This document shows, piece by piece, positions 1 to 64,000 of a stretch of 64,000 nucleotides of DNA. This DNA is from a virus. The position numbers and the translations under genes are program-made. How positions within the stretch are numbered: the stretch's first letter is position 1; every line of letters begins with the position of its first letter. The notes under the pieces are model-generated. The model was not told the origin of the DNA and did not search any database. It saw only the letters and a list, made by a program, of their open reading frames with translations. The stretch covers positions 1 to 64,000 of the IMG/VR virus record IMGVR_UViG_3300045988_171839; one strand, 5' to 3'.

Positions 1-255
1 CCTCCGAATAAAAGTATTGTTTTATTTGTTGTCTGGGGGCTAATTAACTTAGCCACCCAGACATTAAAAATGAATTAAGTTTTGATTACGTTGACTGAGA
101 GGGCTTATAGCAAAGGCAACCACCGACATAACTGCGCGTATCCGATGTTCCCGATAAGTTTGATGTTAAGTTCCATAATTACTCCTTGTATTTGTCCGCA
201 TACAAAGCCTACGGACGAGCTTGTTATTGATATGTCTAAGTGCTCGATTGTGCAA

Positions 256-1848
256 TTAAAGCTCAAAGTATGCTCCTTTGTCGCTACCTTCACCAATAGC
301 CACGAATTTATTAGCCCCATAAGCTATTCCAAGCCAGTTAATTCTATAAGGCATTGCCATCGTTATCCAATTTATACCATCAATTGAGTATACACCGATG
401 TCACTAATACCTGAAACAGCTAAGTATTTACCATTGCCATATGCTACAGAATGAATAAAACCAAGCGGGATTGTCGTTTTAGTCCAGGATATACCATCAG
501 TAGAATATGCTCCGCCGTCTCTAATTGAAGTTGCTACAAACTTTTCACCATAGGCTATACAATTCCAATCTGCTGTGGTAGGCATACTCATTGTTGTCCA
601 AGTAATGCCATCTAATGAATAAGCTCCAGCAGTGGTCTCGTATCTAACTGCTATGAATTTACCATCTCCATATGCTACACCGCGCCATTGTCCATAGCTA
701 GGCATGTTCATTTCGGTCCAGTTTATACCGTCTACTGAATAAGCACCCACACTTGAACTACCCGAGATTGCGACAAATTTACCGTTGCCATAAGCTATTG
801 ATGTCCAATATTTTGAGGACGGCATATTCATCTCTGCCCAGTTTATACCATCAATTGAGTATACTCCTTTGTCTGTGCCGCTTGCTATTGCAACGAATTT
901 ACCATTTCCATAGGTCACACTGTACCATTGACGCCTTGCTGGCATTGTCATGCTCGTCCAATTTATACCATCGGTTGAATATGCTCCAGATGAACTATCC
1001 AATGCCACCGCAACAAATTTACCGTTTCCATAGGTCACACTATGCCACTCTTTGCTTGCAGACAAAGTAGTTTCTACCCAAGTTATACCATCAGTCGAAT
1101 AAGCACCTTTGTTGCTATCACATGCAACTGCAACAAATTTACCATTTCCATAGGTTACACTGCACCAATCGCCGCTCACTGGCATTGTCGTTGCCGTCCA
1201 AGTTATACCATCCGTTGAATAAGCAGCAGTTGTGCTATATGATACCGCTACAAACTTACCATTGCCGTATGTTACACTTCGCCACGAACGGCTTGCTGGC
1301 ATCGTTGAGTATTTCCAAGTGATACCGTCAGTTGAATAACCACCGTTTGAACTACTATATTCCACCGCAACAAACCTACCGTTGCCGTATGTTACACCGT
1401 ATCTTCTACGCTGCATAGATAAAGTACTTTCTTTCCACCCCTCGTCAAGTACATCCCACCCTGTTGTGGGTAAAACACCACTTTGTATTGCACCAGTTTG
1501 TTGAGGGAGAGCAACGGGCACTTGGTTTTCGGTAAGATAATGAGCATCATTTTCTAATTCGCTTACTTTTTTGGGCAACTGATCTGTTCCCACAGCACCG
1601 ATATTAGTTCTCGCCTGTGCCTGTTGATTACTTTCGAGGTCTTGTTTTTGTGAATATAATACAGCGCCGGTCGGAATCTGATTTTCGGCGGCGGCACCTA
1701 TATTTTTCCTTGCCTGTTCTTGTTCTTTTTCTTCGAGATTTTGTGGGGTATACAACACCGCATCAGTGACTTGTGATTGCCCACCATTCTTAATCTGGTT
1801 GAGCAACGCTTGAACTTCTTGCCCCGTTTGGGTTAGTTTATAACTCAT
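256..1848 (-). CDS. Tail fibre / receptor-binding protein with 10 tandem beta-propeller-like repeats
   Basis: Long ORF with GGAG SD before the ATG at 1848. The N-terminus has fibre-type QAR(K/T)NIGA motifs. The C-terminal two thirds are 10 tandem ~35-aa repeats (W.SV.YGNGKFVAV....AYS.DGI.W). These resemble the Asp-box SxDxGxTW but are one residue shorter. Confidence 0.6.
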   Translation of the reverse strand: MSYKLTQTGQEVQALLNQIKNGGQSQVTDAVLYTPQNLEEKEQEQARKNIGAAAENQIPTGAVLYSQKQDLESNQQAQARTNIGAVGTDQLPKKVSELENDAHYLTENQVPVALPQQTGAIQSGVLPTTGWDVLDEGWKESTLSMQRRRYGVTYGNGRFVAVEYSSSNGGYSTDGITWKYSTMPASRSWRSVTYGNGKFVAVSYSTTAAYSTDGITWTATTMPVSGDWCSVTYGNGKFVAVACDSNKGAYSTDGITWVETTLSASKEWHSVTYGNGKFVAVALDSSSGAYSTDGINWTSMTMPARRQWYSVTYGNGKFVAIASGTDKGVYSIDGINWAEMNMPSSKYWTSIAYGNGKFVAISGSSSVGAYSVDGINWTEMNMPSYGQWRGVAYGDGKFIAVRYETTAGAYSLDGITWTTMSMPTTADWNCIAYGEKFVATSIRDGGAYSTDGISWTKTTIPLGFIHSVAYGNGKYLAVSGISDIGVYSIDGINWITMAMPYRINWLGIAYGANKFVAIGEGSDKGAYFEL

Positions 1849-2015
1849 GTTTCACTCCTTCGGGACTAAGCCCCCTAAAGTATTTTGGAAGAGACGTTTT
1901 TTCGAGAACGTCGCTAAAAACTCGTTATCAACCTTCAAATAAAATGAAGATTTTATTATTCCAACACAGAATCCCCTAATAAATGGGGAATCTGTGTGAA
2001 ATAAGTTAAAATACA

Positions 2016-5000
2016 TTAAGAATGTCTTGTGAGATTACGTGCGGCTTGAAGTTGTCGCACAAAGTCATCCATATCAAACCCAGGTTGAGCAACCATATGA
2101 ACATCCAGATGTTCAACATTAAACGATTCGTCGGTTCCGAACCCTGTTGTGTGACTGAACTTGCCATTGATGTCCACAAGTTGTTTAATCAGGTTAGGAG
2201 CAACCTCGCCCAGTTGCCATACGTTGCGCGTAAGGTCGGCGGGAACAACTCCAGACTTAGACGGAAGAGCCGTCAAAGTGCCCTGAGGAGTAATGACGCC
2301 TTCCAGGCCATATTGAGGATCATCGTTGACAAGAGAGAGGCCACCGGCGGTAGATAGAGTGCCTGTTGCGTAGGAGTCACCACGAAATGTTGATTTTTTG
2401 GTTGAATTCCAACCTTCTAACGCCAGTGCGGTCTCTGGATTTGCTGCGTAAGAAGAACTATCATAAAAGGGCAAACCCGTAAATGAATCATCAACCCCTT
2501 GAGTTTTTTGGTAATCATCCTTCCGCAAAGAGGCTTTATATATAATTCCGTCGTAATTCCAAAACAACTGCTTCGTTCCTTTTGTCTCGCCAAAAATTAA
2601 CCCACTGTACTTAGGTTCTCTTAAGTCTTTATTGTGTTCAATATGAAACATACGCGACACGTTCGCCCACTTCCCTCCATTTAAAAGCACATAGGTTTCC
2701 GAAGGTTTTGCAGCCAAAAACCCCGCATCGTTTGTAGAATTTGGTTGCCAAGTGGTATACACACTTGATACATTATTATAGAGCCCATGATCAAACCTTG
2801 CTCCTCGTACAGGCGCCAAACGAACCGTTTCTCGGTTGAGTATTTCATCAAGTTTTTGCACCGCAGTTCCTTTATCGTCTGTTGTAAGCCCCAGTTCTTT
2901 TACCAATTCTTCTTTGGAACCACCAGCTTGTAAATATGCGTCAGCCTGTGTCTTAAATTTCGACAGATTGTCATTGTACGCTGCGACTTGTCGGACGGCG
3001 CCTACTGTATAATCTTGTTGTGATGCTGGTGCTTCAGTAATGCCTGCTTCAAAAGCTCCCTTGGCAGCACCCAAGGCTTCAATGCGTTTGTCCGAGATAT
3101 TTTTTAAATAATCCTCTGTCTTCTTGCCGTCGGAGCCTGTTTGAGTTGTATCAAGGTTTAGTCGTTGAATTTTAGTATAAGCCTCAGCAAAATAATGCAA
3201 CGCCTGTGCCTGTCCGGTGTTACTAATACCTATTTCCTTTTGCCAACTTTCATAAACCTTTTTTAAGCCCTCAAGCTCTTGGGTACTGGCAATGTCCCCA
3301 AGATATTCGCGCTGTGCCTGCAGTTCATCAATTTGAGTTTGTAATTCGTTAATTTTTTTCTCATTGTCCAAATCTTCCAACTCTTTTTGAGCATCTGCGA
3401 TTGCGGCAGTATCTGCTTCGTAAACCCAACCAACGCCTTCTCTCCACACTTTCTTCTTTTCGTTTTGAGCGTTCTCAAGTTTGATTTTAGCCTCAATAAG
3501 TTTATTTTCATATTCCCGTTGACTGTTGATTTGCTCTAGTGCAGATTTTTGTTCTTCTAGTGCGTTAATTTGTTTTTCATAAGATTTATCCAAATACTTG
3601 TTGACACTTTCAAGTTTCTTAGAATTATCTAGCTGTTCAGCTAAAGCTGTAGCTATAGCCTCATGTTTCTGCATACCTTCTATAATCTTGTTTTTTACGG
3701 CATTTAAAACAGCCTCGTTCTCGTCATCGGCGTTGAGCAGGAGCTCGATGCGCTGAAGCATTTGTTCAGGAGTACTAAGTTCGCCAAAATACCTTTTGTC
3801 AGTAAATAAGCCTTCATATTTACCATTTTGGTAACTCTTGAGAAAATCACGTACGTAAATCTCGGCATTTTTTTCGTTTTTTGCCCAATCGTTTAAAGAG
3901 TTTCTTATATGCAACTCTTTCACACCCGCCGTTATTTGGTTAATGTGGTCGACAATCTTACTAGGATCTGAAATGAAATCAACATATTCGGGATAATTAG
4001 AAATAATTTTTTCCTGAGCATCTAAATCTAAATACCCCGTTTCATAATAACTGTCTAGAATGCCGTACAACCCGTTGAGCATTTCACGTAACTGAGAAGA
4101 GGATTTAACCAAATCAGATAATTTAAGCGCCCCCAGTTGCTTCGACATCTCTTCAAGACGCGTCGTTGACACTCCCAAAGCCGACGCGAAAGATTCTATC
4201 ACGTTGGCATTTTTGTCCTTATCCTGTAAAGCCTCAGAAAGCGTTAAAACAGAACCGTGCAGTAGCTCCTGCATTCTGTCAGATTTACGCAATTGATCGG
4301 TGATATACTTTGTGGCCTCGTCTGTTACATTCCCTTTCGAGTCATAAAGAGCAAACGACTTGGGCGTAAGTTCCAATTTTTCAAATTGCGCAGCAACTTG
4401 TTTGATCGCATCGTCAAGATTTGTTTGAGACAATTGACGAAGTGACATTTGTTCAAGACCAGATGTAATAAACGCTTGTTTAATATACTCTTTGTCTAAT
4501 GTCCGCCAATAAACTCTCTGTTCCTCTGCTGACATATTTGATAGCGCTTTGGACTCTTGTGTTGTTTGCACTTTAGCCATACTTTGAGCCAAGTCAAACA
4601 CCTCTTGTGCTTTTTGACGAGTTTTTTCATCAGCAGCAGTCAACAATTCACGAATGCCTTCTATTGTCTGGAAATCTTCGCCCAAGTTCATCTTAACAGC
4701 CGCTTGTTTCAAATAATCATCAAAATCCAGCCCTTGCGCCGACATTTGTTCGTCGATAGAATTAACACTTTCTTTAATAGCTAAAATGGCCTCTGAAGTT
4801 AAATACTCTTTCTCGGTATAATCATGCACTTCATCAAATGTATTGTTTAATGAATTTAAAGCATCCAATTGTTTCTGAGCTGCTTCTGCACGTTGTTTAC
4901 GTTCGTTTTCTTCTTTATCAACCAATTTAGCAAAAACCGGTCCCAATATAGAACCCAAAGTGGAGCCTATAGCCGCACCCATTGGACCAAATAATGCACC

Positions 5001-8000
5001 AACACCTGTCAAAGCACCAGCTGTAATTCCAGCAGTTGCTTTCGCCCCTGCGGAACCTTCTTGGCTAAACCCAGTGGTTAATGCAGAGGTGACGCCGGCG
5101 CCAACCGCGCCTGCTACGTTCCCTTTAATGTGTGTGCCCAAAAGCGCTTTGGTTTGTTGCCGATCTTGGTAAAACATTTGTTTAATGTTTCGCACATCAT
5201 CAGTAGTGATGCTACCATTTCGTAAATCTTGACGAATTTTTGCCCTATTTGGGCGCCTAAAACGAGAACCTTTAGCATATTCGTCTATATTATGCCACTC
5301 GCCGACGTCATGCGAACCAATATACACTAAACGCCTGGGATCTACCACAGGCGTCTTCGATTGTACCGGAGAAGAGGTTGTAGACTGAACCGGTGAGCCT
5401 TTTATAGCACCCGTAAAACCACGTACTGCTATAGAGGCATCGTCCAGCGCCTTGGTGAGTGACGAAAGCGCGGTCTTGGGAGATGTTTTCCCTAGTAGCC
5501 TGTCAACATAAGTTTGGTTACTGCCCTCTTTCTTTTTATAAAATTCCTGTTGCCACTCTTGTCTTCTCAAGGCTTCTTGTTGTGTTTTTTGTGCAAAAAA
5601 TCCCAGAGAAGCCACAGGGGCCGTTTTACGTTGGTTTAAACTATATTTGATTTGTTCTGTTAGTTTAAACGAATTTCGCGCCCATAGCATAGAAGCAAGC
5701 GCGTTAAACCCAGGCACAACCATTTTGACTAGAATATTAGCCAACTTCGTGAAGGCAATAAGTAGTCCACTATCTTGTATTGATTTCGCCAAGCTTTGTA
5801 ATGACGTCTGCAAGTCGGCCTTTGCTGCCATCAATGTCTGTTCATAAGCAGCATATTTTGTGTCGGCAGTACCTCTGGATAAAGACGACACGTCTTCCAA
5901 CTCGTCAGCCCTATCTTTGTTTTCCATTAAAACCAAGAAAGATTCACGTTGACGAACACCAGCCATAGCAGTAGCAATCGCGTTTTTAGTAACAGAATCG
6001 TATTTTTGCCACTTTTCACTCAGTTCATCAATTACGTCTCCGAAATCTCTAAATTCTTGTGCGTTTTCGCGAATGCGTATTCCTACTTTGCCTAAAACTT
6101 TTTCAATATCGTTAACATTTTCTAAATCGGCATCGGAACTTTCTATACCCGTCATATTTGTGAAAGTCCCTGCTTTAACATTACCATAACGCGCTAAAAC
6201 CGTGCGCAAAGCCATACCCATAGAGGAAGGGTCTCGTTGGGTAACTTCAATCATGGTGGACAAGTAGCCAATTGTTTTATCAATGGATAACCCCGCTAGC
6301 TGAGCAGTTGTTGCAACGTTTTGCATTGCTGCAGCAATACCACCAGCGCTAACAGCTGCTTCCATATCGACAGCGGTTAACTTGTCAACAATATTAACTG
6401 CGTCGGCAGCCTCTAATTTGAAGCCCTTGATCATAGACGTCAAATAAGTTGTAGCTTGGCCGGCCTCAATCATACCTAATTTGCTCAAATATGTTGAAGC
6501 TTTGATCAGCTCGTTAGCCTGCCCTGCTTCATAACCTTGTCTAAGCCACTCGTTTGCCGAAGCAGCAATTTGAGTTGTGGTGGTGTGTAATTGTTGAGCA
6601 AGTTTACCATAATCATTAATTAATGATGAAACTTCTTGGCGACTGTCGCCACTGACAACTTGTAAGTTGAACATTGCAACATCAAGTTCATTCACCTGTT
6701 GCACAAGCTGACGCAAACCTTGCGTTATACGATTCAGAATACGATATACACCATTGTAATCGAACATTCTCGTAATGGTATTTTTAACACCACTTCCAAT
6801 AACATCTAACCAATTCCCGGCGCCCTTGGCCATTCCAGCAACCTTAAGCCTGTTTAATTCTCTCTTGGTTTGAAGTTGAGCATCAGCTTCGGCGGTTTCT
6901 GCCTGTGTCAATTTATTGTTTTCAACAAGCAGATTACGTTTTTCAACTAACTCTTTAAGTTCAGCCTTTAGTATATCAATTTGTCCTCTATCGGCTTGAA
7001 TTCCTCTTTCGAGTTTACTCGGTGTGGTTCTAGATTGTTTGTCCAAAACCAACATGTCCTTTTCCGTCTTAGCAATCTGATCGTTATAGCGTTTGTACTG
7101 GTTCAATACGGCTTCTCGTTGCTTTTGGGCAAGTAAGCGCTGTTTCTCATCATCTTTGAGAATTTTTTCATACCCAAAGTGTAAATCGCCCATCGCAACA
7201 GAATGATCGACCTCTTTCTTGGCAGAACTTGTGAATTCGTTCACCATGTCACTAGTTAAAGCCAATTCTTTAATTTTTTCTTTTCGAATCTTTTCGAAAG
7301 CTTTAATTTCCTCGACAAGATCTTGGTAGTATTTTGTGAGCTTCTTGAAGACTAACGAGTCATCTCCATATTGCCCTTTGGCCTTATCCAACTGTTCTTT
7401 AAGAGCCTGCTCTTCTGCAAGCTTCTTTTCATAATTAACACTTATCGTCCCAAAATCTTCTGCCCCAAAGGTTTCTCCAGTTGCCTTTTGATATTTCTTC
7501 TGGAAATCGGGACTCATTGTTTGCGTCAATTGCGGAGAGGCTGTAGCAGAATTACTTATGATTTTTTGTTCCTCTGCCGTTAATGACATTCCTTCTACTA
7601 ATTTTTGAGAAATATTTCTAGGAACATCCGCAATATTATAAACTTTGGTTTTCCCTTGATAACTTTGGACAAGTTGCGCACTAACATCCAACGATTGGTG
7701 TAATTGGCGTAATGTGGCTTCCGATAAGAGTGTCTGCTCGGTCATTTTTGTCAAAGCAGCCGTTTCTCCCTCTTTTCGCCATATCTCATCCAAATCTTGT
7801 TTAATGCGACGGTACATTTCAACATAAATCAGAACCTGCTCGATGCTCTTGGCTCCAAGTTTAGCCTCGTTTTTGAAGTCCACCACATTAAACATTTGAT
7901 AGTCGTTACCGTTTTCGGCCATACGCTTGCTTGTGTAGATGGCATCCGTCTTACCTTTTACAATAAAACTGTCTTCGTTTAAGCGTACTTTTTCTTCAGC

Positions 8001-11000
8001 TGCACGATACGCGTCTGTACCTGCAAGTCTGTTATAAGCACCATAATTACGTATAGCATATTCATTGGCAATAAGGGCATATTTTTCAACCTCTTGTTTG
8101 TCAAACAACATCGACATATTCTTTTTGAAGGCCTTCTTTGCCTCCATAAGAATCTCAGGATCATTTTTAATTTTACTTTCGGAAAAGGCGTGCGCGAGAG
8201 TCCCGATTAAAGTACCCACAACACTCTTCCTATCTTCTTTAAATTGCTCCAAATCGGTATAATCGAATTTTTTTGCCTTTTGTTCAAGACTAAGGCTGCC
8301 CCACCTGGTCTTAGAATCTTTAAATCCTATTATTTTCCCCTGCAGATAGCCTGCGGCAGATTCGTCCCCATAATAGGGATTTAAACTTGCCGCGATACCC
8401 GTTGGTGTCATATAGGTTTTTCCATAGCGTTCGTTAAGACCGCCTCGGCCTTGTTTAGCAAGCAAGTCTCGAATTTCTTCTAATATACTAACAATTTTAG
8501 GATCAAATCCTGTTTTGTTGCCCTTTTCCTCTGTAACTGTCAGTTTGTTGATGGCTTTGATAAGTTCTCCAGCTGCCGTGCCCAGTCCTGTTGGGCCGGT
8601 TTCTTCACGGAATCGTCCGTGTGCTTGTTTAGCTTTTGCCAAAAAGTCATCATCTAAATTACCACCAAACGCCTTTAATGTGCCTACACTAAAACCAAAT
8701 TGATTAAAAGCTCCGTTGTTCAGCGCATTAAGTAATAAAGATTTAAACTGGGCTTCATTACCTCTGAAACTTTCCCAATCCCGATATTTATCAATGGTTT
8801 GGGCAATAGCGTCCAAATCAGCTTTGACAATACCAGACTTTTCCAAAGCTTCGTACGCTGAAGCATTTTGGCTCATCGCTAAAGTGCCCAATATTCGTTG
8901 GGAACGCCAGGCCTCTAATTTGTTGTCTTTATAGATTCCTTGTTCCGCACCGGCTTGAATCACATCGTTCACATTTGCTTTATTTTTGTAAACTTCATCA
9001 ATAACTTTGTTAATCGCGATATTAAAAGACTTGTCAAGTTGCTCAGCGAACGTTTGTTCATCAACTTTGTCCAAATCGGAACCAAGCGTGGTTTGCATAT
9101 CTTGGATTGCAACGTCCCAAAGTTTCTTAGAAGAAATCGCATTTTGCTCAGCTTGTTCTAGTGCTTCAAAAACAAACGACCCCTTAATAAAGTCGATAGT
9201 TGAATTCAAATCTCCGCCTACAACAGCACCCGTACCCAACTTTTGTAACTCTAAAACATTTCGAGCACCTTTTGCAACGTTGGACCAGTTACCTGTTTTA
9301 TCTTTCGCCTGGTTTTGATAGGAACGCACTATTGCCATTTGCTTATCGTTTAACACTTGATTTTTCGCCAAATCAAGAATTACCGATGAGTCGGCGTCGG
9401 ATGAGGTAATAGCCGGAATGTTCTTTCCTATAACTCTATATAAAAATTCATTATAACGTTTGACTCTTTCCAAAGTTTCGTCTAACCAGCCAAACTGTTC
9501 GGGAGTAGCGTCGATCAGCTTGGCAGCCTGTCGAAGTTGAACTAACGCGGTGTATAATTTATCACCGTCAAAGTCCCCCATGATCAATTTGTTGAGACCA
9601 CGGTTACTTTCGATTACGTTTGTTCCTAGGCCCTCTTTACCAAAGACCAACCCTCCGTATTGTAAGTTAATGGCTTGGCTATAAGGCTGCCTCCCCAATA
9701 CAGCTTCAACACCGCGACTTAAAATAGGATTCGTGCCGCCATAAAAATTCTGATGTTCTTTGGTTCCCGTGGTAAAAATATTGGTCGCAAAATCGACCAT
9801 TTCGGCAAAATTCTTAAAGTTTTGATTGGCGAGAGCTGATTCGATAGCTTTGTCTTGCCCCTGTTCTGCAAAAAGTTGTAAATATTGAGCCAAGTTTTCT
9901 ACAAAGTCGTCGCTCTTGTAAGCGTTCAACCCAAGTGCGACACTTGCTCTAATATGTTCTTTATCGACATAGGTACCGCTATCCTTCATGCGTTCGCGCA
10001 AGGCGTCAACTTCATTCGCAGTATCTGTCGCTACAATATTGGTATTTTCGCCATAAAACGTAGAGTACGCTAAACGTTTCTTATATCTCTTATCATATCT
10101 CTCTTGAGCCGCTTGTCTTGCTTCTTCTTGGTTATGAGCCATTTTTGCCAAGAATTGCTCATTGACCGCCCCGCCAGTGTTTTCAAAGTTGTAAGCCTCT
10201 GCCTTTAAGACAGCGGTTAGCAAGTCTTTCTTTTCAGATGCTGATGCGCCCGCTTGAACTGCCATAAGCAAGTTTTCCAAGCTTTCGTTATAATCCCCAA
10301 TTTCATCAGTGTATTTGCCCAAATCGAGATATCGCGCTTCTCCCATATCCGCGCCCAAATCAACCAAAATTGTTGCCAGCTTTGCTTGAGTTTGGTCCAT
10401 AGATTGCAACTTCTCATCAAGTTTACCCCAAATGGTTTCATCTCTGTATTCGGGATTACTTTGTCCGTTGTCTAATTTCTCAGTGCGACGAAGTGTGTTT
10501 ATGTCAATAAAGTGTGCTTGATTGCCATACATGTCTCTCGAGCCAACAACGATTGTGTTAACACCCGCATTTCGATTGATATAATCAGGGTTTAACCCCG
10601 CTCGCGAACCTATTAGTTGAGCTTGACGCTCAATATGTTCATTATAGTCTCGTATACGTTTCTTTTTTTCTTCGATATCCTTTGCGGTTGCTCCAAAAGC
10701 GACAAGTTGGACAGTTTGTAAAAAATCACTATTCTCGGGGGTTATTTCCACACCGGCTGCGCGAGCCGAACGTTCAAGATCTTCTACTTCCCAGTTTGTT
10801 GGCAAGCTGGCCGCACCTCTTGGTTCATATTCACCATAACGTGCGCCAACAACATCAGTAAAGCTAGACGCAAGGGCCTTAGTTTGTAATTTCCCATCAA
10901 CAATTTCATATCCATTTTTTCCGCCCGTCAACTCATCTAACAGATATAAGGTTTCACCCGTAAATTTGGTACGAGCCGATACGTTTGAGCCCACGTACTT

Positions 11001-13361
11001 GTCCAAAGCATCGCTAAAGCTCAATTTTTTCAACAAAACGTCAACTAAGGCTTGTCCAATGTTGGTCGACAGGTTTGTGGTATCAAGGTTGTTCACACTG
11101 GCTTCAATTTGACTCTTATCTAGTTCATTTATCGCGTTGTCTATAGCCCGAGTTACAAGTGGTCCGATATTTCTTGAGCTGGTTTCCTCTCTTGCTGATA
11201 TTACCGTCGCCCGCGTCTTGTCGGGCGTTAATTCAACTCCCGTTATTGTCGAAATGGCTTTAATAAGTTCTTGACCTACCTCACGATATACGACACGCAG
11301 GTTGCCGTAGGCACTATTTGCTTTTGTGCCCGTATGTGCCCTTACTAGTTCTCTACCCGTTAAGGTCACATCTCCTGTCTCGGGATCAACATAGAGATCA
11401 ACCTTGCCTTTTGCGGCCTCTCGGCCTTCGGCAGCCAAAAGTTTTTTATAGGCGTCTTGTTTGGTTTGAGCACTTTTCTTTTTCTTACCCTCTAGCCCGT
11501 ATTTTGACAGGTCAGCTTTAGAAATTTTAACCGATACGCCCTCTCGAATTGTATCCAAATTCTCAATTTCATCTTTGGACACCAAGGCCATTCCATCAAC
11601 CAAACCCTCGATTAAGTCACGATTTTTATCAAGGAGTTTCGCCGCGTCTTGTTTCTCCTTGTCTGTGCTCGTAAGCAAATTACCAACTTGTTCAAACAAT
11701 CGGTTGATGTCAACCTCTATATTTTGTACACGTTCGGGTGGACCTTGTTTAGCATAAGCTTGGATATCGCGACCTTGTATTTTACGAGTTACGAGGGCCA
11801 TTTTGTCCTTCATTTCTTTGGCGCCCCACAGTCGATAATGGCCAGAATCTTCTTCGCTCATTGAACCAACAGAAGGTAGCCAAGAAAAGTTTTTATTAAA
11901 TTCTCGCATTACTGCGTCTGAGAGACCGTTTTTCATTTGTTGGTCTCGTAAACTCTTTTGTACGCCAATATCCCGCTCCCCAAATCCAGCAAAGCTAACA
12001 AACATTTTAGAAAACAATCTAACGAGCTCTGCTTCAGTAAGGGTAGAACCTTGCGCTTTCTCAAATTTTGCTAAACGTTTCGCCTCATTCTCAAAACGAG
12101 TTCTGCTTTCAACTAACGCTTTATCTGCGCCAACACCATACAAGTTGTCTTGTCGATCAAACTTTGAGGTTGATTTGTGAACAGTTTCGTCTTTGATGTC
12201 CCCAATACGTTTACGCGCACTTGCGATTGTTTTGGGAGCATGTTGAGACATCTCTACAAATTTTTGCGCCTCAGCATCCGATACTTTTACTCTCTTAGCT
12301 TGATCAACCACATAATCGTCATTTCGCTTATCTAAGCCCCCAACCGCAAAAGAAGCAGTGGCAGCATTTTGACGATTTACCTTTCCCGTTCTATCAAAAG
12401 CATTGACACTATTTTTATCATAAACAATAACTTTAATCTCTTGAGAACCCTTATCTCGAGCAAAACTGACGCCATATCCCGCCTTTTGCATATTAGCAGC
12501 ATATTCTGCTGCTTGTTTGGCACGCTTTTTGCCCTCTTCCGTAATTTTACGGGGATCGAAATATTTAAGAACTATAGCTTCTGCTTCTTTCTGCGTCGAG
12601 AAAGCGTTTTGTTGTATTTTTTCTGCGACCTTTGTTACTCTACGAGCACTACCACTAACGTCCTTGTTGGTTATCGTTGGATTGTAATCGGGATTTTTTT
12701 GTTGTTTGGCCTTTTTTGCCATATCTAAGAATTTGGCAATTTCTCTATTCACCGCTGGCGAGCCACTCGTGGATGAAAAGTCCGCTAAAGTGGTGTTAGC
12801 AAGTGCTTTCTTGGCTTTTTTAAATTGTTCACTGAGGTCAGTAGAATCTTTTAAAACCGATTTGTACTCTTTGTTAATTTGTTCAAAGATGGCTCTATAA
12901 CCAGCAGAATATTTATTTAAGTTATTTAAACCTAAACCCTGATTTATCTTCGCCATAGCCAAGCGGCCAATTTCATCATCGTTTAAGCTACCGATAATTT
13001 TATCCACCAACGGCAACACTAACGTTCGAGTAGCTTCGTGGACTACAGCGGGAGGCAATTTGGCCATCTGTGTTGACAAACTCGAAAAAGTGTCTTTAAG
13101 AGTTTTCCTTAATTCACCAGGAAATTGTTCAAAATTATCTCGAATCCAAGCAAGCGCCTTTTGTTGGGCTTGTGTGATTTTTTGTTGTTGAACTGCAGCC
13201 TCTAACTGTTTATCAGTTGTTGTTTTTAAAGCGTCTGTTAAATATGTGGCTGTCGTCCCTAAATTCTCTGCGGTAAGTTGCGAATCTTCGAGCATCGCAA
13301 TAATTGCACTATCAGCCGAACCAACGCTTGTTAAAATGGGAGTATAGTCCATTCCTTCCAT
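2016..13361 (-). CDS. Giant (3,781 aa) multidomain tail tape-measure protein
   Basis: Single uninterrupted 11.3-kb ORF. aa ~2215-2400 (nt 6162-6719) match the TP901-type tape-measure core as I recall it (LSKLGMIEAGQATTYLTSMIKGFKL...VDKLTAVDMEAAVSAGGIAAAMQ). There are Gly/Ala-rich hydrophobic segments (nt ~4950-5110) and long coiled coils. Extra N-terminal signatures are described in the findings. Confidence 0.85.
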   Translation of the reverse strand: MEGMDYTPILTSVGSADSAIIAMLEDSQLTAENLGTTATYLTDALKTTTDKQLEAAVQQQKITQAQQKALAWIRDNFEQFPGELRKTLKDTFSSLSTQMAKLPPAVVHEATRTLVLPLVDKIIGSLNDDEIGRLAMAKINQGLGLNNLNKYSAGYRAIFEQINKEYKSVLKDSTDLSEQFKKAKKALANTTLADFSSTSGSPAVNREIAKFLDMAKKAKQQKNPDYNPTITNKDVSGSARRVTKVAEKIQQNAFSTQKEAEAIVLKYFDPRKITEEGKKRAKQAAEYAANMQKAGYGVSFARDKGSQEIKVIVYDKNSVNAFDRTGKVNRQNAATASFAVGGLDKRNDDYVVDQAKRVKVSDAEAQKFVEMSQHAPKTIASARKRIGDIKDETVHKSTSKFDRQDNLYGVGADKALVESRTRFENEAKRLAKFEKAQGSTLTEAELVRLFSKMFVSFAGFGERDIGVQKSLRDQQMKNGLSDAVMREFNKNFSWLPSVGSMSEEDSGHYRLWGAKEMKDKMALVTRKIQGRDIQAYAKQGPPERVQNIEVDINRLFEQVGNLLTSTDKEKQDAAKLLDKNRDLIEGLVDGMALVSKDEIENLDTIREGVSVKISKADLSKYGLEGKKKKSAQTKQDAYKKLLAAEGREAAKGKVDLYVDPETGDVTLTGRELVRAHTGTKANSAYGNLRVVYREVGQELIKAISTITGVELTPDKTRATVISAREETSSRNIGPLVTRAIDNAINELDKSQIEASVNNLDTTNLSTNIGQALVDVLLKKLSFSDALDKYVGSNVSARTKFTGETLYLLDELTGGKNGYEIVDGKLQTKALASSFTDVVGARYGEYEPRGAASLPTNWEVEDLERSARAAGVEITPENSDFLQTVQLVAFGATAKDIEEKKKRIRDYNEHIERQAQLIGSRAGLNPDYINRNAGVNTIVVGSRDMYGNQAHFIDINTLRRTEKLDNGQSNPEYRDETIWGKLDEKLQSMDQTQAKLATILVDLGADMGEARYLDLGKYTDEIGDYNESLENLLMAVQAGASASEKKDLLTAVLKAEAYNFENTGGAVNEQFLAKMAHNQEEARQAAQERYDKRYKKRLAYSTFYGENTNIVATDTANEVDALRERMKDSGTYVDKEHIRASVALGLNAYKSDDFVENLAQYLQLFAEQGQDKAIESALANQNFKNFAEMVDFATNIFTTGTKEHQNFYGGTNPILSRGVEAVLGRQPYSQAINLQYGGLVFGKEGLGTNVIESNRGLNKLIMGDFDGDKLYTALVQLRQAAKLIDATPEQFGWLDETLERVKRYNEFLYRVIGKNIPAITSSDADSSVILDLAKNQVLNDKQMAIVRSYQNQAKDKTGNWSNVAKGARNVLELQKLGTGAVVGGDLNSTIDFIKGSFVFEALEQAEQNAISSKKLWDVAIQDMQTTLGSDLDKVDEQTFAEQLDKSFNIAINKVIDEVYKNKANVNDVIQAGAEQGIYKDNKLEAWRSQRILGTLAMSQNASAYEALEKSGIVKADLDAIAQTIDKYRDWESFRGNEAQFKSLLLNALNNGAFNQFGFSVGTLKAFGGNLDDDFLAKAKQAHGRFREETGPTGLGTAAGELIKAINKLTVTEEKGNKTGFDPKIVSILEEIRDLLAKQGRGGLNERYGKTYMTPTGIAASLNPYYGDESAAGYLQGKIIGFKDSKTRWGSLSLEQKAKKFDYTDLEQFKEDRKSVVGTLIGTLAHAFSESKIKNDPEILMEAKKAFKKNMSMLFDKQEVEKYALIANEYAIRNYGAYNRLAGTDAYRAAEEKVRLNEDSFIVKGKTDAIYTSKRMAENGNDYQMFNVVDFKNEAKLGAKSIEQVLIYVEMYRRIKQDLDEIWRKEGETAALTKMTEQTLLSEATLRQLHQSLDVSAQLVQSYQGKTKVYNIADVPRNISQKLVEGMSLTAEEQKIISNSATASPQLTQTMSPDFQKKYQKATGETFGAEDFGTISVNYEKKLAEEQALKEQLDKAKGQYGDDSLVFKKLTKYYQDLVEEIKAFEKIRKEKIKELALTSDMVNEFTSSAKKEVDHSVAMGDLHFGYEKILKDDEKQRLLAQKQREAVLNQYKRYNDQIAKTEKDMLVLDKQSRTTPSKLERGIQADRGQIDILKAELKELVEKRNLLVENNKLTQAETAEADAQLQTKRELNRLKVAGMAKGAGNWLDVIGSGVKNTITRMFDYNGVYRILNRITQGLRQLVQQVNELDVAMFNLQVVSGDSRQEVSSLINDYGKLAQQLHTTTTQIAASANEWLRQGYEAGQANELIKASTYLSKLGMIEAGQATTYLTSMIKGFKLEAADAVNIVDKLTAVDMEAAVSAGGIAAAMQNVATTAQLAGLSIDKTIGYLSTMIEVTQRDPSSMGMALRTVLARYGNVKAGTFTNMTGIESSDADLENVNDIEKVLGKVGIRIRENAQEFRDFGDVIDELSEKWQKYDSVTKNAIATAMAGVRQRESFLVLMENKDRADELEDVSSLSRGTADTKYAAYEQTLMAAKADLQTSLQSLAKSIQDSGLLIAFTKLANILVKMVVPGFNALASMLWARNSFKLTEQIKYSLNQRKTAPVASLGFFAQKTQQEALRRQEWQQEFYKKKEGSNQTYVDRLLGKTSPKTALSSLTKALDDASIAVRGFTGAIKGSPVQSTTSSPVQSKTPVVDPRRLVYIGSHDVGEWHNIDEYAKGSRFRRPNRAKIRQDLRNGSITTDDVRNIKQMFYQDRQQTKALLGTHIKGNVAGAVGAGVTSALTTGFSQEGSAGAKATAGITAGALTGVGALFGPMGAAIGSTLGSILGPVFAKLVDKEENERKQRAEAAQKQLDALNSLNNTFDEVHDYTEKEYLTSEAILAIKESVNSIDEQMSAQGLDFDDYLKQAAVKMNLGEDFQTIEGIRELLTAADEKTRQKAQEVFDLAQSMAKVQTTQESKALSNMSAEEQRVYWRTLDKEYIKQAFITSGLEQMSLRQLSQTNLDDAIKQVAAQFEKLELTPKSFALYDSKGNVTDEATKYITDQLRKSDRMQELLHGSVLTLSEALQDKDKNANVIESFASALGVSTTRLEEMSKQLGALKLSDLVKSSSQLREMLNGLYGILDSYYETGYLDLDAQEKIISNYPEYVDFISDPSKIVDHINQITAGVKELHIRNSLNDWAKNEKNAEIYVRDFLKSYQNGKYEGLFTDKRYFGELSTPEQMLQRIELLLNADDENEAVLNAVKNKIIEGMQKHEAIATALAEQLDNSKKLESVNKYLDKSYEKQINALEEQKSALEQINSQREYENKLIEAKIKLENAQNEKKKVWREGVGWVYEADTAAIADAQKELEDLDNEKKINELQTQIDELQAQREYLGDIASTQELEGLKKVYESWQKEIGISNTGQAQALHYFAEAYTKIQRLNLDTTQTGSDGKKTEDYLKNISDKRIEALGAAKGAFEAGITEAPASQQDYTVGAVRQVAAYNDNLSKFKTQADAYLQAGGSKEELVKELGLTTDDKGTAVQKLDEILNRETVRLAPVRGARFDHGLYNNVSSVYTTWQPNSTNDAGFLAAKPSETYVLLNGGKWANVSRMFHIEHNKDLREPKYSGLIFGETKGTKQLFWNYDGIIYKASLRKDDYQKTQGVDDSFTGLPFYDSSSYAANPETALALEGWNSTKKSTFRGDSYATGTLSTAGGLSLVNDDPQYGLEGVITPQGTLTALPSKSGVVPADLTRNVWQLGEVAPNLIKQLVDINGKFSHTTGFGTDESFNVEHLDVHMVAQPGFDMDDFVRQLQAARNLTRHS

Positions 13362-13414
13362 AATAGCCTCCTCTCTTTATGAATGAGCGCGGGCAATGTG
13401 GTTCCAATCCGCTC

Positions 13415-14071
13415 TTAATCCCGCTTCTCTTCTGTTATAATTTCTTCTTTACTTTGCAAAACTCCATACCTATCCAAAGCATCGGCTACCGCCAATGTCA
13501 CCGGATCGTTAATGTGAGCAATTTTAATCAAGTTTTCAACCACTTCGGGTTGCAATCCTCCCACAGTGTTTTTTAACTCTTTTGTAACTGTTTGTAATTG
13601 CTGCGGGTCAAACGTCGCGATAGAATTAATCAATTCTAACCCAGTCCTAAAGTTCACCGCCCGATCGGCCATCGTGCACAGCCGTTCATAATCTTTCTTA
13701 CAAAAATTTAAAATTTTATCTACAAAACCACACTCATATAATATGTCTACAATCGCCGAGCTTAAAGCCGCCATTTGTAAATCATTTTCAATAGTCGTAT
13801 AGCCCAAGAGACCATATAAAATTAAACAAATTTCAAAATTGGTCATATAATCTATATAAGTCTCGTCTGCTTGTTTATCAAAAGTATACCATACAATTTG
13901 TGCAACTAAGTTTTCTTTTTGGGCCATTGGTAAATAATCTTTTACCAAAATTTGAGGGAAGATTTTGTCAAAGTCTTCCGCTTGCTCGGCGGTCGCTTCC
14001 CCTTTTTGCAACGCTTCGCGATACCGAAGCCATTTTAATACTATAGCTGATAATAAAACCTTGTTTTCCAT
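13415..14071 (-). CDS. Hypothetical protein; tail assembly chaperone only by position upstream of the tape measure
   Basis: Start moved to the ATG at 14071 (MENKV...), which is preceded by GAGGAG. There is no recognisable motif and the call rests on position only. Confidence 0.3.
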   Translation of the reverse strand: MENKVLLSAIVLKWLRYREALQKGEATAEQAEDFDKIFPQILVKDYLPMAQKENLVAQIVWYTFDKQADETYIDYMTNFEICLILYGLLGYTTIENDLQMAALSSAIVDILYECGFVDKILNFCKKDYERLCTMADRAVNFRTGLELINSIATFDPQQLQTVTKELKNTVGGLQPEVVENLIKIAHINDPVTLAVADALDRYGVLQSKEEIITEEKRD

Positions 14072-14073
14072 AA

Positions 14074-15066
14074 TCACTCCTCTTCTTCTCCAACAAAAAA
14101 TTGAGCCCAACGCTCTTCTGTCGGAATATCTGAATATCTCTTGACCATTTCAAGAGAATCCCAAGATTGGATTTCGGCAATAGCCGAATCCGAAATACCT
14201 TCTTTTTGCATATTGGTTGTCCACAAATGTCTCATACAGTGGAAATAAAAAGGCACATTCATCAACGTGCTAATCTTCTCAGCGTATGTATTCATTTGCG
14301 ACACCGTTGCTTGAACAAATTTGCCATCACTGGTAGTAACAAACAGCCATGGCGATTCTATTCCGCGCTCCTCGCGCTGTTTCATCCAAGCATCAAAATA
14401 GGGTTGAAATTTATTTTTTAATACATATTTAGGAATCTGCTTTCCGTTTGAGCCGCGTCCTTTTGTCTTAATGACACCCGTTTTATACATTTTACCATTA
14501 AGAATTAAATGTGCGTCATCAAAAAACTCAACCTTCATCCTGGTCAATTCGGCCTTTCTCATTCCCGACGCAAAACTTAATGCGAGTGCGCAGGCTATTT
14601 GACACTGACCTTGTGCCAAGAGTTTGTCTAAACACTCTTCGACTTGCTCGTCGGTCAACACCGTTTTTTCGCGTACTGGTTCTTTGTGCACCGGTTCAAG
14701 GCTTTTGATTAGATTCCTAAAGTTTGGATATAAATCTTCGTCCAAAACTTCAATACAGTTCGATAGACTGCTGATGGCGGACTTTAAAGAAGCCACCCTA
14801 TTAGAGCTCAAACCGAGCCCGCGCAAATAACCAATGTATCTCACAAAATCTCGCTTTTTGAGATCGATGAAAAACTTGTCTTCATTCTCGGTGTAATTCC
14901 AACAGAAGAAAACTTTCAACTGAGCCTCATACTGCTGGATTGTTTGCGCACTGCGGTCATTCGCTTTGCAATAATCTATAAACTCTTTAACTAATTGTCT
15001 GTTTGGCTTACTGACTGAAGGCCAAGCTTGAGTGAGATTTGCGTTGTAAACTGTTGTTCGTCCCAT
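14074..15066 (-). CDS. int: Tyrosine site-specific recombinase (phage integrase / XerCD family)
   Basis: SAM-like N-terminal domain. Catalytic signature SGMRKAEL (Arg), HCMRHLW (H-x-x-R) and MVKRYSD (Tyr). GGAGGG SD lies 6 nt before the ATG. Confidence 0.8.
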   Translation of the reverse strand: MGRTTVYNANLTQAWPSVSKPNRQLVKEFIDYCKANDRSAQTIQQYEAQLKVFFCWNYTENEDKFFIDLKKRDFVRYIGYLRGLGLSSNRVASLKSAISSLSNCIEVLDEDLYPNFRNLIKSLEPVHKEPVREKTVLTDEQVEECLDKLLAQGQCQIACALALSFASGMRKAELTRMKVEFFDDAHLILNGKMYKTGVIKTKGRGSNGKQIPKYVLKNKFQPYFDAWMKQREERGIESPWLFVTTSDGKFVQATVSQMNTYAEKISTLMNVPFYFHCMRHLWTTNMQKEGISDSAIAEIQSWDSLEMVKRYSDIPTEERWAQFFVGEEEE

Positions 15067-15722
15067 TTGAGTCCCTCCAATCTTTCTATTTCATTATCGA
15101 CATCTTTGATGGCATGATTCGCTGTCAAAGTTTTGCGATGTTTTTTTTCAAGTTTAATTTGGTCATCTATATCTTTATTCCACTTGGCACCTCGAAGACA
15201 GAACCAAAGTGCGATGGCGTCTGATTCGTCGCGCGTAATCGATTCGGGATCGATGTCGTAATATTTACATACCGCCGCACGGATGTCGTCTTTTTGCGGT
15301 TTCTCAATCCCTAAAAGTTTCTTGAAATATGTCTTCACAGAAATCGAATGAATACCGTTGGAATAAGTATAGAGTTTTCTTAAATAAGTGTTGATATTGA
15401 AAACCGCGTGTGCCGCCGCAAGGGCTTGTAACGTTTGAGCCGTTGAGTGCGGTCCGCAGTTAATCGGCAGTTGTTCTTTAATAATAATTAAATCTTCTGC
15501 TTGAAGACTGTACCTATCCAAGAAGTCGTTGACCATCTCATCGAACATTTGATACATTTCGCCGGTAGGCTGATCTGTCGTTCGAGATACGGATATCTGT
15601 TGCACCTCTATGAGGGCATTTGTTGATACATCTAAAAGAGCAAAGCCGCTCTCGTATTGCGCCAAATCGCATACGAGAGCGTACTTATAATCACTTAACC
15701 GTTTGAGGAATTTTGCTTCCAT
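14991..15722 (-). CDS. RuvC-like Holliday junction resolvase
   Basis: N-terminal ALVCDLAQYESGFALLD (first catalytic Asp), IIIKEQLP (Glu) and C-terminal DESDAIALWFC, which resembles the RuvC D-A-x-D-A-h-A motif. AAGGAG SD. The 3' end overlaps the integrase start by 76 nt. Confidence 0.6.
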   Translation of the reverse strand: MEAKFLKRLSDYKYALVCDLAQYESGFALLDVSTNALIEVQQISVSRTTDQPTGEMYQMFDEMVNDFLDRYSLQAEDLIIIKEQLPINCGPHSTAQTLQALAAAHAVFNINTYLRKLYTYSNGIHSISVKTYFKKLLGIEKPQKDDIRAAVCKYYDIDPESITRDESDAIALWFCLRGAKWNKDIDDQIKLEKKHRKTLTANHAIKDVDNEIERLEGLKWDEQQFTTQISLKLGLQSVSQTDN

Positions 15723-15770
15723 TCGTTTCTCCTTGTTTTCCTTGTGTATTACCTTGTGTACTATGTTACC

Positions 15771-17153
15771 TTAGAAGTTGATAATTAACGTATCTCCCGA
15801 AAGTTCGAAGGTGGGTATATCGCTTGCCTTGGCACCGCCAGCTTCGGTCAAAATCTCGCTCGGTGTCCTGTAATATATCCAGCCTGAGCTATCGAATACA
15901 CACACCATTCCTGTTCCCGAACCTTTGTTAGACTTAACCCCTGATTGCAACCAACTGCCTTTTACATATCCGCTTGCGTTTACCGAATATCCGTCAGAAG
16001 TTTGCCCTGTTATTGTTTGCCCTCCTGTGAACGTGTTATTTCCAGCAAGGTTTGCCTTTCCACTTATATCTTGATGACTTGTGAGAAATGTTGAACCTTT
16101 TGTTAAGGTTAATTTTCTGTTTGTAGCGTTGTAAGACGCCGCAGTAACAGCATTACCTGTTCCAGTCACTTCTACACTCGTGGCACCAGTATCAGTAGGG
16201 ATTGTTGGTTTGTTTAACAAATCGTTGTAAGAACCCGTTTTTGCAACTTTGTGTAGATTTATTGTTCCTGACCCTGAAAGAGCTTCACTGGCGCTTGCTG
16301 TCTGCGATGTAGTATTGTTTGTGTTCAGTGTTTTTATACTCTGGTGTGATGTTAAAACAGTTCCAAGGTCGACAACGCAGTCGCCATCGGGTTGTTTGGT
16401 AGAATTATTAATCCTGATAGCGCTAACAAGCCCTAAGTTCTTCGTAGCGACGGCATATATTCTACCACTTGTATCGTCACGTTTTATGCCTAACAAACCC
16501 CCCAAGTTTCCGCTTAACCAGGATGCGTTTATTTCCACATATCCCTGTGTTTTTAAGCTGACAGTGCCATAACCAGAATTTATTGTCTGTTTAGCGGTAA
16601 AGGTGTTTTCAGTATCAAGTTTTGCAAGATTGTTAGAGGATGTTAAAACAGTTCCAAGATCAACAACGCCGCTGGTGCCCTTACTGTTACCGTTCATCTT
16701 GATTTCAGTAATAGTACCTGTTTTCTTCAATCCAGGAAATGCGGTTTCATTAACACCAACATCACTTGCGCTTAATGTAATATCGGCACTTAAAGCCTTA
16801 TTATTAACTTTTCTTGTTTTGGGCACAGCGTTATCTGCTTTTGTGCCTTGTGCTGCGGTAGCAAAGAACCCTACATCTTTTTGAGCCGCAGTGCCTAGTC
16901 CATTGACCGTGCTTTCGAGACTAGTAATCCTGTTGTCATAATCTATAAGGGCAAACGGGAGATTATTGATTGTTCTCGAACCGTCGCCAATTTTGAAACG
17001 AACTGCTTGTGTCTGGACTCCGCTAGTGTTATATTCCGCATCATATATCACAATTTCTCCCTTTTTGGGAATAAAAGTCGTTGCGTTTGCCCAGTTGGCA
17101 GCAGTATCGTGCTTTTGTTGTATTCTAGAAGTTATTTTTTTTTCAGCAGCCAT
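15771..17153 (-). CDS. Tail fibre protein (Mtd/HylP-type N-terminal motif)
   Basis: N-terminus KKITSRIQQKHDTAANW....IPKKGEIVIYD....RFKIGDGSRTINNLPFA is the conserved fibre N-terminal motif. Internal modules are shared with the 19810-21501 fibre. TAAGGAGG SD. Confidence 0.65.
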   Translation of the reverse strand: MAAEKKITSRIQQKHDTAANWANATTFIPKKGEIVIYDAEYNTSGVQTQAVRFKIGDGSRTINNLPFALIDYDNRITSLESTVNGLGTAAQKDVGFFATAAQGTKADNAVPKTRKVNNKALSADITLSASDVGVNETAFPGLKKTGTITEIKMNGNSKGTSGVVDLGTVLTSSNNLAKLDTENTFTAKQTINSGYGTVSLKTQGYVEINASWLSGNLGGLLGIKRDDTSGRIYAVATKNLGLVSAIRINNSTKQPDGDCVVDLGTVLTSHQSIKTLNTNNTTSQTASASEALSGSGTINLHKVAKTGSYNDLLNKPTIPTDTGATSVEVTGTGNAVTAASYNATNRKLTLTKGSTFLTSHQDISGKANLAGNNTFTGGQTITGQTSDGYSVNASGYVKGSWLQSGVKSNKGSGTGMVCVFDSSGWIYYRTPSEILTEAGGAKASDIPTFELSGDTLIINF

Positions 17154-17262
17154 TCGGGCCTCCTTATCGTTTTCAAATTAAGCCGAAAATAAAAGCTTTA
17201 AGATCGTTTTCACTTAAAGCTCGACGGGGGTTGCCACACCCCGTCTATTGTTTAAGTTTATG
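16913..17262 (-). repeat. Direct repeat copy 1: fibre 5' leader, hairpin and first ~80 codons
   Basis: Alignable by eye, with scattered substitutions, to 19448-19797. It includes the SD, a ~65-nt leader and the hairpin GACGGGG-loop-CCCCGTC (17223-17245). Confidence 0.7.
17223..17245 (-). terminator. GC-rich hairpin upstream of the fibre gene (weak terminator or regulatory hairpin)
   Basis: The minus strand reads GACGGGGTGTGGCAACCCCCGTC followed by GAGCTTTAAG. The stem is about 8-9 bp and only a short U tract follows. It is conserved at 19757-19780. Confidence 0.35.
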
Positions 17263-17283
17263 TGTATTTATTGATGTTAATCA

Positions 17284-18918
17284 TTATTTCGGTATATCTC
17301 CATCTGTACAGTGGATTGTATAATTACCTGTGTTGTAGTTCCAATCACTGCCTTTTGTTATTGCATTCCATTGTGCTTTTGTTCCGTTAAATGTTATGCT
17401 CGTAAGACTTGTACAAATTCTGAAGGCATCATCGCAAATGATTGTTACGCTGTTCGGGATTGTAATACTTGTAAGTCCGGTGCAATAATAGAAGGCATCC
17501 TCGCCGATTCCTAACGTTCCTGCTTTTAATACAATCGAGGTGTTGCTGGGCATCGTGCCTTTGTACTCATAAGCGACTTTCCCTGCATACACAAGACCAT
17601 CGGGCTGATTGTTGTACCATACGGTATTATAGAAGGCGCGCTTACCGATGCTTGTCACGCTGTTAGAGATTGTAATGCTGGTAAGCTTGGTGCAATCAAC
17701 GAAAGCAAAGCTACCGACGTTCGTTACGCTGTTTGGAATTGTTATACTCGTAAGTCCGCTGCAACCATCGAAGGCGTAATCGCCGATGCTCGTCACGCTG
17801 TTGGGGATTGTGATGCTCGTAAGACCGCTGCAACCATAGAAGGCATAAGACGGAATGATTTTTACATTGTCTCCTATATTGACTGTTGCAAGATTGGAAC
17901 AGTCTTTGAATATGGGATAACTAAACGAACCTGCACTTGTGCATGCGGTTGCATTCCAATTGACCGTCGTAAGTCCGCTGCAACCATCGAAGGCGTAATC
18001 GCCGATGCTCGTCACGCTGTTGGGGATTGTCACGGCAGTTAATCTGCGGCAACCATAGAAGGCATAATTGCCGATGCTCGTCACACTGCCCCCGATTGTC
18101 ACGCTCGTAAGCCCGGTGCAATTATAGAAGGCCCTGTGGCCTATGTTCGTCACGCTGTTAGGAATGGTTATGCTCTCAAGCGATGAACAACCATCGAAGG
18201 CATCCACTCCGATGCTCGTCACACTATTAGGGATTGTTATGCTCGTAAGTTTGGTGCAATCCTCGAAGGCACTAATGCCGATGCTCGTCACGCTGTTCGG
18301 GATTGTGATACTCGTAAGCCTGTCGCAATAATAGAAGGCTCCGCGGAGAATATTGCCACCTGTCACAGTCACGGATTTCAAAGATGACGGAATGTAATAT
18401 GTTGTAGACGTCGTTGAGGACGTACTGTTTCCATAATAATACTGCTTTGTTGCAACACTGTCGGTATAACTTGACGTGCCAAAGATATATCCAAACGGAT
18501 ATTGATAGGTATCACTGCTTGTGACGCCTGCTTTTGCGCCAACAAACGGAATAGTTATGCTTTCAAGCGATGAACAACCAGAAAACGCAGCATTGCCAAT
18601 ACTCTTCACACTGTTAGGAATAACTACCTCTTTAATTTTGTTTTTGTCCTTAAACGCGTTGGGAGCAATGGCGGTTACAGTTAACCCTTCTATTTGAGCA
18701 GGTATTATTAAAGAAGTAAGCTCTTTATTTTGTACTAACCCTGTAATAGTTATTTTATTATCAGTTACTGTGTATGTAAATGTAAGTATATTATCAATAC
18801 CCCATACACAAACCGTGCCTTGTCCCTGCTCTTTAGCGTAAATTGCTTTAACTACTTTATTATTTCTTATAGCATTTGTGCTAATTTGTTTGTTCCCCTG
18901 GTAAACATAAATAGGCAT
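17284..18918 (-). CDS. Leucine-rich-repeat (BspA / LRR_5-type) receptor-binding protein
   Basis: More than 12 tandem ~23-aa repeats of ITIPNSVTSIG..AF..C..LTS. Near-identical DNA repeat units occur, for example 17765-17810 versus 17985-18030. GAGGTGAG SD. Confidence 0.75.
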   Translation of the reverse strand: MPIYVYQGNKQISTNAIRNNKVVKAIYAKEQGQGTVCVWGIDNILTFTYTVTDNKITITGLVQNKELTSLIIPAQIEGLTVTAIAPNAFKDKNKIKEVVIPNSVKSIGNAAFSGCSSLESITIPFVGAKAGVTSSDTYQYPFGYIFGTSSYTDSVATKQYYYGNSTSSTTSTTYYIPSSLKSVTVTGGNILRGAFYYCDRLTSITIPNSVTSIGISAFEDCTKLTSITIPNSVTSIGVDAFDGCSSLESITIPNSVTNIGHRAFYNCTGLTSVTIGGSVTSIGNYAFYGCRRLTAVTIPNSVTSIGDYAFDGCSGLTTVNWNATACTSAGSFSYPIFKDCSNLATVNIGDNVKIIPSYAFYGCSGLTSITIPNSVTSIGDYAFDGCSGLTSITIPNSVTNVGSFAFVDCTKLTSITISNSVTSIGKRAFYNTVWYNNQPDGLVYAGKVAYEYKGTMPSNTSIVLKAGTLGIGEDAFYYCTGLTSITIPNSVTIICDDAFRICTSLTSITFNGTKAQWNAITKGSDWNYNTGNYTIHCTDGDIPK

Positions 18919-18929
18919 AACTCACCTCG

Positions 18930-19688
18930 TTATTGAACATCAAATGTTGTCGCCTTAACAGTGGTGTTATTAAATTTAACACTTGTATTATCAACGGTGA
19001 GTTTATTGAGTAATGCAATCAACTTGGTTAATTGTTCCTCTGTTAAATTTAACAATGTCAATATGTCTGTTTGTGTTAATTTATCAGTTAAATCATTATA
19101 TGAACCACTAAATATTTTACTATTTATTTCGTCAACAGCACTCTGCAAATTCGTAGCCGTAAGCCCTGAATTAGCATTATTATAAACTATATGATCAGCG
19201 GTAGAAACAAAATTTACTGTTCCTGTTTCGCCTTCAATTAAATATAATTTATCATCTTGCAACGTGCCAGCAAGATACGCTTCGGAAAATTCTGCCTCTG
19301 TCATAACAACAACGTCAGCGAATGTAATAGGTCCCGAACCGCCACCCAAGTTCCCTAAATCAACTTTACCTGTTGCGTCAGGGTTAAAATTTGTTCCATT
19401 GGCTTTCACCGATGTGACAGTACCAACCTTGTCTAAACCAGGCTTGCTCTCAAGAGTAGTGATTCTATTGTTATAATCTATAACAGCAAATGGGAGATTA
19501 TTAACCGTTCTAGTGCCATCACCGATTTTAAATCTAACAGCCTGGGTTTCACTTCCACTTGCATTGTATTCTGCGTCATATATAATAATTTCCCCTTTTT
19601 GAGGAATAAAGTTTGTCGCTTTTGCCCAATTGGCAGCGACGTCATGTTTTTGTTGAATTCGTGAATTTATTTTTTTTTCAGTAGCCAT
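18930..19688 (-). CDS. Tail fibre paralogue (short)
   Basis: Start moved to the ATG at 19688 (MATEKKINSRIQQKHDVAANW...), preceded by AAAGGAGG. The N-terminal ~80 aa are paralogous to the 15771-17153 product. Confidence 0.6.
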   Translation of the reverse strand: MATEKKINSRIQQKHDVAANWAKATNFIPQKGEIIIYDAEYNASGSETQAVRFKIGDGTRTVNNLPFAVIDYNNRITTLESKPGLDKVGTVTSVKANGTNFNPDATGKVDLGNLGGGSGPITFADVVVMTEAEFSEAYLAGTLQDDKLYLIEGETGTVNFVSTADHIVYNNANSGLTATNLQSAVDEINSKIFSGSYNDLTDKLTQTDILTLLNLTEEQLTKLIALLNKLTVDNTSVKFNNTTVKATTFDVQ

Positions 19689-19797
19689 TTGGGCCTCCTT
19701 TATCATTTTCAAATTAAGCCGAAATAGGGCTTTGAGATCTGTTTCACTCAAAGCTCGACGGGGGTTGCTACACCCCCGTCTATTATTTAAGTTTTTG
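19448..19797 (-). repeat. Direct repeat copy 2: fibre 5' leader, hairpin and first ~80 codons
   Basis: Alignable to 16913-17262. The hairpin GACGGGGGTGTAGCAACCCCCGTC lies at 19757-19780. Confidence 0.7.
19757..19780 (-). terminator. GC-rich hairpin upstream of the fibre gene (copy 2)
   Basis: 9-bp stem located immediately after the stop of the 19810-21501 gene. It is conserved with 17223-17245. Confidence 0.35.
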
Positions 19798-19809
19798 AGT
19801 TTAGAAAAA

Positions 19810-21501
19810 TTAGTCGATATTTACCGTAGCTGAACCACAGTCAAACACGAACACTACCGAATCGTCAATTTCTACTACTGGAGCAACATTTTTCGTACCA
19901 GTAATTTTCAGGCCTGTCCCAGCGTTAACGCTAGTAACGGTGCCAACTTTATCAAGACCAGGTTTGCCTTCAAGAGCAGTAATCTTGCTTGCATAACCGT
20001 CATAAGTGCCAACTTTTGCTGCAGTGATACCAGAGTTAACAGCGTCGAGTTGTGTAGTAGAAAGTTTATTTTGTTTACCATTAATAGTGGTTGCATAACC
20101 GTCATAAGTACTGACCTTATCTGCCGTAATACCAGAGTTGACTGCATTAAGTTGTTCAGTGGTCAACTTCTCTTGTAGACCCGTAATGTCTTGGTGAGCG
20201 GTGATAACAGTACCAAGGTCAACAACACCAGAAGCTGGATTCTTTGTTTCACCATTCATCCTAACAGCAGTAACGGTACCGGTTTTATTCAAACCAGGGA
20301 AGGCTGCTTCGGTAACGCCAACATCGCTTGCGCCCAAGTTAATGTCACTTGAAAGTACTTTGTTGTTGATTTTTCTTGTTGTAGGAACATATCCAGAAAG
20401 GTCAATGTCTGTATTGCCGATACGCTCCCACTTATAAATTGACCCAGAATGAACTGTTATGAATTCATCGTAACTATCAGGTTGTCCGTCGCTCGGATTG
20501 TGCGAATGAGCCTTAAGATAAATCTTGCCCATTGTTGCTTGTGCAGCAGTGGGTAGCTCAGTAACAACTTGATATTCAAATTGTTTAACAGCATTTATTG
20601 CGGTATCAACATACTGTTTGGTTGCGGGGTTCATATCTTCCGCCGGAGCTTGAACCGTTACAGCACCTGTAAACGCGCCACCAGCCTTAGGCATTGCATT
20701 GTCAGCTTTTGTACCTTGTGCCGCAGTTGCATAAGCAGAGCTTTCGGTATAAGCCGCACTCTTAAGACCTTTAACAGCAACATTGTCAGTAGCAGTGCCA
20801 TTAACGGTAATCTTTACTGTACCGTTGTTAGTACCGGACTCAAGAGTAACTGTCTGGTGACTCTGAAGAGCAGTGTCAGCTTTACCTAAAGAGGTTTGAA
20901 CAGCTTGTGCTAAATCTGTTTTAGGAATGCCGCCATCAGGTTTTGAATATTTACCTTCTGCTGTAGATTGTGCTGCTTGTGCAGCAGCTGCGGCAGCAGC
21001 AGCGTCATCGACACCTTTCTGAGCTGTGGCAAGCAGCGTAGCCCAGCCTTTAACAACAGCAGGATCACCAACTGCGACACCGTCCTTTTTCAGAACAAGC
21101 GAGCCATCAGCAGCTCCGGTTTCAAGCGTGTATTCAGCTTGTGCTGGAAGAGCCCCAATTTGTTGGTCTGTGTATTTTTTAGCATCAGCCAATGCGGTAG
21201 CCGCAGAACCAGCTTTGTCTGCACCAACTTCACCTGGGGTGTAGGATGGTTTGGTCGCCTCTTTGGCCCATCCATAAACATCGGCAGCAAGACCGCTCGC
21301 CCACGGAAGTTCTCTAAATTTGTGAACACCATCGCCCACTTTTAACAATACCGCAGGAGGCGTGGATTGTTCGGCAGTCTCACTATTCGCCAATGAACAA
21401 ATTGCGACCTCACCCTTTTTAAGGATGAATTCGGAAGCGTTCCAATTGGTTAAAGTATCATATTTTAAAGCAATTCTTGTATTAAGTGTAGTAGTTGCCA
21501 T
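19810..21501 (-). CDS. Tail fibre protein
   Basis: Fibre N-terminal motif (RIALKYDTLTNWNASEFILKKGEVA...LLKVGDGVHKFRELPWA). Ala-rich coiled segment. Modules are shared with both neighbouring fibres (MPKAGGAFTGAVTVQAPAEDMNPATKQYVD; ...FPGLNKTGTVTAV...). Confidence 0.65.
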   Translation of the reverse strand: MATTTLNTRIALKYDTLTNWNASEFILKKGEVAICSLANSETAEQSTPPAVLLKVGDGVHKFRELPWASGLAADVYGWAKEATKPSYTPGEVGADKAGSAATALADAKKYTDQQIGALPAQAEYTLETGAADGSLVLKKDGVAVGDPAVVKGWATLLATAQKGVDDAAAAAAAAQAAQSTAEGKYSKPDGGIPKTDLAQAVQTSLGKADTALQSHQTVTLESGTNNGTVKITVNGTATDNVAVKGLKSAAYTESSAYATAAQGTKADNAMPKAGGAFTGAVTVQAPAEDMNPATKQYVDTAINAVKQFEYQVVTELPTAAQATMGKIYLKAHSHNPSDGQPDSYDEFITVHSGSIYKWERIGNTDIDLSGYVPTTRKINNKVLSSDINLGASDVGVTEAAFPGLNKTGTVTAVRMNGETKNPASGVVDLGTVITAHQDITGLQEKLTTEQLNAVNSGITADKVSTYDGYATTINGKQNKLSTTQLDAVNSGITAAKVGTYDGYASKITALEGKPGLDKVGTVTSVNAGTGLKITGTKNVAPVVEIDDSVVFVFDCGSATVNID

Positions 21502-21522
21502 TGCTTTTATTCCTCCAAATTA

Positions 21523-23220
21523 TTAGGCGTTTGCAGTGCCGCCATTAAGAATGAGCTCATCTCCGTCCGTCTGGACAAGCTTGTTCACATTCAAGGCACT
21601 AATTTTTGCGTCAGTCACTTGACCATCCCCAATCATCGCCGTCAACACGCCACCGGGGGCAATTGAGAACTCGCGTTGCTCATTGATGGCAAGACCACCG
21701 TTAGCAAGGGCATTATACGTAAGGGGTTCAGGTACAGGAACCGTAACATAAGCTTTCCCTTCTTCGTCCAACACAACCGCGTGTTCGTTTCCGCCTTCCG
21801 TGTGTCCAAGTTTGATGCCACCAAGAGCATCGGTTGTGGCTTGTGGGATCTCGGTCAGTGCGCCAAGATCAGCAGCAGTAATTTCAACAGCTTCAGAGCC
21901 GTTATAGGTTTTACCGCCGGCCGTTAGAATGTTTTTAACCGAATCAGCAACACCCGCGTTCGCTACGGCTCCTTCAATCAACGCACCACTCAATTTGTGG
22001 TCAGCGTCGATAATAGATTGTTTTTTATTAATCTCGCCTTCGAGTTCAGCCTTCGCTCCGCTAACCGCTGTGCCGATTTCACTCGTGACATCTGCTGATT
22101 TAGCATAACCATCAAGAGCTGCCCCAGTAATGTATGCAGAATTGTCGACTTCATAACCGTCAGCAGTTTTCTTAACAAGACCAGTACCAGTTATAGCGTT
22201 TAACTTATCGAGATTTGCGTTAGCAGCCTGTTTGCCTGCCAATGCGTCCGCTAACCCTTCAACCTGAGCTTGAGTGATTGCAATATCTTGAAGTTCAACT
22301 GTAACCTTACCGTTTTCTTGTTTAATAGCCTTTAGTGTCTTACCAGCCCCAACAGCTACTTGTGCAAGAGTCAGCTTATTGATTTCTGCTGTAAGTTCGT
22401 CATTAGTTACATAAGAAGACAGATCAATATCTGTGTTACCAATCTTTTCAAACTTATCGGTTACCCAAATATATTCATCATATATGTCGCCCGTTCCGTG
22501 TGCATGCGCTACAAGATATATAATACCCTTTTTGCCAGTCTGAGGAAGTTCATTAACAACGCTGAATTCAAATTCGGTTATACCGCTAATAGCATCATCA
22601 ACGTATTTCTTCGTTGCGGGGTTCATATCTTCCGCCGGAGCTTGAATTGTTATAGCGCCAGTGAAAGCACCACCTGCTTTAGGCATTGCAGCGTCTGCAA
22701 TGGCTTGCACAGCCTCAACTTCCGTAGTCTTAGCATAGGAACTCAAATCGATGTTTACTTTTTTGTCGACTATTTCAACATCAACGCCGTCGACCTTAAC
22801 ACCTTCAAGAACGTTAACTTGTGCGCCAGCAGCAATACCGTCAAGTTTTGCTTTGTCTTCTTTCGACAAGAAACCATCTTTTTCCGTTGTCGCAAGAATG
22901 AGTTTACCTTCGATATTCGTGCAGCGTGCTTCAAGTGCGCTAACTTTAGTTGCAAGTTCGTCTGCGCTAGAAGCTTGACCAAACTTCGTAAGGGTTTTAC
23001 CTGCATTGATTTGATAAAGACCAACACCTTCGGTGGTATCCTTAACGATCAATAATTGACCAATATAATATGCACTATCTGCACTGCCTACTTCTGCGGC
23101 ACCCGCAGCAGCAGTGACAGCGTCATTATAATTCTCAAAATAGCTATTAGCATCCAGTGGGAAAGCAGAAGTCCTATTAAAGCCAACAGCAAAATTTAAT
23201 TTACCAAAATCCATTGACAT
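21523..23220 (-). CDS. Tail fibre protein
   Basis: Shares the MPKAGGAFTGAITIQAPAEDMNPATKKYVD...IGNTDIDLSSYV module with the 19810-21501 product. GGGAGG SD. Confidence 0.6.
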   Translation of the reverse strand: MSMDFGKLNFAVGFNRTSAFPLDANSYFENYNDAVTAAAGAAEVGSADSAYYIGQLLIVKDTTEGVGLYQINAGKTLTKFGQASSADELATKVSALEARCTNIEGKLILATTEKDGFLSKEDKAKLDGIAAGAQVNVLEGVKVDGVDVEIVDKKVNIDLSSYAKTTEVEAVQAIADAAMPKAGGAFTGAITIQAPAEDMNPATKKYVDDAISGITEFEFSVVNELPQTGKKGIIYLVAHAHGTGDIYDEYIWVTDKFEKIGNTDIDLSSYVTNDELTAEINKLTLAQVAVGAGKTLKAIKQENGKVTVELQDIAITQAQVEGLADALAGKQAANANLDKLNAITGTGLVKKTADGYEVDNSAYITGAALDGYAKSADVTSEIGTAVSGAKAELEGEINKKQSIIDADHKLSGALIEGAVANAGVADSVKNILTAGGKTYNGSEAVEITAADLGALTEIPQATTDALGGIKLGHTEGGNEHAVVLDEEGKAYVTVPVPEPLTYNALANGGLAINEQREFSIAPGGVLTAMIGDGQVTDAKISALNVNKLVQTDGDELILNGGTANA

Positions 23221-23238
23221 AGTATATACCTCCCTCTA

Positions 23239-24504
23239 TTATGCTACGGTGAAATGCCACTTATTCGCTTTGTCACAAGCTGCAGCATTATCTTTGTAAT
23301 ATACGTTATACGACTTAGCCTCATAGCCGTTCGCGCCTTCTACATCCACAGTAACATGGGTAAATGCGCTGAACGCTTCTGCGTTCAGTCCGTTAACGTC
23401 TTTGATTGAATTGATGGTTCTCGGTGCAGGAACGGCTATGATAACACGCATATCACCAACGTTCTCTTGAGCATCGCCCGTATTACCCGCAGAGATTGCA
23501 CCATTTTTCTTACCAGCCAAACCTCTAATAATCGCACTTGTGGGAGTGCCTTCTTTAGAGTTGACACCACCCCAGAAACTGTTCCTATAACCAGTAACAG
23601 CACCCGAAGTAGCATTCTTTGTGCCAGCAGCAATTTTACCAGCTACACCCTCAGTCGCGCCAAGGTTGTTTTTAGGATCGGCACCGGCCGTGTGCGTAGC
23701 AACAACACTGACCTTATAATTGGTGCTGTCACCAACTGTAAACTTGGCAAACGAACCCGTGGCCGTAGTAGCCGTGTGCGAATCCGTATCACTAACCGCA
23801 TAGGTTGCCGTAATACCCGTATCAGGGCCATATTGATAACTACCTTTGTTAAAACTTACCGAATATGCAGGAGTGAATTCGCTACCAACTTCTTTTGCTC
23901 CAGCTCCAGTCAAACTGATTGAAACCGACGGTTGTTTCACCGTGGGAGTATTATTAGCCTTTGCGAGCGCTCCTTTTAAGAATTCTTCTACAGACTTACC
24001 GCTTGCAGGCAACACAACCGAACCGGATGCGTCAGGAGCATAAATACCAAACGCTGTAGTTGCTGTGATATTATCTTTAAAATAGACATTACCTGCGTCG
24101 TAATTGCCATCCATGGCTTCCCAGTTGGTCTCGCCGCGTACATATGCGGTATACTGATATTTTCCACCAACCAACGCTTCCCTGATGATCGCAATGTCAC
24201 CTTTTACAGGTGCTGTAATTTCAGCAAGCGCTGCCGCTTTGTCACCACCCAACGCGATGTCTTTCTGATAAACATCGGTTGTGTGCAAATTTTTGGTAGC
24301 ATCACCGATTGCTTTTTCGACGGCTGCCAAATCCACAAATGAAATGGTAATTTCGCTCCAAGTTTTGGTGCCATCTCCAACCTTGAAAATGTGTAAATCG
24401 GTATCATAACCAACTTCACCTTTTTTCAAAACAAGCTTGGAAGCAGCCCAATTGGTGCTGGTGTCATTACGTAAAATTAAAGTAGTACGTATTTGTTTCT
24501 CCAT
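23239..24504 (-). CDS. Tail fibre / receptor-binding protein
   Basis: Start moved to the ATG at 24504 (MEKQIRTTLILRNDTSTNWAASKLVLKKGEVGYDTD..FKVGDGTKTWSEI), preceded by AAAGGAG. Fibre N-terminal motif is present. Confidence 0.55.
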   Translation of the reverse strand: MEKQIRTTLILRNDTSTNWAASKLVLKKGEVGYDTDLHIFKVGDGTKTWSEITISFVDLAAVEKAIGDATKNLHTTDVYQKDIALGGDKAAALAEITAPVKGDIAIIREALVGGKYQYTAYVRGETNWEAMDGNYDAGNVYFKDNITATTAFGIYAPDASGSVVLPASGKSVEEFLKGALAKANNTPTVKQPSVSISLTGAGAKEVGSEFTPAYSVSFNKGSYQYGPDTGITATYAVSDTDSHTATTATGSFAKFTVGDSTNYKVSVVATHTAGADPKNNLGATEGVAGKIAAGTKNATSGAVTGYRNSFWGGVNSKEGTPTSAIIRGLAGKKNGAISAGNTGDAQENVGDMRVIIAVPAPRTINSIKDVNGLNAEAFSAFTHVTVDVEGANGYEAKSYNVYYKDNAAACDKANKWHFTVA

Positions 24505-24530
24505 AAACTCTCCTTTTTGAAATAAGTTTG

Positions 24531-25001
24531 TCATTCATTCAACGCGTCTCCGCCATTGAAAATAAAATGCTCGTAATTTTGTCCCATGCTTTTATAAGAT
24601 TTTTCTTCCTTATCCCAGCAATAGGTTGCTTGTTCTGATAATACAAAGTACACACCACCAACATCGCCAACAGTGGGTAGTTGTTCGCGTGTACTCACTT
24701 GAACAGCCCCTGCGGTAACGCCCGAAGCAGAAATAACGTTATTTTCGTCAATTGTAATTCCAGAACCAGCTGTTAATTTTTGTTGATACTTTTGTAGTTC
24801 CTCGGTTGAATCCAAGGCTATCCAATTAGAACCATCTGAACGATATAGACCGTTGTGTTCTAATTTCTCCGTTGTGGCACCAAGATGATGATAGATTTTA
24901 TTATCGCTTGCGTCCTTCGGAGAAAAAGAACTCAGATCTTTGTTCTCAATTGGAGTGTTAAGCAGCTGATTGTAATCAGCAATCATAATTCTTTGAATCA
25001 T
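24531..25001 (-). CDS. Hypothetical tail-associated protein
   Basis: ORF with GAGGG SD. The call rests only on position at the head of the fibre cluster. Confidence 0.35.
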   Translation of the reverse strand: MIQRIMIADYNQLLNTPIENKDLSSFSPKDASDNKIYHHLGATTEKLEHNGLYRSDGSNWIALDSTEELQKYQQKLTAGSGITIDENNVISASGVTAGAVQVSTREQLPTVGDVGGVYFVLSEQATYCWDKEEKSYKSMGQNYEHFIFNGGDALNE

Positions 25002-25004
25002 CTT

Positions 25005-25325
25005 TTAACCCTCTGTAATTATATAGTAAGCGTTTTGAACATATTTTTCCGTGGTCGGTCCCACATACTTAACAAATTTGCCAAAAAACTCACTCACATT
25101 CAGCTTGTTCATTTCTTCTTCGGTTTTGGCTATAATGGGGTTTTCGATCGAACCAAGTTCTCCAGTACCATTAATTACCTTTCCATACGAATCGTAAGCT
25201 GAATAACCCTTTAAAACCTTGGCCGCATCTGCCTGATTGCCAAGAGGGGTTAATACATAATCTCCTGTTGGACTATAATTATCATTAGTTTGGATAATTA
25301 GCGTCCCCTCGTATTTTTGTCCCAT
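25005..25325 (-). CDS. Hypothetical protein (tandem paralogue A)
   Basis: Start moved to the ATG at 25325 after CAGGAGGAG. The N-terminal MGQKYEGTLIIQTNDNYSPTG is identical to the next gene. Confidence 0.4.
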   Translation of the reverse strand: MGQKYEGTLIIQTNDNYSPTGDYVLTPLGNQADAAKVLKGYSAYDSYGKVINGTGELGSIENPIIAKTEEEMNKLNVSEFFGKFVKYVGPTTEKYVQNAYYIITEG

Positions 25326-25385
25326 ATTCTCTCCTCCTGCCAAATCACCCATAACCAACATTGTGGATGCTTTTGCGATAGTTGT

Positions 25386-25592
25386 TTACGCCGCAGGTTC
25401 AGGTTCAGGATCTTTCTCCGGTGCGACATAAGACCCGTTCAATACCACGCCCTGTGCTCCATAAGCTTTTTTACCTTTCAGGATGTCTTCTTCGGACGCC
25501 AGATTAGGTATCGATTCCAAACGATATTCACCCGTAGGACTATAATTATCGTTGGTTTGAATAATCAGTGTGCCTTCATATTTTTGTCCCAT
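25386..25592 (-). CDS. Hypothetical protein (tandem paralogue B)
   Basis: Begins MGQKYEGTLIIQTNDNYSPTGEY..., paralogous to 25005-25325. Confidence 0.4.
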   Translation of the reverse strand: MGQKYEGTLIIQTNDNYSPTGEYRLESIPNLASEEDILKGKKAYGAQGVVLNGSYVAPEKDPEPEPAA

Positions 25593-25602
25593 AATTTTCC
25601 CC

Positions 25603-25929
25603 TCACTTCTTATTTACTTTTTTTGAAAAATCAATAATGAATTCGATTGCGTCGGAAATTTGATCAACCTCATATTGAATGCCTAATTCCTTCGCACAAG
25701 AATCCACAGCTGCCATAACAATTTCTTTTTTTTCTGCCCCAGATTGTCCAGTAGCTTCAGCATCTGCCATAGCCCGTAAAATCATAGGATAAAGTTTTTT
25801 CCAATTGCCATCTTTTGCTAATTCGCCAAACTTCTTTTTCAGTTTTGTAAACATTGCAACCATAGCAGTAATCGCAGCAACGACAACACTAACAAGTGAG
25901 ACGATTAATCCAATATTTACATTACTCAT
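25603..25929 (-). CDS. Holin-like membrane protein (LL-H-type architecture)
   Basis: Start moved to the ATG at 25929 after GAGGTGA. There is one N-terminal transmembrane helix (IGLIVSLVSVVVAAITAMVAMF) followed by a charged soluble tail, ~108 aa in total. Confidence 0.4.
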   Translation of the reverse strand: MSNVNIGLIVSLVSVVVAAITAMVAMFTKLKKKFGELAKDGNWKKLYPMILRAMADAEATGQSGAEKKEIVMAAVDSCAKELGIQYEVDQISDAIEFIIDFSKKVNKK

Positions 25930-26021
25930 GGATTTCACCTCTTAAAATAAAATGATATTTTTATTTGCACCCGTAAAATACGGGATTGTTTTCATAGTTG
26001 GGATAGACACGTGTCTATTTG

Positions 26022-26061
26022 TAAAAGAGAAAATTGGGGCCATACATAAATGTACGACCCC
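26022..26061 (-). terminator. Intrinsic terminator
   Basis: The minus strand reads GGGGTCGTACAT-TT-ATGTATGGCCCC (12-bp stem) followed by AATTTTCTCTTTT. Confidence 0.55.
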
Positions 26062-26075
26062 AAAGATCCTTAAAA

Positions 26076-26261
26076 TCAATTTGCCGACTGAAAGTTTTTA
26101 CAATTGTCTTTACAATTTATAGAAACCCAGCGTTTTTCGTTGTGACAATAACGCTGAAAAGGACAAACGGGGTTATCTTTTTGCTCTTTCATCAAAATCG
26201 AGCATTTAAAACACTCCAACCCGCTCCCTTGAGCATTAACACAATTGTGATACTGGTTCAT
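26076..26261 (-). CDS. Small Cys-rich hypothetical protein
   Basis: 61-aa ORF with 8 Cys. The SD is weak. Confidence 0.3.
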   Translation of the reverse strand: MNQYHNCVNAQGSGLECFKCSILMKEQKDNPVCPFQRYCHNEKRWVSINCKDNCKNFQSAN

Positions 26262-26263
26262 AA

Positions 26264-27274
26264 TTATTGCGCTGCTATGGTGATTTCGCTCGAGTCTTTG
26301 CCGCCGAATGACGCTTTCAAAGTGCCTGCTTTTAGTTTGCCATCCTCTACCGCCGTACCCGTCAACGAGGGCTTGCTAATGACCGCAATTGCTTTATCGC
26401 TATACAACGCATATACAACAACATCGTTCACAGACGCGCCGACTTTAGCGGTCGCTTCGTCGATCAAGACAGATTGAACTTCTCTATTGTCAATAACCTC
26501 GATCATACGGAAGAGCTTGCCGCTGTTTGCGTCGCAGCCTTCGGTCATGACCATAGCAGTACCATTGAGACTCATCGTCGCATTGGAACTCATATTGAAG
26601 GTGAATTCTTGTCCACCATCGAGTTGGAATCTCGGAACTTCGAACGTAAGCGTGCCAGCTTTGCTTCCCTTAGAAGCCGCACAAGCATCACCTGCGAAAA
26701 TCGGAACAGTGATGATGAGCATAAGCTCTTGAGGGATCATATCACTCTTAACAACTGCTTCAAGCGCCTTGTCGTTATTCGCAAGATAACGCACGCAATA
26801 GGTTTTGCCATCTTCGATACCACTGTCTGTAAGCACTGAGCCAGCTGCTATTTGTACTGCAGTATAGTTATCTTGCCCTTCTTCGCTGTACCAAGCAATA
26901 ATGCCAGAGCCATCACTACACTTCAACATAGACAAAGACACAGGTGCTTTGCTGAGGGTCAATTCGCCCGCTTTGGCTGCTGTGATGGTTTCACTTTCAT
27001 ATGCTGCAGCATTTGCCGTGAAGTTTGTGCCAAGTTGTGCCTCGACATAGCCTTCTTTGAAAAGAATGTCAGTAAGCGTAATTGCCACTGCAGGATCGTG
27101 GAAGAAGTTGGTCACGACAGGTGCGCCAGTACCACCACGAAGTTCGTCTTTCGTGATCGTGACAGAAATCGAAGAGTCCGTCAAAGTCTTTGCGACGAAA
27201 GCCATTTTCGGTTGGCCATTCACCATACGGAAAGCTTCAGCGCTACCAACGGAGCCTAAAAAATATTTTGCCAT
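26264..27274 (-). CDS. Major tail (tube) protein candidate
   Basis: AAGGAG SD. The call rests on a 336-aa size and position at the end of the head-tail joining block, not on motifs. Confidence 0.4.
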   Translation of the reverse strand: MAKYFLGSVGSAEAFRMVNGQPKMAFVAKTLTDSSISVTITKDELRGGTGAPVVTNFFHDPAVAITLTDILFKEGYVEAQLGTNFTANAAAYESETITAAKAGELTLSKAPVSLSMLKCSDGSGIIAWYSEEGQDNYTAVQIAAGSVLTDSGIEDGKTYCVRYLANNDKALEAVVKSDMIPQELMLIITVPIFAGDACAASKGSKAGTLTFEVPRFQLDGGQEFTFNMSSNATMSLNGTAMVMTEGCDANSGKLFRMIEVIDNREVQSVLIDEATAKVGASVNDVVVYALYSDKAIAVISKPSLTGTAVEDGKLKAGTLKASFGGKDSSEITIAAQ

Positions 27275-27307
27275 ATTAGTTTCTCCTTATATAATTAAAT
27301 TATGTTT

Positions 27308-28231
27308 TTAGATTTGAGACATCTGGCCCTTGAATTCATCAAGAGTCTTATAAGCGTCACCCAAAACATCTGTCTCTTTTTTATATATCCAATGTTCAGG
27401 CGGTTCTTTCATTGAAACCATTCCGGTCATCATACCAACACGAGTGGCCTCATATTGGATTACATCATCAACCGTCGTTAACAACATCAAGAACTTTCGG
27501 ATGGGCATATCATACAGCTCGCTCAGCTTATAGCTGGTTTTAGCCGAAACACATACCATCTTTTTCTCAGTGGTCGCTTTTCCACTCTTTTGGCTTTTGA
27601 TTCTGATACGTTCTGCGTAGTCAGCCTTCAAGTCAGGATCAATCTTGCTGTCATCATAATAATCAGGTAAATTCTGATACATTACAATTTGCCTTAAACG
27701 CTCAAACGCCGCAGCGTCGATTGAATGTCCCGCTACGACTAACTTATACTTCTTCGTTTCCGGATCTGCAACATACCGTATCATTGCCTCAAGTTGTGTT
27801 GAACCACACTTGGGACAAGCCACCAACTTTTCCTCTTCTGGTTTTTCCTGAGTGAGAATTTCTCTGTGTTGAGTTATAAACTCGGCGTAAGTCATTGTGT
27901 TGCCGCATTGAGGGCACCACACCCCATCTTTTAAATGGAAAATCAACTCAAACAATTTACTCAAGCGAAGAGTCCAAAGTTGCCCTTCTTCTTGATCATT
28001 AAGTTTTCCGATCAAAAAATCTAGATGAGTTTGTTTAAGGCCTTCAAGGGTTTCGTTTTTATTCAACGTTAAACACGGATTTACCAACATAAAATCGTTG
28101 TAATTCCGCATTGATATTGGATAAATTTGTAACCCACAAAAGGGAACGGGTTCGTCATAGGTAAAATACGTAGCCTCATACTGTTGAATTTCGTTGGCTA
28201 TTTTTTCGCTCAAACACCCATATCTGTCCAT
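27308..28231 (-). CDS. Hypothetical structural protein with zinc-ribbon motifs
   Basis: AAGGAGG SD. Contains CPQCGN...CPKCGS. Confidence 0.4.
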   Translation of the reverse strand: MDRYGCLSEKIANEIQQYEATYFTYDEPVPFCGLQIYPISMRNYNDFMLVNPCLTLNKNETLEGLKQTHLDFLIGKLNDQEEGQLWTLRLSKLFELIFHLKDGVWCPQCGNTMTYAEFITQHREILTQEKPEEEKLVACPKCGSTQLEAMIRYVADPETKKYKLVVAGHSIDAAAFERLRQIVMYQNLPDYYDDSKIDPDLKADYAERIRIKSQKSGKATTEKKMVCVSAKTSYKLSELYDMPIRKFLMLLTTVDDVIQYEATRVGMMTGMVSMKEPPEHWIYKKETDVLGDAYKTLDEFKGQMSQI

Positions 28232-28304
28232 TCTATCCTCCTTCTCATCCTTATATTTCAGTAGCTATTAATATATTGCGCTCATTTTAAGCTATTGAAA
28301 TCCT

Positions 28305-28997
28305 TTAGAAATTGCTATTCGGTCCTTCCGCTAATCCTGATACCAACATTGCCATCTTGGTAACGTGGCCCAGATAGGTTCGACCATTCCACAAATTTTG
28401 TTGTGAGTTGTTATAATAATTTGTTTTTTGGTTAAATTGGAAGTACCCAATTCCATCCAAATACAAACCATTCAACTCTGCAATCACGCTCTTTAACAGA
28501 ACGCTCTCGCGATTTTTATATAAAACCACCGCTTCTCCTTTTTTATCCGAATCGTTGGGATTCGGATTGGGAAGTAAGGGGTTTATATCTTGTGCGTCGG
28601 CATCTCCCATAATTTTAATAATCTTGCTGTGTGAAATTGTTTCTAACGCAATATTAACTACAGCGACCTCGTGGTTAGTCGGGAAAATGCCGTCTATATA
28701 AATATGGAGATGTGCACACTGTTCGGTCCACGCGTCGTCAACATATCTGGATAAAAACACTCTTTTATTTGTTTCTTGACCATCTTCAGTGTCGATTAGA
28801 GCATAACGCTCTTCGAGTGAAACATTGTCTTTAAACAAACAATCCATGGTTGGATACTTTAAGATTTTCCAAATATTTTGAGCATTTTTCGTTTGACTAT
28901 ACAACAAATGGGATATGATTTTCCACTCGATGCTGTCAAGATTGGTAAACCTATTGTAGTTGCTCATCTCATCATAACTACCTTGATATCCTGCCAT
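28305..28997 (-). CDS. Hypothetical structural protein
   Basis: ORF packed inside the morphogenesis operon. Confidence 0.4.
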   Translation of the reverse strand: MAGYQGSYDEMSNYNRFTNLDSIEWKIISHLLYSQTKNAQNIWKILKYPTMDCLFKDNVSLEERYALIDTEDGQETNKRVFLSRYVDDAWTEQCAHLHIYIDGIFPTNHEVAVVNIALETISHSKIIKIMGDADAQDINPLLPNPNPNDSDKKGEAVVLYKNRESVLLKSVIAELNGLYLDGIGYFQFNQKTNYYNNSQQNLWNGRTYLGHVTKMAMLVSGLAEGPNSNF

Positions 28998-29003
28998 AAT
29001 ACC

Positions 29004-30146
29004 TTATAACCCCCTTAGTGAAATATTAAATTTATATGTCACGTCCACACCTTCAAGAATTGCCTTGCAGGTAACTTCTAAATTTCCCGCCGGATAGAAT
29101 TTTAATTTTTGCAACGAAAAGCTATTACCTTCCAATTGCTCAAATTTGACATATTTGTCTCTAACTGAATCATCAACGGGTTGTGGTGGACTAGAGGCAT
29201 TCATAAGCTGATACGTGGTTACAACCGGCGTATCGGTGGATACACCAGAAGCATATACCACAGGCTTAAATATCAACGGCTCATTTGAAAGCGTTTCGGG
29301 AATAACAGATGGTTCGTCTAATCGGATTTGATAATCCGTTTCTGTTCCAGTTTCTTCAACAACAACGCTTTCTTTTTGGTTATACGCAATGCGCGTTTGA
29401 AAATTATCGTATTCAGATTTTTGGACAACTTCAAAATACAGAATAATTGTTCCTAAATCATCATCCACAAATGTGCGATTTGAAGCAAATTTACTAATTG
29501 CTTGTATACGATAAACTTGGTCATATCCAACAATAAACCGTTGGTTGACATAATATTTACGCGTAAACTCATTGTGCTGCACAATTACGGTTAAATCCGA
29601 TGATTGGCTTACCGCCGTCTGATTATACACTATGTTAACGCCAGCAAGCTCTTTTGTTTGAACTGCAGGCTCATAATGATAACGTGTTATACCTTGAGCG
29701 TCTAAGTATTCGCTACCCAAAGTACCGTTGCATCGCGCAATAATGGCGCTTGCGGTTGCGTCACCGGTATTACGGTTGGTCGTTAACCAAACACTCTTGT
29801 TTTCCTCTGGCTCATCAATATCATATTGGAATGAAAATTTAAATTTTAATCCCAAGGGACATTGATAGTGCACATCGCGAAATACCACACGACGCCAGTC
29901 GTCAGAAATCGGAACGCCTTTATCGGTTTTAACTGTTTGTAAAACGACCTCCAAGGGGACGAACTGGTTTGTCCCAATTGCCGTCTCTTGTTCAATCAAT
30001 GCACGATTGGGACGGTAATCCCAATCGGCATCTACCTTATCTTGAATTTCTTTTAGCCAATAATTTTGAGGTACGTAATTGCGTGGAGTTTGTGAAATCA
30101 AATTATAAGGATTTGGTCTGTTTGTAGTATCATAAACTTTACCCAT
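29004..30146 (-). CDS. Hypothetical structural protein
   Basis: Start moved to the ATG at 30146 (MGKVYD...), 8 nt after GAGGAGG. Confidence 0.4.
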   Translation of the reverse strand: MGKVYDTTNRPNPYNLISQTPRNYVPQNYWLKEIQDKVDADWDYRPNRALIEQETAIGTNQFVPLEVVLQTVKTDKGVPISDDWRRVVFRDVHYQCPLGLKFKFSFQYDIDEPEENKSVWLTTNRNTGDATASAIIARCNGTLGSEYLDAQGITRYHYEPAVQTKELAGVNIVYNQTAVSQSSDLTVIVQHNEFTRKYYVNQRFIVGYDQVYRIQAISKFASNRTFVDDDLGTIILYFEVVQKSEYDNFQTRIAYNQKESVVVEETGTETDYQIRLDEPSVIPETLSNEPLIFKPVVYASGVSTDTPVVTTYQLMNASSPPQPVDDSVRDKYVKFEQLEGNSFSLQKLKFYPAGNLEVTCKAILEGVDVTYKFNISLRGL

Positions 30147-30165
30147 TCGCACCACCTCCTCATTA

Positions 30166-30489
30166 TCACAAGCTTTTTAACAAATGATCGATAATGCCTT
30201 TGGTTTCAAAAATTTGTTTCCGCACCAACGAATAAGGGAGATTTTTATAATCTCGAATACCGTTTAATTTTACAATTACATCAACTAAAGCACCATCAAA
30301 TAAAATATTGGCCGAATTCACCTCAAACAACTGGCTTACAATATAATCATCCGCAGTGATTCTATGTTCATCTTGAACAGTGTTTTTAGTTTCATCTTCA
30401 ATAAGATACAGAATTTTTATACATCGCTTACTCAGTTTGTGAAGGTAATCTTTTTTTGCCTCTAAGGGTAGTATTAACTTATTTGCCAA
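30166..30489 (-). CDS. Hypothetical protein
   Basis: The ORF has no ATG. The TTG at 30489 lies 8 nt after GGAGG, but the start is uncertain. Confidence 0.35.
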   Translation of the reverse strand: MANKLILPLEAKKDYLHKLSKRCIKILYLIEDETKNTVQDEHRITADDYIVSQLFEVNSANILFDGALVDVIVKLNGIRDYKNLPYSLVRKQIFETKGIIDHLLKSL

Positions 30490-31171
30490 TTTGTTTACCT
30501 CCAATTGCTCCGGACCATAAATCCCATGATAACTTCTGTGTCAAATCATTTAAACCTTCACGGATATTTTGGTACCACTCGGTTTTTGCTCTTACAGAAT
30601 TGGCCGGCGAATGTAATTTAAAATCTGTATCAGTTAAAATATTGCGAATATCCAACATGAAGTTCTTTTCATTCTCAGCCCACCCCAAAAGCAAACAGTG
30701 TGCTAAAATATCTTTCGTACGCGATTCTATAAACGCAGACGAAATGTTTGACGAAAACCCTGTGAAATCTGCCGAAAACTCGCCAGCATAATACCACTCA
30801 GCCGAACAAGGTGTTCCGTTTGGCACGTCGTGCGAGAATGTCACGACTTTGGTTTCGGGATTGTACTCCGCCAGTGGATCTGGTGTTTTTCCAATGAAAA
30901 AACTCATTACCGCATTATCCAGCGGAGTCGTAGACAAAGTATAACTAGCGCCACCGTTGCCGTCAAAAACCTCTAACCTTCCTTGAGCTTCTGTATAATT
31001 AGAAAACCTTGAGGAAACTGTTGTGGGATTTGCAAACATCCCTAAGCCGTTAATCAAGTATGGTCTCATTGTTTTTGAAAATTCAACGGGGTTGAGTTCA
31101 TAAGCACGTAAAATATCGGGGTCATCGAACAAATTCACCGCGCGATTAAAAATATCTTCAAATAGAATCAT
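30479..31171 (-). CDS. Hypothetical head-tail joining candidate
   Basis: ORF in the morphogenesis operon. The call rests on position only. Confidence 0.4.
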   Translation of the reverse strand: MILFEDIFNRAVNLFDDPDILRAYELNPVEFSKTMRPYLINGLGMFANPTTVSSRFSNYTEAQGRLEVFDGNGGASYTLSTTPLDNAVMSFFIGKTPDPLAEYNPETKVVTFSHDVPNGTPCSAEWYYAGEFSADFTGFSSNISSAFIESRTKDILAHCLLLGWAENEKNFMLDIRNILTDTDFKLHSPANSVRAKTEWYQNIREGLNDLTQKLSWDLWSGAIGGKQIGK

Positions 31172-31190
31172 AACGACCCCCTATTAAAAA

Positions 31191-31883
31191 TTATTTGTTA
31201 GTAGTTAGCTCGAGGATTTCGTACTCGAACGCGTTGTTGGTAAAACCATTAAGAATCTGCAACTTTTTCAAATCTCTGAATTCGGGTGCTTTTTCAATGA
31301 ATTTACGCTTCCAGTAACTTACAATGAAATCTTTTTGACCATCGCAAACTTTTTCGTAAATATCCTGCACTTCATTCATGGGAAGTGTGCCAAGTTTGCG
31401 AATAAACTCAGAGTTTATCAACGACTCAGACGCCATTTTAAGATTGTTACGACGTGCATAGTATTCCGAACCAGCACCGACAGCAATAATACCACGGTCA
31501 AACCAAGAACGATATTTACCAACAAGTTCTTCAAATTGTTGAACTGTCAAAGTACGCATTTCGCCAAATGCCACCATATCGATGGAATAGTTTGACAGCT
31601 GTATGTGAGTGGTGATTCCAGGTGCATTATCAAACAGGTGTACAATAGTAACCTCATCGTTACGATCGTAGCTTTTATTTTGAGCCGTGGGCATCCCCAT
31701 ATTGTTTTTCAACTCTGCAAATTGAGCCATTAAAGACTTTATCGAATCTTCGAGTTGTGCGTTTTGATTACGCAAAAAATCTATTTCTTCCTGCTTATTG
31801 TCAGGTTTAATTTCAGTTTTTACAACCTTTTCTTCTTTGATTGCCTTTTCTACCGTCTGGGTAGCTTCCTTGTTATTTGCCAT
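31191..31883 (-). CDS. Hypothetical protein with coiled-coil N-terminus
   Basis: AAGGAG SD. Sits immediately downstream of the capsid gene terminator. Confidence 0.4.
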   Translation of the reverse strand: MANNKEATQTVEKAIKEEKVVKTEIKPDNKQEEIDFLRNQNAQLEDSIKSLMAQFAELKNNMGMPTAQNKSYDRNDEVTIVHLFDNAPGITTHIQLSNYSIDMVAFGEMRTLTVQQFEELVGKYRSWFDRGIIAVGAGSEYYARRNNLKMASESLINSEFIRKLGTLPMNEVQDIYEKVCDGQKDFIVSYWKRKFIEKAPEFRDLKKLQILNGFTNNAFEYEILELTTNK

Positions 31884-31919
31884 AATAAGTCTCCTTGTGA
31901 ACTAAAAATCTAAGATAAT

Positions 31920-31951
31920 AAGTCTCAACAAGGGCCTCCAAAAGGAGGCCC
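31920..31951 (-). terminator. Intrinsic terminator or attenuator after the capsid gene
   Basis: The minus strand reads GGGCCTCC-TTTT-GGAGGCCC followed by TTGTTGAGACTTATT. Confidence 0.55.
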
Positions 31952-31970
31952 GAATTAGACTTTAAATTAA

Positions 31971-33068
31971 TTATTGAAGATCGATACGACCAAATTTCGA
32001 ACCAACGATCGCCGAAACACCAACCCTCATTTGGATACGGATGCCGTATCTCTTATCGGTGGTTTCTTCGGGGATTCTTTCAACCGTCATCGAAGTGCCT
32101 TCGAAAACGATCTTGACAGGTTTGTACGAATCTGCCGCAACCAGATAAATCTTGTTATCGGGAACTGCGAGGTCAGCCGTCGTATTGATGGTTGTCGGAA
32201 CGAGAGCGGGATCAACGGGAATCATTCTCGCACCAAGGAATTTATCAAGATAACCCTTGGAGAGATAATCTTCGCCAACAAAATATTGAAGGCCAAGGCC
32301 GTTAGCACCCGTGGTGTTGACTTTCATCAACGCACCAAGCGAACCAATTGCATAAACGGGAGCGCCACCGTTTGCCGCCGAAACTTTCTGAACAAGGTGA
32401 GTCCAGTTGTCGGGGGTGTAGCCGTTAGCAATATAACCAGCGCCCATCATGTCGCCCGTGACCGAAGTCATAGCAGCAATAACTTTCAGGAAGATATATG
32501 CTTCGAACGAACGGCCAGCACGGAGACCGAAGTCACCCCAATCGAACACACCAGCTGCGACTGCATACCAGTCAATAGCCGTTGCGATTTCGATCGGCGA
32601 GGGGTTAACCGTAACTTCGTTATCGAAGATGGGTTGCAATACACCACGGTTTACACCTTCTGCGATTTCGTTGACTTTGAAGAGTTCGTTAGAACGGATA
32701 ATGAAACGACCAGTGTCGCCCCAACCGATTTGACGAACTTCAGCAAGGAATCTCGAATAATCCGCACTGGTGACCGACGGAGCGATCGCATTGACTACTT
32801 CAGCGATAACAGCTTCGAAGTTGCTGCGAACGGTTTCGTTTTTCGTGATTTGAGGATTCCTCATGCAAGCAAGGCCTTCCTGCTCGAATTTAGCTTCGAA
32901 ACGGGTGCCTTCAAGCGCGTATTTAACGATTGCTTCGTTTTGGAGTCTGAGGTCGTCTTTCGAGGGCTCAGATTTTGCTTCATAATGAGCTTGAGCACTT
33001 TCAACGATCGAGTTGATGATTGCGTTGAAATTGTCGTCTTGACTATTAAAATTGAAATGTTCCATCAT
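31971..33068 (-). CDS. Major capsid protein candidate
   Basis: GGGAGG SD and 365 aa. It follows the protease/scaffold and decoration-like genes and is followed by a terminator. The call rests on position and size. Confidence 0.5.
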   Translation of the reverse strand: MMEHFNFNSQDDNFNAIINSIVESAQAHYEAKSEPSKDDLRLQNEAIVKYALEGTRFEAKFEQEGLACMRNPQITKNETVRSNFEAVIAEVVNAIAPSVTSADYSRFLAEVRQIGWGDTGRFIIRSNELFKVNEIAEGVNRGVLQPIFDNEVTVNPSPIEIATAIDWYAVAAGVFDWGDFGLRAGRSFEAYIFLKVIAAMTSVTGDMMGAGYIANGYTPDNWTHLVQKVSAANGGAPVYAIGSLGALMKVNTTGANGLGLQYFVGEDYLSKGYLDKFLGARMIPVDPALVPTTINTTADLAVPDNKIYLVAADSYKPVKIVFEGTSMTVERIPEETTDKRYGIRIQMRVGVSAIVGSKFGRIDLQ

Positions 33069-33087
33069 TGCTGTAGTCCTCCCTTAA

Positions 33088-33648
33088 TTAAAGTCCAACG
33101 ACTTCGCAAAGATAGAGTTTGCCATTGGCCGACTGACCATAGTTGAAATCTTTGCCGAGGTGAATTTTGACATTGAGTTGACCCTCAGTGATAGTTTTTG
33201 CACCACTGTCTTTAAGGGTCGTTTTGTTTGCTTCAAGACCTGCGATGTTGCCAACGACAACAGCACCATTGAAGTTGCCTTCGCCAAGCCAGAATCTGTC
33301 ATGGAGAGCAAGTCTGCGAGCACGAACAGGACGGCCAGCAGGTGCTACAAGGTCAAAAAGTTTGACGCCAATTCTATAAGAGTTACCAGAGATAGCTCCT
33401 TCAGAAACGCCAGGATAATCGATAACAACAACTTCGTCGGTCACAGCGGCCGGCGCAGCAGCGAGATAAACGTTGTAATCTTTATCGCCAGCTGCAACAT
33501 AAGTTTTATCGTCTTTGAGTTCGCCAAGTTTAACAAACGCGCCGTCTTCGATAGGAGCGTCGACGCCGTCAGCTTGGTATTGGCAGGAAATTACATAGGA
33601 CTGAACGTCTTCCGACATCATTTCAGCCGCTCTAAACACTTTTGCCAT
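33088..33648 (-). CDS. Capsid decoration / auxiliary head protein candidate
   Basis: AAAGGAG SD. Sits between the scaffold and capsid genes. Confidence 0.35.
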   Translation of the reverse strand: MAKVFRAAEMMSEDVQSYVISCQYQADGVDAPIEDGAFVKLGELKDDKTYVAAGDKDYNVYLAAAPAAVTDEVVVIDYPGVSEGAISGNSYRIGVKLFDLVAPAGRPVRARRLALHDRFWLGEGNFNGAVVVGNIAGLEANKTTLKDSGAKTITEGQLNVKIHLGKDFNYGQSANGKLYLCEVVGL

Positions 33649-33703
33649 AATAAGTTTTCTCCTTTATATAATTAAATAAAATGTATTATTTTTCGTATGC
33701 TGA

Positions 33704-35188
33704 TTATTCTCTTCCAACATACAGTTTTAGTTTGTCCATAGCACTCATATTCTTCTCAGATTTGATTTCTACGGGTTTTGCGATAGGTGTGGTAAACGTC
33801 TCTTTTTTGTGAGTTTTACTGCCCTTGTTCGCGTTAAAGACTGCCAATGCTACTTCTGCACGCAATGCGTCAGACGAAGCATACTCGCCACGTGCGCACT
33901 TATCGAAAATCGCATCACATTGCTCTTTATTGACGTTTTCGTCGTCCAAAAGCTCGTGCGCTTCTGCCACACGCTTCTCGCACTCAATAGCAAATAGCGC
34001 TTGGTTGGCTTTAGCGAGTTGTTCTTTGATCTCGTCATAATCGAAATATTTAGAATAAGCTTCTTCTTTTTCGGCCATCTTACACTCAAGCTCTTCAATG
34101 CGTTTCATTAGTTCGCAATTTTTTGCTTCGAGTTCGCCGCATTTCATCAAAAGCTCTTCTTCTGGATTGGGAGCAGGTTCGCCTTCGCCTTCGGGTTCTC
34201 CCGAATAAGCAGGTTCTGCGCCTTCTTCACCAGAGGGACATTCCGAATATGCAGGTTCAGGATTATCGGAACCTTTGTCGTCATCTGAATCGTCATCATC
34301 TTGATCGTCATCTTGATCGTCGTCTTTATCGTCGTCGTTATCGTCGTCGTTATCGTCGTCCATATGGCAATCTTGACACTGAGCGTCTTCTTGTTCCGGT
34401 GCAACTGGGCACTCTTCTTGCGCCACTTCACCTTCACTACAGTTAACGACTTGGGCTTCTTCCTGTAAAGTCAATTCATTGTCCAACTGCTCGCTATCCT
34501 CCTTGTTAGATTTTTCGACTTCCACTGCGTCGCCATCCAATTCTTTGTAAGCAAAACACAATGCCGTCTTCTGTCTGTTGAAAACCTCATTATCGATGAT
34601 ATCCAAGACTGACGCCGATGCACCCTCGATACCTTCCGTAACTGGTTTCCCGTTTTTCGAACCTAATATAGTGATGCCCAGAAGTTCAAACTTATTGATA
34701 TATCTGATACCATCCCTATCCTCGTAGTCCTTTATATCGATCTCAACAGAGACTTTCTTTTTCTTATCTTTAAGCAACCTTTTAATTTGAGGCAAAGCGT
34801 ATTGTACCCACAGAGCGCATGTAAGTACAATCCAATTTTTCCCCTTATTATCGGGCTCTATAGAGATAGAATCAGACTCTCTGATCAATCCTAATATTCT
34901 CTCACCGTTGGGCATAGTTGTGTCCCAATAAGGTGTGTCGGTCTCGGAATCTCTTTTCCAAGTGCCGTTGTGAGATTCAAAATCTTGCTCTTTTGTATTA
35001 AAATATCCCAAAATTGGTTTGTTTCTAAAACTGGGAAGAGCACCCTGCATCGCTTCCAAAGAGAAGCTACTGTGATTACGATTTTCGCCTTCTGAAATAG
35101 CTTTCATCTCAAGTTGTAAGAAATTACCGCCAAGGATTTTCTTTAACTTGATTCTATCAGCCTCAAGGCTAAACACCATTGGATTCAT
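33704..35188 (-). CDS. Prohead protease / scaffold fusion candidate
   Basis: The N-terminal region (...ISEGENRNHSSFSLEAMQGALPSFRNKPILGYFN...) resembles prohead-protease families. A long poly-Asp tract and a coiled-coil C-terminus follow. Located upstream of the capsid gene. Confidence 0.45.
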   Translation of the reverse strand: MNPMVFSLEADRIKLKKILGGNFLQLEMKAISEGENRNHSSFSLEAMQGALPSFRNKPILGYFNTKEQDFESHNGTWKRDSETDTPYWDTTMPNGERILGLIRESDSISIEPDNKGKNWIVLTCALWVQYALPQIKRLLKDKKKKVSVEIDIKDYEDRDGIRYINKFELLGITILGSKNGKPVTEGIEGASASVLDIIDNEVFNRQKTALCFAYKELDGDAVEVEKSNKEDSEQLDNELTLQEEAQVVNCSEGEVAQEECPVAPEQEDAQCQDCHMDDDNDDDNDDDKDDDQDDDQDDDDSDDDKGSDNPEPAYSECPSGEEGAEPAYSGEPEGEGEPAPNPEEELLMKCGELEAKNCELMKRIEELECKMAEKEEAYSKYFDYDEIKEQLAKANQALFAIECEKRVAEAHELLDDENVNKEQCDAIFDKCARGEYASSDALRAEVALAVFNANKGSKTHKKETFTTPIAKPVEIKSEKNMSAMDKLKLYVGRE

Positions 35189-35203
35189 ACAATTTAATCC
35201 CCC

Positions 35204-35917
35204 CTACTCTATTTGTTGTTCAACATGAGAAAATTGAAGGGCTCCGGAAATGCGTTGAGCTTTTTTACTCAAGCATATTTTTAGAGCTTCTTTATCCTCA
35301 GGCGTTTTCGCATTAAATTCAGCCGCAATGAACCCTAATACAACATTGGAAACGTTGTCCACTAAGGCTTTGAAATAAATAGCATCGCTACCCCAACACT
35401 TTAAAAAGTGATAACTACCAGGGTTTTTATTTTTTAGCGACTCAATATCATCAATATAACATTCGCCTCTTGTGGCTAACTCATTATCCAACTCAATAAA
35501 CAAAGCCCGCTGGACATTTTGGTAGTCCATCAGAAATGGTCTTGTTTGATTGTCAACAGCTTCTGCCACAATACTACATTTAGAAAAATTACGCGCATTT
35601 AAATATGTGCCACCATTATGATATGCTACACAAAAGGCACGATTTGCGCCATTCTCCTGAACGATTGCGGTTAACTGAGATTTAATATAAGTCGTAACTT
35701 TACGATTCTCAGCCTCTTCTGTTGGGCTATGTTTTTTAGAATCGTGTATTGCTAATTTAATGCTCGAATCGATAAGAGCTGTTAATCGTTTCTCCTGTTC
35801 TTCTGCGGCCCGATTTTGCCGTTTTTGCATAGCTAAAAGCAACCATAAAAGAATTCCCATAAGAACAGGATAAATACCATATTCAATAATTGATTCTACA
35901 ATTTCTCCCGGACCCAT
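35204..35917 (-). CDS. Membrane-anchored hypothetical protein
   Basis: N-terminal hydrophobic helix YPVLMGILLWLLLAM. GAGGTGA SD. Confidence 0.4.
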   Translation of the reverse strand: MGPGEIVESIIEYGIYPVLMGILLWLLLAMQKRQNRAAEEQEKRLTALIDSSIKLAIHDSKKHSPTEEAENRKVTTYIKSQLTAIVQENGANRAFCVAYHNGGTYLNARNFSKCSIVAEAVDNQTRPFLMDYQNVQRALFIELDNELATRGECYIDDIESLKNKNPGSYHFLKCWGSDAIYFKALVDNVSNVVLGFIAAEFNAKTPEDKEALKICLSKKAQRISGALQFSHVEQQIE

Positions 35918-35925
35918 ACTTCACC

Positions 35926-36429
35926 TCATTCTACAATGGGAATGAAGTGCGTATAATCGCTAAAGTGAATATCAAAATGGTACGCCGGTACGGTTTTTGC
36001 AACCTGAAGCCACTCGTCCGATTGTTTTACATAATTCAACAACACGCCATTAAGCAAATTTTCTCCAAAAATTCTGATGTCCACATCGTCCAGCATGTCC
36101 GCCAAATCTACGATTTCCTTACACTTCTCAAAAACCTTATTAACAGCAGCCGAATTGACGGCCATCATTAGTTGCAGATTGTCATATTCTTCATTTGCCC
36201 CATCCACGGGTAGCCTAATTGGTCTAGCGTTTAATTTGAGCATTTCGTCGCTAATCATATCTGCTACTTGGCCCCAAGCGTGTGCATAACTATGATGGAA
36301 TAACTCTGCTGAATGATTATAATATAGATTGGCCATATTATAATATATGTTATCCGCAACAGCATTCATCTCAAAACACATCTTAGCCAGCTCATTTAAC
36401 GCGTTGTAAGTTTCTTCATGAATTTTCAT
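35926..36429 (-). CDS. Hypothetical helical protein
   Basis: AAGGAGG SD. No secure motif. Confidence 0.4.
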   Translation of the reverse strand: MKIHEETYNALNELAKMCFEMNAVADNIYYNMANLYYNHSAELFHHSYAHAWGQVADMISDEMLKLNARPIRLPVDGANEEYDNLQLMMAVNSAAVNKVFEKCKEIVDLADMLDDVDIRIFGENLLNGVLLNYVKQSDEWLQVAKTVPAYHFDIHFSDYTHFIPIVE

Positions 36430-36448
36430 GCGTGATCCTCCTTAAAAT

Positions 36449-38401
36449 TTAACTGTGTTGCTCAACATACGTCTCTCGACACTCATCACACAGAATGTCT
36501 TCGTCGTCATCTAATTCTTCCCCGCAAATTGCACACCGTTTTGCGGCATATATATCTTTGTTCTCGCTCGTGTTTTCGCCTTTTTCGCGTGACGCAGCAG
36601 TTTCATCAGACTCTATATCTTCGTCTTCTAATGCAGGACGGCCAACTTTCTTAGCTGAACCATCTTCGTTAGTGTTTGAGTCGGCTGACTTTTCTTGTTG
36701 TGTATTTAACTTTGAGGCCGCAACTTGAGTGAGCGTTGTTAAATTGTCATAGAATCCAATTGAGTCTAAATACAATTCTGCTGCTTTAGAGTCTTTAACA
36801 GTTATATCCTCGTAAGCAAGAAGTTTAGGAACCAAACCTTTCATACCTGCGGTAACCAGTTCTTTCAAATACTTTTTCTGATTTTGTTCAGAGAAAATAT
36901 CCCCAAAGATGTCCACTTTCCATTTATAGTCGGCACCTATACATTCTTGGACAATATTGTTAAGTGCTGATTTAAACTGTTTCACCACAAAATCATATTG
37001 AGCCGCCGAAAGCATATTGGCAGTTTTTACCTGCGCAATACTTGGTTTTTCGGTAGCGATAATATTACCGCCTTCACCCGCGCCACTAATAAAGTTTGAA
37101 AGTGCTTTAGTCTTGATTTCACTACTGTTGGGAACGTTGTTGAGACTTTGCAATTTCAAATTCTTCAACGGCGCAAAGAACGCTTCCGTATTGGTGCTCG
37201 TCATACTGTTAAACAGGTTTTGGAATTTTAAAACCGTTTCAGGGTTCATTGCCGTCTGATCACGACCGGTTGATGGATTAGGGATCAGCTCAATTTCACC
37301 CGTCAGCAACGACGTCAAGGGCGTACTAGCAATAAGCCCTGCTAGTACCGAGTAATCCGTCAATTCTTGCAAATCCATAAATAGACCTGCGGTATCAGGC
37401 GCTGCGGTAGCTGTAGAGGTATCGCTACAGAAAGTATAACACAAATCTTGAGGTAATTGGACCCAGAACATATATGTCCTTTTTTCAGTCCTCTCCAGCA
37501 ATGTATCATAAGAATTGCCGTCCTCATCGACGAACGCGTAGTTAGCCGCTTTTGCAACATCCAATCTGTATGACTTTTTCTTAGGATCGAAGATTGCAAT
37601 TTTATTATTGATCATATCACTCCATACTCTTTGAATAAAAGCAGGGTATTGATCAGGAACAAATGCTGGATTCATAAAGACCATTAAATTAAAACTTGCT
37701 ACAAAACCATGTTCCCCAATTGCCGTAAGTTTGACAAATTGTGGCGGGAGTTTTTGCAACGCCGCATAATCTACAATCTTTTTACCACCTTTTTTTGTCA
37801 CATGACTACGCAACAAATAACTCGGCTTACCTTCGCGTTTCACTTCAATCGCAATGCGTTTAAAAGTGTTCACTATATCGAATTTTTCGAGCCACTCGTC
37901 CACAAAGTCGTCATCTTTTTTGAATTTTTCCGTTTTATATTCAGATGCTTCCAACAAAGGCGGATATTTAACATACTTCATTAGAGGGATATCACCCGCT
38001 TGACGAAGTATTTTATAATACAAATACTGACTTGACGACAATGAAGCCGCTGCCCCACGAATATCTTCCTCGTGGAATTGAGGATTTTTTAACGCATTGA
38101 TAATACCATCTTTGCTCATCTCAATTGGCAGACCCGCCAACGTCTTCAATCGTGTGTTTTGTAAAAATGGATTATATTGATTTAAATTATAAATACCTTG
38201 ACCAAGAACACTGTTGGAATCAACATTTCCTAAAAACCGATTAAAGAAATCCGTGCAGCCTTGCAACACATCTTTAACTTCGGTCCCAGCGCCTCCTGTC
38301 GTCATCAACAACTTGGAGTCTTGCGGTTGTTCTTGTTCGGTAATGGGAATTTGTTTCTTTGGACGGCCACCTTTGTTTGTGGTCTTATTGGCTTCACCCA
38401 T
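36449..38401 (-). CDS. Portal protein candidate
   Basis: 650 aa and located downstream of the large terminase. AAAGGAGG SD. The acidic C-terminus carries CAICGE...CDEC. Confidence 0.55.
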   Translation of the reverse strand: MGEANKTTNKGGRPKKQIPITEQEQPQDSKLLMTTGGAGTEVKDVLQGCTDFFNRFLGNVDSNSVLGQGIYNLNQYNPFLQNTRLKTLAGLPIEMSKDGIINALKNPQFHEEDIRGAAASLSSSQYLYYKILRQAGDIPLMKYVKYPPLLEASEYKTEKFKKDDDFVDEWLEKFDIVNTFKRIAIEVKREGKPSYLLRSHVTKKGGKKIVDYAALQKLPPQFVKLTAIGEHGFVASFNLMVFMNPAFVPDQYPAFIQRVWSDMINNKIAIFDPKKKSYRLDVAKAANYAFVDEDGNSYDTLLERTEKRTYMFWVQLPQDLCYTFCSDTSTATAAPDTAGLFMDLQELTDYSVLAGLIASTPLTSLLTGEIELIPNPSTGRDQTAMNPETVLKFQNLFNSMTSTNTEAFFAPLKNLKLQSLNNVPNSSEIKTKALSNFISGAGEGGNIIATEKPSIAQVKTANMLSAAQYDFVVKQFKSALNNIVQECIGADYKWKVDIFGDIFSEQNQKKYLKELVTAGMKGLVPKLLAYEDITVKDSKAAELYLDSIGFYDNLTTLTQVAASKLNTQQEKSADSNTNEDGSAKKVGRPALEDEDIESDETAASREKGENTSENKDIYAAKRCAICGEELDDDEDILCDECRETYVEQHS

Positions 38402-38807
38402 TGGTGCAATCCTCCTTTTGATGTTTCGGTACTGCGATTAATTGGCCGGAAGCCAAGGCTTGGGCTAACTCAAGTTTAAGTGCCTCGATTTCCATTTTCT
38501 TCCGATATTTCTCGCTATTTAATTCATCTATCGCCCGTTTGGTCGCAAGATTAGTAAAATACTCACGCGCCCAATCAGCAACGTATCCGCCCTCATTACA
38601 AAGACCGTCTTCTGTAATCTCCAAAATTACACAATCCGACACGCCACTGCGTTTGATAGCAGATTTTAATTTTTGTTTAGAACACTCTCCCAGTGTTTGG
38701 AAATAAATTACTCCTTTTATTAGCATAAAAGAGCCCATTTTCCCAATTTTCTCTAAGAGATTTTCTATATCAATCCCAGTATGATCGAAAATTATTTTAC
38801 AGATCAT
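38394..38807 (-). CDS. Hypothetical protein
   Basis: AAAGGAGG SD. Confidence 0.4.
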   Translation of the reverse strand: MICKIIFDHTGIDIENLLEKIGKMGSFMLIKGVIYFQTLGECSKQKLKSAIKRSGVSDCVILEITEDGLCNEGGYVADWAREYFTNLATKRAIDELNSEKYRKKMEIEALKLELAQALASGQLIAVPKHQKEDCTNG

Positions 38808-38827
38808 CCTTCTGCCTCCTTTTGCTT

Positions 38828-39022
38828 CTATCTTCTCCGCCCAAATGGATTAGTGAATCCACTAAACGGATTGGTGCTTTGTCTTTGCTTGAATTCTTGA
38901 GCAATTCGATTGCTAAACAAAACATCCATATTTGTAGTTGGTTCAGCCGAACCTAAAATTTCGTCTCTGCGCAATTGTGCCAAGTGATGGGCTGCCAACA
39001 CACAGGTGTAGCATCTGTCATC
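38828..39022 (-). CDS. terL: Large terminase, exon 2
   Basis: Begins DDRCYTCVLAAHHL. After splicing this restores the nuclease-domain H-DDR...hA motif (..KMH|DDR..). It is in frame with exon 1. Confidence 0.7.
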   Translation of the reverse strand, partial: DDRCYTCVLAAHHLAQLRRDEILGSAEPTTNMDVLFSNRIAQEFKQRQSTNPFSGFTNPFGRRR

Positions 39023-39261
39023 CATTCTGTTACTTTAAGACTTATTTCTAAGCGGAGGGGCTCTTCATCCCCTCTCTCGCGTTTCTGTTGTTATATCGCG
39101 AGTTCAGACTATCGCACACCCGCTAACGCGGGTTCTCGTCATTTAGTCGTTCACGGTGTCATTGACTTCCGCCTTGTTATCCACTTCTGGACCTCCAAGT
39201 CAATTAGACAAGATTTAATCGAGCGGTTTATGTATTATGCCGCAAGTGCACAATGTTGTTC
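39023..39261 (-). ncRNA. Group I self-splicing intron (ORF-less, ~239 nt)
   Basis: Read on the minus strand. P1 pairs exon UGCAU with the internal guide GUGCA (39247-39251), giving U.G at the splice site. P10 pairs CAUU (39252-39255) with the exon 2 start GAUG. P7 strands are GACUAAAU (39141-39148) and GAUAGUC (39107-39113), as in Tetrahymena-type cores. The terminal G is at 39023. Confidence 0.75.
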
Positions 39262-40938
39262 ATGCATTTTACGAGACTTATCGGGTGGTAATCCGTATTT
39301 TACGTCACCACTCGGTGTCTTCGTTTTCACAATTGCTACAAGCTCTTCTTTCATCAGATCAATTTCAAGCAATGCTCTCAATTCCTCTTTTGAAAGTTCA
39401 AGTTTTTCCCCATCTTTTTCCCAAACCCCACGTTTAGGCACAGGCATCGGGAATATCAAATAATCATTTATGATCATTTCTGCACATTCGCCAAACATTG
39501 TCGTGCGCCATTTGCGCGGTTCGATAATACGACAAATGTCTTTTGACTGTCTGAACTTTTCAGCCTGCTCTTTTGCAGTATCGTCAGTTAAATCAATAAT
39601 TCCTGCGTGTTCAATACCGTCGCGATCTGTCCACGGAAGCATTAGATTGTCTGCATAACTACGACCACCACCACCAGAACCAGCATCAACGTAAAACATC
39701 ACGTTTTCATATTCAGGCGCTTTGCCATTATAAGCAACAATTAGCTTACGAATCCACTCTAATTGTTCAGGAGAACGCAAAGGTTTTTTATCGCCATTCG
39801 GTAGTTTTTCAATCAAGTTAATACCATTAACAATTTTGCCCATCCAACCGCGCTTTTTGTCTTTCCAATATTCTACAATAAGCACAAAGCTATTATCTTG
39901 TTGAAGAGCGGGGTCGTAGAATAAGCCATAATGATGTTCTGGACCTTCAGATTTAAATATAGGGAGATAATCTCGTTCGTTCCGTAGAATGTCCTGACGC
40001 TTAACAAGGGCATCGGTGCCCCCTGTATTATCAAATATATTGTAATATTCGCGCATAGCGCGTGCCTCATTGGTTTTTAAGGCATCGTCAATTTCACTCT
40101 GTTTAAGAAGTGGACGCATCGCCTTACCATTAATTTTTGGAGCAAGAGGAATATCACAGTTGATATCAGCACAAAAATACCCAGGAACGCCCATCATCAT
40201 TTTTTTTGCGCACATTTTATACACTTCCCACAAATGACTGTCGACATCTTCGGCTGATGACGCATAAATACATTGGGTGGGAATATCCTTGGGATAAACC
40301 GAAGCGTCAAAATTTCCGCCCGTTTTAAAGTCCGTATTTTGTGTTGTAAAAGGTTCGGTTAGTGCATAAAACTCTTTTGGGATTTTGCCTGCCTCGTCGT
40401 AAAAGTTCACATGAGAACGTTCGCCGACAACCGTCGTTGGTTTACCAATGATTGCTTTAATTTTAGAACCATTGTATAATTCACAAGTATGTCCTTTTTG
40501 GTCATGAGCAAATCCATCAGTATTAGCATTGCTTTTTACTAATTCGTCAAAAAAGACATCGCTCGCCCCTATCAATGAGGGGATGTTTTTTTTAGCGATG
40601 TTTTCCATCTTAGCAAAGGTCTCAAAAGATTGTTTGCCCGATACGTTCATAATTTTAATTTCTAATTTGGGGAACAATAAAGCCCTCGTCATTAGATAAA
40701 TCGCCCCCATAAACGTTTTACCCGCGTTTCGAGAACATACCCACACTGCTTTTTCAGCAGTCCACGTGTTTAAAATTATCCACTTTTGATAATCAAGCAA
40801 ATCTATTTTAAAAACTTTTTCAATAAATCTAGTAGGGTGCTTACGTCCCCATTGGATCAAACGATTGTATCGCTCAAAAATCTCTTGTTTACGAATATTT
40901 ACCTCATTATCGATGAGATTATGATAAACAGAAATCAT
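39262..40938 (-). CDS. terL: Large terminase, exon 1
   Basis: Walker A-like VCSRNAGKTF. The size and position are typical for TerL. The unspliced frame runs into a stop 8 codons inside the intron. Confidence 0.85.
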
Positions 40939-42110
40939 AACTTACCCCCTTTTAATTCAGGAGTTATCAATTCTTCAATCTCTACAGTAGACAGTCCTTT
41001 TCGCTTATATTCTTGAACGAGATCAACGATTAATTCTTGTCTGCGTAAATATTCTTTACACACTCTCAATGCTTCTTCCGCTTTTTTACGAGCGGCAATT
41101 TCTTGGCGAACTACGATTGCTTGTTCTTCAACCATTTCGGCATAATCAGAGTCGGATAACTTTAGTTGTGTAGAAATAGACTTGGCACTAATATCAGAAC
41201 ATTGCTGTATACTTGTGCTGGTCTCTATGTCATACAGATTAACCACACCTTCATCATAGTCATTATCTTCCATGTCACGCATAATGCCTGATAACGTACC
41301 AGCGCCTCTACTCTTTGAGTTAGCGTACTTTGCAGATAATCCGTGGTCTTTACACAACATTGATATGTTTTTGTTAACATCTGATTTCATCTTACGCAAC
41401 GTTTCTAAATCTTTCGCGTTTTTTACAATGTCGTCAGGTGTCAAAGAAAGTTTTGCAATCGCCAAATCCAATCGGTCAATTTCCTCATAGTTAGTAACTA
41501 TTTCAATTGCCGCTCTTTGACGCACTAGGTCGTTATTTAAAGTCGGATCAATCATCTGGCTGAGCGAACGATACAACATTGAGCGTTGCGATATAGGTTT
41601 GGATTCAAACGGATCGTAACCAAAACTTTTTTTAATATCGTTACAATTTTGTTTGTCGTCTTCCGTAAGCTCGTCTTCACCCTCTTTGAAACTAGCCATC
41701 TTAATAAATACTGACCGGCTTAACTGTTTGCAAAAAGATTTATTACAATATTCTTCGTTTGTAAAAATAATCTCTAGATATCTGTCTGGCATTATTTCAG
41801 TCGCATCCAATGATGTTGCCACACTTGACGCAAGTAAATCATCATAATACCAGTCATTAATTGCGCAGAGTTGGAAAAGTGCCTCAAGATGGTCATTTTC
41901 ACATTCTGCTAATATTTTATTATATAATGCACGAGTACATTCTTTACATAATAAAGATTTGTGCTCTTTATCTTTCACAGTTCGAAGTGCAGATATTGTC
42001 CCATTACTGCCCCAAAACTCTTCGGGGTCCAAACTGGTCTTGCATCCTACACAATATAACTTTTGGGCTATTGTGCCAAAAGCTGATAAAATCTTCCTTT
42101 CAGTGGCCAT
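40935..42110 (-). CDS. Small terminase candidate (zinc-ribbon N-terminus)
   Basis: Start moved to the ATG at 42110 after AAGGAGGG. Contains CVGC...CKEC. It is immediately upstream of terL and its stop overlaps the terL start. The call rests on position. Confidence 0.4.
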   Translation of the reverse strand: MATERKILSAFGTIAQKLYCVGCKTSLDPEEFWGSNGTISALRTVKDKEHKSLLCKECTRALYNKILAECENDHLEALFQLCAINDWYYDDLLASSVATSLDATEIMPDRYLEIIFTNEEYCNKSFCKQLSRSVFIKMASFKEGEDELTEDDKQNCNDIKKSFGYDPFESKPISQRSMLYRSLSQMIDPTLNNDLVRQRAAIEIVTNYEEIDRLDLAIAKLSLTPDDIVKNAKDLETLRKMKSDVNKNISMLCKDHGLSAKYANSKSRGAGTLSGIMRDMEDNDYDEGVVNLYDIETSTSIQQCSDISAKSISTQLKLSDSDYAEMVEEQAIVVRQEIAARKKAEEALRVCKEYLRRQELIVDLVQEYKRKGLSTVEIEELITPELKGGKL

Positions 42111-42191
42111 AAGCCCTCCTTGTGATCTACACACAACCACTCAAAAAAGCCCCCGCAACAGCGGAGGCTCTTTGAATAGTATACCCTTGAA

Positions 42192-43427
42192 CTACTCTTG
42201 AATATCTAAGTTAATACTATGATGCAACACGTTGTCACCATCAAAGATTAACAAGGTTTGGCTTGGTTTGCCAAACAAACGTTTGCTAAACGCATATTGA
42301 TCTACGCCAACAATACTACCATTTACATAAACTTTGAAATTGTTGAACGTTTTAAGTTTTTCACAATGATAATGGCCGACAAAAGCATAATCTACCACTA
42401 TCCCAGTGTAAGCAGTCATATTTTGGAAAAGCGTTGTAATATTATCATGGTGTCCATGAACAAATACGCCGGTCTTCCCGTTTTGGAAATTAATCATACC
42501 AATTTCCTGATCGAGAACATTTTCCTCAAAAGTAATGTTAGTATCTCTCAACCTTTCTTTTAAATAGAAAGTAATAAGCTTGCCATAATTTTCAGCCTCA
42601 ATACTTTCTTTAAGAGAAGGTGTCATTCGTGAATGATTATCGGTAACAGAATAATATCTCACATCTGGTGCAGCAGCCTGTAGTTGATTGAGCGTGTCTG
42701 CAATAATCTCGGATGCAACCATGATTTGTTCAACAACGTCGATTTGTTGCTCCAATCTTGCACTTGTGTGAATATGCCCTTGGCAATAATCGCCAAGTCC
42801 TAAAATATTTAATCTTTGGACATTGTTGTTTACACAATATCTAATTACATCTTGGATTAGTTTATTCACTCTTTTACGAGCGATGGTAATATTATATTTA
42901 TTATAATAATTATCAATCTCTACCCCAATATGTAAGTCCGACAACATTAAAACCGCTTCTGTGTAAGTATTTCCAACAGGATGATACACAACTTTGGGAA
43001 GTTTGGTAATATCCACAACCAACTCTTTCATCAAAGCTTTAAAATCATCCAAACGCGCTTCTTCTCTCATCATTCTTCGATAAGCATTTAAAGAATCGCG
43101 TGTTTTAACTTGTTGCTTATATAAATCTTGAATTTGTCCTTGGATTTCATCTTCCATTTCTTGGGTGGACAAATCTTCAACTGTTTTGTTGGATAATAAT
43201 TTTGAGTTTCTAGGCAATTCGCCGGAGCGTGCAAGTTTTTGCTTTACCCAACAACGATAATTTTCACCTGTCGTAAAAGGCATCCCCAACATCTCATTCA
43301 GGGCACTCCAGTTTTTTACTCCTAATGGTAACTCTTTGTGGGTTACCCCTATTTCAAACAAATCGTCCTCAGTTAAGTTTTCTTCATTAAACTTTTTGAG
43401 GAACTCTAAAAAGTCGGTTTGAGTCAT
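42192..43427 (-). CDS. Calcineurin-like metallophosphoesterase
   Basis: Motifs LSDLHIG, GLGDYCQGH, VHGHHD and GHYH appear in canonical order. Confidence 0.7.
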   Translation of the reverse strand: MTQTDFLEFLKKFNEENLTEDDLFEIGVTHKELPLGVKNWSALNEMLGMPFTTGENYRCWVKQKLARSGELPRNSKLLSNKTVEDLSTQEMEDEIQGQIQDLYKQQVKTRDSLNAYRRMMREEARLDDFKALMKELVVDITKLPKVVYHPVGNTYTEAVLMLSDLHIGVEIDNYYNKYNITIARKRVNKLIQDVIRYCVNNNVQRLNILGLGDYCQGHIHTSARLEQQIDVVEQIMVASEIIADTLNQLQAAAPDVRYYSVTDNHSRMTPSLKESIEAENYGKLITFYLKERLRDTNITFEENVLDQEIGMINFQNGKTGVFVHGHHDNITTLFQNMTAYTGIVVDYAFVGHYHCEKLKTFNNFKVYVNGSIVGVDQYAFSKRLFGKPSQTLLIFDGDNVLHHSINLDIQE

Positions 43428-43457
43428 GTATTTCTCCTTGTGCTTCTAGATAGTTTA

Positions 43458-43486
43458 ATACTATCACAATCTCTATTTTTTGTCAA
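43458..43486 (-). promoter_or_regulatory. Sigma70-type promoter
   Basis: The minus strand reads TTGACA, 17 nt, TAGTAT, upstream of the 42192-43427 gene. Confidence 0.45.
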
Positions 43487-43599
43487 ATTTTAGTGACATC
43501 CCAATTCTCTAATGAAGAGCAAAAAACCAACTATAAAACTATTATTTTACTCTTTCCATAGAATATTAGAACACCGTACCTTTCGACATCTACCCTAAA

Positions 43600-44352
43600 T
43601 CAGGTTTTTTTGGCCTGTCGAGAACGCCGTTTTAACTCGTTTTTGCGCTGTGTTAATTCGGTTTTATAACAATCGGGGCATAAATCCTTATATTTCTTTT
43701 TCCCCACGATAAACCTCTTACCACACGACCTACAAGTACCACTATATTCGCTAAATTGGAAATCTGTCTTAACCGTCCCTTTATTGTCAAAAAAATTTAA
43801 TTCGATTACATTCCCGTAAACAGGTTTCCCGTCTCTGAAATAGGCTTTCTGGTGCATAGTATATAAGTTGTATTGGACATTCCACTTGTCCATTTGTGCA
43901 ACTCTATATGGGCGGCGCTGGCGGCGGGTACCTTTAATCAACCCTTCCCAAACTTCCTGGCTACAAAAAAATCCATCTGCTCGTCCAAAAGAGCGTTGGC
44001 ACTCAACTAAAATTCGCAAAAACTCTTTGTATTCTTTGTCTACATCTAAACCTTCAATAAAATTATATTCTTTTGCTGTTAGCCCATAAATATATTTTCT
44101 ATTAAAGCCGTAATGTAACGCCTTCTCCCAAAACTTGTCAAAATACTCACGAGTTTCTTCTTCACTAAAACACCCTACAACTTGCGGTGACTCTAGTTCC
44201 ACCCAAATCTTATAGGCGGTCTCTTTAGTCACCCCTTGTTCTTGCCAATATTGACAAAGGTGTGTTTGTTCAGTGTTAATACTACGTCGTGTGTTATAAT
44301 ACCCTTGTTTTAACACCGCTTCTGAATTTTTATTCCAGTCCAAAATTAACAT
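43600..44352 (-). CDS. Hypothetical protein with C-terminal zinc ribbon
   Basis: AAGGAG SD. Contains CRSCGK...CPDC followed by a basic tail. Confidence 0.4.
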   Translation of the reverse strand: MLILDWNKNSEAVLKQGYYNTRRSINTEQTHLCQYWQEQGVTKETAYKIWVELESPQVVGCFSEEETREYFDKFWEKALHYGFNRKYIYGLTAKEYNFIEGLDVDKEYKEFLRILVECQRSFGRADGFFCSQEVWEGLIKGTRRQRRPYRVAQMDKWNVQYNLYTMHQKAYFRDGKPVYGNVIELNFFDNKGTVKTDFQFSEYSGTCRSCGKRFIVGKKKYKDLCPDCYKTELTQRKNELKRRSRQAKKT

Positions 44353-44355
44353 AGA

Positions 44356-44937
44356 TTAACTCCTTGTCATCACCGATGTGCGCAGTACAGCTAAGAATTC
44401 TTGTAAGGAATAATCAAGAGCGAACAGCTCATCTTCATTTTCTCGCACGAACACCGGGAGTTTAAAACATAAGATCGGATTTTTACTACCAACCACCCTA
44501 AATTCTAATTTAAGCTTCACGGCCTGATGCACCAATTCTAAAAACTTCTTATGATCCTTCATCCCCAACAATTGCATAATTTGTGGTTCGTCATATTTGA
44601 TCCACCCTGAGTCGTGCCAATTTGTTTTAGCCACATATATTAACACCCCAAACAAAGCTCGAACTTCCTCATTACTAATATTTAATAAAAAGTTCCATTC
44701 GTCCTCGTAAACCACGAAAGTTGTTAATGTATTTTTGGTATCAAGAGGGGCTTTTAATAAACAGTCCACAATTTGTTCAAAACATTGGTTATTTAATTCA
44801 AACCCGCGTTCACACTCAAGGAGAAATTCTCGTATAGAGCCGTCGGTCATGCCTTCGGCTCTTAACGAATTAATGATTTTTACAACGCTGCTGCCTTTCT
44901 CGATCGATTTGTTACAAATTTGTTCTTCAACTGTCAT
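44356..44937 (-). CDS. Hypothetical protein
   Basis: Start moved to the ATG at 44937 after GGAGGAG. Confidence 0.4.
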   Translation of the reverse strand: MTVEEQICNKSIEKGSSVVKIINSLRAEGMTDGSIREFLLECERGFELNNQCFEQIVDCLLKAPLDTKNTLTTFVVYEDEWNFLLNISNEEVRALFGVLIYVAKTNWHDSGWIKYDEPQIMQLLGMKDHKKFLELVHQAVKLKLEFRVVGSKNPILCFKLPVFVRENEDELFALDYSLQEFLAVLRTSVMTRS

Positions 44938-47809
44938 AGTCACAATCTCCTCCAAATAAGTTATCAGCATCGAAGTCAAAATCTAAATCTTGCCCCAAAA
45001 TTTCTTCCCACGCCGCTTGATTCCAATCGTCATCATCACACAACTCGCTGACTCGATCTTCGTGAATTACTTGTAAAGTGTATCGATTACCAAGGTATTC
45101 AAATCCAACTTCGTTTTTCACGGGAATTTGGACAATTCCACGAGGGATTAAATCCAACACGCTTTCGTCTAAAATGTCCCAAGCAAAATCCCAATTAAAC
45201 TGTTTGTATTCTTTTGATAAACAATGGCAGTAGTAAAGCAATTCTTTGCCACTGAACGACGCAGACTCAATCGCCTCTTGAATTTCCGTTCTGATAAATG
45301 TCATTGCTCCGAATCTAATCTCATCATATTCGTCACGATTCGGTAAATCAATATTATCAACAATGCTCTCCAAGGTTTTTACTTGTTTACGCGCTGTATA
45401 TTTGCGATACAAATCTTTAACAATAGCAAACCGTTCTTGATCAAATTCAAAACAATCCTCAAAGGTGGGTAACATACTTACCGCGTTTTTGTTGAAATTA
45501 ATATCAAAATCGACATTTTCAAATTCCTTACACAATATATTCATTATGCACGGTGCGGTGATTAGTGGCGAATACTTTTGATAACGGCGTACCAAATTCA
45601 TCTCGTCTTCTGACTTATTGGGTTTGGTTAAAAGTTTTTTAAATTTAATACCAAACATATTTTTGGACGCCATATTGTAACTGTTTTCGTATTGCTTGAA
45701 CTGTTGGTTTAACTCTGGATATAAGTATCTAAAGAAATATGGTTTTTTAGAAATAACCATCGAGTTTCTTTTATATTTATCCGCCTTAACCGCATCAGTG
45801 TCATCATCATTAATTCGGATGAATTTCTTCCACTCTTTCGGCAACTCCGGCGCGGCTGTTCCTTTAATGCGATCAATTTCTTGACCAACAATTTCTCGAA
45901 GTAATTTAATACGCAAAGTGAGTTCGTCTCTTTGTTCTTTTTGGGTGTCTTTTTGGAAAATTCCCTTCATTGCGTGCATTATTGTTGCGCAGTTAGAAAA
46001 ACCTCCAACCCCAGTTCCCAAACCGCGAATATCGGTCGCGATTGAATTCTTTAAACAAATTTTCTGAACCGGCACCGCACCTTTCTCATATGTAATGACA
46101 TTATGCCATTTTTGCGCACCCTTGATAAAGATTTTATTGTCCGTGGACATTACTACGTCGCCGTCAAAATCACTGTCAGAATGTCGTAATGTTGAAGTAT
46201 CATATATACTGTAAATGATTCCACTCTTAATATATTGATACCAATAGTCCATATCTTCGGACGATACTACTTTACAAGGGTTGTGTTCGTGCGAGTCAAT
46301 CATCGGACTGCGGCACAGGTCAACACAATCCACGTTTCTCTGCCTCCAAAAATTTGAATACACTTGGTCGGGCCCAAGTAACCCTACCGGTTCCAACCCA
46401 AGCGCCGATTGACACTGTGCTACGGGATCAGAAATCATAAAACTATAATTTCCTCTCACCCATATCTTACCAATCTTCGCCTTGTTTATCGTCTCAGCAA
46501 TATTGCGATATATTTTCTTCTGTACATGAGCGTCTTCCAACATTATCGGGTTTTTAATAATCGCCCTCAACGCCGTGCTTTGCGCCCCATTATACAATTC
46601 TTTAAAACTGACTTGTTCACCCTTGCAACCCAACATATACAACATTGTATACAATTGGTCACCTGAGCAAATCTTTTTAATCCAATCAATCGTCGGTTGA
46701 ATCAATTCCAGAATATCATCCTTATTGATATCCAACACTTGCAGATATTGATAATTGGCCAGCACATATTCGTCATCGTACTTTTTATTATATCTCGCAA
46801 CTCCCCACTGAATACCAGCCGCATCTACATACTTTTGATATTCATACCAAGATACATAATATTTATACATCTTGAATTGAGATTCACTCAATATAACATC
46901 AATATCCTCCAACCTGTGTGAGATTCCCCACCGGTCACGAATTGAGTCAATACCGTGTGCAGCTCCAAATTCTCGAAAATCAAACGGAACCAAGCACCCC
47001 TTCACAAAAACGCTACGGACAACGAACGACGACGGCGTATATGATAAATTCATATCTTCTGCCCACAGAGCCGCAAACTTAGGATCTATCAATCCCTGTC
47101 CATCAGCGCAGTTTAACTCGATATCCATTATTCTTTCTTTAATCTGTTTTTTCCCAGTCTCGGGATTGGGGCAAATCCAATCAACCGATTGATCCTTCAC
47201 CACATTAAAGAAATCCTTAACCACGCATACTCTCGGGGTTCGCACCCACATAACACTTGAAAACGCCAACGCAAAATACGCATGATATTTCGCCAAATTC
47301 ATTTCTGAAATTTTGGTGTCCAACCCGCACATCAGGTTTTTGTACAAGGTGTCATAAAGAGCTTCGTTAATAAAGGTAATAGTGTTGCGCCTCATTTGTC
47401 CCGAGCCGCAACAAAACCTCACATAATGAATACCGTTAACGTCAAAACCATTCTTGGCTAATTCTTTATATTCTTTCTTGGTCACGACTTCAACGTTAAT
47501 AATATCTTTAACAAACAACGCATCTGTCAAAAACCGATTAAGAATACCAGCTTCCTTGGTTCGTCCCTCTCTCTTCGCTGCTCTTATAGCGCGACGAAAT
47601 TGTTGGACATCGTTAAAAATCTCTCGATGACTTCTGGTATCATTATAATATTTTCTGATTTGCTGAAAAACCAGATTATCACCAATTGATACCAGCGCCC
47701 CATCGCGAGCTGCCTTAGATTTTGAATAATTAACTATATTTAAGTTGTTCTCTACAATAAAACTAGATTTAAGTTTAAAAACTTGATATAGGTTTTGTAA
47801 ATTAGGCAC
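44927..47809 (-). CDS. Single-subunit two-barrel polymerase candidate (YonO / cellular-RdRP-like)
   Basis: 960 aa with a GTG start after GAGGAAG. Signatures: DSDFDGDVV (nt 46157-46171), CRSPMIDSHEH ~50 aa upstream (compare NRAPTLH...NADFDGD in beta-prime), and YVRFCCGSGQMRRNTITF (compare F.xFSxSQLR....W.F of RdRPs). Confidence 0.55.
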   Translation of the reverse strand: MPNLQNLYQVFKLKSSFIVENNLNIVNYSKSKAARDGALVSIGDNLVFQQIRKYYNDTRSHREIFNDVQQFRRAIRAAKREGRTKEAGILNRFLTDALFVKDIINVEVVTKKEYKELAKNGFDVNGIHYVRFCCGSGQMRRNTITFINEALYDTLYKNLMCGLDTKISEMNLAKYHAYFALAFSSVMWVRTPRVCVVKDFFNVVKDQSVDWICPNPETGKKQIKERIMDIELNCADGQGLIDPKFAALWAEDMNLSYTPSSFVVRSVFVKGCLVPFDFREFGAAHGIDSIRDRWGISHRLEDIDVILSESQFKMYKYYVSWYEYQKYVDAAGIQWGVARYNKKYDDEYVLANYQYLQVLDINKDDILELIQPTIDWIKKICSGDQLYTMLYMLGCKGEQVSFKELYNGAQSTALRAIIKNPIMLEDAHVQKKIYRNIAETINKAKIGKIWVRGNYSFMISDPVAQCQSALGLEPVGLLGPDQVYSNFWRQRNVDCVDLCRSPMIDSHEHNPCKVVSSEDMDYWYQYIKSGIIYSIYDTSTLRHSDSDFDGDVVMSTDNKIFIKGAQKWHNVITYEKGAVPVQKICLKNSIATDIRGLGTGVGGFSNCATIMHAMKGIFQKDTQKEQRDELTLRIKLLREIVGQEIDRIKGTAAPELPKEWKKFIRINDDDTDAVKADKYKRNSMVISKKPYFFRYLYPELNQQFKQYENSYNMASKNMFGIKFKKLLTKPNKSEDEMNLVRRYQKYSPLITAPCIMNILCKEFENVDFDINFNKNAVSMLPTFEDCFEFDQERFAIVKDLYRKYTARKQVKTLESIVDNIDLPNRDEYDEIRFGAMTFIRTEIQEAIESASFSGKELLYYCHCLSKEYKQFNWDFAWDILDESVLDLIPRGIVQIPVKNEVGFEYLGNRYTLQVIHEDRVSELCDDDDWNQAAWEEILGQDLDFDFDADNLFGGDCDYDS

Positions 47810-47811
47810 TC

Positions 47812-48360
47812 TTAATCTTCCTCTTTTTCGCGTTTAATAATATCTAGCAAATCATTCACCGTTTGTGTCAAATCTAAATTTGTCAAAACGTATTTATTTT
47901 TATATTCCTTCTCGAACTCACAGAACTGTGCGTCTTCCGCAGCCATTCTCTTCTGGACAATTTCAACATCATCGCCCCGTTTCGTCAAGAATCCACGTTG
48001 TACATCCGTAGGTACAGAAATCAAAACAGCCACAATTTTTAATGGATGCTTTTCAAAGTTCCAATACTTCCACAAATCTCCAAGTCCTTTAGGATCGATT
48101 ATATAAAAATCACTATTTAACACTTGCGTAACTGTAGCAAAATATTCCACATCTCCAATTACAGTCTGCGCAATAATATCATCTTTATATTTATCCACAT
48201 CCTCAGGTCGAATAAAAATGTGAGTGTCACCTTCGTTAACTCTCTTAGGACGTGTGGTATAAGAACACACTTTCTTCATTCCTGTCAGTTGGCACACACG
48301 ATCGACGACCGTATCTTTCCCGGCGCCACTTCTGCCAAGTACACAAAATAATGTTTTCAT
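47812..48360 (-). CDS. Guanylate kinase-like nucleoside monophosphate kinase
   Basis: P-loop GRSGAGKDT and SYTTRPKRVNEGDTHIF (the guanylate kinase S.TTR.pR..E..G motif). Confidence 0.7.
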   Translation of the reverse strand: MKTLFCVLGRSGAGKDTVVDRVCQLTGMKKVCSYTTRPKRVNEGDTHIFIRPEDVDKYKDDIIAQTVIGDVEYFATVTQVLNSDFYIIDPKGLGDLWKYWNFEKHPLKIVAVLISVPTDVQRGFLTKRGDDVEIVQKRMAAEDAQFCEFEKEYKNKYVLTNLDLTQTVNDLLDIIKREKEED

Positions 48361-48361
48361 C

Positions 48362-48931
48362 TTATTCCTCGATAATCGACGAAGGGTTCCCTACAAGTTC
48401 AGGGTAATCGGCATAAAACTTCACCAACGCTTCTAAGTCGTTAAAGTTATGTATGATATAAAAATCTTCCTCATTACCTTCAACACGGTTACGCTGATGT
48501 TCAACATCGCCAGTAAATAATACGACCATATCAGCTAAATAATTAGCGCACATACGGTAATCGCTGCCTATATATATAACCGAGTCTCCAAAAAGACGAA
48601 TCTTTTCTATATCCGCTGCGGTTGCCGTTCTATAAGCTTCAGCATAGCTTTCAATCTCGATAGTGAGCTTGCAGTTCTCCGCAAGTTCTGTGATGGTATC
48701 AAGAAAATCTTCCGCGCCCTCTCGAATCCACAAATCAGGTACATTCAGACTTTTGATACAATTAATGATTTCGAAATCATGATCTTGACCACAGACCGTT
48801 TGGAATTTGTTTTCGTAAAAATCGATTACAGAATAATTAGTGTTGTATTTTTCATTAAGTTTTTTGGTTATTGTCTCCGCACAATTAAAAATTACATTGT
48901 CTTCTACAATTAGGTGTAAGTGTTTGCTCAT
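48362..48931 (-). CDS. Hypothetical protein (first gene of the leftward operon)
   Basis: AAGGAAC SD. No motif recognised. Confidence 0.4.
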   Translation of the reverse strand: MSKHLHLIVEDNVIFNCAETITKKLNEKYNTNYSVIDFYENKFQTVCGQDHDFEIINCIKSLNVPDLWIREGAEDFLDTITELAENCKLTIEIESYAEAYRTATAADIEKIRLFGDSVIYIGSDYRMCANYLADMVVLFTGDVEHQRNRVEGNEEDFYIIHNFNDLEALVKFYADYPELVGNPSSIIEE

Positions 48932-49005
48932 AATAATGTAGTTCCTTAGAAGTTATATAGATTCCTAAAGAAAGAGGATATTCTCTTTCTTCTTATTCTG
49001 TTTAT

Positions 49006-49034
49006 ATTATAACACATATCATCTTTAATATCAA
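49006..49034 (-). promoter_or_regulatory. Sigma70 consensus-like promoter (leftward)
   Basis: The minus strand reads TTGATA, 17 nt, TATAAT. Confidence 0.6.
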
Positions 49035-49092
49035 CATATGATGACATTTTTGTAAAGTTTTAAAAATTTTTTTATTTTTGTGTCATTGTAGG

Positions 49093-49121
49093 TTGACTTT
49101 TCTTTTCAAAGTTGTTATAAT
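49093..49121 (+). promoter_or_regulatory. Sigma70 consensus promoter P1 (rightward)
   Basis: TTGACT (49093-49098), 17 nt, TATAAT (49116-49121). Confidence 0.65.
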
Positions 49122-49123
49122 TT

Positions 49124-49387
49124 GGGTGGTGGGCGGGTATAGATAAGAAGATCTTTCTTATTTATATATAAATATATAATAATTATAAATATTAATATAA
49201 ATAATATTAATTATAATTAATATTGTTATATATTAAAAAATTAATAATATATTAAAATATAATTAAATATATATAACATATTATCATATAACATATATTC
49301 TATCATTATAACATATAATATGTTAAATATATATTAAAATATAATATAATAAAAAATAGTGATCTCATTCTCCCGACCACCCACCCC
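49124..49387. other. A/T island bounded by an imperfect G-rich/C-rich inverted repeat; candidate origin / DNA-unwinding element
   Basis: GGGTGGTGGGCGGG (49124-49137) faces CCCGACCACCCACCCC (49372-49387). By my count there are 9 G/C in the 200 nt 49161-49360. TATAACATAT occurs three times (49272, 49287, 49307). The palindrome AACATATAATATGTT lies at 49310-49324. Confidence 0.5.
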
Positions 49388-49517
49388 TATTATACACAGA
49401 AAAATACCATTTGTCAACTACCAATGACAGAAAATACAAAAAAAATAACAAATATTTTTCCCAAAGAAAAACTACCACACATACTCACAGAATCTTAAAG
49501 AATTATGTCATCTACAG

Positions 49518-49546
49518 TTGACTTTTAGAATCAAATAGTGTATAAT
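49518..49546 (+). promoter_or_regulatory. Sigma70 consensus promoter P2 (rightward)
   Basis: TTGACT (49518-49523), 17 nt, TATAAT (49541-49546). Confidence 0.65.
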
Positions 49547-49647
49547 ATTAATATATAAGATATAAAGGAGTATAGTGATGTAATAATCCTAATTAAATAT
49601 AGCAACCCCTCTCAATTCAACACACAACTATTCTACAACGAGGCTAC

Positions 49648-49845
49648 ATGACACGCAAATCTAATCCTACAACGACGACAGCAACCCCACAACCACAAAA
49701 ACCACCAAAATCCCAAACTCCGAATCCTCAACCTCCGACGACTCGACAATTGCCCCGCGCAATTATCCACAAAAAGAAGAAACCCAAAAATCTTCCGCCG
49801 GAGCCAATAACCGAAGATTCTTACATAGATCAAGTTATGAGTTAA
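49648..49845 (+). CDS. Questionable Pro/Thr/Gln-rich low-complexity ORF
   Basis: 65-aa ORF with GAGG 6 nt upstream. Its composition may simply reflect the C/A-rich leader. Confidence 0.25.
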   Translation: MTRKSNPTTTTATPQPQKPPKSQTPNPQPPTTRQLPRAIIHKKKKPKNLPPEPITEDSYIDQVMS

Positions 49846-49870
49846 ACAACCAATCCCAAGGAGCAACCCA

Positions 49871-50239
49871 ATGTGCATTCTTCAAAAAACACTTCCTTAT
49901 ACTAACAAAACCCGCCAACGTCTCTCAAGGTATCCAACCATTTATATTATTTGTTATTGGGCTCGCGTTAGTTACTTATCTTTCCCTTTCACCGGGAAGT
50001 ACGATAATAAAGGTTTTCCCCTTGTGTACCAGTTCGACGATCACGACGGTCTTTATCCTGAATACTGCTTACGCAATGTTAATGAGGTTACCTCCGCTCA
50101 TATTTGTGAATGGACGACGAACGCTGACGACGTACAACGACTCATAACCAAATGGCAAACCAAATACGACGAACATCGCGCCGAAATGATTAAAACTTAC
50201 GAGGAAAACTTACAAGCTCATGAGAATAACTCTAACTAA
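49871..50239 (+). CDS. Hypothetical protein (paralogue 1 of the pair flanking the methyltransferase)
   Basis: AAGGAG SD. MCILQKTLPYTNKT...VYQFDDHDGLYPEYCLR is paralogous to the 50951-51382 product. Confidence 0.6.
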   Translation: MCILQKTLPYTNKTRQRLSRYPTIYIICYWARVSYLSFPFTGKYDNKGFPLVYQFDDHDGLYPEYCLRNVNEVTSAHICEWTTNADDVQRLITKWQTKYDEHRAEMIKTYEENLQAHENNSN

Positions 50240-50945
50240 CCAAAGTTGTTTTGACTTTCTCAAAACCACACCAGACAAATCAGTAGACTTGGTTCTCATC
50301 GATCCGCCCTACGAGGTTTCTAGAGATACAAATTTCCAATCAGGGGAACCCAAAGGCGCCGACACCGACCGCTTTCGAGTGTCGATGGATTTCGGCGAGT
50401 GGGATAATAATTTCACGGGGTTGGATTTGGTAATCAAAGAGTGCTACAGACTTTTAAAAGACGGCGGAACTTTAATATGCTTTTACGATCTATGGAAGCT
50501 CACAACCTTAAAAGAATATTTCGAGCTCGCGAATTTTAAACAGCTCCGTTTCATCGAATGGGTGAAAACAAATCCGGTCCCGCTTAATAGCAAGACAAAC
50601 TATCTCACGAATTCCAGAGAGATAGCCATCGTGGGTGTGAAAAAAGGGAAGCCGACATTCAATTCGGAGTACGACAATGGCGTTTATAATTATCCCATAT
50701 GTCACGACAAGAACAGGTTTCACCCCACTCAAAAACCCGTGGCTTTGCTTGAAGACTTGATTCTCAAACATTCGCACGAGAACGACACTGTCCTCGATTG
50801 TTTCGCCGGGAGCGGTTCGACCGCTGTCGCTGCCCACAACACAAATAGGAACTTCATTGGATGTGAACTATCGAAAGAATATTTTGATAAAACATTAGAT
50901 CGATTCCATAGTTTGGGTATCGAGTTTATAAACAATAAGGAGTAA
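50220..50945 (+). CDS. DNA methyltransferase, beta class (N6-adenine or N4-cytosine)
   Basis: Motif IV DLVLIDPPYE precedes motif I VLDCFAGSGSTAVAA. Confidence 0.85.
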   Translation: MRITLTNQSCFDFLKTTPDKSVDLVLIDPPYEVSRDTNFQSGEPKGADTDRFRVSMDFGEWDNNFTGLDLVIKECYRLLKDGGTLICFYDLWKLTTLKEYFELANFKQLRFIEWVKTNPVPLNSKTNYLTNSREIAIVGVKKGKPTFNSEYDNGVYNYPICHDKNRFHPTQKPVALLEDLILKHSHENDTVLDCFAGSGSTAVAAHNTNRNFIGCELSKEYFDKTLDRFHSLGIEFINNKE

Positions 50946-50950
50946 TCGCC

Positions 50951-51382
50951 ATGTGTATAGTAAGAAAACATTTACCCTACAATCAAAAAACTAAAGACAA
51001 ACTCGCTAAACTGCCAAAGATTTACCTCGTGGCCTGTTGGGCAAGTTATGGCACCCTCGAGTTTCCATTCCCGATAAAGTATAAAAAGGTCAAAGACAAA
51101 GATACTAAAATTGTCCGATATATTCCGCTGGTTTACGACTTCGATGATCACAACGGCGTTTACCCCGAGTACGTCCTCAGACCAATAACGTCAACGACTA
51201 CAGGATTGATCAAAGGATGGTTTTATACCAAACAACAAGCGAAGGATGTCGCTGATGTCTACGAGCGCTGTCGACGTCAGAAAGTGAGGGAGTATGCCTC
51301 ACGCACGGATGCTGAGTTTAGACATATGAGCCAAATTGAAAAAGAAAAATCCGATACCGACCAGGCAGGTGTGGGTGAATAA
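50951..51382 (+). CDS. Hypothetical protein (paralogue 2)
   Basis: TAAGGAG SD. MCIVRKHLPYNQKT...VYDFDDHNGVYPEYVLR. Confidence 0.6.
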   Translation: MCIVRKHLPYNQKTKDKLAKLPKIYLVACWASYGTLEFPFPIKYKKVKDKDTKIVRYIPLVYDFDDHNGVYPEYVLRPITSTTTGLIKGWFYTKQQAKDVADVYERCRRQKVREYASRTDAEFRHMSQIEKEKSDTDQAGVGE

Positions 51383-51451
51383 TCCCGTCAGCAGAGAACG
51401 ATGGGAAATATAAATTAGAGCGAAGATAAGGAACGCTCAAAGGAGTACAAT

Positions 51452-51757
51452 ATGAAATATTACAGTGAGATGACCGACAAGGTCTATGAAACAAAAGAAG
51501 AGTGCGAAAAAGCCGAAGAGGCTATTGTCGCAAAAAAGAAAGCCGAAGAAGAGAAACAGCTGGCTCTTAAAAACGAACGCGAGACGAGGTCGAAGGCTGT
51601 CGTCGACGCCTTTAAAAAGGCGCGAGAGGCTGAGACCGAAGCACAACGGCTGCTGAAGGAGTTCGTCAAGGACTACGGCTCTTTCCATATAAGTTATAAT
51701 GGGAAGAGTTCGATGCCGTCGATGTTCGATGTCTTGAATGACTTTTTCTGGTTTTGA
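51452..51757 (+). CDS. Hypothetical charged helical protein
   Basis: AAAGGAG SD. Followed by tandem terminators. Confidence 0.55.
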   Translation: MKYYSEMTDKVYETKEECEKAEEAIVAKKKAEEEKQLALKNERETRSKAVVDAFKKAREAETEAQRLLKEFVKDYGSFHISYNGKSSMPSMFDVLNDFFWF

Positions 51758-51761
51758 TTAA

Positions 51762-51792
51762 AAAGAGGAGTGCCTGGCTCCTCTTTTTTTTT
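51762..51792 (+). terminator. Intrinsic terminator
   Basis: AGAGGAG-tgcctgg-CTCCTCT followed by T9. Confidence 0.75.
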
Positions 51793-51810
51793 ATGTGTGA
51801 GGTGAGATGA

Positions 51811-51842
51811 GCGCTGACTACGGATGTCGGCGCCTTTTTTTT
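51811..51842 (+). terminator. Intrinsic terminator (second of a tandem pair)
   Basis: GCGCTGAC-tacggat-GTCGGCGC followed by CTTTTTTTT. Confidence 0.7.
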
Positions 51843-51912
51843 ATGGGGGAATTGGGAGGTGGGGTGGGGAAATGGGTTTATGAATATTTTTGTCCTGAAA
51901 TTGTATTTTCGA

Positions 51913-51941
51913 TTGAAAATATATTTCAAAAAGTGTAAATT
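51913..51941 (+). promoter_or_regulatory. Possible sigma70-type promoter for the large RNA
   Basis: TTGAAA, 17 nt, TAAATT. Confidence 0.35.
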
Positions 51942-51944
51942 TCA

Positions 51945-52856
51945 CTTTCAGCTTGCCTTTTTTAAAGGTGAAGACTGTAGTGAATTGCGCTTTGCTTGGA
52001 AATATGACGCTCTGCCGTCAACAATTGAAGAACAATTTCCGTGTCGAGTTTGTACTCGGCACGTTAAACATATAGTTCCTTGTGGCCTTCTCGATTGGCT
52101 CTCGAGAATAGGAAGAATTACCAAATTTATTTGGCAATACTTCCGGGATGAAATCTTACCATCCACAAGGAACTCCCGCCTGTTTCCTTTCGGGGGAACA
52201 GAGGCCAACCACTGGCGTTATAAGTGGGCTACCCAGATGAAGGGGCCTCAAACGAGGTAAGTAGTCTAGCCAACGAAAAATTCATCAGTTCCCGTAACAC
52301 GTATGGAGCTAAAGGGAAAGCCGTACGTGTTAGCGTTGGTGTGTTTTCACACCAAATTGGAAGCCCGACACTGCATTCAGGTGTGTTGGGCTGCACATAA
52401 AATGAATGAGCTGGTCGCTCAGGATAATAAACTGACCTGTAGAGGAGTCTACAGTAGAGAAATCTACATTAAATAACCTCCGAGCCAAGCGGAAACAGCA
52501 TTGGTGTGTTAACACCAATTTGGCATTAGTATCTGGGAGTACTAACCCCAGGCGCAGAGACAACTGCGTGTGTCCCACTTACAAAGAGGGCACAAGAGGG
52601 TGCAAACCCATCTCGGCAAGCCTGATTGTCGATATCCCTAAACGTGCCAGGGTGCGAAACCTGGTGAAGCGACATTCGTCGTCAGCGGAAACGCGGAGCC
52701 CCCTGAAAAGAGCAAAGGGCATCGTTGAAAGGATGGTTGCTGATTGTCTAACAACAGCAATGGAGGTAGCCAAAGGGATAGAAGTAATGGAGCTCAGTGC
52801 TGACGTGCTCGTCGTGGCTCTGCATCATCGAAAGGTGAACCAACAGCACAAAAACA
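51945..52856 (+). ncRNA. Large (~0.9 kb) structured non-coding RNA candidate, unclassified (GOLLD/ROOL-like context)
   Basis: No ORF with an SD, and GC is visibly higher than in flanking genes. Many perfect helices are present. One is an 11-bp long-range pair, GTTCCTTGTGG (52075-85) with CCACAAGGAAC (52163-73), that encloses nested hairpins. Others include TTGGTGTG/CACACCAA (52336-55), ATTGGTGT/ACACCAAT (52500-19) and a 12-bp stem TAACACGTATGG/CCGTACGTGTTA. Confidence 0.55.
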
Positions 52857-52857
52857 T

Positions 52858-52886
52858 CTCCTAGCTCCCAGGGAAAAGGGAAAAGG
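52858..52886 (+). promoter_or_regulatory. SD-proximal conserved box CTCCTAGCTCCCAGGGAAAAGGGAAAAGG (copy 0)
   Basis: The identical 29-mer recurs at 53053-53081. A variant lies at 53612-53638. Each copy ends 6-8 nt before an ATG. Confidence 0.5.
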
Positions 52887-52892
52887 AAAAAA

Positions 52893-53000
52893 ATGCAAAA
52901 CGAATTTGCAATCGGATTGTATGTCCCTGGTGTCTACAGTCCAGCCGAAGAAGATTTGCAAGATCTTCTCGACTGCTTTGAATACGCAGCCGCAATTTAA
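52893..53000 (+). CDS. Small ORF (35 aa), hypothetical
   Basis: The ATG follows the conserved SD-proximal box. It falls below the ORF-track size cutoff. Confidence 0.3.
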   Translation: MQNEFAIGLYVPGVYSPAEEDLQDLLDCFEYAAAI

Positions 53001-53008
53001 CAACTCAA

Positions 53009-53081
53009 CGCTACTGGCGGGACAAGCGCAAAAATGCCCTCAACCAATATAACTCCTAGCTCCCAGGGAAAAGGGAAAAGG
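53009..53081 (+). promoter_or_regulatory. Conserved leader element: 33-nt box plus SD-proximal box (copy 1)
   Basis: CGCTACTGGCGGGACAAGCGCAAAAATGCCCTC (53009-53041) is identical to 53569-53601. Confidence 0.5.
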
Positions 53082-53088
53082 CAAACTT

Positions 53089-53385
53089 ATGCTAAATCAA
53101 AACAATAACCCCGTGCTTATCAACGATACAATCGCTGATATTTTGTATCACAAAATCCAAACCCAATATAAAACGTTTGGAAAACCCGTGATTCATATCA
53201 CGGACTTCGAAGTGTTCCAAGCGGCATTAGAAAGCCGCAATCCAGCGAACATTTGGTTCTATAACTCTGAGTTAGTCGCGCAATCCCTCAATAAAATCAA
53301 AGGAGTAACTGCCAGTTACTTCTGCGAGGATGAAGACGAACATGACGGCGAAATCACCGTCGTCCTGACCGAATCTATCAATTAG
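53089..53385 (+). CDS. Hypothetical protein
   Basis: ORF directly after the conserved leader box. Confidence 0.55.
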   Translation: MLNQNNNPVLINDTIADILYHKIQTQYKTFGKPVIHITDFEVFQAALESRNPANIWFYNSELVAQSLNKIKGVTASYFCEDEDEHDGEITVVLTESIN

Positions 53386-53397
53386 GAGGGCAACCTA

Positions 53398-53562
53398 ATG
53401 AAAATTTATATTATTCAATATGTCGCTTACGGCGACAGGTCAAAGACCCTTCAGGTCTTTAATAATTTCTTTTGCACTAGAAAGAGTGCAGAAGAAACTG
53501 CAAAACAACTACGTGCTTGTGGGCACACAGCTGTTAAAATTATACCTTTGGTACAAGAATAA
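53398..53562 (+). CDS. Small hypothetical protein (54 aa)
   Basis: TAGGAGGG SD 7 nt before the ATG. It falls below the ORF-track cutoff and I translated it by hand (MKIYIIQYVAYGDRSKTLQVF...). Confidence 0.5.
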   Translation: MKIYIIQYVAYGDRSKTLQVFNNFFCTRKSAEETAKQLRACGHTAVKIIPLVQE

Positions 53563-53568
53563 CAGCTA

Positions 53569-53638
53569 CGCTACTGGCGGGACAAGCGCAAAAATGCCCT
53601 CCCCAACGTTTCCTCGCTCCCAGGGATAAGGGAAAAGG
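53569..53638 (+). promoter_or_regulatory. Conserved leader element: 33-nt box plus SD-proximal box (copy 2)
   Basis: The same 33-mer as copy 1, followed by CTCGCTCCCAGGGATAAGGGAAAAGG. Confidence 0.5.
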
Positions 53639-53646
53639 ATAAGTTT

Positions 53647-53907
53647 ATGAAAGACTTAGTTAAAATTTTGTACAGTAAACCCACATTGCTCTACGCCGCG
53701 GAAGCGGTGGTTGAGATCTACGGTTCGTCCTTAGTTGGGGGTATCCCCGCTAGGGACAATGGGTGGCATGTCCATCCGCGGCTTGCGCGGGACAGAAAAC
53801 CCTATTCCACTCATGCCATGTACGCCCCAAGCGTAGAGGCCCTGAAAAATAATATCGCTGCTCGATATAACGAGCAAGATTACATCATCGAATACATAGA
53901 GGTTTAA
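53647..53907 (+). CDS. Hypothetical protein
   Basis: ORF directly after the conserved leader box. Confidence 0.55.
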   Translation: MKDLVKILYSKPTLLYAAEAVVEIYGSSLVGGIPARDNGWHVHPRLARDRKPYSTHAMYAPSVEALKNNIAARYNEQDYIIEYIEV

Positions 53908-53931
53908 TCCTCTATGTATTCTCTTAAGCAA

Positions 53932-53986
53932 GATGGTCGTCACGGTAAGAGTCCGTGGCCTGATGAAGGCATGAGCCGAAACCATC
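53932..53986 (+). ncRNA. Hammerhead ribozyme, type III (copy 1)
   Basis: GAUGGUC^GUCACGG-UAAGAGU-CCGUGGC-CUGAUGA-A-GGC-AUGA-GCC-GAAA-CCAUC. Stem III is 6 bp, stem I is 7 bp and stem II is 3 bp. The core CUGAUGA...GAAA is intact and the GUC cleavage site lies after 53938. Confidence 0.85.
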
Positions 53987-54069
53987 AGCAATGGCAGCAA
54001 TGCCCGATGCCTATTCTTCGTGAGTGAATGGAAGCACCGCTAACGGAACAAAAAAGGAGGTCAACAAAT

Positions 54070-54471
54070 ATGTTTAATCTCAATAAAGAGATTGCCAGGC
54101 ACATTTGTCTGGCACAAACCGCGTCAGACGCAGGGAAAGGATTAAATATCCTTTCCCTTGAAGGCGATAAACGCGCAAAACTTTGGGGGTATTCCCTCAA
54201 AGATAAAGAAATAATTAAGGCCATAAGCCTTATTAATTCTTCAAAAATAACGGAATGCCAATTCCGTTATTATGTGGCAGAAATGCCTGATCAAAACGGG
54301 AACAAATCCCGCGTAGTGTATTTTTATAATACACAAGAAAAGATACAAATATCTTTTCACACTTTTTGTGGTGAAATAAAAAACCACAAAAATAAAGGTG
54401 TCCCAATGCAATGGGACAAACGCAATTCTCGCGAGAATTGCCAAAAACTTATAGAAATTTTTAATCTATAA
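54070..54471 (+). CDS. Hypothetical protein (133 aa) inside the hammerhead-bounded cassette
   Basis: Start moved to the ATG at 54070 after AAAAGGAGG. Confidence 0.6.
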   Translation: MFNLNKEIARHICLAQTASDAGKGLNILSLEGDKRAKLWGYSLKDKEIIKAISLINSSKITECQFRYYVAEMPDQNGNKSRVVYFYNTQEKIQISFHTFCGEIKNHKNKGVPMQWDKRNSRENCQKLIEIFNL

Positions 54472-54699
54472 GTTGTCGTGGGATATGGTCCCACAATTGC
54501 TCTCTTACCGCTTTAAGAGAGATAGGTTACCCCTCCGAAGGGGAAGAGGAACGTTTATTCAACTGCTCACAAGCGAGTGAGTGGGAACAATTCTCTTATT
54601 AAGGAGCCGTGAAATACAATACACCCAAGCGGGGGTGGGGAGGTTAAATATGTAAAAACAATACAATGTCCCGAGTAAGATTAACCCTTGCTCGGGATA

Positions 54700-54754
54700 G
54701 ATGGTCGTCACGGTAAGAGTCCGTGGCCTGATGAAGGCATGAGCCGAAACCATC
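54700..54754 (+). ncRNA. Hammerhead ribozyme, type III (copy 2)
   Basis: The 60 nt 54699-54758 are identical to 53931-53990. Predicted cleavage is after 54706. Confidence 0.85.
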
Positions 54755-54795
54755 AGCACAAACAAAAAAATCTATACAAAAAAGGAGGTGATAAA

Positions 54796-55314
54796 ATGTT
54801 TGCAGATGAACTCGCCATCATTAAGGACGACGAAATCCGTGCGACCACGGCTCGTCTACTTAATGGTGCACCCGAGTACTTCTGGCATGTCGCTGCCAGC
54901 AGCTCGGGGAAATATCATCCTGCTTACGCTCTTGGCGAAGGCGGTTTAGTCCGTCACGTCAAGGCGGCGGTGAAATTTGCGAATCACTTATTTGTGATTA
55001 ATAATTTCACCGATAAAGAGCAGGATTATATTATCTCCGCTCTGCTGCTTCACGACATCCTGAAGCACGGAAAAGACGGCGACGAAGGACACACGGTGTT
55101 TGAACACCCGATCCTGGCTGCCGACTATATCCGTGAAAACGCTACGGGTGAATACGCCGATGTGGTTGCGTCTCTTGTGTCTACACACATGGGACAATGG
55201 ACTACGTCGAAGTATTCCTCCGTAGTGCTTCAGGCGCCAGTAACGGAACTGCAGAAGTTCGTTCACGAATGCGATTATCTCGCGTCGCGAAAGGACATCG
55301 ATGTTCTGTTCTGA
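54796..55314 (+). CDS. HD-domain phosphohydrolase
   Basis: Start moved to the ATG at 54796 after AAAGGAGGTG. Contains ...SSGKYHP..., LLLHDILKHG (HD dyad) and later His/Asp residues. Confidence 0.75.
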   Translation: MFADELAIIKDDEIRATTARLLNGAPEYFWHVAASSSGKYHPAYALGEGGLVRHVKAAVKFANHLFVINNFTDKEQDYIISALLLHDILKHGKDGDEGHTVFEHPILAADYIRENATGEYADVVASLVSTHMGQWTTSKYSSVVLQAPVTELQKFVHECDYLASRKDIDVLF

Positions 55315-55670
55315 CGGTCAGAAGTCGCCGGTGCAATCTGACTAAGACTCGGAGCATACACTGCTTGGCAACAGAAACGTGTCGACCTGTTTATCAAGGT
55401 GATACTTGGTGAAACAGAATGTAACTTTATTGGCGTCCAGAGCAAGACGTTAAATTGCTCTGCGTAAAACCACCACCGAAAGGTGTCCGTAGGTCAAGTC
55501 GGGATAAAGGTTGAGACCGCATAATCACAAAAGCCTCCCAAACTGGGGGGTGAGGTCAGCAAGCGACCGAGCAGCTAGTAAAGCTTGCCTGCAACTCGTT
55601 GAGGATACAACGAGCTCACAAGGGGTTTTCATAGGCCCAAAACGCCTAGGCACAGAAGTGCGGGCGTACC
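55315..55670 (+). ncRNA. Long structured leader or ncRNA candidate (~360 nt)
   Basis: ORF-free and GC-enriched. Hairpins include GTCAGA...TCTGAC, CACC-GAAA-GGTG (55474-85) and CAACTCGTTG-aggataca-ACGAGCT. It shares a GUCCG..GUA(A)GGUCAAG string with 56078-56095. Confidence 0.35.
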
Positions 55671-55685
55671 GAAGGAGGTAATATT

Positions 55686-56054
55686 ATGACACAAGAACAA
55701 TTCGAAGACCAACTCACCTTCGCAAAGTTGAGAGGGGAAGAAGAGGGAAGACGCGACGAACAATTACATATGCTATGTAAAATTGCCGACGCCCTCTCGA
55801 ACGAACAGTTTAACTTCCCTGGATTTACAGGAGAGAACCTTGAATGGGTTTTCCACGAACTCGGATTACAAATTAATAACAAACAAAAAGGCCAAAGATT
55901 TATTGTTACCGAAGAAGATTCGGGAAAATACCGTTTTAACCAATACGATCGTCCAGTAGTTGGCGACACAGTCGAAATTATTTGCCCTTCTATTCGAGCA
56001 ATACTAGACGGGAAACCAGTAACAATAGTTAAACCTTATATCAAAAAGGTTTAA
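55686..56054 (+). CDS. Hypothetical protein (tandem paralogue 1)
   Basis: GAAGGAGG SD. Shares ...FPGFTGENLE...GKYRFNQYDRP.VGD.VEI....KPYIKK with the next gene. Confidence 0.6.
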   Translation: MTQEQFEDQLTFAKLRGEEEGRRDEQLHMLCKIADALSNEQFNFPGFTGENLEWVFHELGLQINNKQKGQRFIVTEEDSGKYRFNQYDRPVVGDTVEIICPSIRAILDGKPVTIVKPYIKKV

Positions 56055-56105
56055 TCACCAAAGGACTGGTAGACACAGTCCGCCGTAAGGTCAAGAGCCA
56101 TTCTT

Positions 56106-56180
56106 CCCCACAGGTTCCCGCCAGACGGTTCTGGCGCTGTGGGGGTTATGGGCTCAAGAGGTTCGACTCCTTAAGAGCCC
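56106..56180 (+). ncRNA. tRNA-like module: long hairpin plus T-loop minihelix (copy 1)
   Basis: CCCCACAG[GTTCC CGCCAGA-CGGT-TCTGGCG]CTGTGGGG, then GGGCTCAAGAGG-TTCGACT-CCTTAAGAGCCC. The second part is a 12-position helix capped by a TTCGA T-loop. Confidence 0.5.
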
Positions 56181-56205
56181 AAAATAAAAAAAAGGAGAAA
56201 TTCCA

Positions 56206-56571
56206 ATGATTAATTCAGAAATTGAAGATCAAACATTGATACAAGAAGAAGCAATAAAAAGCGAAGCCCGAGCCGAAGGGCAAATTGACATGCTTTTAAA
56301 AATTGCAGAAATTATGTCCGATGAAAAAATCGGATTTCCTGGATTTACAGGAAACAATCTCGAGCTCGCCTTAAATGAGCTTGGTTTAAGATTCGGACGA
56401 ATTCGTTGCAAACAATTTGTTCTTACCAACGAGGACGATGGCAAATATCGCTTTAATCAATATGACCGTCCCAAAGTTGGCGACAAAGTTGAAATTGTTT
56501 ATCCCGCAATTCAAACCATAATTAGCGGGAAAATAATAACAATAATTAAACCTTATATAAAAAAGATTTAA
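56206..56571 (+). CDS. Hypothetical protein (tandem paralogue 2)
   Basis: AAAGGAG SD. Paralogous to the 55686-56054 product. Confidence 0.6.
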   Translation: MINSEIEDQTLIQEEAIKSEARAEGQIDMLLKIAEIMSDEKIGFPGFTGNNLELALNELGLRFGRIRCKQFVLTNEDDGKYRFNQYDRPKVGDKVEIVYPAIQTIISGKIITIIKPYIKKI

Positions 56572-56590
56572 TCAGGAAAGGAGAAAGACT

Positions 56591-56956
56591 ATGAACTTTG
56601 AACAACTTGTTGAAAAAGTGAAGTTTTACGAGGCAGTAAAACTGAGAGCCGCCACGGCAGAAACGGAGATCGATGCAGCAAACGCAAAGATCGATGCGGC
56701 AAAGCTGGAGCTTGGCGCGGTAATAACGGAACTTGACGCGGCAAGAGAGGTATACCGCTGCGCAAGAGACGCAGAAAGCTTCATTCCTGCAAAATCGAGA
56801 CTCATCGCAGCACAAGCTAAGGTTCGCGCAGCAGACTCAAAAGTCTATGCGGCGAGAGTAGAACTTCTCAAGGCTATGGACAAAGCTATTAATTCAAGAA
56901 GGAGAGCCGATAGAGCAAAAAGGGAAATCGAGTCCGCCCTTGGAATAATTGATTAA
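56591..56956 (+). CDS. Hypothetical coiled-coil protein
   Basis: AAAGGAG SD. Ala/Glu/Lys-rich heptad-like sequence. Confidence 0.55.
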   Translation: MNFEQLVEKVKFYEAVKLRAATAETEIDAANAKIDAAKLELGAVITELDAAREVYRCARDAESFIPAKSRLIAAQAKVRAADSKVYAARVELLKAMDKAINSRRRADRAKREIESALGIID

Positions 56957-56962
56957 CACATC

Positions 56963-57037
56963 CCCCACAGGTTCCTGTCAGACGGTTCTGGCACTGTGGG
57001 GATTATGGGCTTAAGAGGTTCAACTCCTCGAGGGCTC
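56963..57037 (+). ncRNA. tRNA-like module: long hairpin plus T-loop minihelix (copy 2)
   Basis: Same architecture as copy 1. The inner stem TGTCAGA/TCTGGCA versus CGCCAGA/TCTGGCG shows a compensatory C-G to U-A change. The T-loop is TTCAACT. Confidence 0.5.
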
Positions 57038-57124
57038 AACAGCCGCTTCATAGTGCGGCAACCCGTAAAAACAAATTTTCTTAATGGCGAATCGGGTTCC
57101 ACAGTCAGGAAAAGGAGAAATACT

Positions 57125-57547
57125 ATGAAAAAACAATTTATAATTAAAACCACCATCGGCGACATCGTCGTCAGCGCCACTCGCGGAAATGTCCGCAAAG
57201 TAGCGGAAGCCATGTTAAAAGAATGGACGTCACGTCCAGTTGCTTACAAAATATTCCCTCTAGGGAATAAAATTAACAAACTCAAAAAGGAGAATGCCAA
57301 AACTTTGGCGTCGCTCCGACAAGGAGACCAAATTGGTCTCTTCCCCCAATACTATATTGGATCCCCACAGGGGAATACAATTGATAAACTAATTGTGTGG
57401 TGGCATGATGCCCCAATGGAGGAAGATGGCGAAGGCAATCTCATTTATACAGGTCACGATGACCTTTTTTACTATACTGGTAAAAATTACGGTCGCAGAC
57501 GTTGTGATGCCCATGTTAATCAATTAAAAGTTTGGGGAAACATTTAA
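57125..57547 (+). CDS. Hypothetical protein
   Basis: Start moved to the ATG at 57125 after AAAAGGAG. Confidence 0.55.
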   Translation: MKKQFIIKTTIGDIVVSATRGNVRKVAEAMLKEWTSRPVAYKIFPLGNKINKLKKENAKTLASLRQGDQIGLFPQYYIGSPQGNTIDKLIVWWHDAPMEEDGEGNLIYTGHDDLFYYTGKNYGRRRCDAHVNQLKVWGNI

Positions 57548-57567
57548 CCCAAACAAAGGAGGCCAGT

Positions 57568-57810
57568 ATGAAAAATTATACACCAGAGCAAATAGCCGCA
57601 ATTGTCAGCTTTGTTAATGATTTTGTCACCTGGGTAAACACCCAACTCGATAAAGAAATGTCAAATATAACCGAAATTTCCTTCGCGGTTAAGCCCGAAT
57701 ACAGGGCAAAAGTCGAAGGTAAAACGGCGGCCTATAGCCAATGTGTTAACCACTTGGCGGGCGTAGCAAAGCAAATAGTCGCTGAAGGGTTCAGTGAAAT
57801 ACTAAAATAA
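57568..57810 (+). CDS. Hypothetical protein
   Basis: Start moved to the ATG at 57568 after AAAGGAGG. Confidence 0.55.
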   Translation: MKNYTPEQIAAIVSFVNDFVTWVNTQLDKEMSNITEISFAVKPEYRAKVEGKTAAYSQCVNHLAGVAKQIVAEGFSEILK

Positions 57811-57883
57811 CACCGCAAGGCCCATCCCATCCAGGGATGATCGGTGCAAGTCCGATGCGTAGAAATACGCGGCGCTCATGGTG
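57811..57883 (+). promoter_or_regulatory. Four-way-junction leader RNA with T-loop-like hairpin (copy 1)
   Basis: CACCGCAAGGCC, three hairpins, then GGCGCTCATGGTG. The hairpins are CATCCC/GGGATG, ATCGG-TGCAAGT-CCGAT and GCGTA-GAAA-TACGC. A further hairpin and the SD follow up to 57955. Confidence 0.45.
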
Positions 57884-57955
57884 GGCATAACGACATCATC
57901 CCCGAAAACCATTAATATTGCTAGGGGTCCCATGGCAGGGAAAGGAGAAACCGTT

Positions 57956-58366
57956 ATGACAAATGTAGCAAAAAACACTATCAACGAACTGGCCAAAGAG
58001 GCTCGCACCCTCGACCTTAATTACAATGACCAAATGGTCGTTGTTAAAGTAGTCAAAGCAATCTACGCGGGCGACAATGCTCTCGCGTTTGCGTTACTGA
58101 TAACAAACGAAAAACTTCTCCCATTACTTGGGATTTGGAGTCAGGCTACGGCCGAAGATAAACCACGTAAACTAAAATTAACGCGTGAACAATTTATGGC
58201 TCGTATTGCTAAAGCAACTCGTCAATTACATCTCAATCGCGACGAGCGAATAATTGCCGCAAATGCGCTTAACGCGGTCTGCGCAGGGGACACATTATCT
58301 GCTCTACACCTATTGAACACCAATGACACACTACGTTCACTGGTGTGGGATTGGCACATCATGTAA
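57956..58366 (+). CDS. Hypothetical protein with an internal duplication
   Basis: Start moved to the ATG at 57956 after GAAAGGAG. The two halves share A..AGD..A...LL.TN..L..L..W. Confidence 0.55.
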   Translation: MTNVAKNTINELAKEARTLDLNYNDQMVVVKVVKAIYAGDNALAFALLITNEKLLPLLGIWSQATAEDKPRKLKLTREQFMARIAKATRQLHLNRDERIIAANALNAVCAGDTLSALHLLNTNDTLRSLVWDWHIM

Positions 58367-58381
58367 TACGGAGGTGATAAT

Positions 58382-58648
58382 ATGAAGAATATTATCATTA
58401 TAGACCAAGAATACCGCGCAGCGCGCGCAGAGTATCTCAACCATATTTCAGCGGGGGTGGGTTCCATCCCCGTCGAAATATATGACAAGACAAGAGTCGT
58501 CTTACACAATAAGGCATTTAATTTGCTACGCGAGTTAAATACCGCTTATACGATCAAATACGGCAAAACACTCCTCTCTAAAGATGAGTTGCAAAAGCAA
58601 AATAAAGAACTAGTACTCTGGTTCAAAGGCGCACCAAGAAGAAAATAA
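58382..58648 (+). CDS. Hypothetical protein
   Basis: GGAGGTG SD. Confidence 0.5.
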   Translation: MKNIIIIDQEYRAARAEYLNHISAGVGSIPVEIYDKTRVVLHNKAFNLLRELNTAYTIKYGKTLLSKDELQKQNKELVLWFKGAPRRK

Positions 58649-58667
58649 AACATGGAGGACTAATCAA

Positions 58668-59111
58668 ATGAAAACAATTTATATTGCAAAAATTGATTAC
58701 TACACAGACGACGATAAAAGTTGGAATCTGACTTATTGCATATTCGACGACAAAGACCAAGCGGTTGAGTGGATTAAATACCACCGCAATCTTCTTGAAG
58801 AAGATTTATATCTTTGCGAGGAAATGCACCATATCTTATGGTCAACTGCCTCCGCAAGAGAAAGGAACAAAGGCTACATAAGTCACAAAAATGTGACTGA
58901 TTACGTAAAATCATATGAAAAATATCGACTGTCGCCATTTGGCCGTATTGATGTCCGTGGATACGATTATTGGATCCTTGCATATGAAATCGGCAAAGCA
59001 AAGGGAACTGCTGGTTCCTATCGTGAGTTTGGCGAGCCCGTTATCGATATCGATCGGGTGGAACAAAAATTAAACGAATATAAACAACACAGAGAGGAGA
59101 TAAGAAAATGA
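58668..59111 (+). CDS. Hypothetical protein
   Basis: TGGAGG SD. Confidence 0.5.
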   Translation: MKTIYIAKIDYYTDDDKSWNLTYCIFDDKDQAVEWIKYHRNLLEEDLYLCEEMHHILWSTASARERNKGYISHKNVTDYVKSYEKYRLSPFGRIDVRGYDYWILAYEIGKAKGTAGSYREFGEPVIDIDRVEQKLNEYKQHREEIRK

Positions 59112-59662
59112 AGATAACTTACAAAGAATACATCAAATATGCCGAACCAAACATATTTGATGAAGTGTTTGAAGATAAAAGCTTCAAACAAGCGGCCAAA
59201 GCTGCTCAAAAAGCGAAAGAACTCAATGAAAAACGTGCTTTGAAAAAAGCGCGTAAAATTGTTGAGACCCTGCATAATCAATATTGTTATGCAGGAAGCT
59301 CTTACGCAACCGATGATAGTATCGATTACTATCCCGTGTGTGACGCAAACACTGGTGAAATCGCCCTCGAGGTCGAAAATCTCGAGCCAGATATCAAACA
59401 AAAAGTTATTAATCTTTTAATAACTAATAAACAATTTGATACAGACAACGGGTGGTTCATCCGTGACGACAACGGCACACTCACGTGCGTTATCGAAAAC
59501 ACAAACAGAGAAGTTTGTATTGCAACCATTGATTTAAATGAGTATAAATTTCATAAGAAATTATCACTCAATGATGAAAAACGCTGGAAAGAGTTATGTG
59601 AACTCTATCCAACCGCACCAACGTTTATTAAAACAAGGAGGAATCAAAATGAAACATTATAG
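59108..59662 (+). CDS. Hypothetical protein
   Basis: GAGGAG SD. ATGA overlap with the upstream gene. Confidence 0.5.
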   Translation: MKITYKEYIKYAEPNIFDEVFEDKSFKQAAKAAQKAKELNEKRALKKARKIVETLHNQYCYAGSSYATDDSIDYYPVCDANTGEIALEVENLEPDIKQKVINLLITNKQFDTDNGWFIRDDNGTLTCVIENTNREVCIATIDLNEYKFHKKLSLNDEKRWKELCELYPTAPTFIKTRRNQNETL

Positions 59663-59825
59663 TTTTGTTTTCAGCAACAACAACGGCGTCACCGTCGCAA
59701 CGATGACGCTGGCAACGCCCGTCAAACTTGACGTCTTCGAACTTGGAGATGATCTTTCGATGGCGCTCATTCATCAATTGGGTATAAATATTAACACAAA
59801 AGTCACAGTCGACACGATCGATTAA
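59649..59825 (+). CDS. Small hypothetical protein
   Basis: Start moved to the ATG at 59649 after AAGGAGG. Confidence 0.45.
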   Translation: MKHYSFVFSNNNGVTVATMTLATPVKLDVFELGDDLSMALIHQLGININTKVTVDTID

Positions 59826-59839
59826 CAAGGAGGTATAAT

Positions 59840-60181
59840 ATGGAAAAATATCAAAATTTCATCAATCAGATCAAACAACTGCAGGAAACCTGTCAACACA
59901 AGGACAACTGGAACAACTATGAAGCTTTGCGCATTAATTGGATCATTGATGCCCTCAAAGACGATAATTTGGCATATGCCAGATATCTTGCTGCACGCTC
60001 TAATTATCACGAAGAATATCTTAAAATTCTTGGCGTCAGTCGCCAATTTACAAACGAACAAAAACAAGCAATTGCTTTATTTGTGAAAGATTTGTGGAGT
60101 CTATTTGACAATAAACAAGTTAACGATTATCATGTGACACCATTCCTTAAAACCTATGGCATAAAGGAGATTAAAGTATGA
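59840..60181 (+). CDS. Hypothetical protein
   Basis: AAGGAGG SD. Confidence 0.5.
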   Translation: MEKYQNFINQIKQLQETCQHKDNWNNYEALRINWIIDALKDDNLAYARYLAARSNYHEEYLKILGVSRQFTNEQKQAIALFVKDLWSLFDNKQVNDYHVTPFLKTYGIKEIKV

Positions 60182-60342
60182 TAATTTATACTCTTTTTAT
60201 CAATAATAAGCCGAAAAACTACAAAAGCCGCCGCCGCGCCTATGCGGTGGCGAAACTATTCCATGCGGTGGTTTTTACCCATGAACGATATATCTACACC
60301 TTGGAGGAGGTGTTAAATATAAAAAACAAAATTTTATCATAG
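60178..60342 (+). CDS. Small hypothetical protein (54 aa)
   Basis: ATGA overlap with the upstream stop, with AAGGAG 11 nt upstream. It falls below the ORF-track cutoff and I translated it by hand. Confidence 0.35.
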   Translation: MIIYTLFINNKPKNYKSRRRAYAVAKLFHAVVFTHERYIYTLEEVLNIKNKILS

Positions 60343-60354
60343 GAGGTCATGATT

Positions 60355-60681
60355 ATGACAAAAACCGAATTTTTAACCAACATCAACAAACTTTTGCCTA
60401 ATGGCGCTGAAATTCTCACGCGAGACGAGATTGAACAACAGCGCCAAGAGGTTGCCGATCTGAAGGAGCACATCAAAGCACTCGACGAACAATTGAGCGA
60501 TTTATACCACATAGGGTATGAGTCGTGGGATAGCGGCGCTGAGTGGGCACTGCAAATTATCAAATGTTTATTGTTACAAGAACATTGCAACAACAACACT
60601 ATCACATTAACCCGCGATGAGTTAATGCGTGATGTTGTTGGGTATGTTAAAAACATACTCAATAATCGTTATAGGGGGTGA
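60355..60681 (+). CDS. Hypothetical protein
   Basis: The second ATG (60355) has better spacing from TAGGAGG than the first (60349). Confidence 0.5.
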   Translation: MTKTEFLTNINKLLPNGAEILTRDEIEQQRQEVADLKEHIKALDEQLSDLYHIGYESWDSGAEWALQIIKCLLLQEHCNNNTITLTRDELMRDVVGYVKNILNNRYRG

Positions 60682-60685
60682 ACTA

Positions 60686-60814
60686 ATGGCGTACAAGCAA
60701 ATCACCATCGAGGAATATCTCGAAGAATATGAAACAACTATTAACGACGATCCGTGCAAAGACTGCACAAATCACTCGTGCGAGTGGGGAATCTGCTCGC
60801 AAGCAAAAACATAA
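60686..60814 (+). CDS. Small Cys-containing hypothetical protein (42 aa)
   Basis: Start moved to the ATG at 60686 after AGGGGGTG. Contains CKDC..HSCEWGIC. Confidence 0.4.
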   Translation: MAYKQITIEEYLEEYETTINDDPCKDCTNHSCEWGICSQAKT

Positions 60815-60827
60815 AGGAGGTGTCGCA

Positions 60828-61223
60828 ATGCTTATCCACGACCTAACAGAATATATCAACGAACACAAAGACGACAACATCAAAGTCGTCGTAAAACAGC
60901 ACCCACTCAGTGGTGTTGAAAACTCTCAGGTCTTGCTTACCTTTAAACAGCAAAAGGTAAAAATATCCTTAGCACAGTTTTCACCGGAAGGATATATGTA
61001 TCTTTGTATTATAGCAAAGAAAACCCCGAGCGGGCTGCCAGCGGGAAGCAAACTCTCAGGAGGAACCTATAACTGGACTGAAGTTTATTGCAGTCCATTT
61101 TGCAACAAACTCGATCAGATTTATACTCTGATCACCCGAATGGCTGATCACACCGATCGATTCTATGATAGGTCAATGCCTATCGGAATCAAAACGGCTT
61201 GTGAAAGAGTCGTCAACATTTAA
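60828..61223 (+). CDS. Hypothetical protein
   Basis: Start moved to the ATG at 60828 after AAAGGAGG. Confidence 0.5.
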   Translation: MLIHDLTEYINEHKDDNIKVVVKQHPLSGVENSQVLLTFKQQKVKISLAQFSPEGYMYLCIIAKKTPSGLPAGSKLSGGTYNWTEVYCSPFCNKLDQIYTLITRMADHTDRFYDRSMPIGIKTACERVVNI

Positions 61224-61255
61224 TTAAAAAAATATTATTAAAGGAGGACATATAT

Positions 61256-61747
61256 ATGTCAATTAAAATCAACAAAACTGAAGCAACCAAAAACATCATC
61301 AACGCCCTCGACGCAATGAAAGCGGACGAGAATATCAACCTCGGCATCGAAGAAATTGAATTTCCCGATGGAAGCAAAGAAAAGTTCTATTACAATGGTG
61401 AGGCCGACAAGCAAGCTGCTGTGCATTTCGCACAGATTTGTATCGATGTTTGCGCCGGCGACAGTGACAAAGCCAAACGCATGATGGCGTCTTGTTTTGT
61501 ATTGCTGACCAATGGGTACAATGTTGACGAAATTGTACCCTCTGCGGAAAGTGAAATCGACACCGAAACTTATATTGATTATAAGAAAGGTGTTTTGCTC
61601 ACGCCGTACGCGTCGGTTGTCGCGTCTCTCACCGAAGACGAACTCAAAGCAACAAAGGGTAAAAAGAATGCCCTGACTAAATCACTCTTGCTCGAAAGAG
61701 CAAGAACTGATTATTTAGAGGACGCTCTCGAATCTTACGAGAGTTAA
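61256..61747 (+). CDS. Hypothetical protein
   Basis: AAAGGAGG SD. Confidence 0.5.
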   Translation: MSIKINKTEATKNIINALDAMKADENINLGIEEIEFPDGSKEKFYYNGEADKQAAVHFAQICIDVCAGDSDKAKRMMASCFVLLTNGYNVDEIVPSAESEIDTETYIDYKKGVLLTPYASVVASLTEDELKATKGKKNALTKSLLLERARTDYLEDALESYES

Positions 61748-61748
61748 T

Positions 61749-61820
61749 CACCGCAAGGCCCGCACGAAAGTGTGAACGGTGCAAGCCCGTTGCCCTCTTA
61801 GGAGGGTGGCGCTTATGGTG
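61749..61820 (+). promoter_or_regulatory. Four-way-junction leader RNA with T-loop-like hairpin (copy 2)
   Basis: CACCGCAAGGCC, three hairpins, then GGCGCTTATGGTG. The hairpins are CGCAC-GAAA-GTGTG, AACGG-TGCAAGC-CCGTT and GCCCTC-TTAG-GAGGGT. The outer hairpins differ in sequence from copy 1 but keep their pairing. Confidence 0.45.
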
Positions 61821-61894
61821 TTCATAATGGCATCATCTTCGTAAAATAAAAATCTTGCTAACCGAAGACTAATGGCATAGAAAGGAGAATCATT

Positions 61895-62488
61895 ATGAAA
61901 AATTATATTATAGCAACAGTCAAAGCTACGTTCTACAATGTAGAAAAACAAGTTCCAGTTGCCCCGACCCATCCGATGGATCAAGAAGAATGGGACGAGA
62001 ACGTTGTCACAGAAACGGTGTTTCAAAATGTGGTAGAAGAATTCCACTCATTACCGCGTAGAAACACTACTGCAGCAATGGAAGAAGCCAAGTGGTTGGC
62101 ACTTCGTAAAGGTTGGTCAATGCAACGCAATGACTATGAGATCGAAATCGAAGAACTGCCTACCAAAGCGGTGTCAGTTTATGAAGAAGAAGACCTTATC
62201 AAATTATATCAAGGTAACAAAGTTGAAAAATTCGCTTTGTTGCAAAATCTTGTCCCTGGACAAGAAATCAAATCATATACCAAACGTTATTGGATGTTAA
62301 ATCCTCAAACGTTTGAACCCGTCCGTACGACGGTGACGATGTACAAAGAAGGGAATATCAACCCCGACTTCGAAAACGAAGAGGGTACCGGGAAATGGTA
62401 CTACTTAAATGAAGAGGAGTGCCTCTTCACCGGCGACGAGAGCTGCCGCAAACATATAAATAAACACCGAAATATTTGGTTGTTTTAA
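61895..62488 (+). CDS. Hypothetical protein
   Basis: GAAAGGAG SD. Confidence 0.5.
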   Translation: MKNYIIATVKATFYNVEKQVPVAPTHPMDQEEWDENVVTETVFQNVVEEFHSLPRRNTTAAMEEAKWLALRKGWSMQRNDYEIEIEELPTKAVSVYEEEDLIKLYQGNKVEKFALLQNLVPGQEIKSYTKRYWMLNPQTFEPVRTTVTMYKEGNINPDFENEEGTGKWYYLNEEECLFTGDESCRKHINKHRNIWLF

Positions 62489-62515
62489 AATATAAAAATA
62501 AAAGGAGAAAGAAAA

Positions 62516-63460
62516 ATGAGAGATATTACGAAAATCATTAAAAACATTGTAGCAAAAGAGCCCACCCCCGATGAAAGATATACGCCAAAAATCATCTTAC
62601 ATTGGTCGACAAAAACAGAAGGTCAGATTTATCATGATTTGTCAACCGGCAAAAGATTGTCATACGATGAAAGCGAAACACTGCTGAAATGGGAGAATTT
62701 ATCTTCCCTATATTTACAATATTCCGCAGGCGCGACCCCGCGATTGACGTATATCAAATACCATCGCAAACAAAACGTGATGGAATTGGCATATGTGAAT
62801 ATTCCAATGAATCGCGCTAAACCTGGCGAAATTCGTACATTTGAATATAACAAGAATTGGTCGGGCAATACCGAGAGGTATTTTGTTGATTTGTCACAAT
62901 ATCCTCGCCGACTGTTTAGGAGCGATGGTATGCTCGCAGCAATAGAGACTGTCCACAATATTTTGCGAGATACAAGTATGCACAGAAGAGTTCAAATTTA
63001 CAACGAACTGTTCCCCGACGATAAAATTGAGTATGCGAATTTTTCGTGGACAAAAATTGATTATGTGACAAAATATCTCACATATCAGCGACAACTTACG
63101 ATTCAAACATCCAAAACTGCTAAAGCAGCGTTGATTGCCAAAGGAAATGACTTGCTCTCCCAAGCACCTACAGTATTTCCAGATAATACTCTCAATGTGG
63201 GTATTGTTAGGAATTTCCATGGCATATCTATTGTAGAAGCAAAGGCATTGTATGACATTTGCGTCAAAGAGACGAAAATGAACGACTATCCCGAATACTT
63301 TGATAAAGACGGGAATTTCAAAGACGACGAATACGGTGATGTATTCGTTTGTGATGAGTTTGTCGGGCCAGAAGGCGAATCGTTTTCGTTTTATGAAGAT
63401 GGATGGTATAAACAAGAGCACTATACCGTGTATTGGCGCGAACTTGAAGTGCTCGAATAG
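62516..63460 (+). CDS. Hypothetical protein
   Basis: AAAAGGAG SD. 314 aa. Confidence 0.55.
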   Translation: MRDITKIIKNIVAKEPTPDERYTPKIILHWSTKTEGQIYHDLSTGKRLSYDESETLLKWENLSSLYLQYSAGATPRLTYIKYHRKQNVMELAYVNIPMNRAKPGEIRTFEYNKNWSGNTERYFVDLSQYPRRLFRSDGMLAAIETVHNILRDTSMHRRVQIYNELFPDDKIEYANFSWTKIDYVTKYLTYQRQLTIQTSKTAKAALIAKGNDLLSQAPTVFPDNTLNVGIVRNFHGISIVEAKALYDICVKETKMNDYPEYFDKDGNFKDDEYGDVFVCDEFVGPEGESFSFYEDGWYKQEHYTVYWRELEVLE

Positions 63461-63519
63461 GCGTAAGCCGCACTAAACCGCCCGCCCGTGGGCATTGTAC
63501 GCGGGAAAAGGAGTAAAAA

Positions 63520-63864
63520 ATGAGATTTATTTTTAAGACAAGCGCGACAATGAAAGACTACAACAGGGACAAATGGTGGATTGACCACACAATAATCGGG
63601 GAAAAGATTATTGTCGCCGACAGCACCGCCGAAGCCCTCGATATATACGTAAAATTGGTTGAGAGAGATGATTATACAACAATAACCAAAAACGCGATAA
63701 AGAAAAAAGAGGCAATGTATATCGACAACAAAAGCGGCGAAGCGGAACAATGCGGATATGTTATAACAGCGTCGCAAGATTTTCAAGATGAGGACGGCAA
63801 ATTGAGCAAGCAATATATCGATTTATGGATAACTATTCTTACAGTAGTGCCGACGAAATTTTAA
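63520..63864 (+). CDS. Hypothetical protein
   Basis: AAAAGGAG SD. Confidence 0.5.
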   Translation: MRFIFKTSATMKDYNRDKWWIDHTIIGEKIIVADSTAEALDIYVKLVERDDYTTITKNAIKKKEAMYIDNKSGEAEQCGYVITASQDFQDEDGKLSKQYIDLWITILTVVPTKF

Positions 63865-63877
63865 GGAGGGCAAAAAA

Positions 63878-64000
63878 ATGACATATCAACAAGGAAAAGA
63901 ACGGGCGCGAGATTGCGCTATCGAGTGGCAACTTGACTTTGAAAATCACAATTATAGTTATGGCGAACTTGCCGAGTTTGGCGAATATTTCCATCGCCTT
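63878..64000 (+). CDS. Hypothetical protein (5' partial, runs off the window)
   Basis: AAGGAGGG SD 7 nt before the ATG at 63878. The frame stays open to the window end. Confidence 0.45.
   Translation, partial: MTYQQGKERARDCAIEWQLDFENHNYSYGELAEFGEYFHRL

What the first reader, a model, noticed from the sequence alone, without database searches (positions are those of the whole stretch)
53932..54754. Two identical type III hammerhead ribozymes bracket a 768-nt gene cassette
A 60-nt segment is repeated with 100 percent identity at 53931-53990 and 54699-54758. It folds as a complete hammerhead. Stem III is GAUGGU/ACCAUC and cleavage is GUC^G. Stem I is GUCACGG/CCGUGGC with loop UAAGAGU. The core reads CUGAUGA, stem II is GGC-AUGA-GCC, and GAAA follows. 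One extra A sits between A9 and stem II, a variant known from the CChMVd plus-strand hammerhead. Both copies are in the sense orientation of the operon. Predicted cleavages after 53938 and 54706 would release a 768-nt RNA (53939-54706) with 5'-OH and 2',3'-cyclic phosphate ends. That RNA carries one 133-aa ORF and a 228-nt hairpin-rich tail (54472-54699). Three outcomes seem possible. The ribozymes may process the mRNA and give downstream messages structured 5'-OH ends. RtcB-type ligation may circularise the fragment, as in retrozymes or viroid-like RNAs. The ribozymes may mark the borders of a mobile cassette.
Basis: partly seen in the sequence, partly recalled or inferred. Interest (0 to 1): 0.8.

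Follow-up and report, generated by a model that had tools for sequence, protein, structure and literature searches.

The report
Twin hammerhead ribozymes flanking phage gene
Two identical self-cutting RNA motifs (hammerhead ribozymes) flank one small gene in an uncultured gut phage; they most likely cut a long multi-gene transcript into gene-sized messages and also mark where gene cassettes are swapped between related phages, an arrangement already described for prophages in 2011.

Summary
An exact 60-nt direct repeat (53931-53990 and 54699-54758) contains a complete type III hammerhead at 53932-53986 and 54700-54754. It has one extra nucleotide between A9 and G10.1. Rfam's hammerhead models miss it (best 13.8 bits against a gathering score of 37). 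About 100 relatives from gut and rumen phage contigs give strong covariation in stems I and III (95% paired, 10 pairs with compensatory changes). The extra position varies (U, C, A or G) or is absent.

The elements are intergenic, in the sense strand, and usually preceded by a stable hairpin. The best reading is co-transcriptional self-cleavage that punctuates a polycistronic phage mRNA, as Perreault et al. proposed in 2011 for hammerheads flanking prophage genes.

Comparative data add two points. L101 and L120 match the window minus exactly one 768-nt repeat unit. L026 carries the same gene, tail and hammerhead in a different neighbourhood. The hammerheads are therefore mosaic recombination junctions, like PeSL cassettes in T4-type phages. 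Pistol-like and twister-like motifs or a tRNA-like module replace the hammerhead at orthologous junctions.

RNA circularisation is neither excluded nor supported. This is a new member of a known kind, of moderate interest.

The parts
53647..53907 (+). Upstream gene (86 aa, no family match). Its last codons and stop codon lie inside the hairpin that precedes hammerhead copy 1.
   Evidence: ORF list and SD-based gene map. No Pfam or PHROG hit. Orthologues in L081 (100%), L120, L098, L079 and L101 are each followed by the same hairpin and hammerhead.
53890..53921 (+). 13-bp hairpin (GAAUACAUAGAGG / CCUCUAUGUAUUC), ending 10 nt upstream of hammerhead copy 1. Predicted 3'-end cap of the upstream cleavage product.
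   Evidence: Folds. An upstream hairpin is a family-wide feature: mean MFE -14.3 against -6.7 kcal/mol at control positions, present in 68% of 68 unique contexts.
53932..53986 (+). Hammerhead ribozyme copy 1 (type III). Predicted cleavage after C53938. The exact repeat spans 53931-53990.
   Evidence: (77.1 bits) and covariation.
53991..54069 (+). Leader 1, with SD GGAGG at 54056-54060, 9 nt before the ATG.
   Evidence: Homologous leaders follow a pistol-like motif in L118/L097 and a hammerhead in L140.
54070..54471 (+). Cassette gene, 133 aa. A confidently folded orphan protein of unknown function.
   Evidence: No Pfam or PHROG hit. 16 unnamed metagenomic homologues. AlphaFold pLDDT 92.7. No PDB or BFVD fold match.
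54472..54666 (+). Structured 3' tail of the cassette, made of several hairpins. Function unknown.
   Evidence: MFE z-score -4.0 for 54472-54699. 97% identical in L026/L088 and recognisably conserved in the 79%-identity homologue loci L135/L137.
54667..54699 (+). 13-bp hairpin that directly abuts hammerhead copy 2.
   Evidence: The same hairpin precedes the hammerhead in L026, L031, L076, L097, L118 and L140.
54700..54754 (+). Hammerhead ribozyme copy 2 (type III). Predicted cleavage after C54706. The exact repeat spans 54699-54758.
   Evidence: 77.1 bits.
54759..54795 (+). Leader 2, with SD GGAGG at 54784-54788.
   Evidence: Colinear with L101/L120, where it directly follows their single hammerhead.
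54796..55314 (+). Downstream gene, an HD-domain protein of 172 aa.
   Evidence: Pfam PF01966, E = 1.3e-6. phrog_5889, E = 4e-51.

Best explanation
Both copies are genuine type III hammerhead ribozymes. They belong to a sub-family that is abundant in uncultured gut and rumen phages and usually carries one unpaired nucleotide between A9 and G10.1.

They sit in the sense strand between small genes of a plus-strand block. That block has no convincing internal sigma-70 promoters or intrinsic terminators, so it is probably transcribed as a long polycistronic RNA.

As each ribozyme is transcribed it folds and cuts itself after C53938 and C54706 (inferred, not shown). Each cut would leave two structured ends. 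The upstream message would end in a stable hairpin, a few nucleotides and a 2',3'-cyclic phosphate. The downstream message would begin with a 5'-OH on G1.1, which is already paired in the 7-bp stem I. That gives a flush 5'-terminal hairpin, followed by a 40-85-nt leader with a strong ribosome-binding site. The net effect would be to punctuate the operon into gene-sized mRNAs with defined, nuclease-resistant ends, independently of the polymerase.

The conserved 60-bp ribozyme DNA also provides homology for recombination. Relatives carry or lack exactly one hammerhead-to-hammerhead unit, and neighbouring genes change at the hammerhead. This explains why the two copies here are identical.
For: Structure:
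- All core positions and all three stems are present.
- In 45 distinct relatives, 95.3% of cells are paired, against 25-42% when partners are slid. Ten of 16 pairs show compensatory changes, and 0 of 500 shuffles reach the observed covariation.
- Stems I and III were never part of the search patterns used.
- The extra position is U17/C12/A9/G1 among 39 unique sequences. It is absent in 7 further unique sequences from 9 loci. This is how a tolerated bulge behaves.
- CChMVd(+) has the same insertion and is active (PMC3705267).
- Loop 2 (AUGA) fits the RNnA motif, and loop 1 starts with the required U (PMC2632901).
- Copies not selected by pattern keep the core.

Context:
- The elements are intergenic and in the sense strand, 10-60 nt after a stop codon and 15-135 nt before the next SD-ATG. 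68% have a stable hairpin ending within 12 nt upstream.
- No convincing plus-strand terminator or strong promoter lies between about 52 and 57 kb.
- The hammerhead fold is the predicted structure when the 3' strand of stem III emerges, and it lies within 0.8-1.1 kcal/mol of the MFE in full context.

Equivalence of junction modules:
- The same leaders are preceded by a hammerhead, a pistol-like motif, a twister-like motif or a tRNA-like module in different relatives.
- The same operon holds two Rfam-significant twister-sister ribozymes and a sub-threshold twister.

Recombination:
- The window minus one 768-nt unit is colinear with L101 and L120.
- L026 has the gene, tail and hammerhead in another context, with homology breaking right after ...CCAUCAGCA.
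- Hammerhead-flanked single-gene units recur in unrelated contigs L049/L052 and L145.

Published precedent:
- Multiple hammerheads flank prophage genes of varying identity, cleave in vitro and in vivo, and were proposed to process long phage transcripts (PMC3088659; also PMC6765202).
Against: - No cleavage assay or transcript data exist for this element.
- Rfam's curated hammerhead models do not recognise it.
- In CChMVd, C or G at the extra position was strongly detrimental (PMC3705267), yet C is common in this family. Activity of all variants therefore cannot be assumed.
- Stem II is only 3 bp.
- Loop 1 has its 3' pyrimidine at the last position, not the penultimate one (PMC2632901).
- An alternative helix between the core CUGAUG and the 3' flank CAUCAG is marginally favoured in thermodynamic predictions of the longer transcript.
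- The core's invariance is partly imposed by my search patterns.
- Transcription units are inferred only from consensus scans. The phage encodes its own RdRP-fold RNA polymerase, whose promoters and terminators are unknown.
- The stabilising effect of the end structures is inferred from general knowledge, not tested.
Confidence: 0.72

Rival explanations
1. After double cleavage the 768-nt RNA (53939-54706) is circularised, either by hammerhead-catalysed reverse ligation or by a host RtcB-type ligase. The circle then acts as an exonuclease-resistant circular mRNA, or as a mobile RNA intermediate in the manner of retrozymes and viroid-like RNAs.
For: The two copies are identical, so the ends of the excised RNA can re-form a perfect hammerhead: the 3' end GAUGGUC>p pairs with ACCAUC of the 5'-terminal ribozyme body. 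In L049/L052 the two flanking hammerheads differ in stem I and the loops but share stem III. The fragment carries its own SD and ORF. The size is in the retrozyme range of 600-1000 nt (PMC5680766).
Against: The close relative L026 has the same gene and tail with only the downstream hammerhead. Homologues L135/L137 end in a twister-like motif instead. A two-hammerhead unit around this gene is therefore not conserved. Identity of the two copies is explained more simply by recent DNA recombination. No ligase or reverse transcriptase was found among the window proteins scanned, but only 64 kb of a genome of roughly 100-140 kb is visible. The cassette encodes a conserved protein, unlike non-coding retrozymes and viroids. 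L106's two hammerheads have different stem III sequences.
Confidence: 0.06
2. The sequences no longer cleave, or cleave negligibly. They persist mainly as conserved intergenic linker DNA that promotes homologous recombination between phages, or as structured RNA spacers and insulators.
For: The core insertion deviates from the consensus, and C and G at that position were detrimental in CChMVd (PMC3705267). Rfam models do not score the element. Stem II is short. The elements demonstrably coincide with recombination breakpoints. L028 carries a 28-nt insertion at the extra-nucleotide position. L106 has a copy with a changed U4.
Against: A mere recombination linker would not show compensatory base changes that keep stems I and III paired across 15 or more different stem sequences while the 11 catalytic-core nucleotides and the GUC triplet stay fixed. 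Other catalytic classes (Rfam-significant twister-sister; pistol-like and twister-like motifs) occupy equivalent junctions, which points to selection for cleavage itself (PMC6765202). The extra nucleotide has an experimentally active precedent.
Confidence: 0.08
3. The hairpin-plus-hammerhead module is primarily a polymerase-independent 3'-end-forming device, a 'ribozyme terminator'. It would serve transcripts made by the phage's own RdRP-fold (YonO/crAss-like) RNA polymerase, which may ignore host intrinsic terminators. On this view the purpose is to define and cap the upstream 3' end rather than to liberate stable downstream messages.
For: The phage encodes a 960-aa protein matching PF05183. 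A hairpin or pseudoknot sits directly upstream of nearly every ribozyme in the family. In L128-L133 the hairpin is followed by a U-tract that overlaps the 5' strand of stem III. Terminated and cleaved read-through transcripts would therefore end at nearly the same place.
Against: Which polymerase transcribes this block is unknown, and strong sigma-70-like promoters head it. Each hammerhead is followed by a leader with a strong SD and another gene, so downstream RNA is clearly meant to be used. This is a refinement of the main explanation rather than an exclusive alternative.
Confidence: 0.12

Closest known systems
Multiple hammerhead ribozymes flanking genes in prophages (Perreault et al. 2011, PMC3088659: Clostridium scindens, Azorhizobium caulinodans, Agrobacterium tumefaciens ardA locus)
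   Same: Several same-sense hammerheads lie close together and flank single genes or short gene blocks of phage origin. The gene identities are not constant. The proposed role is processing of long phage transcripts. The published examples cleave in vitro and in vivo.
   Different: Here the two copies are 100% identical. They belong to a sub-family with an extra core nucleotide that Rfam misses, and they are systematically preceded by a hairpin or pseudoknot. Close relatives show directly that one hammerhead-to-hammerhead unit is gained or lost. No experimental data exist for this locus.
CChMVd (+) hammerhead with extra A10 between A9 and G10.1 (De la Pena & Flores 2001, as summarised in PMC3705267)
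   Same: A single-nucleotide insertion at exactly the same core position in a type III hammerhead. Loop 2 begins AUGA.
   Different: CChMVd is a plant viroid RNA replicating by rolling circle, whereas this is a dsDNA phage operon. In CChMVd, C or G at that position was detrimental; here C is frequent and G occurs once. The position is polymorphic (U, C, A or G) or absent within one family.
PeSL (promoter-early stem-loop) regulatory cassettes of T4-type phages (Arbiol et al. 2010, PMC2839356)
   Same: A conserved intergenic element of about 60-100 bp flanks an orphan gene in one phage and is present as a single copy in a close relative. This is explained by homologous recombination between the repeats, and the element also has a gene-expression function.
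   Different: PeSLs consist of a promoter plus a terminator stem-loop, not ribozymes. PeSL DNA mini-circles were shown experimentally, whereas nothing of the kind has been tested here.
Retrozymes and viroid-like circular RNAs with hammerheads (PMC4918200, PMC5680766)
   Same: Two same-sense type III hammerheads in direct repeat delimit an RNA of 600-1000 nt. After double cleavage, its ends could re-form a hammerhead.
   Different: Those RNAs are non-coding, accumulate as circles and propagate by reverse transcription or RNA replication in eukaryotes. This unit is a normal SD-led protein-coding cassette in a phage genome. The upstream hammerhead is absent in a close relative, and no reverse transcriptase or ligase was seen.
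[quoted passage not shown] 2015, as reviewed in PMC6765202 and PMC6154101)
   Same: Different self-cleaver classes cluster near each other and near phage genes. The reviews argue that the need is for cleavage and that the particular motif is unimportant.
   Different: This phage group gives orthologous-junction evidence for that idea. The same leader or gene is preceded or followed by a hammerhead, a pistol-like motif, a twister-like motif or a tRNA-like module in different relatives.

Membership tests
Hammerhead ribozyme (type III) | Three helices (I, II, III) radiating from a junction, supported by covariation | tested here: met
   Stem I is 7 bp, stem II 3 bp and stem III 6 bp. In 45 distinct relatives, 95.3% of cells are paired. 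Six of 7 stem I pairs and 4 of 6 stem III pairs have compensatory changes, and 0 of 500 shuffles reach the observed score. Stem II is invariant only because the search pattern fixed it.
Hammerhead ribozyme (type III) | Conserved catalytic core C3-U4-G5-A6-N7-G8-A9, G12-A13-A14, the A15.1-U16.1 pair and a non-G H17 at the cleavage site | tested here: met
   CUGAUGA, GAAA, the A-U pair closing stem III and GUC before the cut are all present. There is one deviation: an extra unpaired A between A9 and G10.1. The same insertion occurs in the active CChMVd(+) hammerhead (PMC3705267). In this family the position varies or is absent.
Hammerhead ribozyme (type III) | Type III topology: stems I and II closed by loops, stem III open | tested here: met
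   Loop 1 is UAAGAGU and loop 2 is AUGA. The 5' and 3' ends lie in stem III.
Hammerhead ribozyme (type III) | Loop 1 - loop 2 tertiary motif (loop 1 UNmYN, loop 2 RNnA; PMC2632901) | tested here: inconclusive
   Loop 2 (AUGA) fits RNnA. Loop 1 begins with the required U and is a heptaloop, but its 3' pyrimidine is the last nucleotide rather than the penultimate one. Loop 1 is conserved as U-A-R-R-A-G-U across the family.
Hammerhead ribozyme (type III) | Reaches the gathering score of an Rfam hammerhead covariance model (RF00008, RF00163, RF02275-7) | tested here: not met
   No hit at gathering or at E<=10 over 1.3 kb. The best result is Hammerhead_II at 13.8 bits against a gathering score of 37 on an 81-nt slice. 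Rfam also missed the other textbook-shaped extra-A hammerheads in L001, L003 and L006. This is an operational criterion and reflects how the models were built, not the definition of the family.
Hammerhead ribozyme (type III) | Site-specific self-cleavage giving 2',3'-cyclic phosphate and 5'-OH ends | not testable with these tools
   Requires in vitro transcription and cleavage assays, or end-specific RNA-seq.
Prophage/phage multi-hammerhead gene-flanking arrangement (Perreault 2011) | Two or more same-sense hammerheads in intergenic regions flanking single genes or short blocks in phage DNA, with variable gene content | tested here: met
   Window map. Phage identity comes from portal, terminase and tail proteins. 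Variable neighbours appear in L026, L101, L120 and L140. Other flanked units occur in L049/L052 and L145.
PeSL-like recombination cassette | A gene flanked by two copies of a conserved intergenic element in one phage, with a single copy and no gene in a close relative | tested here: met
   The window minus 768 nt aligns colinearly with L101 and L120.
PeSL-like recombination cassette | The element is a promoter plus a terminator stem-loop, and excised DNA mini-circles are detectable | tested here: not met
   The element is a ribozyme. No sigma-70 promoter or terminator is predicted in it. Mini-circles cannot be tested here. The locus works like a PeSL cassette at the DNA level but is not a member of that family.
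Retrozyme / viroid-like circular RNA | Non-coding RNA delimited by hammerheads that accumulates as a circle, with retro-element hallmarks or RNA replication | tested here: not met
   The unit encodes a conserved, confidently folding protein behind a strong SD. The upstream hammerhead is absent in L026. No reverse transcriptase was seen among the scanned proteins. Circularity itself cannot be tested here.

The most novel reading that the evidence does not exclude
The hammerhead-bounded unit is a true mobile cassette whose intermediate is a circle. Double self-cleavage would release the 768-nt RNA. Its ends would re-form the hammerhead and be ligated, by the ribozyme itself or by a host RtcB. 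The result would be a translatable, exonuclease-resistant circular mRNA, or a template for re-insertion at any resident hammerhead. The ribozyme would then act at once as processing signal, ligation site and attachment site, in a phage analogue of integron cassettes or retrozymes.
Probability: 0.06. Interest if true: 0.85.

Novelty: new member of a known kind. Interest (0 to 1): 0.45.

Why it matters
The biological role of self-cleaving ribozymes in bacteria and phages is still described as largely elusive (PMC6765202). This phage group offers unusually clean natural comparisons:
- the same gene with and without an upstream hammerhead;
- the same junction occupied by a hammerhead, a pistol-like motif, a twister-like motif or a tRNA-like module;
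- a one-unit insertion or deletion bounded by identical ribozymes.

Together these support the view that the cell needs a cut at that point and the catalyst is interchangeable. They also suggest a second, DNA-level role for ribozyme sequences as recombination linkers that shuffle accessory genes.

On the practical side, the sub-family has an extra core nucleotide, a 3-bp stem II and a conserved UARRAGU loop 1, and it is invisible to Rfam's current hammerhead models. Hammerheads in gut phage metagenomes are therefore probably under-annotated. The compact hairpin-plus-hammerhead module is also a natural analogue of synthetic ribozyme insulators.

Tried and rejected
- Rfam scans gave no hammerhead at any useful threshold: whole window at gathering and at E<=1, three sub-regions, and an 81-nt slice. 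I treated this as a limit of the models once Rfam also missed clear extra-A hammerheads elsewhere.
- Megablast of 6 kb against deposited phages found no match. TerL is only about 25% identical to Bacillus and Clostridium phage proteins, so the phage could not be named.
- I first suspected an N4-like phage because of the 3,781-aa ORF. I rejected this because the ORF matches a minor-tail/tape-measure domain.
- A 13-codon ORF (AUGGUCGUC...UGA) lies inside the hammerhead. I rejected it as coding: it has no SD, and variation in relatives follows base-pairing, not codons.
- I tested whether the upstream hairpins are intrinsic terminators. Neither hairpin in the window is called as one, although some relatives have U-tracts.
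- The alternative inactive helix CUGAUG/CAUCAG was quantified at only 0.8-1.1 kcal/mol better than the hammerhead fold, and it does not form before stem III can.
- The function of the 133-aa protein stayed unresolved after Pfam, PHROGs, a homologue search, AlphaFold, and PDB and BFVD fold searches.
- A search for a pistol in the window found only the pseudoknot module at 55448.
- Two model-search calls failed on input limits, and one protein call failed on a frame error.
Full report
OBSERVATION

The 60-nt repeat is real and exact: 53931-53990 equals 54699-54758, 768 nt apart. Within it, 53932-53986 and 54700-54754 read as a complete type III hammerhead:
- stem III GAUGGU/ACCAUC;
- cleavage triplet GUC followed by G, so the cuts fall after C53938 and C54706;
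- stem I GUCACGG/CCGUGGC with loop UAAGAGU;
- core CUGAUGA, then one extra A;
- stem II GGC-AUGA-GCC, then GAAA.

The isolated element folds into exactly this junction at the MFE. A descriptor I wrote for type III hammerheads finds only these two sites in the window, against 0.04 expected by chance.

WHY RFAM IS SILENT

No Rfam hammerhead model reports the element at gathering threshold or at E<=10 over 1.3 kb. On an 81-nt slice, only a truncated Hammerhead_II alignment of 13.8 bits appears, against a gathering score of 37.

I scanned viral contigs for the core with the extra A. This returned several textbook-shaped hammerheads with unrelated stems (L001/L017, L003/L004/L016, L006, and a type I in L002). 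Rfam at gathering missed all of those that were scanned (L001, L002, L003, L006, L016, L017). Rfam's silence is therefore a property of the models and is only weak evidence against the call.

FAMILY AND COVARIATION

I ran three pattern scans, each fixing a different part of the motif. They gave about 130 loci from human-gut and rumen-type metagenomes, many on phage contigs of 100-170 kb.

A scan that fixed only CUGAUGA-N-GGCAUGAGCC-GAAAC left stems I and III unconstrained. It returned at least 15 different stem I sequences and at least 10 different stem III sequences, and nearly all remain complementary.

On an alignment of 45 distinct sequences (A3):
- 95.3% of cells form pairs, against 25-42% when partners are slid by 1-3 columns;
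- 10 of 16 pairs show changes on both sides (147 cells);
- 0 of 500 shuffles reach the observed covariation score.

The A15.1-U16.1 and C15.2-G16.2 pairs and the GUC triplet are near-invariant, as expected for a hammerhead.

The extra nucleotide is U (17), C (12), A (9) or G (1) among 39 unique sequences. It is absent in a related set of 7 unique sequences from 9 loci that use a GUA triplet. L028 has a 28-nt two-hairpin insertion at exactly that position. This is how a tolerated, outward-facing bulge behaves.

The same insertion is documented in the active CChMVd(+) hammerhead. There A10 slows cleavage moderately, U speeds it up, and C or G is detrimental (PMC3705267). Because C is common here, activity of every variant should not be assumed.

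Loop 2 (AUGA) fits the RNnA motif, and loop 1 begins with the U that pairs with the 3' A of loop 2 in natural hammerheads (PMC2632901). The 3' pyrimidine of loop 1 is in the last position rather than the penultimate one, so that criterion is only partly met.

One caveat is that the core's invariance is partly imposed by my search patterns. However, lower-scoring hits of the covariance model were not pattern-selected, and they keep CUGAUGA, the extra U, GGC/GCC and GAAA with different stems and loops. The model R1 scores both window copies at 77.1 bits, and nothing else in the window exceeds 14.7 bits.

GENOMIC SETTING

The window is from a large tailed phage. It encodes a portal, a large terminase and tail proteins and a 3,781-aa tape-measure-like protein. 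A 960-aa protein matches the RdRP family PF05183, the fold of YonO-like and crAss-like single-subunit phage RNA polymerases (the link to YonO is from my own knowledge). No close relative exists among deposited phages. The few hits in genome bins are mostly Clostridia, but binning of phage contigs is unreliable.

From about 49.6 kb to the end of the window, all genes are on the plus strand, small, and led by strong AGGAGG sites. Strong sigma-70-like promoters lie at 49.1-49.5 kb, and tandem terminators lie at 51.76-51.83 kb. Nothing convincing of either kind lies between about 52 and 57 kb. This fits long polycistronic transcription across the hammerheads.

RECURRING ARCHITECTURE

In 68 unique contexts, the hammerhead lies 10-60 nt after a stop codon and 15-135 nt before the next SD-ATG, in the sense strand. 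The 45 nt upstream fold with a mean of -14.3 kcal/mol, against -6.7 at control positions. In 68% of contexts a stable hairpin of unrelated sequence ends within 12 nt of the ribozyme.

In the window these hairpins are 53890-53921, which encloses the stop codon of the upstream gene, and 54667-54699, which abuts the ribozyme. Where no hairpin is present, a small pseudoknot module occupies the same place (CGUC-loop-GACG-UUAAA-loop complement).

After cleavage, the upstream RNA would therefore end in a stable structure plus a 2',3'-cyclic phosphate. The downstream RNA would begin at G1.1, already paired in stem I, giving a flush 5'-terminal hairpin. That such end structures stabilise bacterial mRNAs is general knowledge, not tested here.

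The hammerhead fold is the predicted structure when stem III's 3' strand emerges. In full context it lies 0.8-1.1 kcal/mol above an alternative in which the core CUGAUG pairs with the flank CAUCAG. I regard this as a minor caveat.

THE CASSETTE IS AN INDEL BOUNDED BY THE HAMMERHEADS

L026 comes from a 141-kb contig and is 85-97% identical to the window. It has the 133-aa gene, the tail and the downstream hammerhead at about 97% identity. In L026 the gene directly follows the 54-aa ORF, with no upstream hammerhead. Downstream, homology breaks right after ...CCAUCAGCA and resumes at the leader that lies at 57042 in the window.

Conversely, L101 and L120 have ORF86, hairpin, hammerhead, leader 2 and the HD gene, and they lack the 133-aa gene. 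The window with one 768-nt repeat unit removed aligns colinearly with both.

L140 has the gene, tail and hammerhead followed by a leader-1-like sequence and a 55%-identical paralogue. Single genes flanked by hammerheads also occur in unrelated contigs: L049/L052 at 468 nt and L145 at 738 nt.

The two-hammerhead bracket around this particular gene is therefore not a conserved unit. The hammerhead is a mosaic junction, and one hammerhead-to-hammerhead unit is gained or lost between close relatives. This is the topology described for PeSL cassettes in T4-type phages, where recombination between flanking repeats deletes or inserts an orphan gene (PMC2839356). It also explains why the two copies here are identical, whereas orthologous copies in relatives differ at 1-3 positions.

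INTERCHANGEABLE JUNCTION MODULES

The operon also contains two Rfam-significant twister-sister ribozymes at 57808-57888 and 61746-61825. A sub-threshold twister-P1 match lies at 55461-55521 (30.6 bits, E = 6e-5 in a 301-nt scan). It replaces the consensus CCC/GGG pseudoknot with GUC/GAC.

- The homologue of leader 1 is preceded in L118 by a pistol-like motif, called by eye. It has a 5-bp P1, the UUAAAUAG linker, a 7-bp pseudoknot between the P1 loop and the P2-P3 junction, and GU before P2's 3' strand. These features match the published description (PMC6154101).
- The leader at 57042 is preceded by a tRNA-like module in the window, by the hammerhead in L026 and L008, and by a twister-like motif in L010.
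- The 79%-identical homologue of the cassette gene ends in a hairpin plus twister-like motif instead of a hammerhead.

This supports the published inference that what matters at these sites is efficient cleavage, not the particular motif (PMC6765202).

COMPARISON WITH WHAT IS KNOWN

Perreault et al. 2011 (PMC3088659) reported that multiple hammerheads often flank individual genes or short gene blocks in prophages and that the gene identities vary. They showed that such arrays cleave in vitro and in vivo, and they proposed that long phage transcripts are thereby processed. The finding is an instance of that arrangement.

Three things are added here:
- a well-populated sub-family with an extra core nucleotide that Rfam's models do not capture;
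- the systematic hairpin or pseudoknot upstream of the ribozyme;
- direct comparative evidence that the ribozymes are recombination junctions and that different classes are interchangeable at the same junction.

RIVALS

Circularisation of the 768-nt RNA remains physically possible, because the identical copies let the ends re-form a hammerhead. However, it is not conserved across relatives, it has no supporting enzymes in view, and it is not needed to explain the identity of the copies. I give it about 6%.

A purely DNA-level linker role with dead ribozymes is contradicted by the compensatory changes and by the presence of other catalytic classes at equivalent sites (about 8%).

A role mainly as a polymerase-independent 3'-end former for the phage's own RNA polymerase is an attractive refinement that I cannot test (about 12%).

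VERDICT

This is a new member of a known kind. Interest is moderate (0.45), mainly because the phage group offers natural experiments bearing on the unresolved function of phage ribozymes.

Noticed in passing
window 57808-57888 (+) and 61746-61825 (+): Two twister-sister ribozymes (RF02681) at 61.5 and 70.5 bits, well above the gathering score of 34. Each starts at the stop codon of the preceding gene in the same plus-strand operon. L008 has one about 570 nt after its hammerhead.
   Followed up: partly
window 55461-55521 (+): Sub-threshold type-P1 twister match (RF03160): 30.6 bits against a gathering score of 67.2, E = 6e-5 in a 301-nt scan. It keeps UAA, UAAA and P1/P2, and GUC...GAC replaces the consensus CCC...GGG pseudoknot. 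Probably a divergent twister. A different twister-like motif (UAAUGCAGCC..GGCGGUCCAAAGCCCGC..UAAUGCAG) recurs in L010, L101, L120, L135, L137, L139 and L140.
   Followed up: partly
window 55433-55461 (+); also L007, L027-L029, L049/L052, L010, L101, L120, L118: A small H-type pseudoknot module (CGUC-CAGAGCAA-GACG-UUAAA-UUGCUCU) that always lies directly upstream of a ribozyme, whether hammerhead, twister-like or pistol-like. Both helices covary. L120 has GUGUC/GACAU and GAACA/UGUUC, and L007 has UGAGCA/UGCUCA. It resembles the 5' domain of pistol. It has no Rfam family, and its function is unknown. It may cap the 3' end of the upstream product.
   Followed up: partly
window 56106-56185 and 56963-57040 (+): A repeated junction module made of a long hairpin plus a minihelix that looks like a tRNA acceptor stem and T-arm, with a 7-nt loop UUCGACU or UUCAACU. 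MFE is -44.5 kcal/mol and z = -5.6. Rfam gives only a weak tRNA-Sec hit (18 bits), and ARAGORN finds no tRNA. It occupies the junction that holds a hammerhead in L026/L008, so it may be an RNase P/Z-type processing signal.
   Followed up: partly
window 53008-53085 and 53568-53642 (+); D2 part also at 52848-52890: A repeated module of about 77 nt. It has a 34-nt exact repeat (ACGCUACUGGCGGGACAAGCGCAAAAAUGCCCUC), then CUCCUAGCUCCCAGGGAAAAGGGAAAAGG directly before start codons. In L010 it is fused directly to the hammerhead. MFE is not better than shuffles. It could be a leader or translational operator, a phage promoter, or an unrecognised processing element.
   Followed up: no
window 51939-52860 (+): About 900 nt with no convincing ORF, lying just after two strong terminators. 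It is rich in GNRA-type tetraloop hairpins and is conserved at about 84% in L026. No Rfam match at E<=5. Possibly a large structured non-coding RNA.
   Followed up: no
window 55522-55685 (+): About 160 nt of further GC-rich, apparently structured non-coding sequence between the twister-like element and the next gene. It is not conserved in L101/L120, where homology breaks after the pseudoknot module.
   Followed up: no
window 44927-47809 (-): A 960-aa protein matching Pfam RdRP (PF05183, E = 1e-11) and phrog_8308. This is probably a YonO-like or crAss-like single-subunit DNA-dependent RNA polymerase encoded next to the divergent promoter region.
   Followed up: no
L118 about 3690-3765 (also L097): A pistol-like ribozyme: CGUCG-ACCGAG-CGACG-UUAAAUAG-GCC-UUAG-GCUCGGU-GCG-P3-GU-GGC. 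It lies directly upstream of the homologue of the window's leader 1.
   Followed up: partly
L028 5046-5127: A hammerhead of the same sub-family with a 28-nt insertion forming two small hairpins, placed exactly at the extra-nucleotide position between A9 and stem II. It still scores 48.9 bits with the family model.
   Followed up: no
L128-L133 (hammerheads without the extra nucleotide): The upstream hairpin is followed by a U-tract that overlaps the 5' strand of stem III (..CACCCUUU|UUCUGUA). An intrinsic terminator and the ribozyme would therefore produce almost the same 3' end.
   Followed up: no
window 55891-56065 and 56408-56582; ORFs 56206-56571 and 56591-56956: A 175-nt direct repeat at 75% identity, and two adjacent 121-aa ORFs. 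These suggest tandem paralogous small genes in the same hyperplastic region.
   Followed up: no
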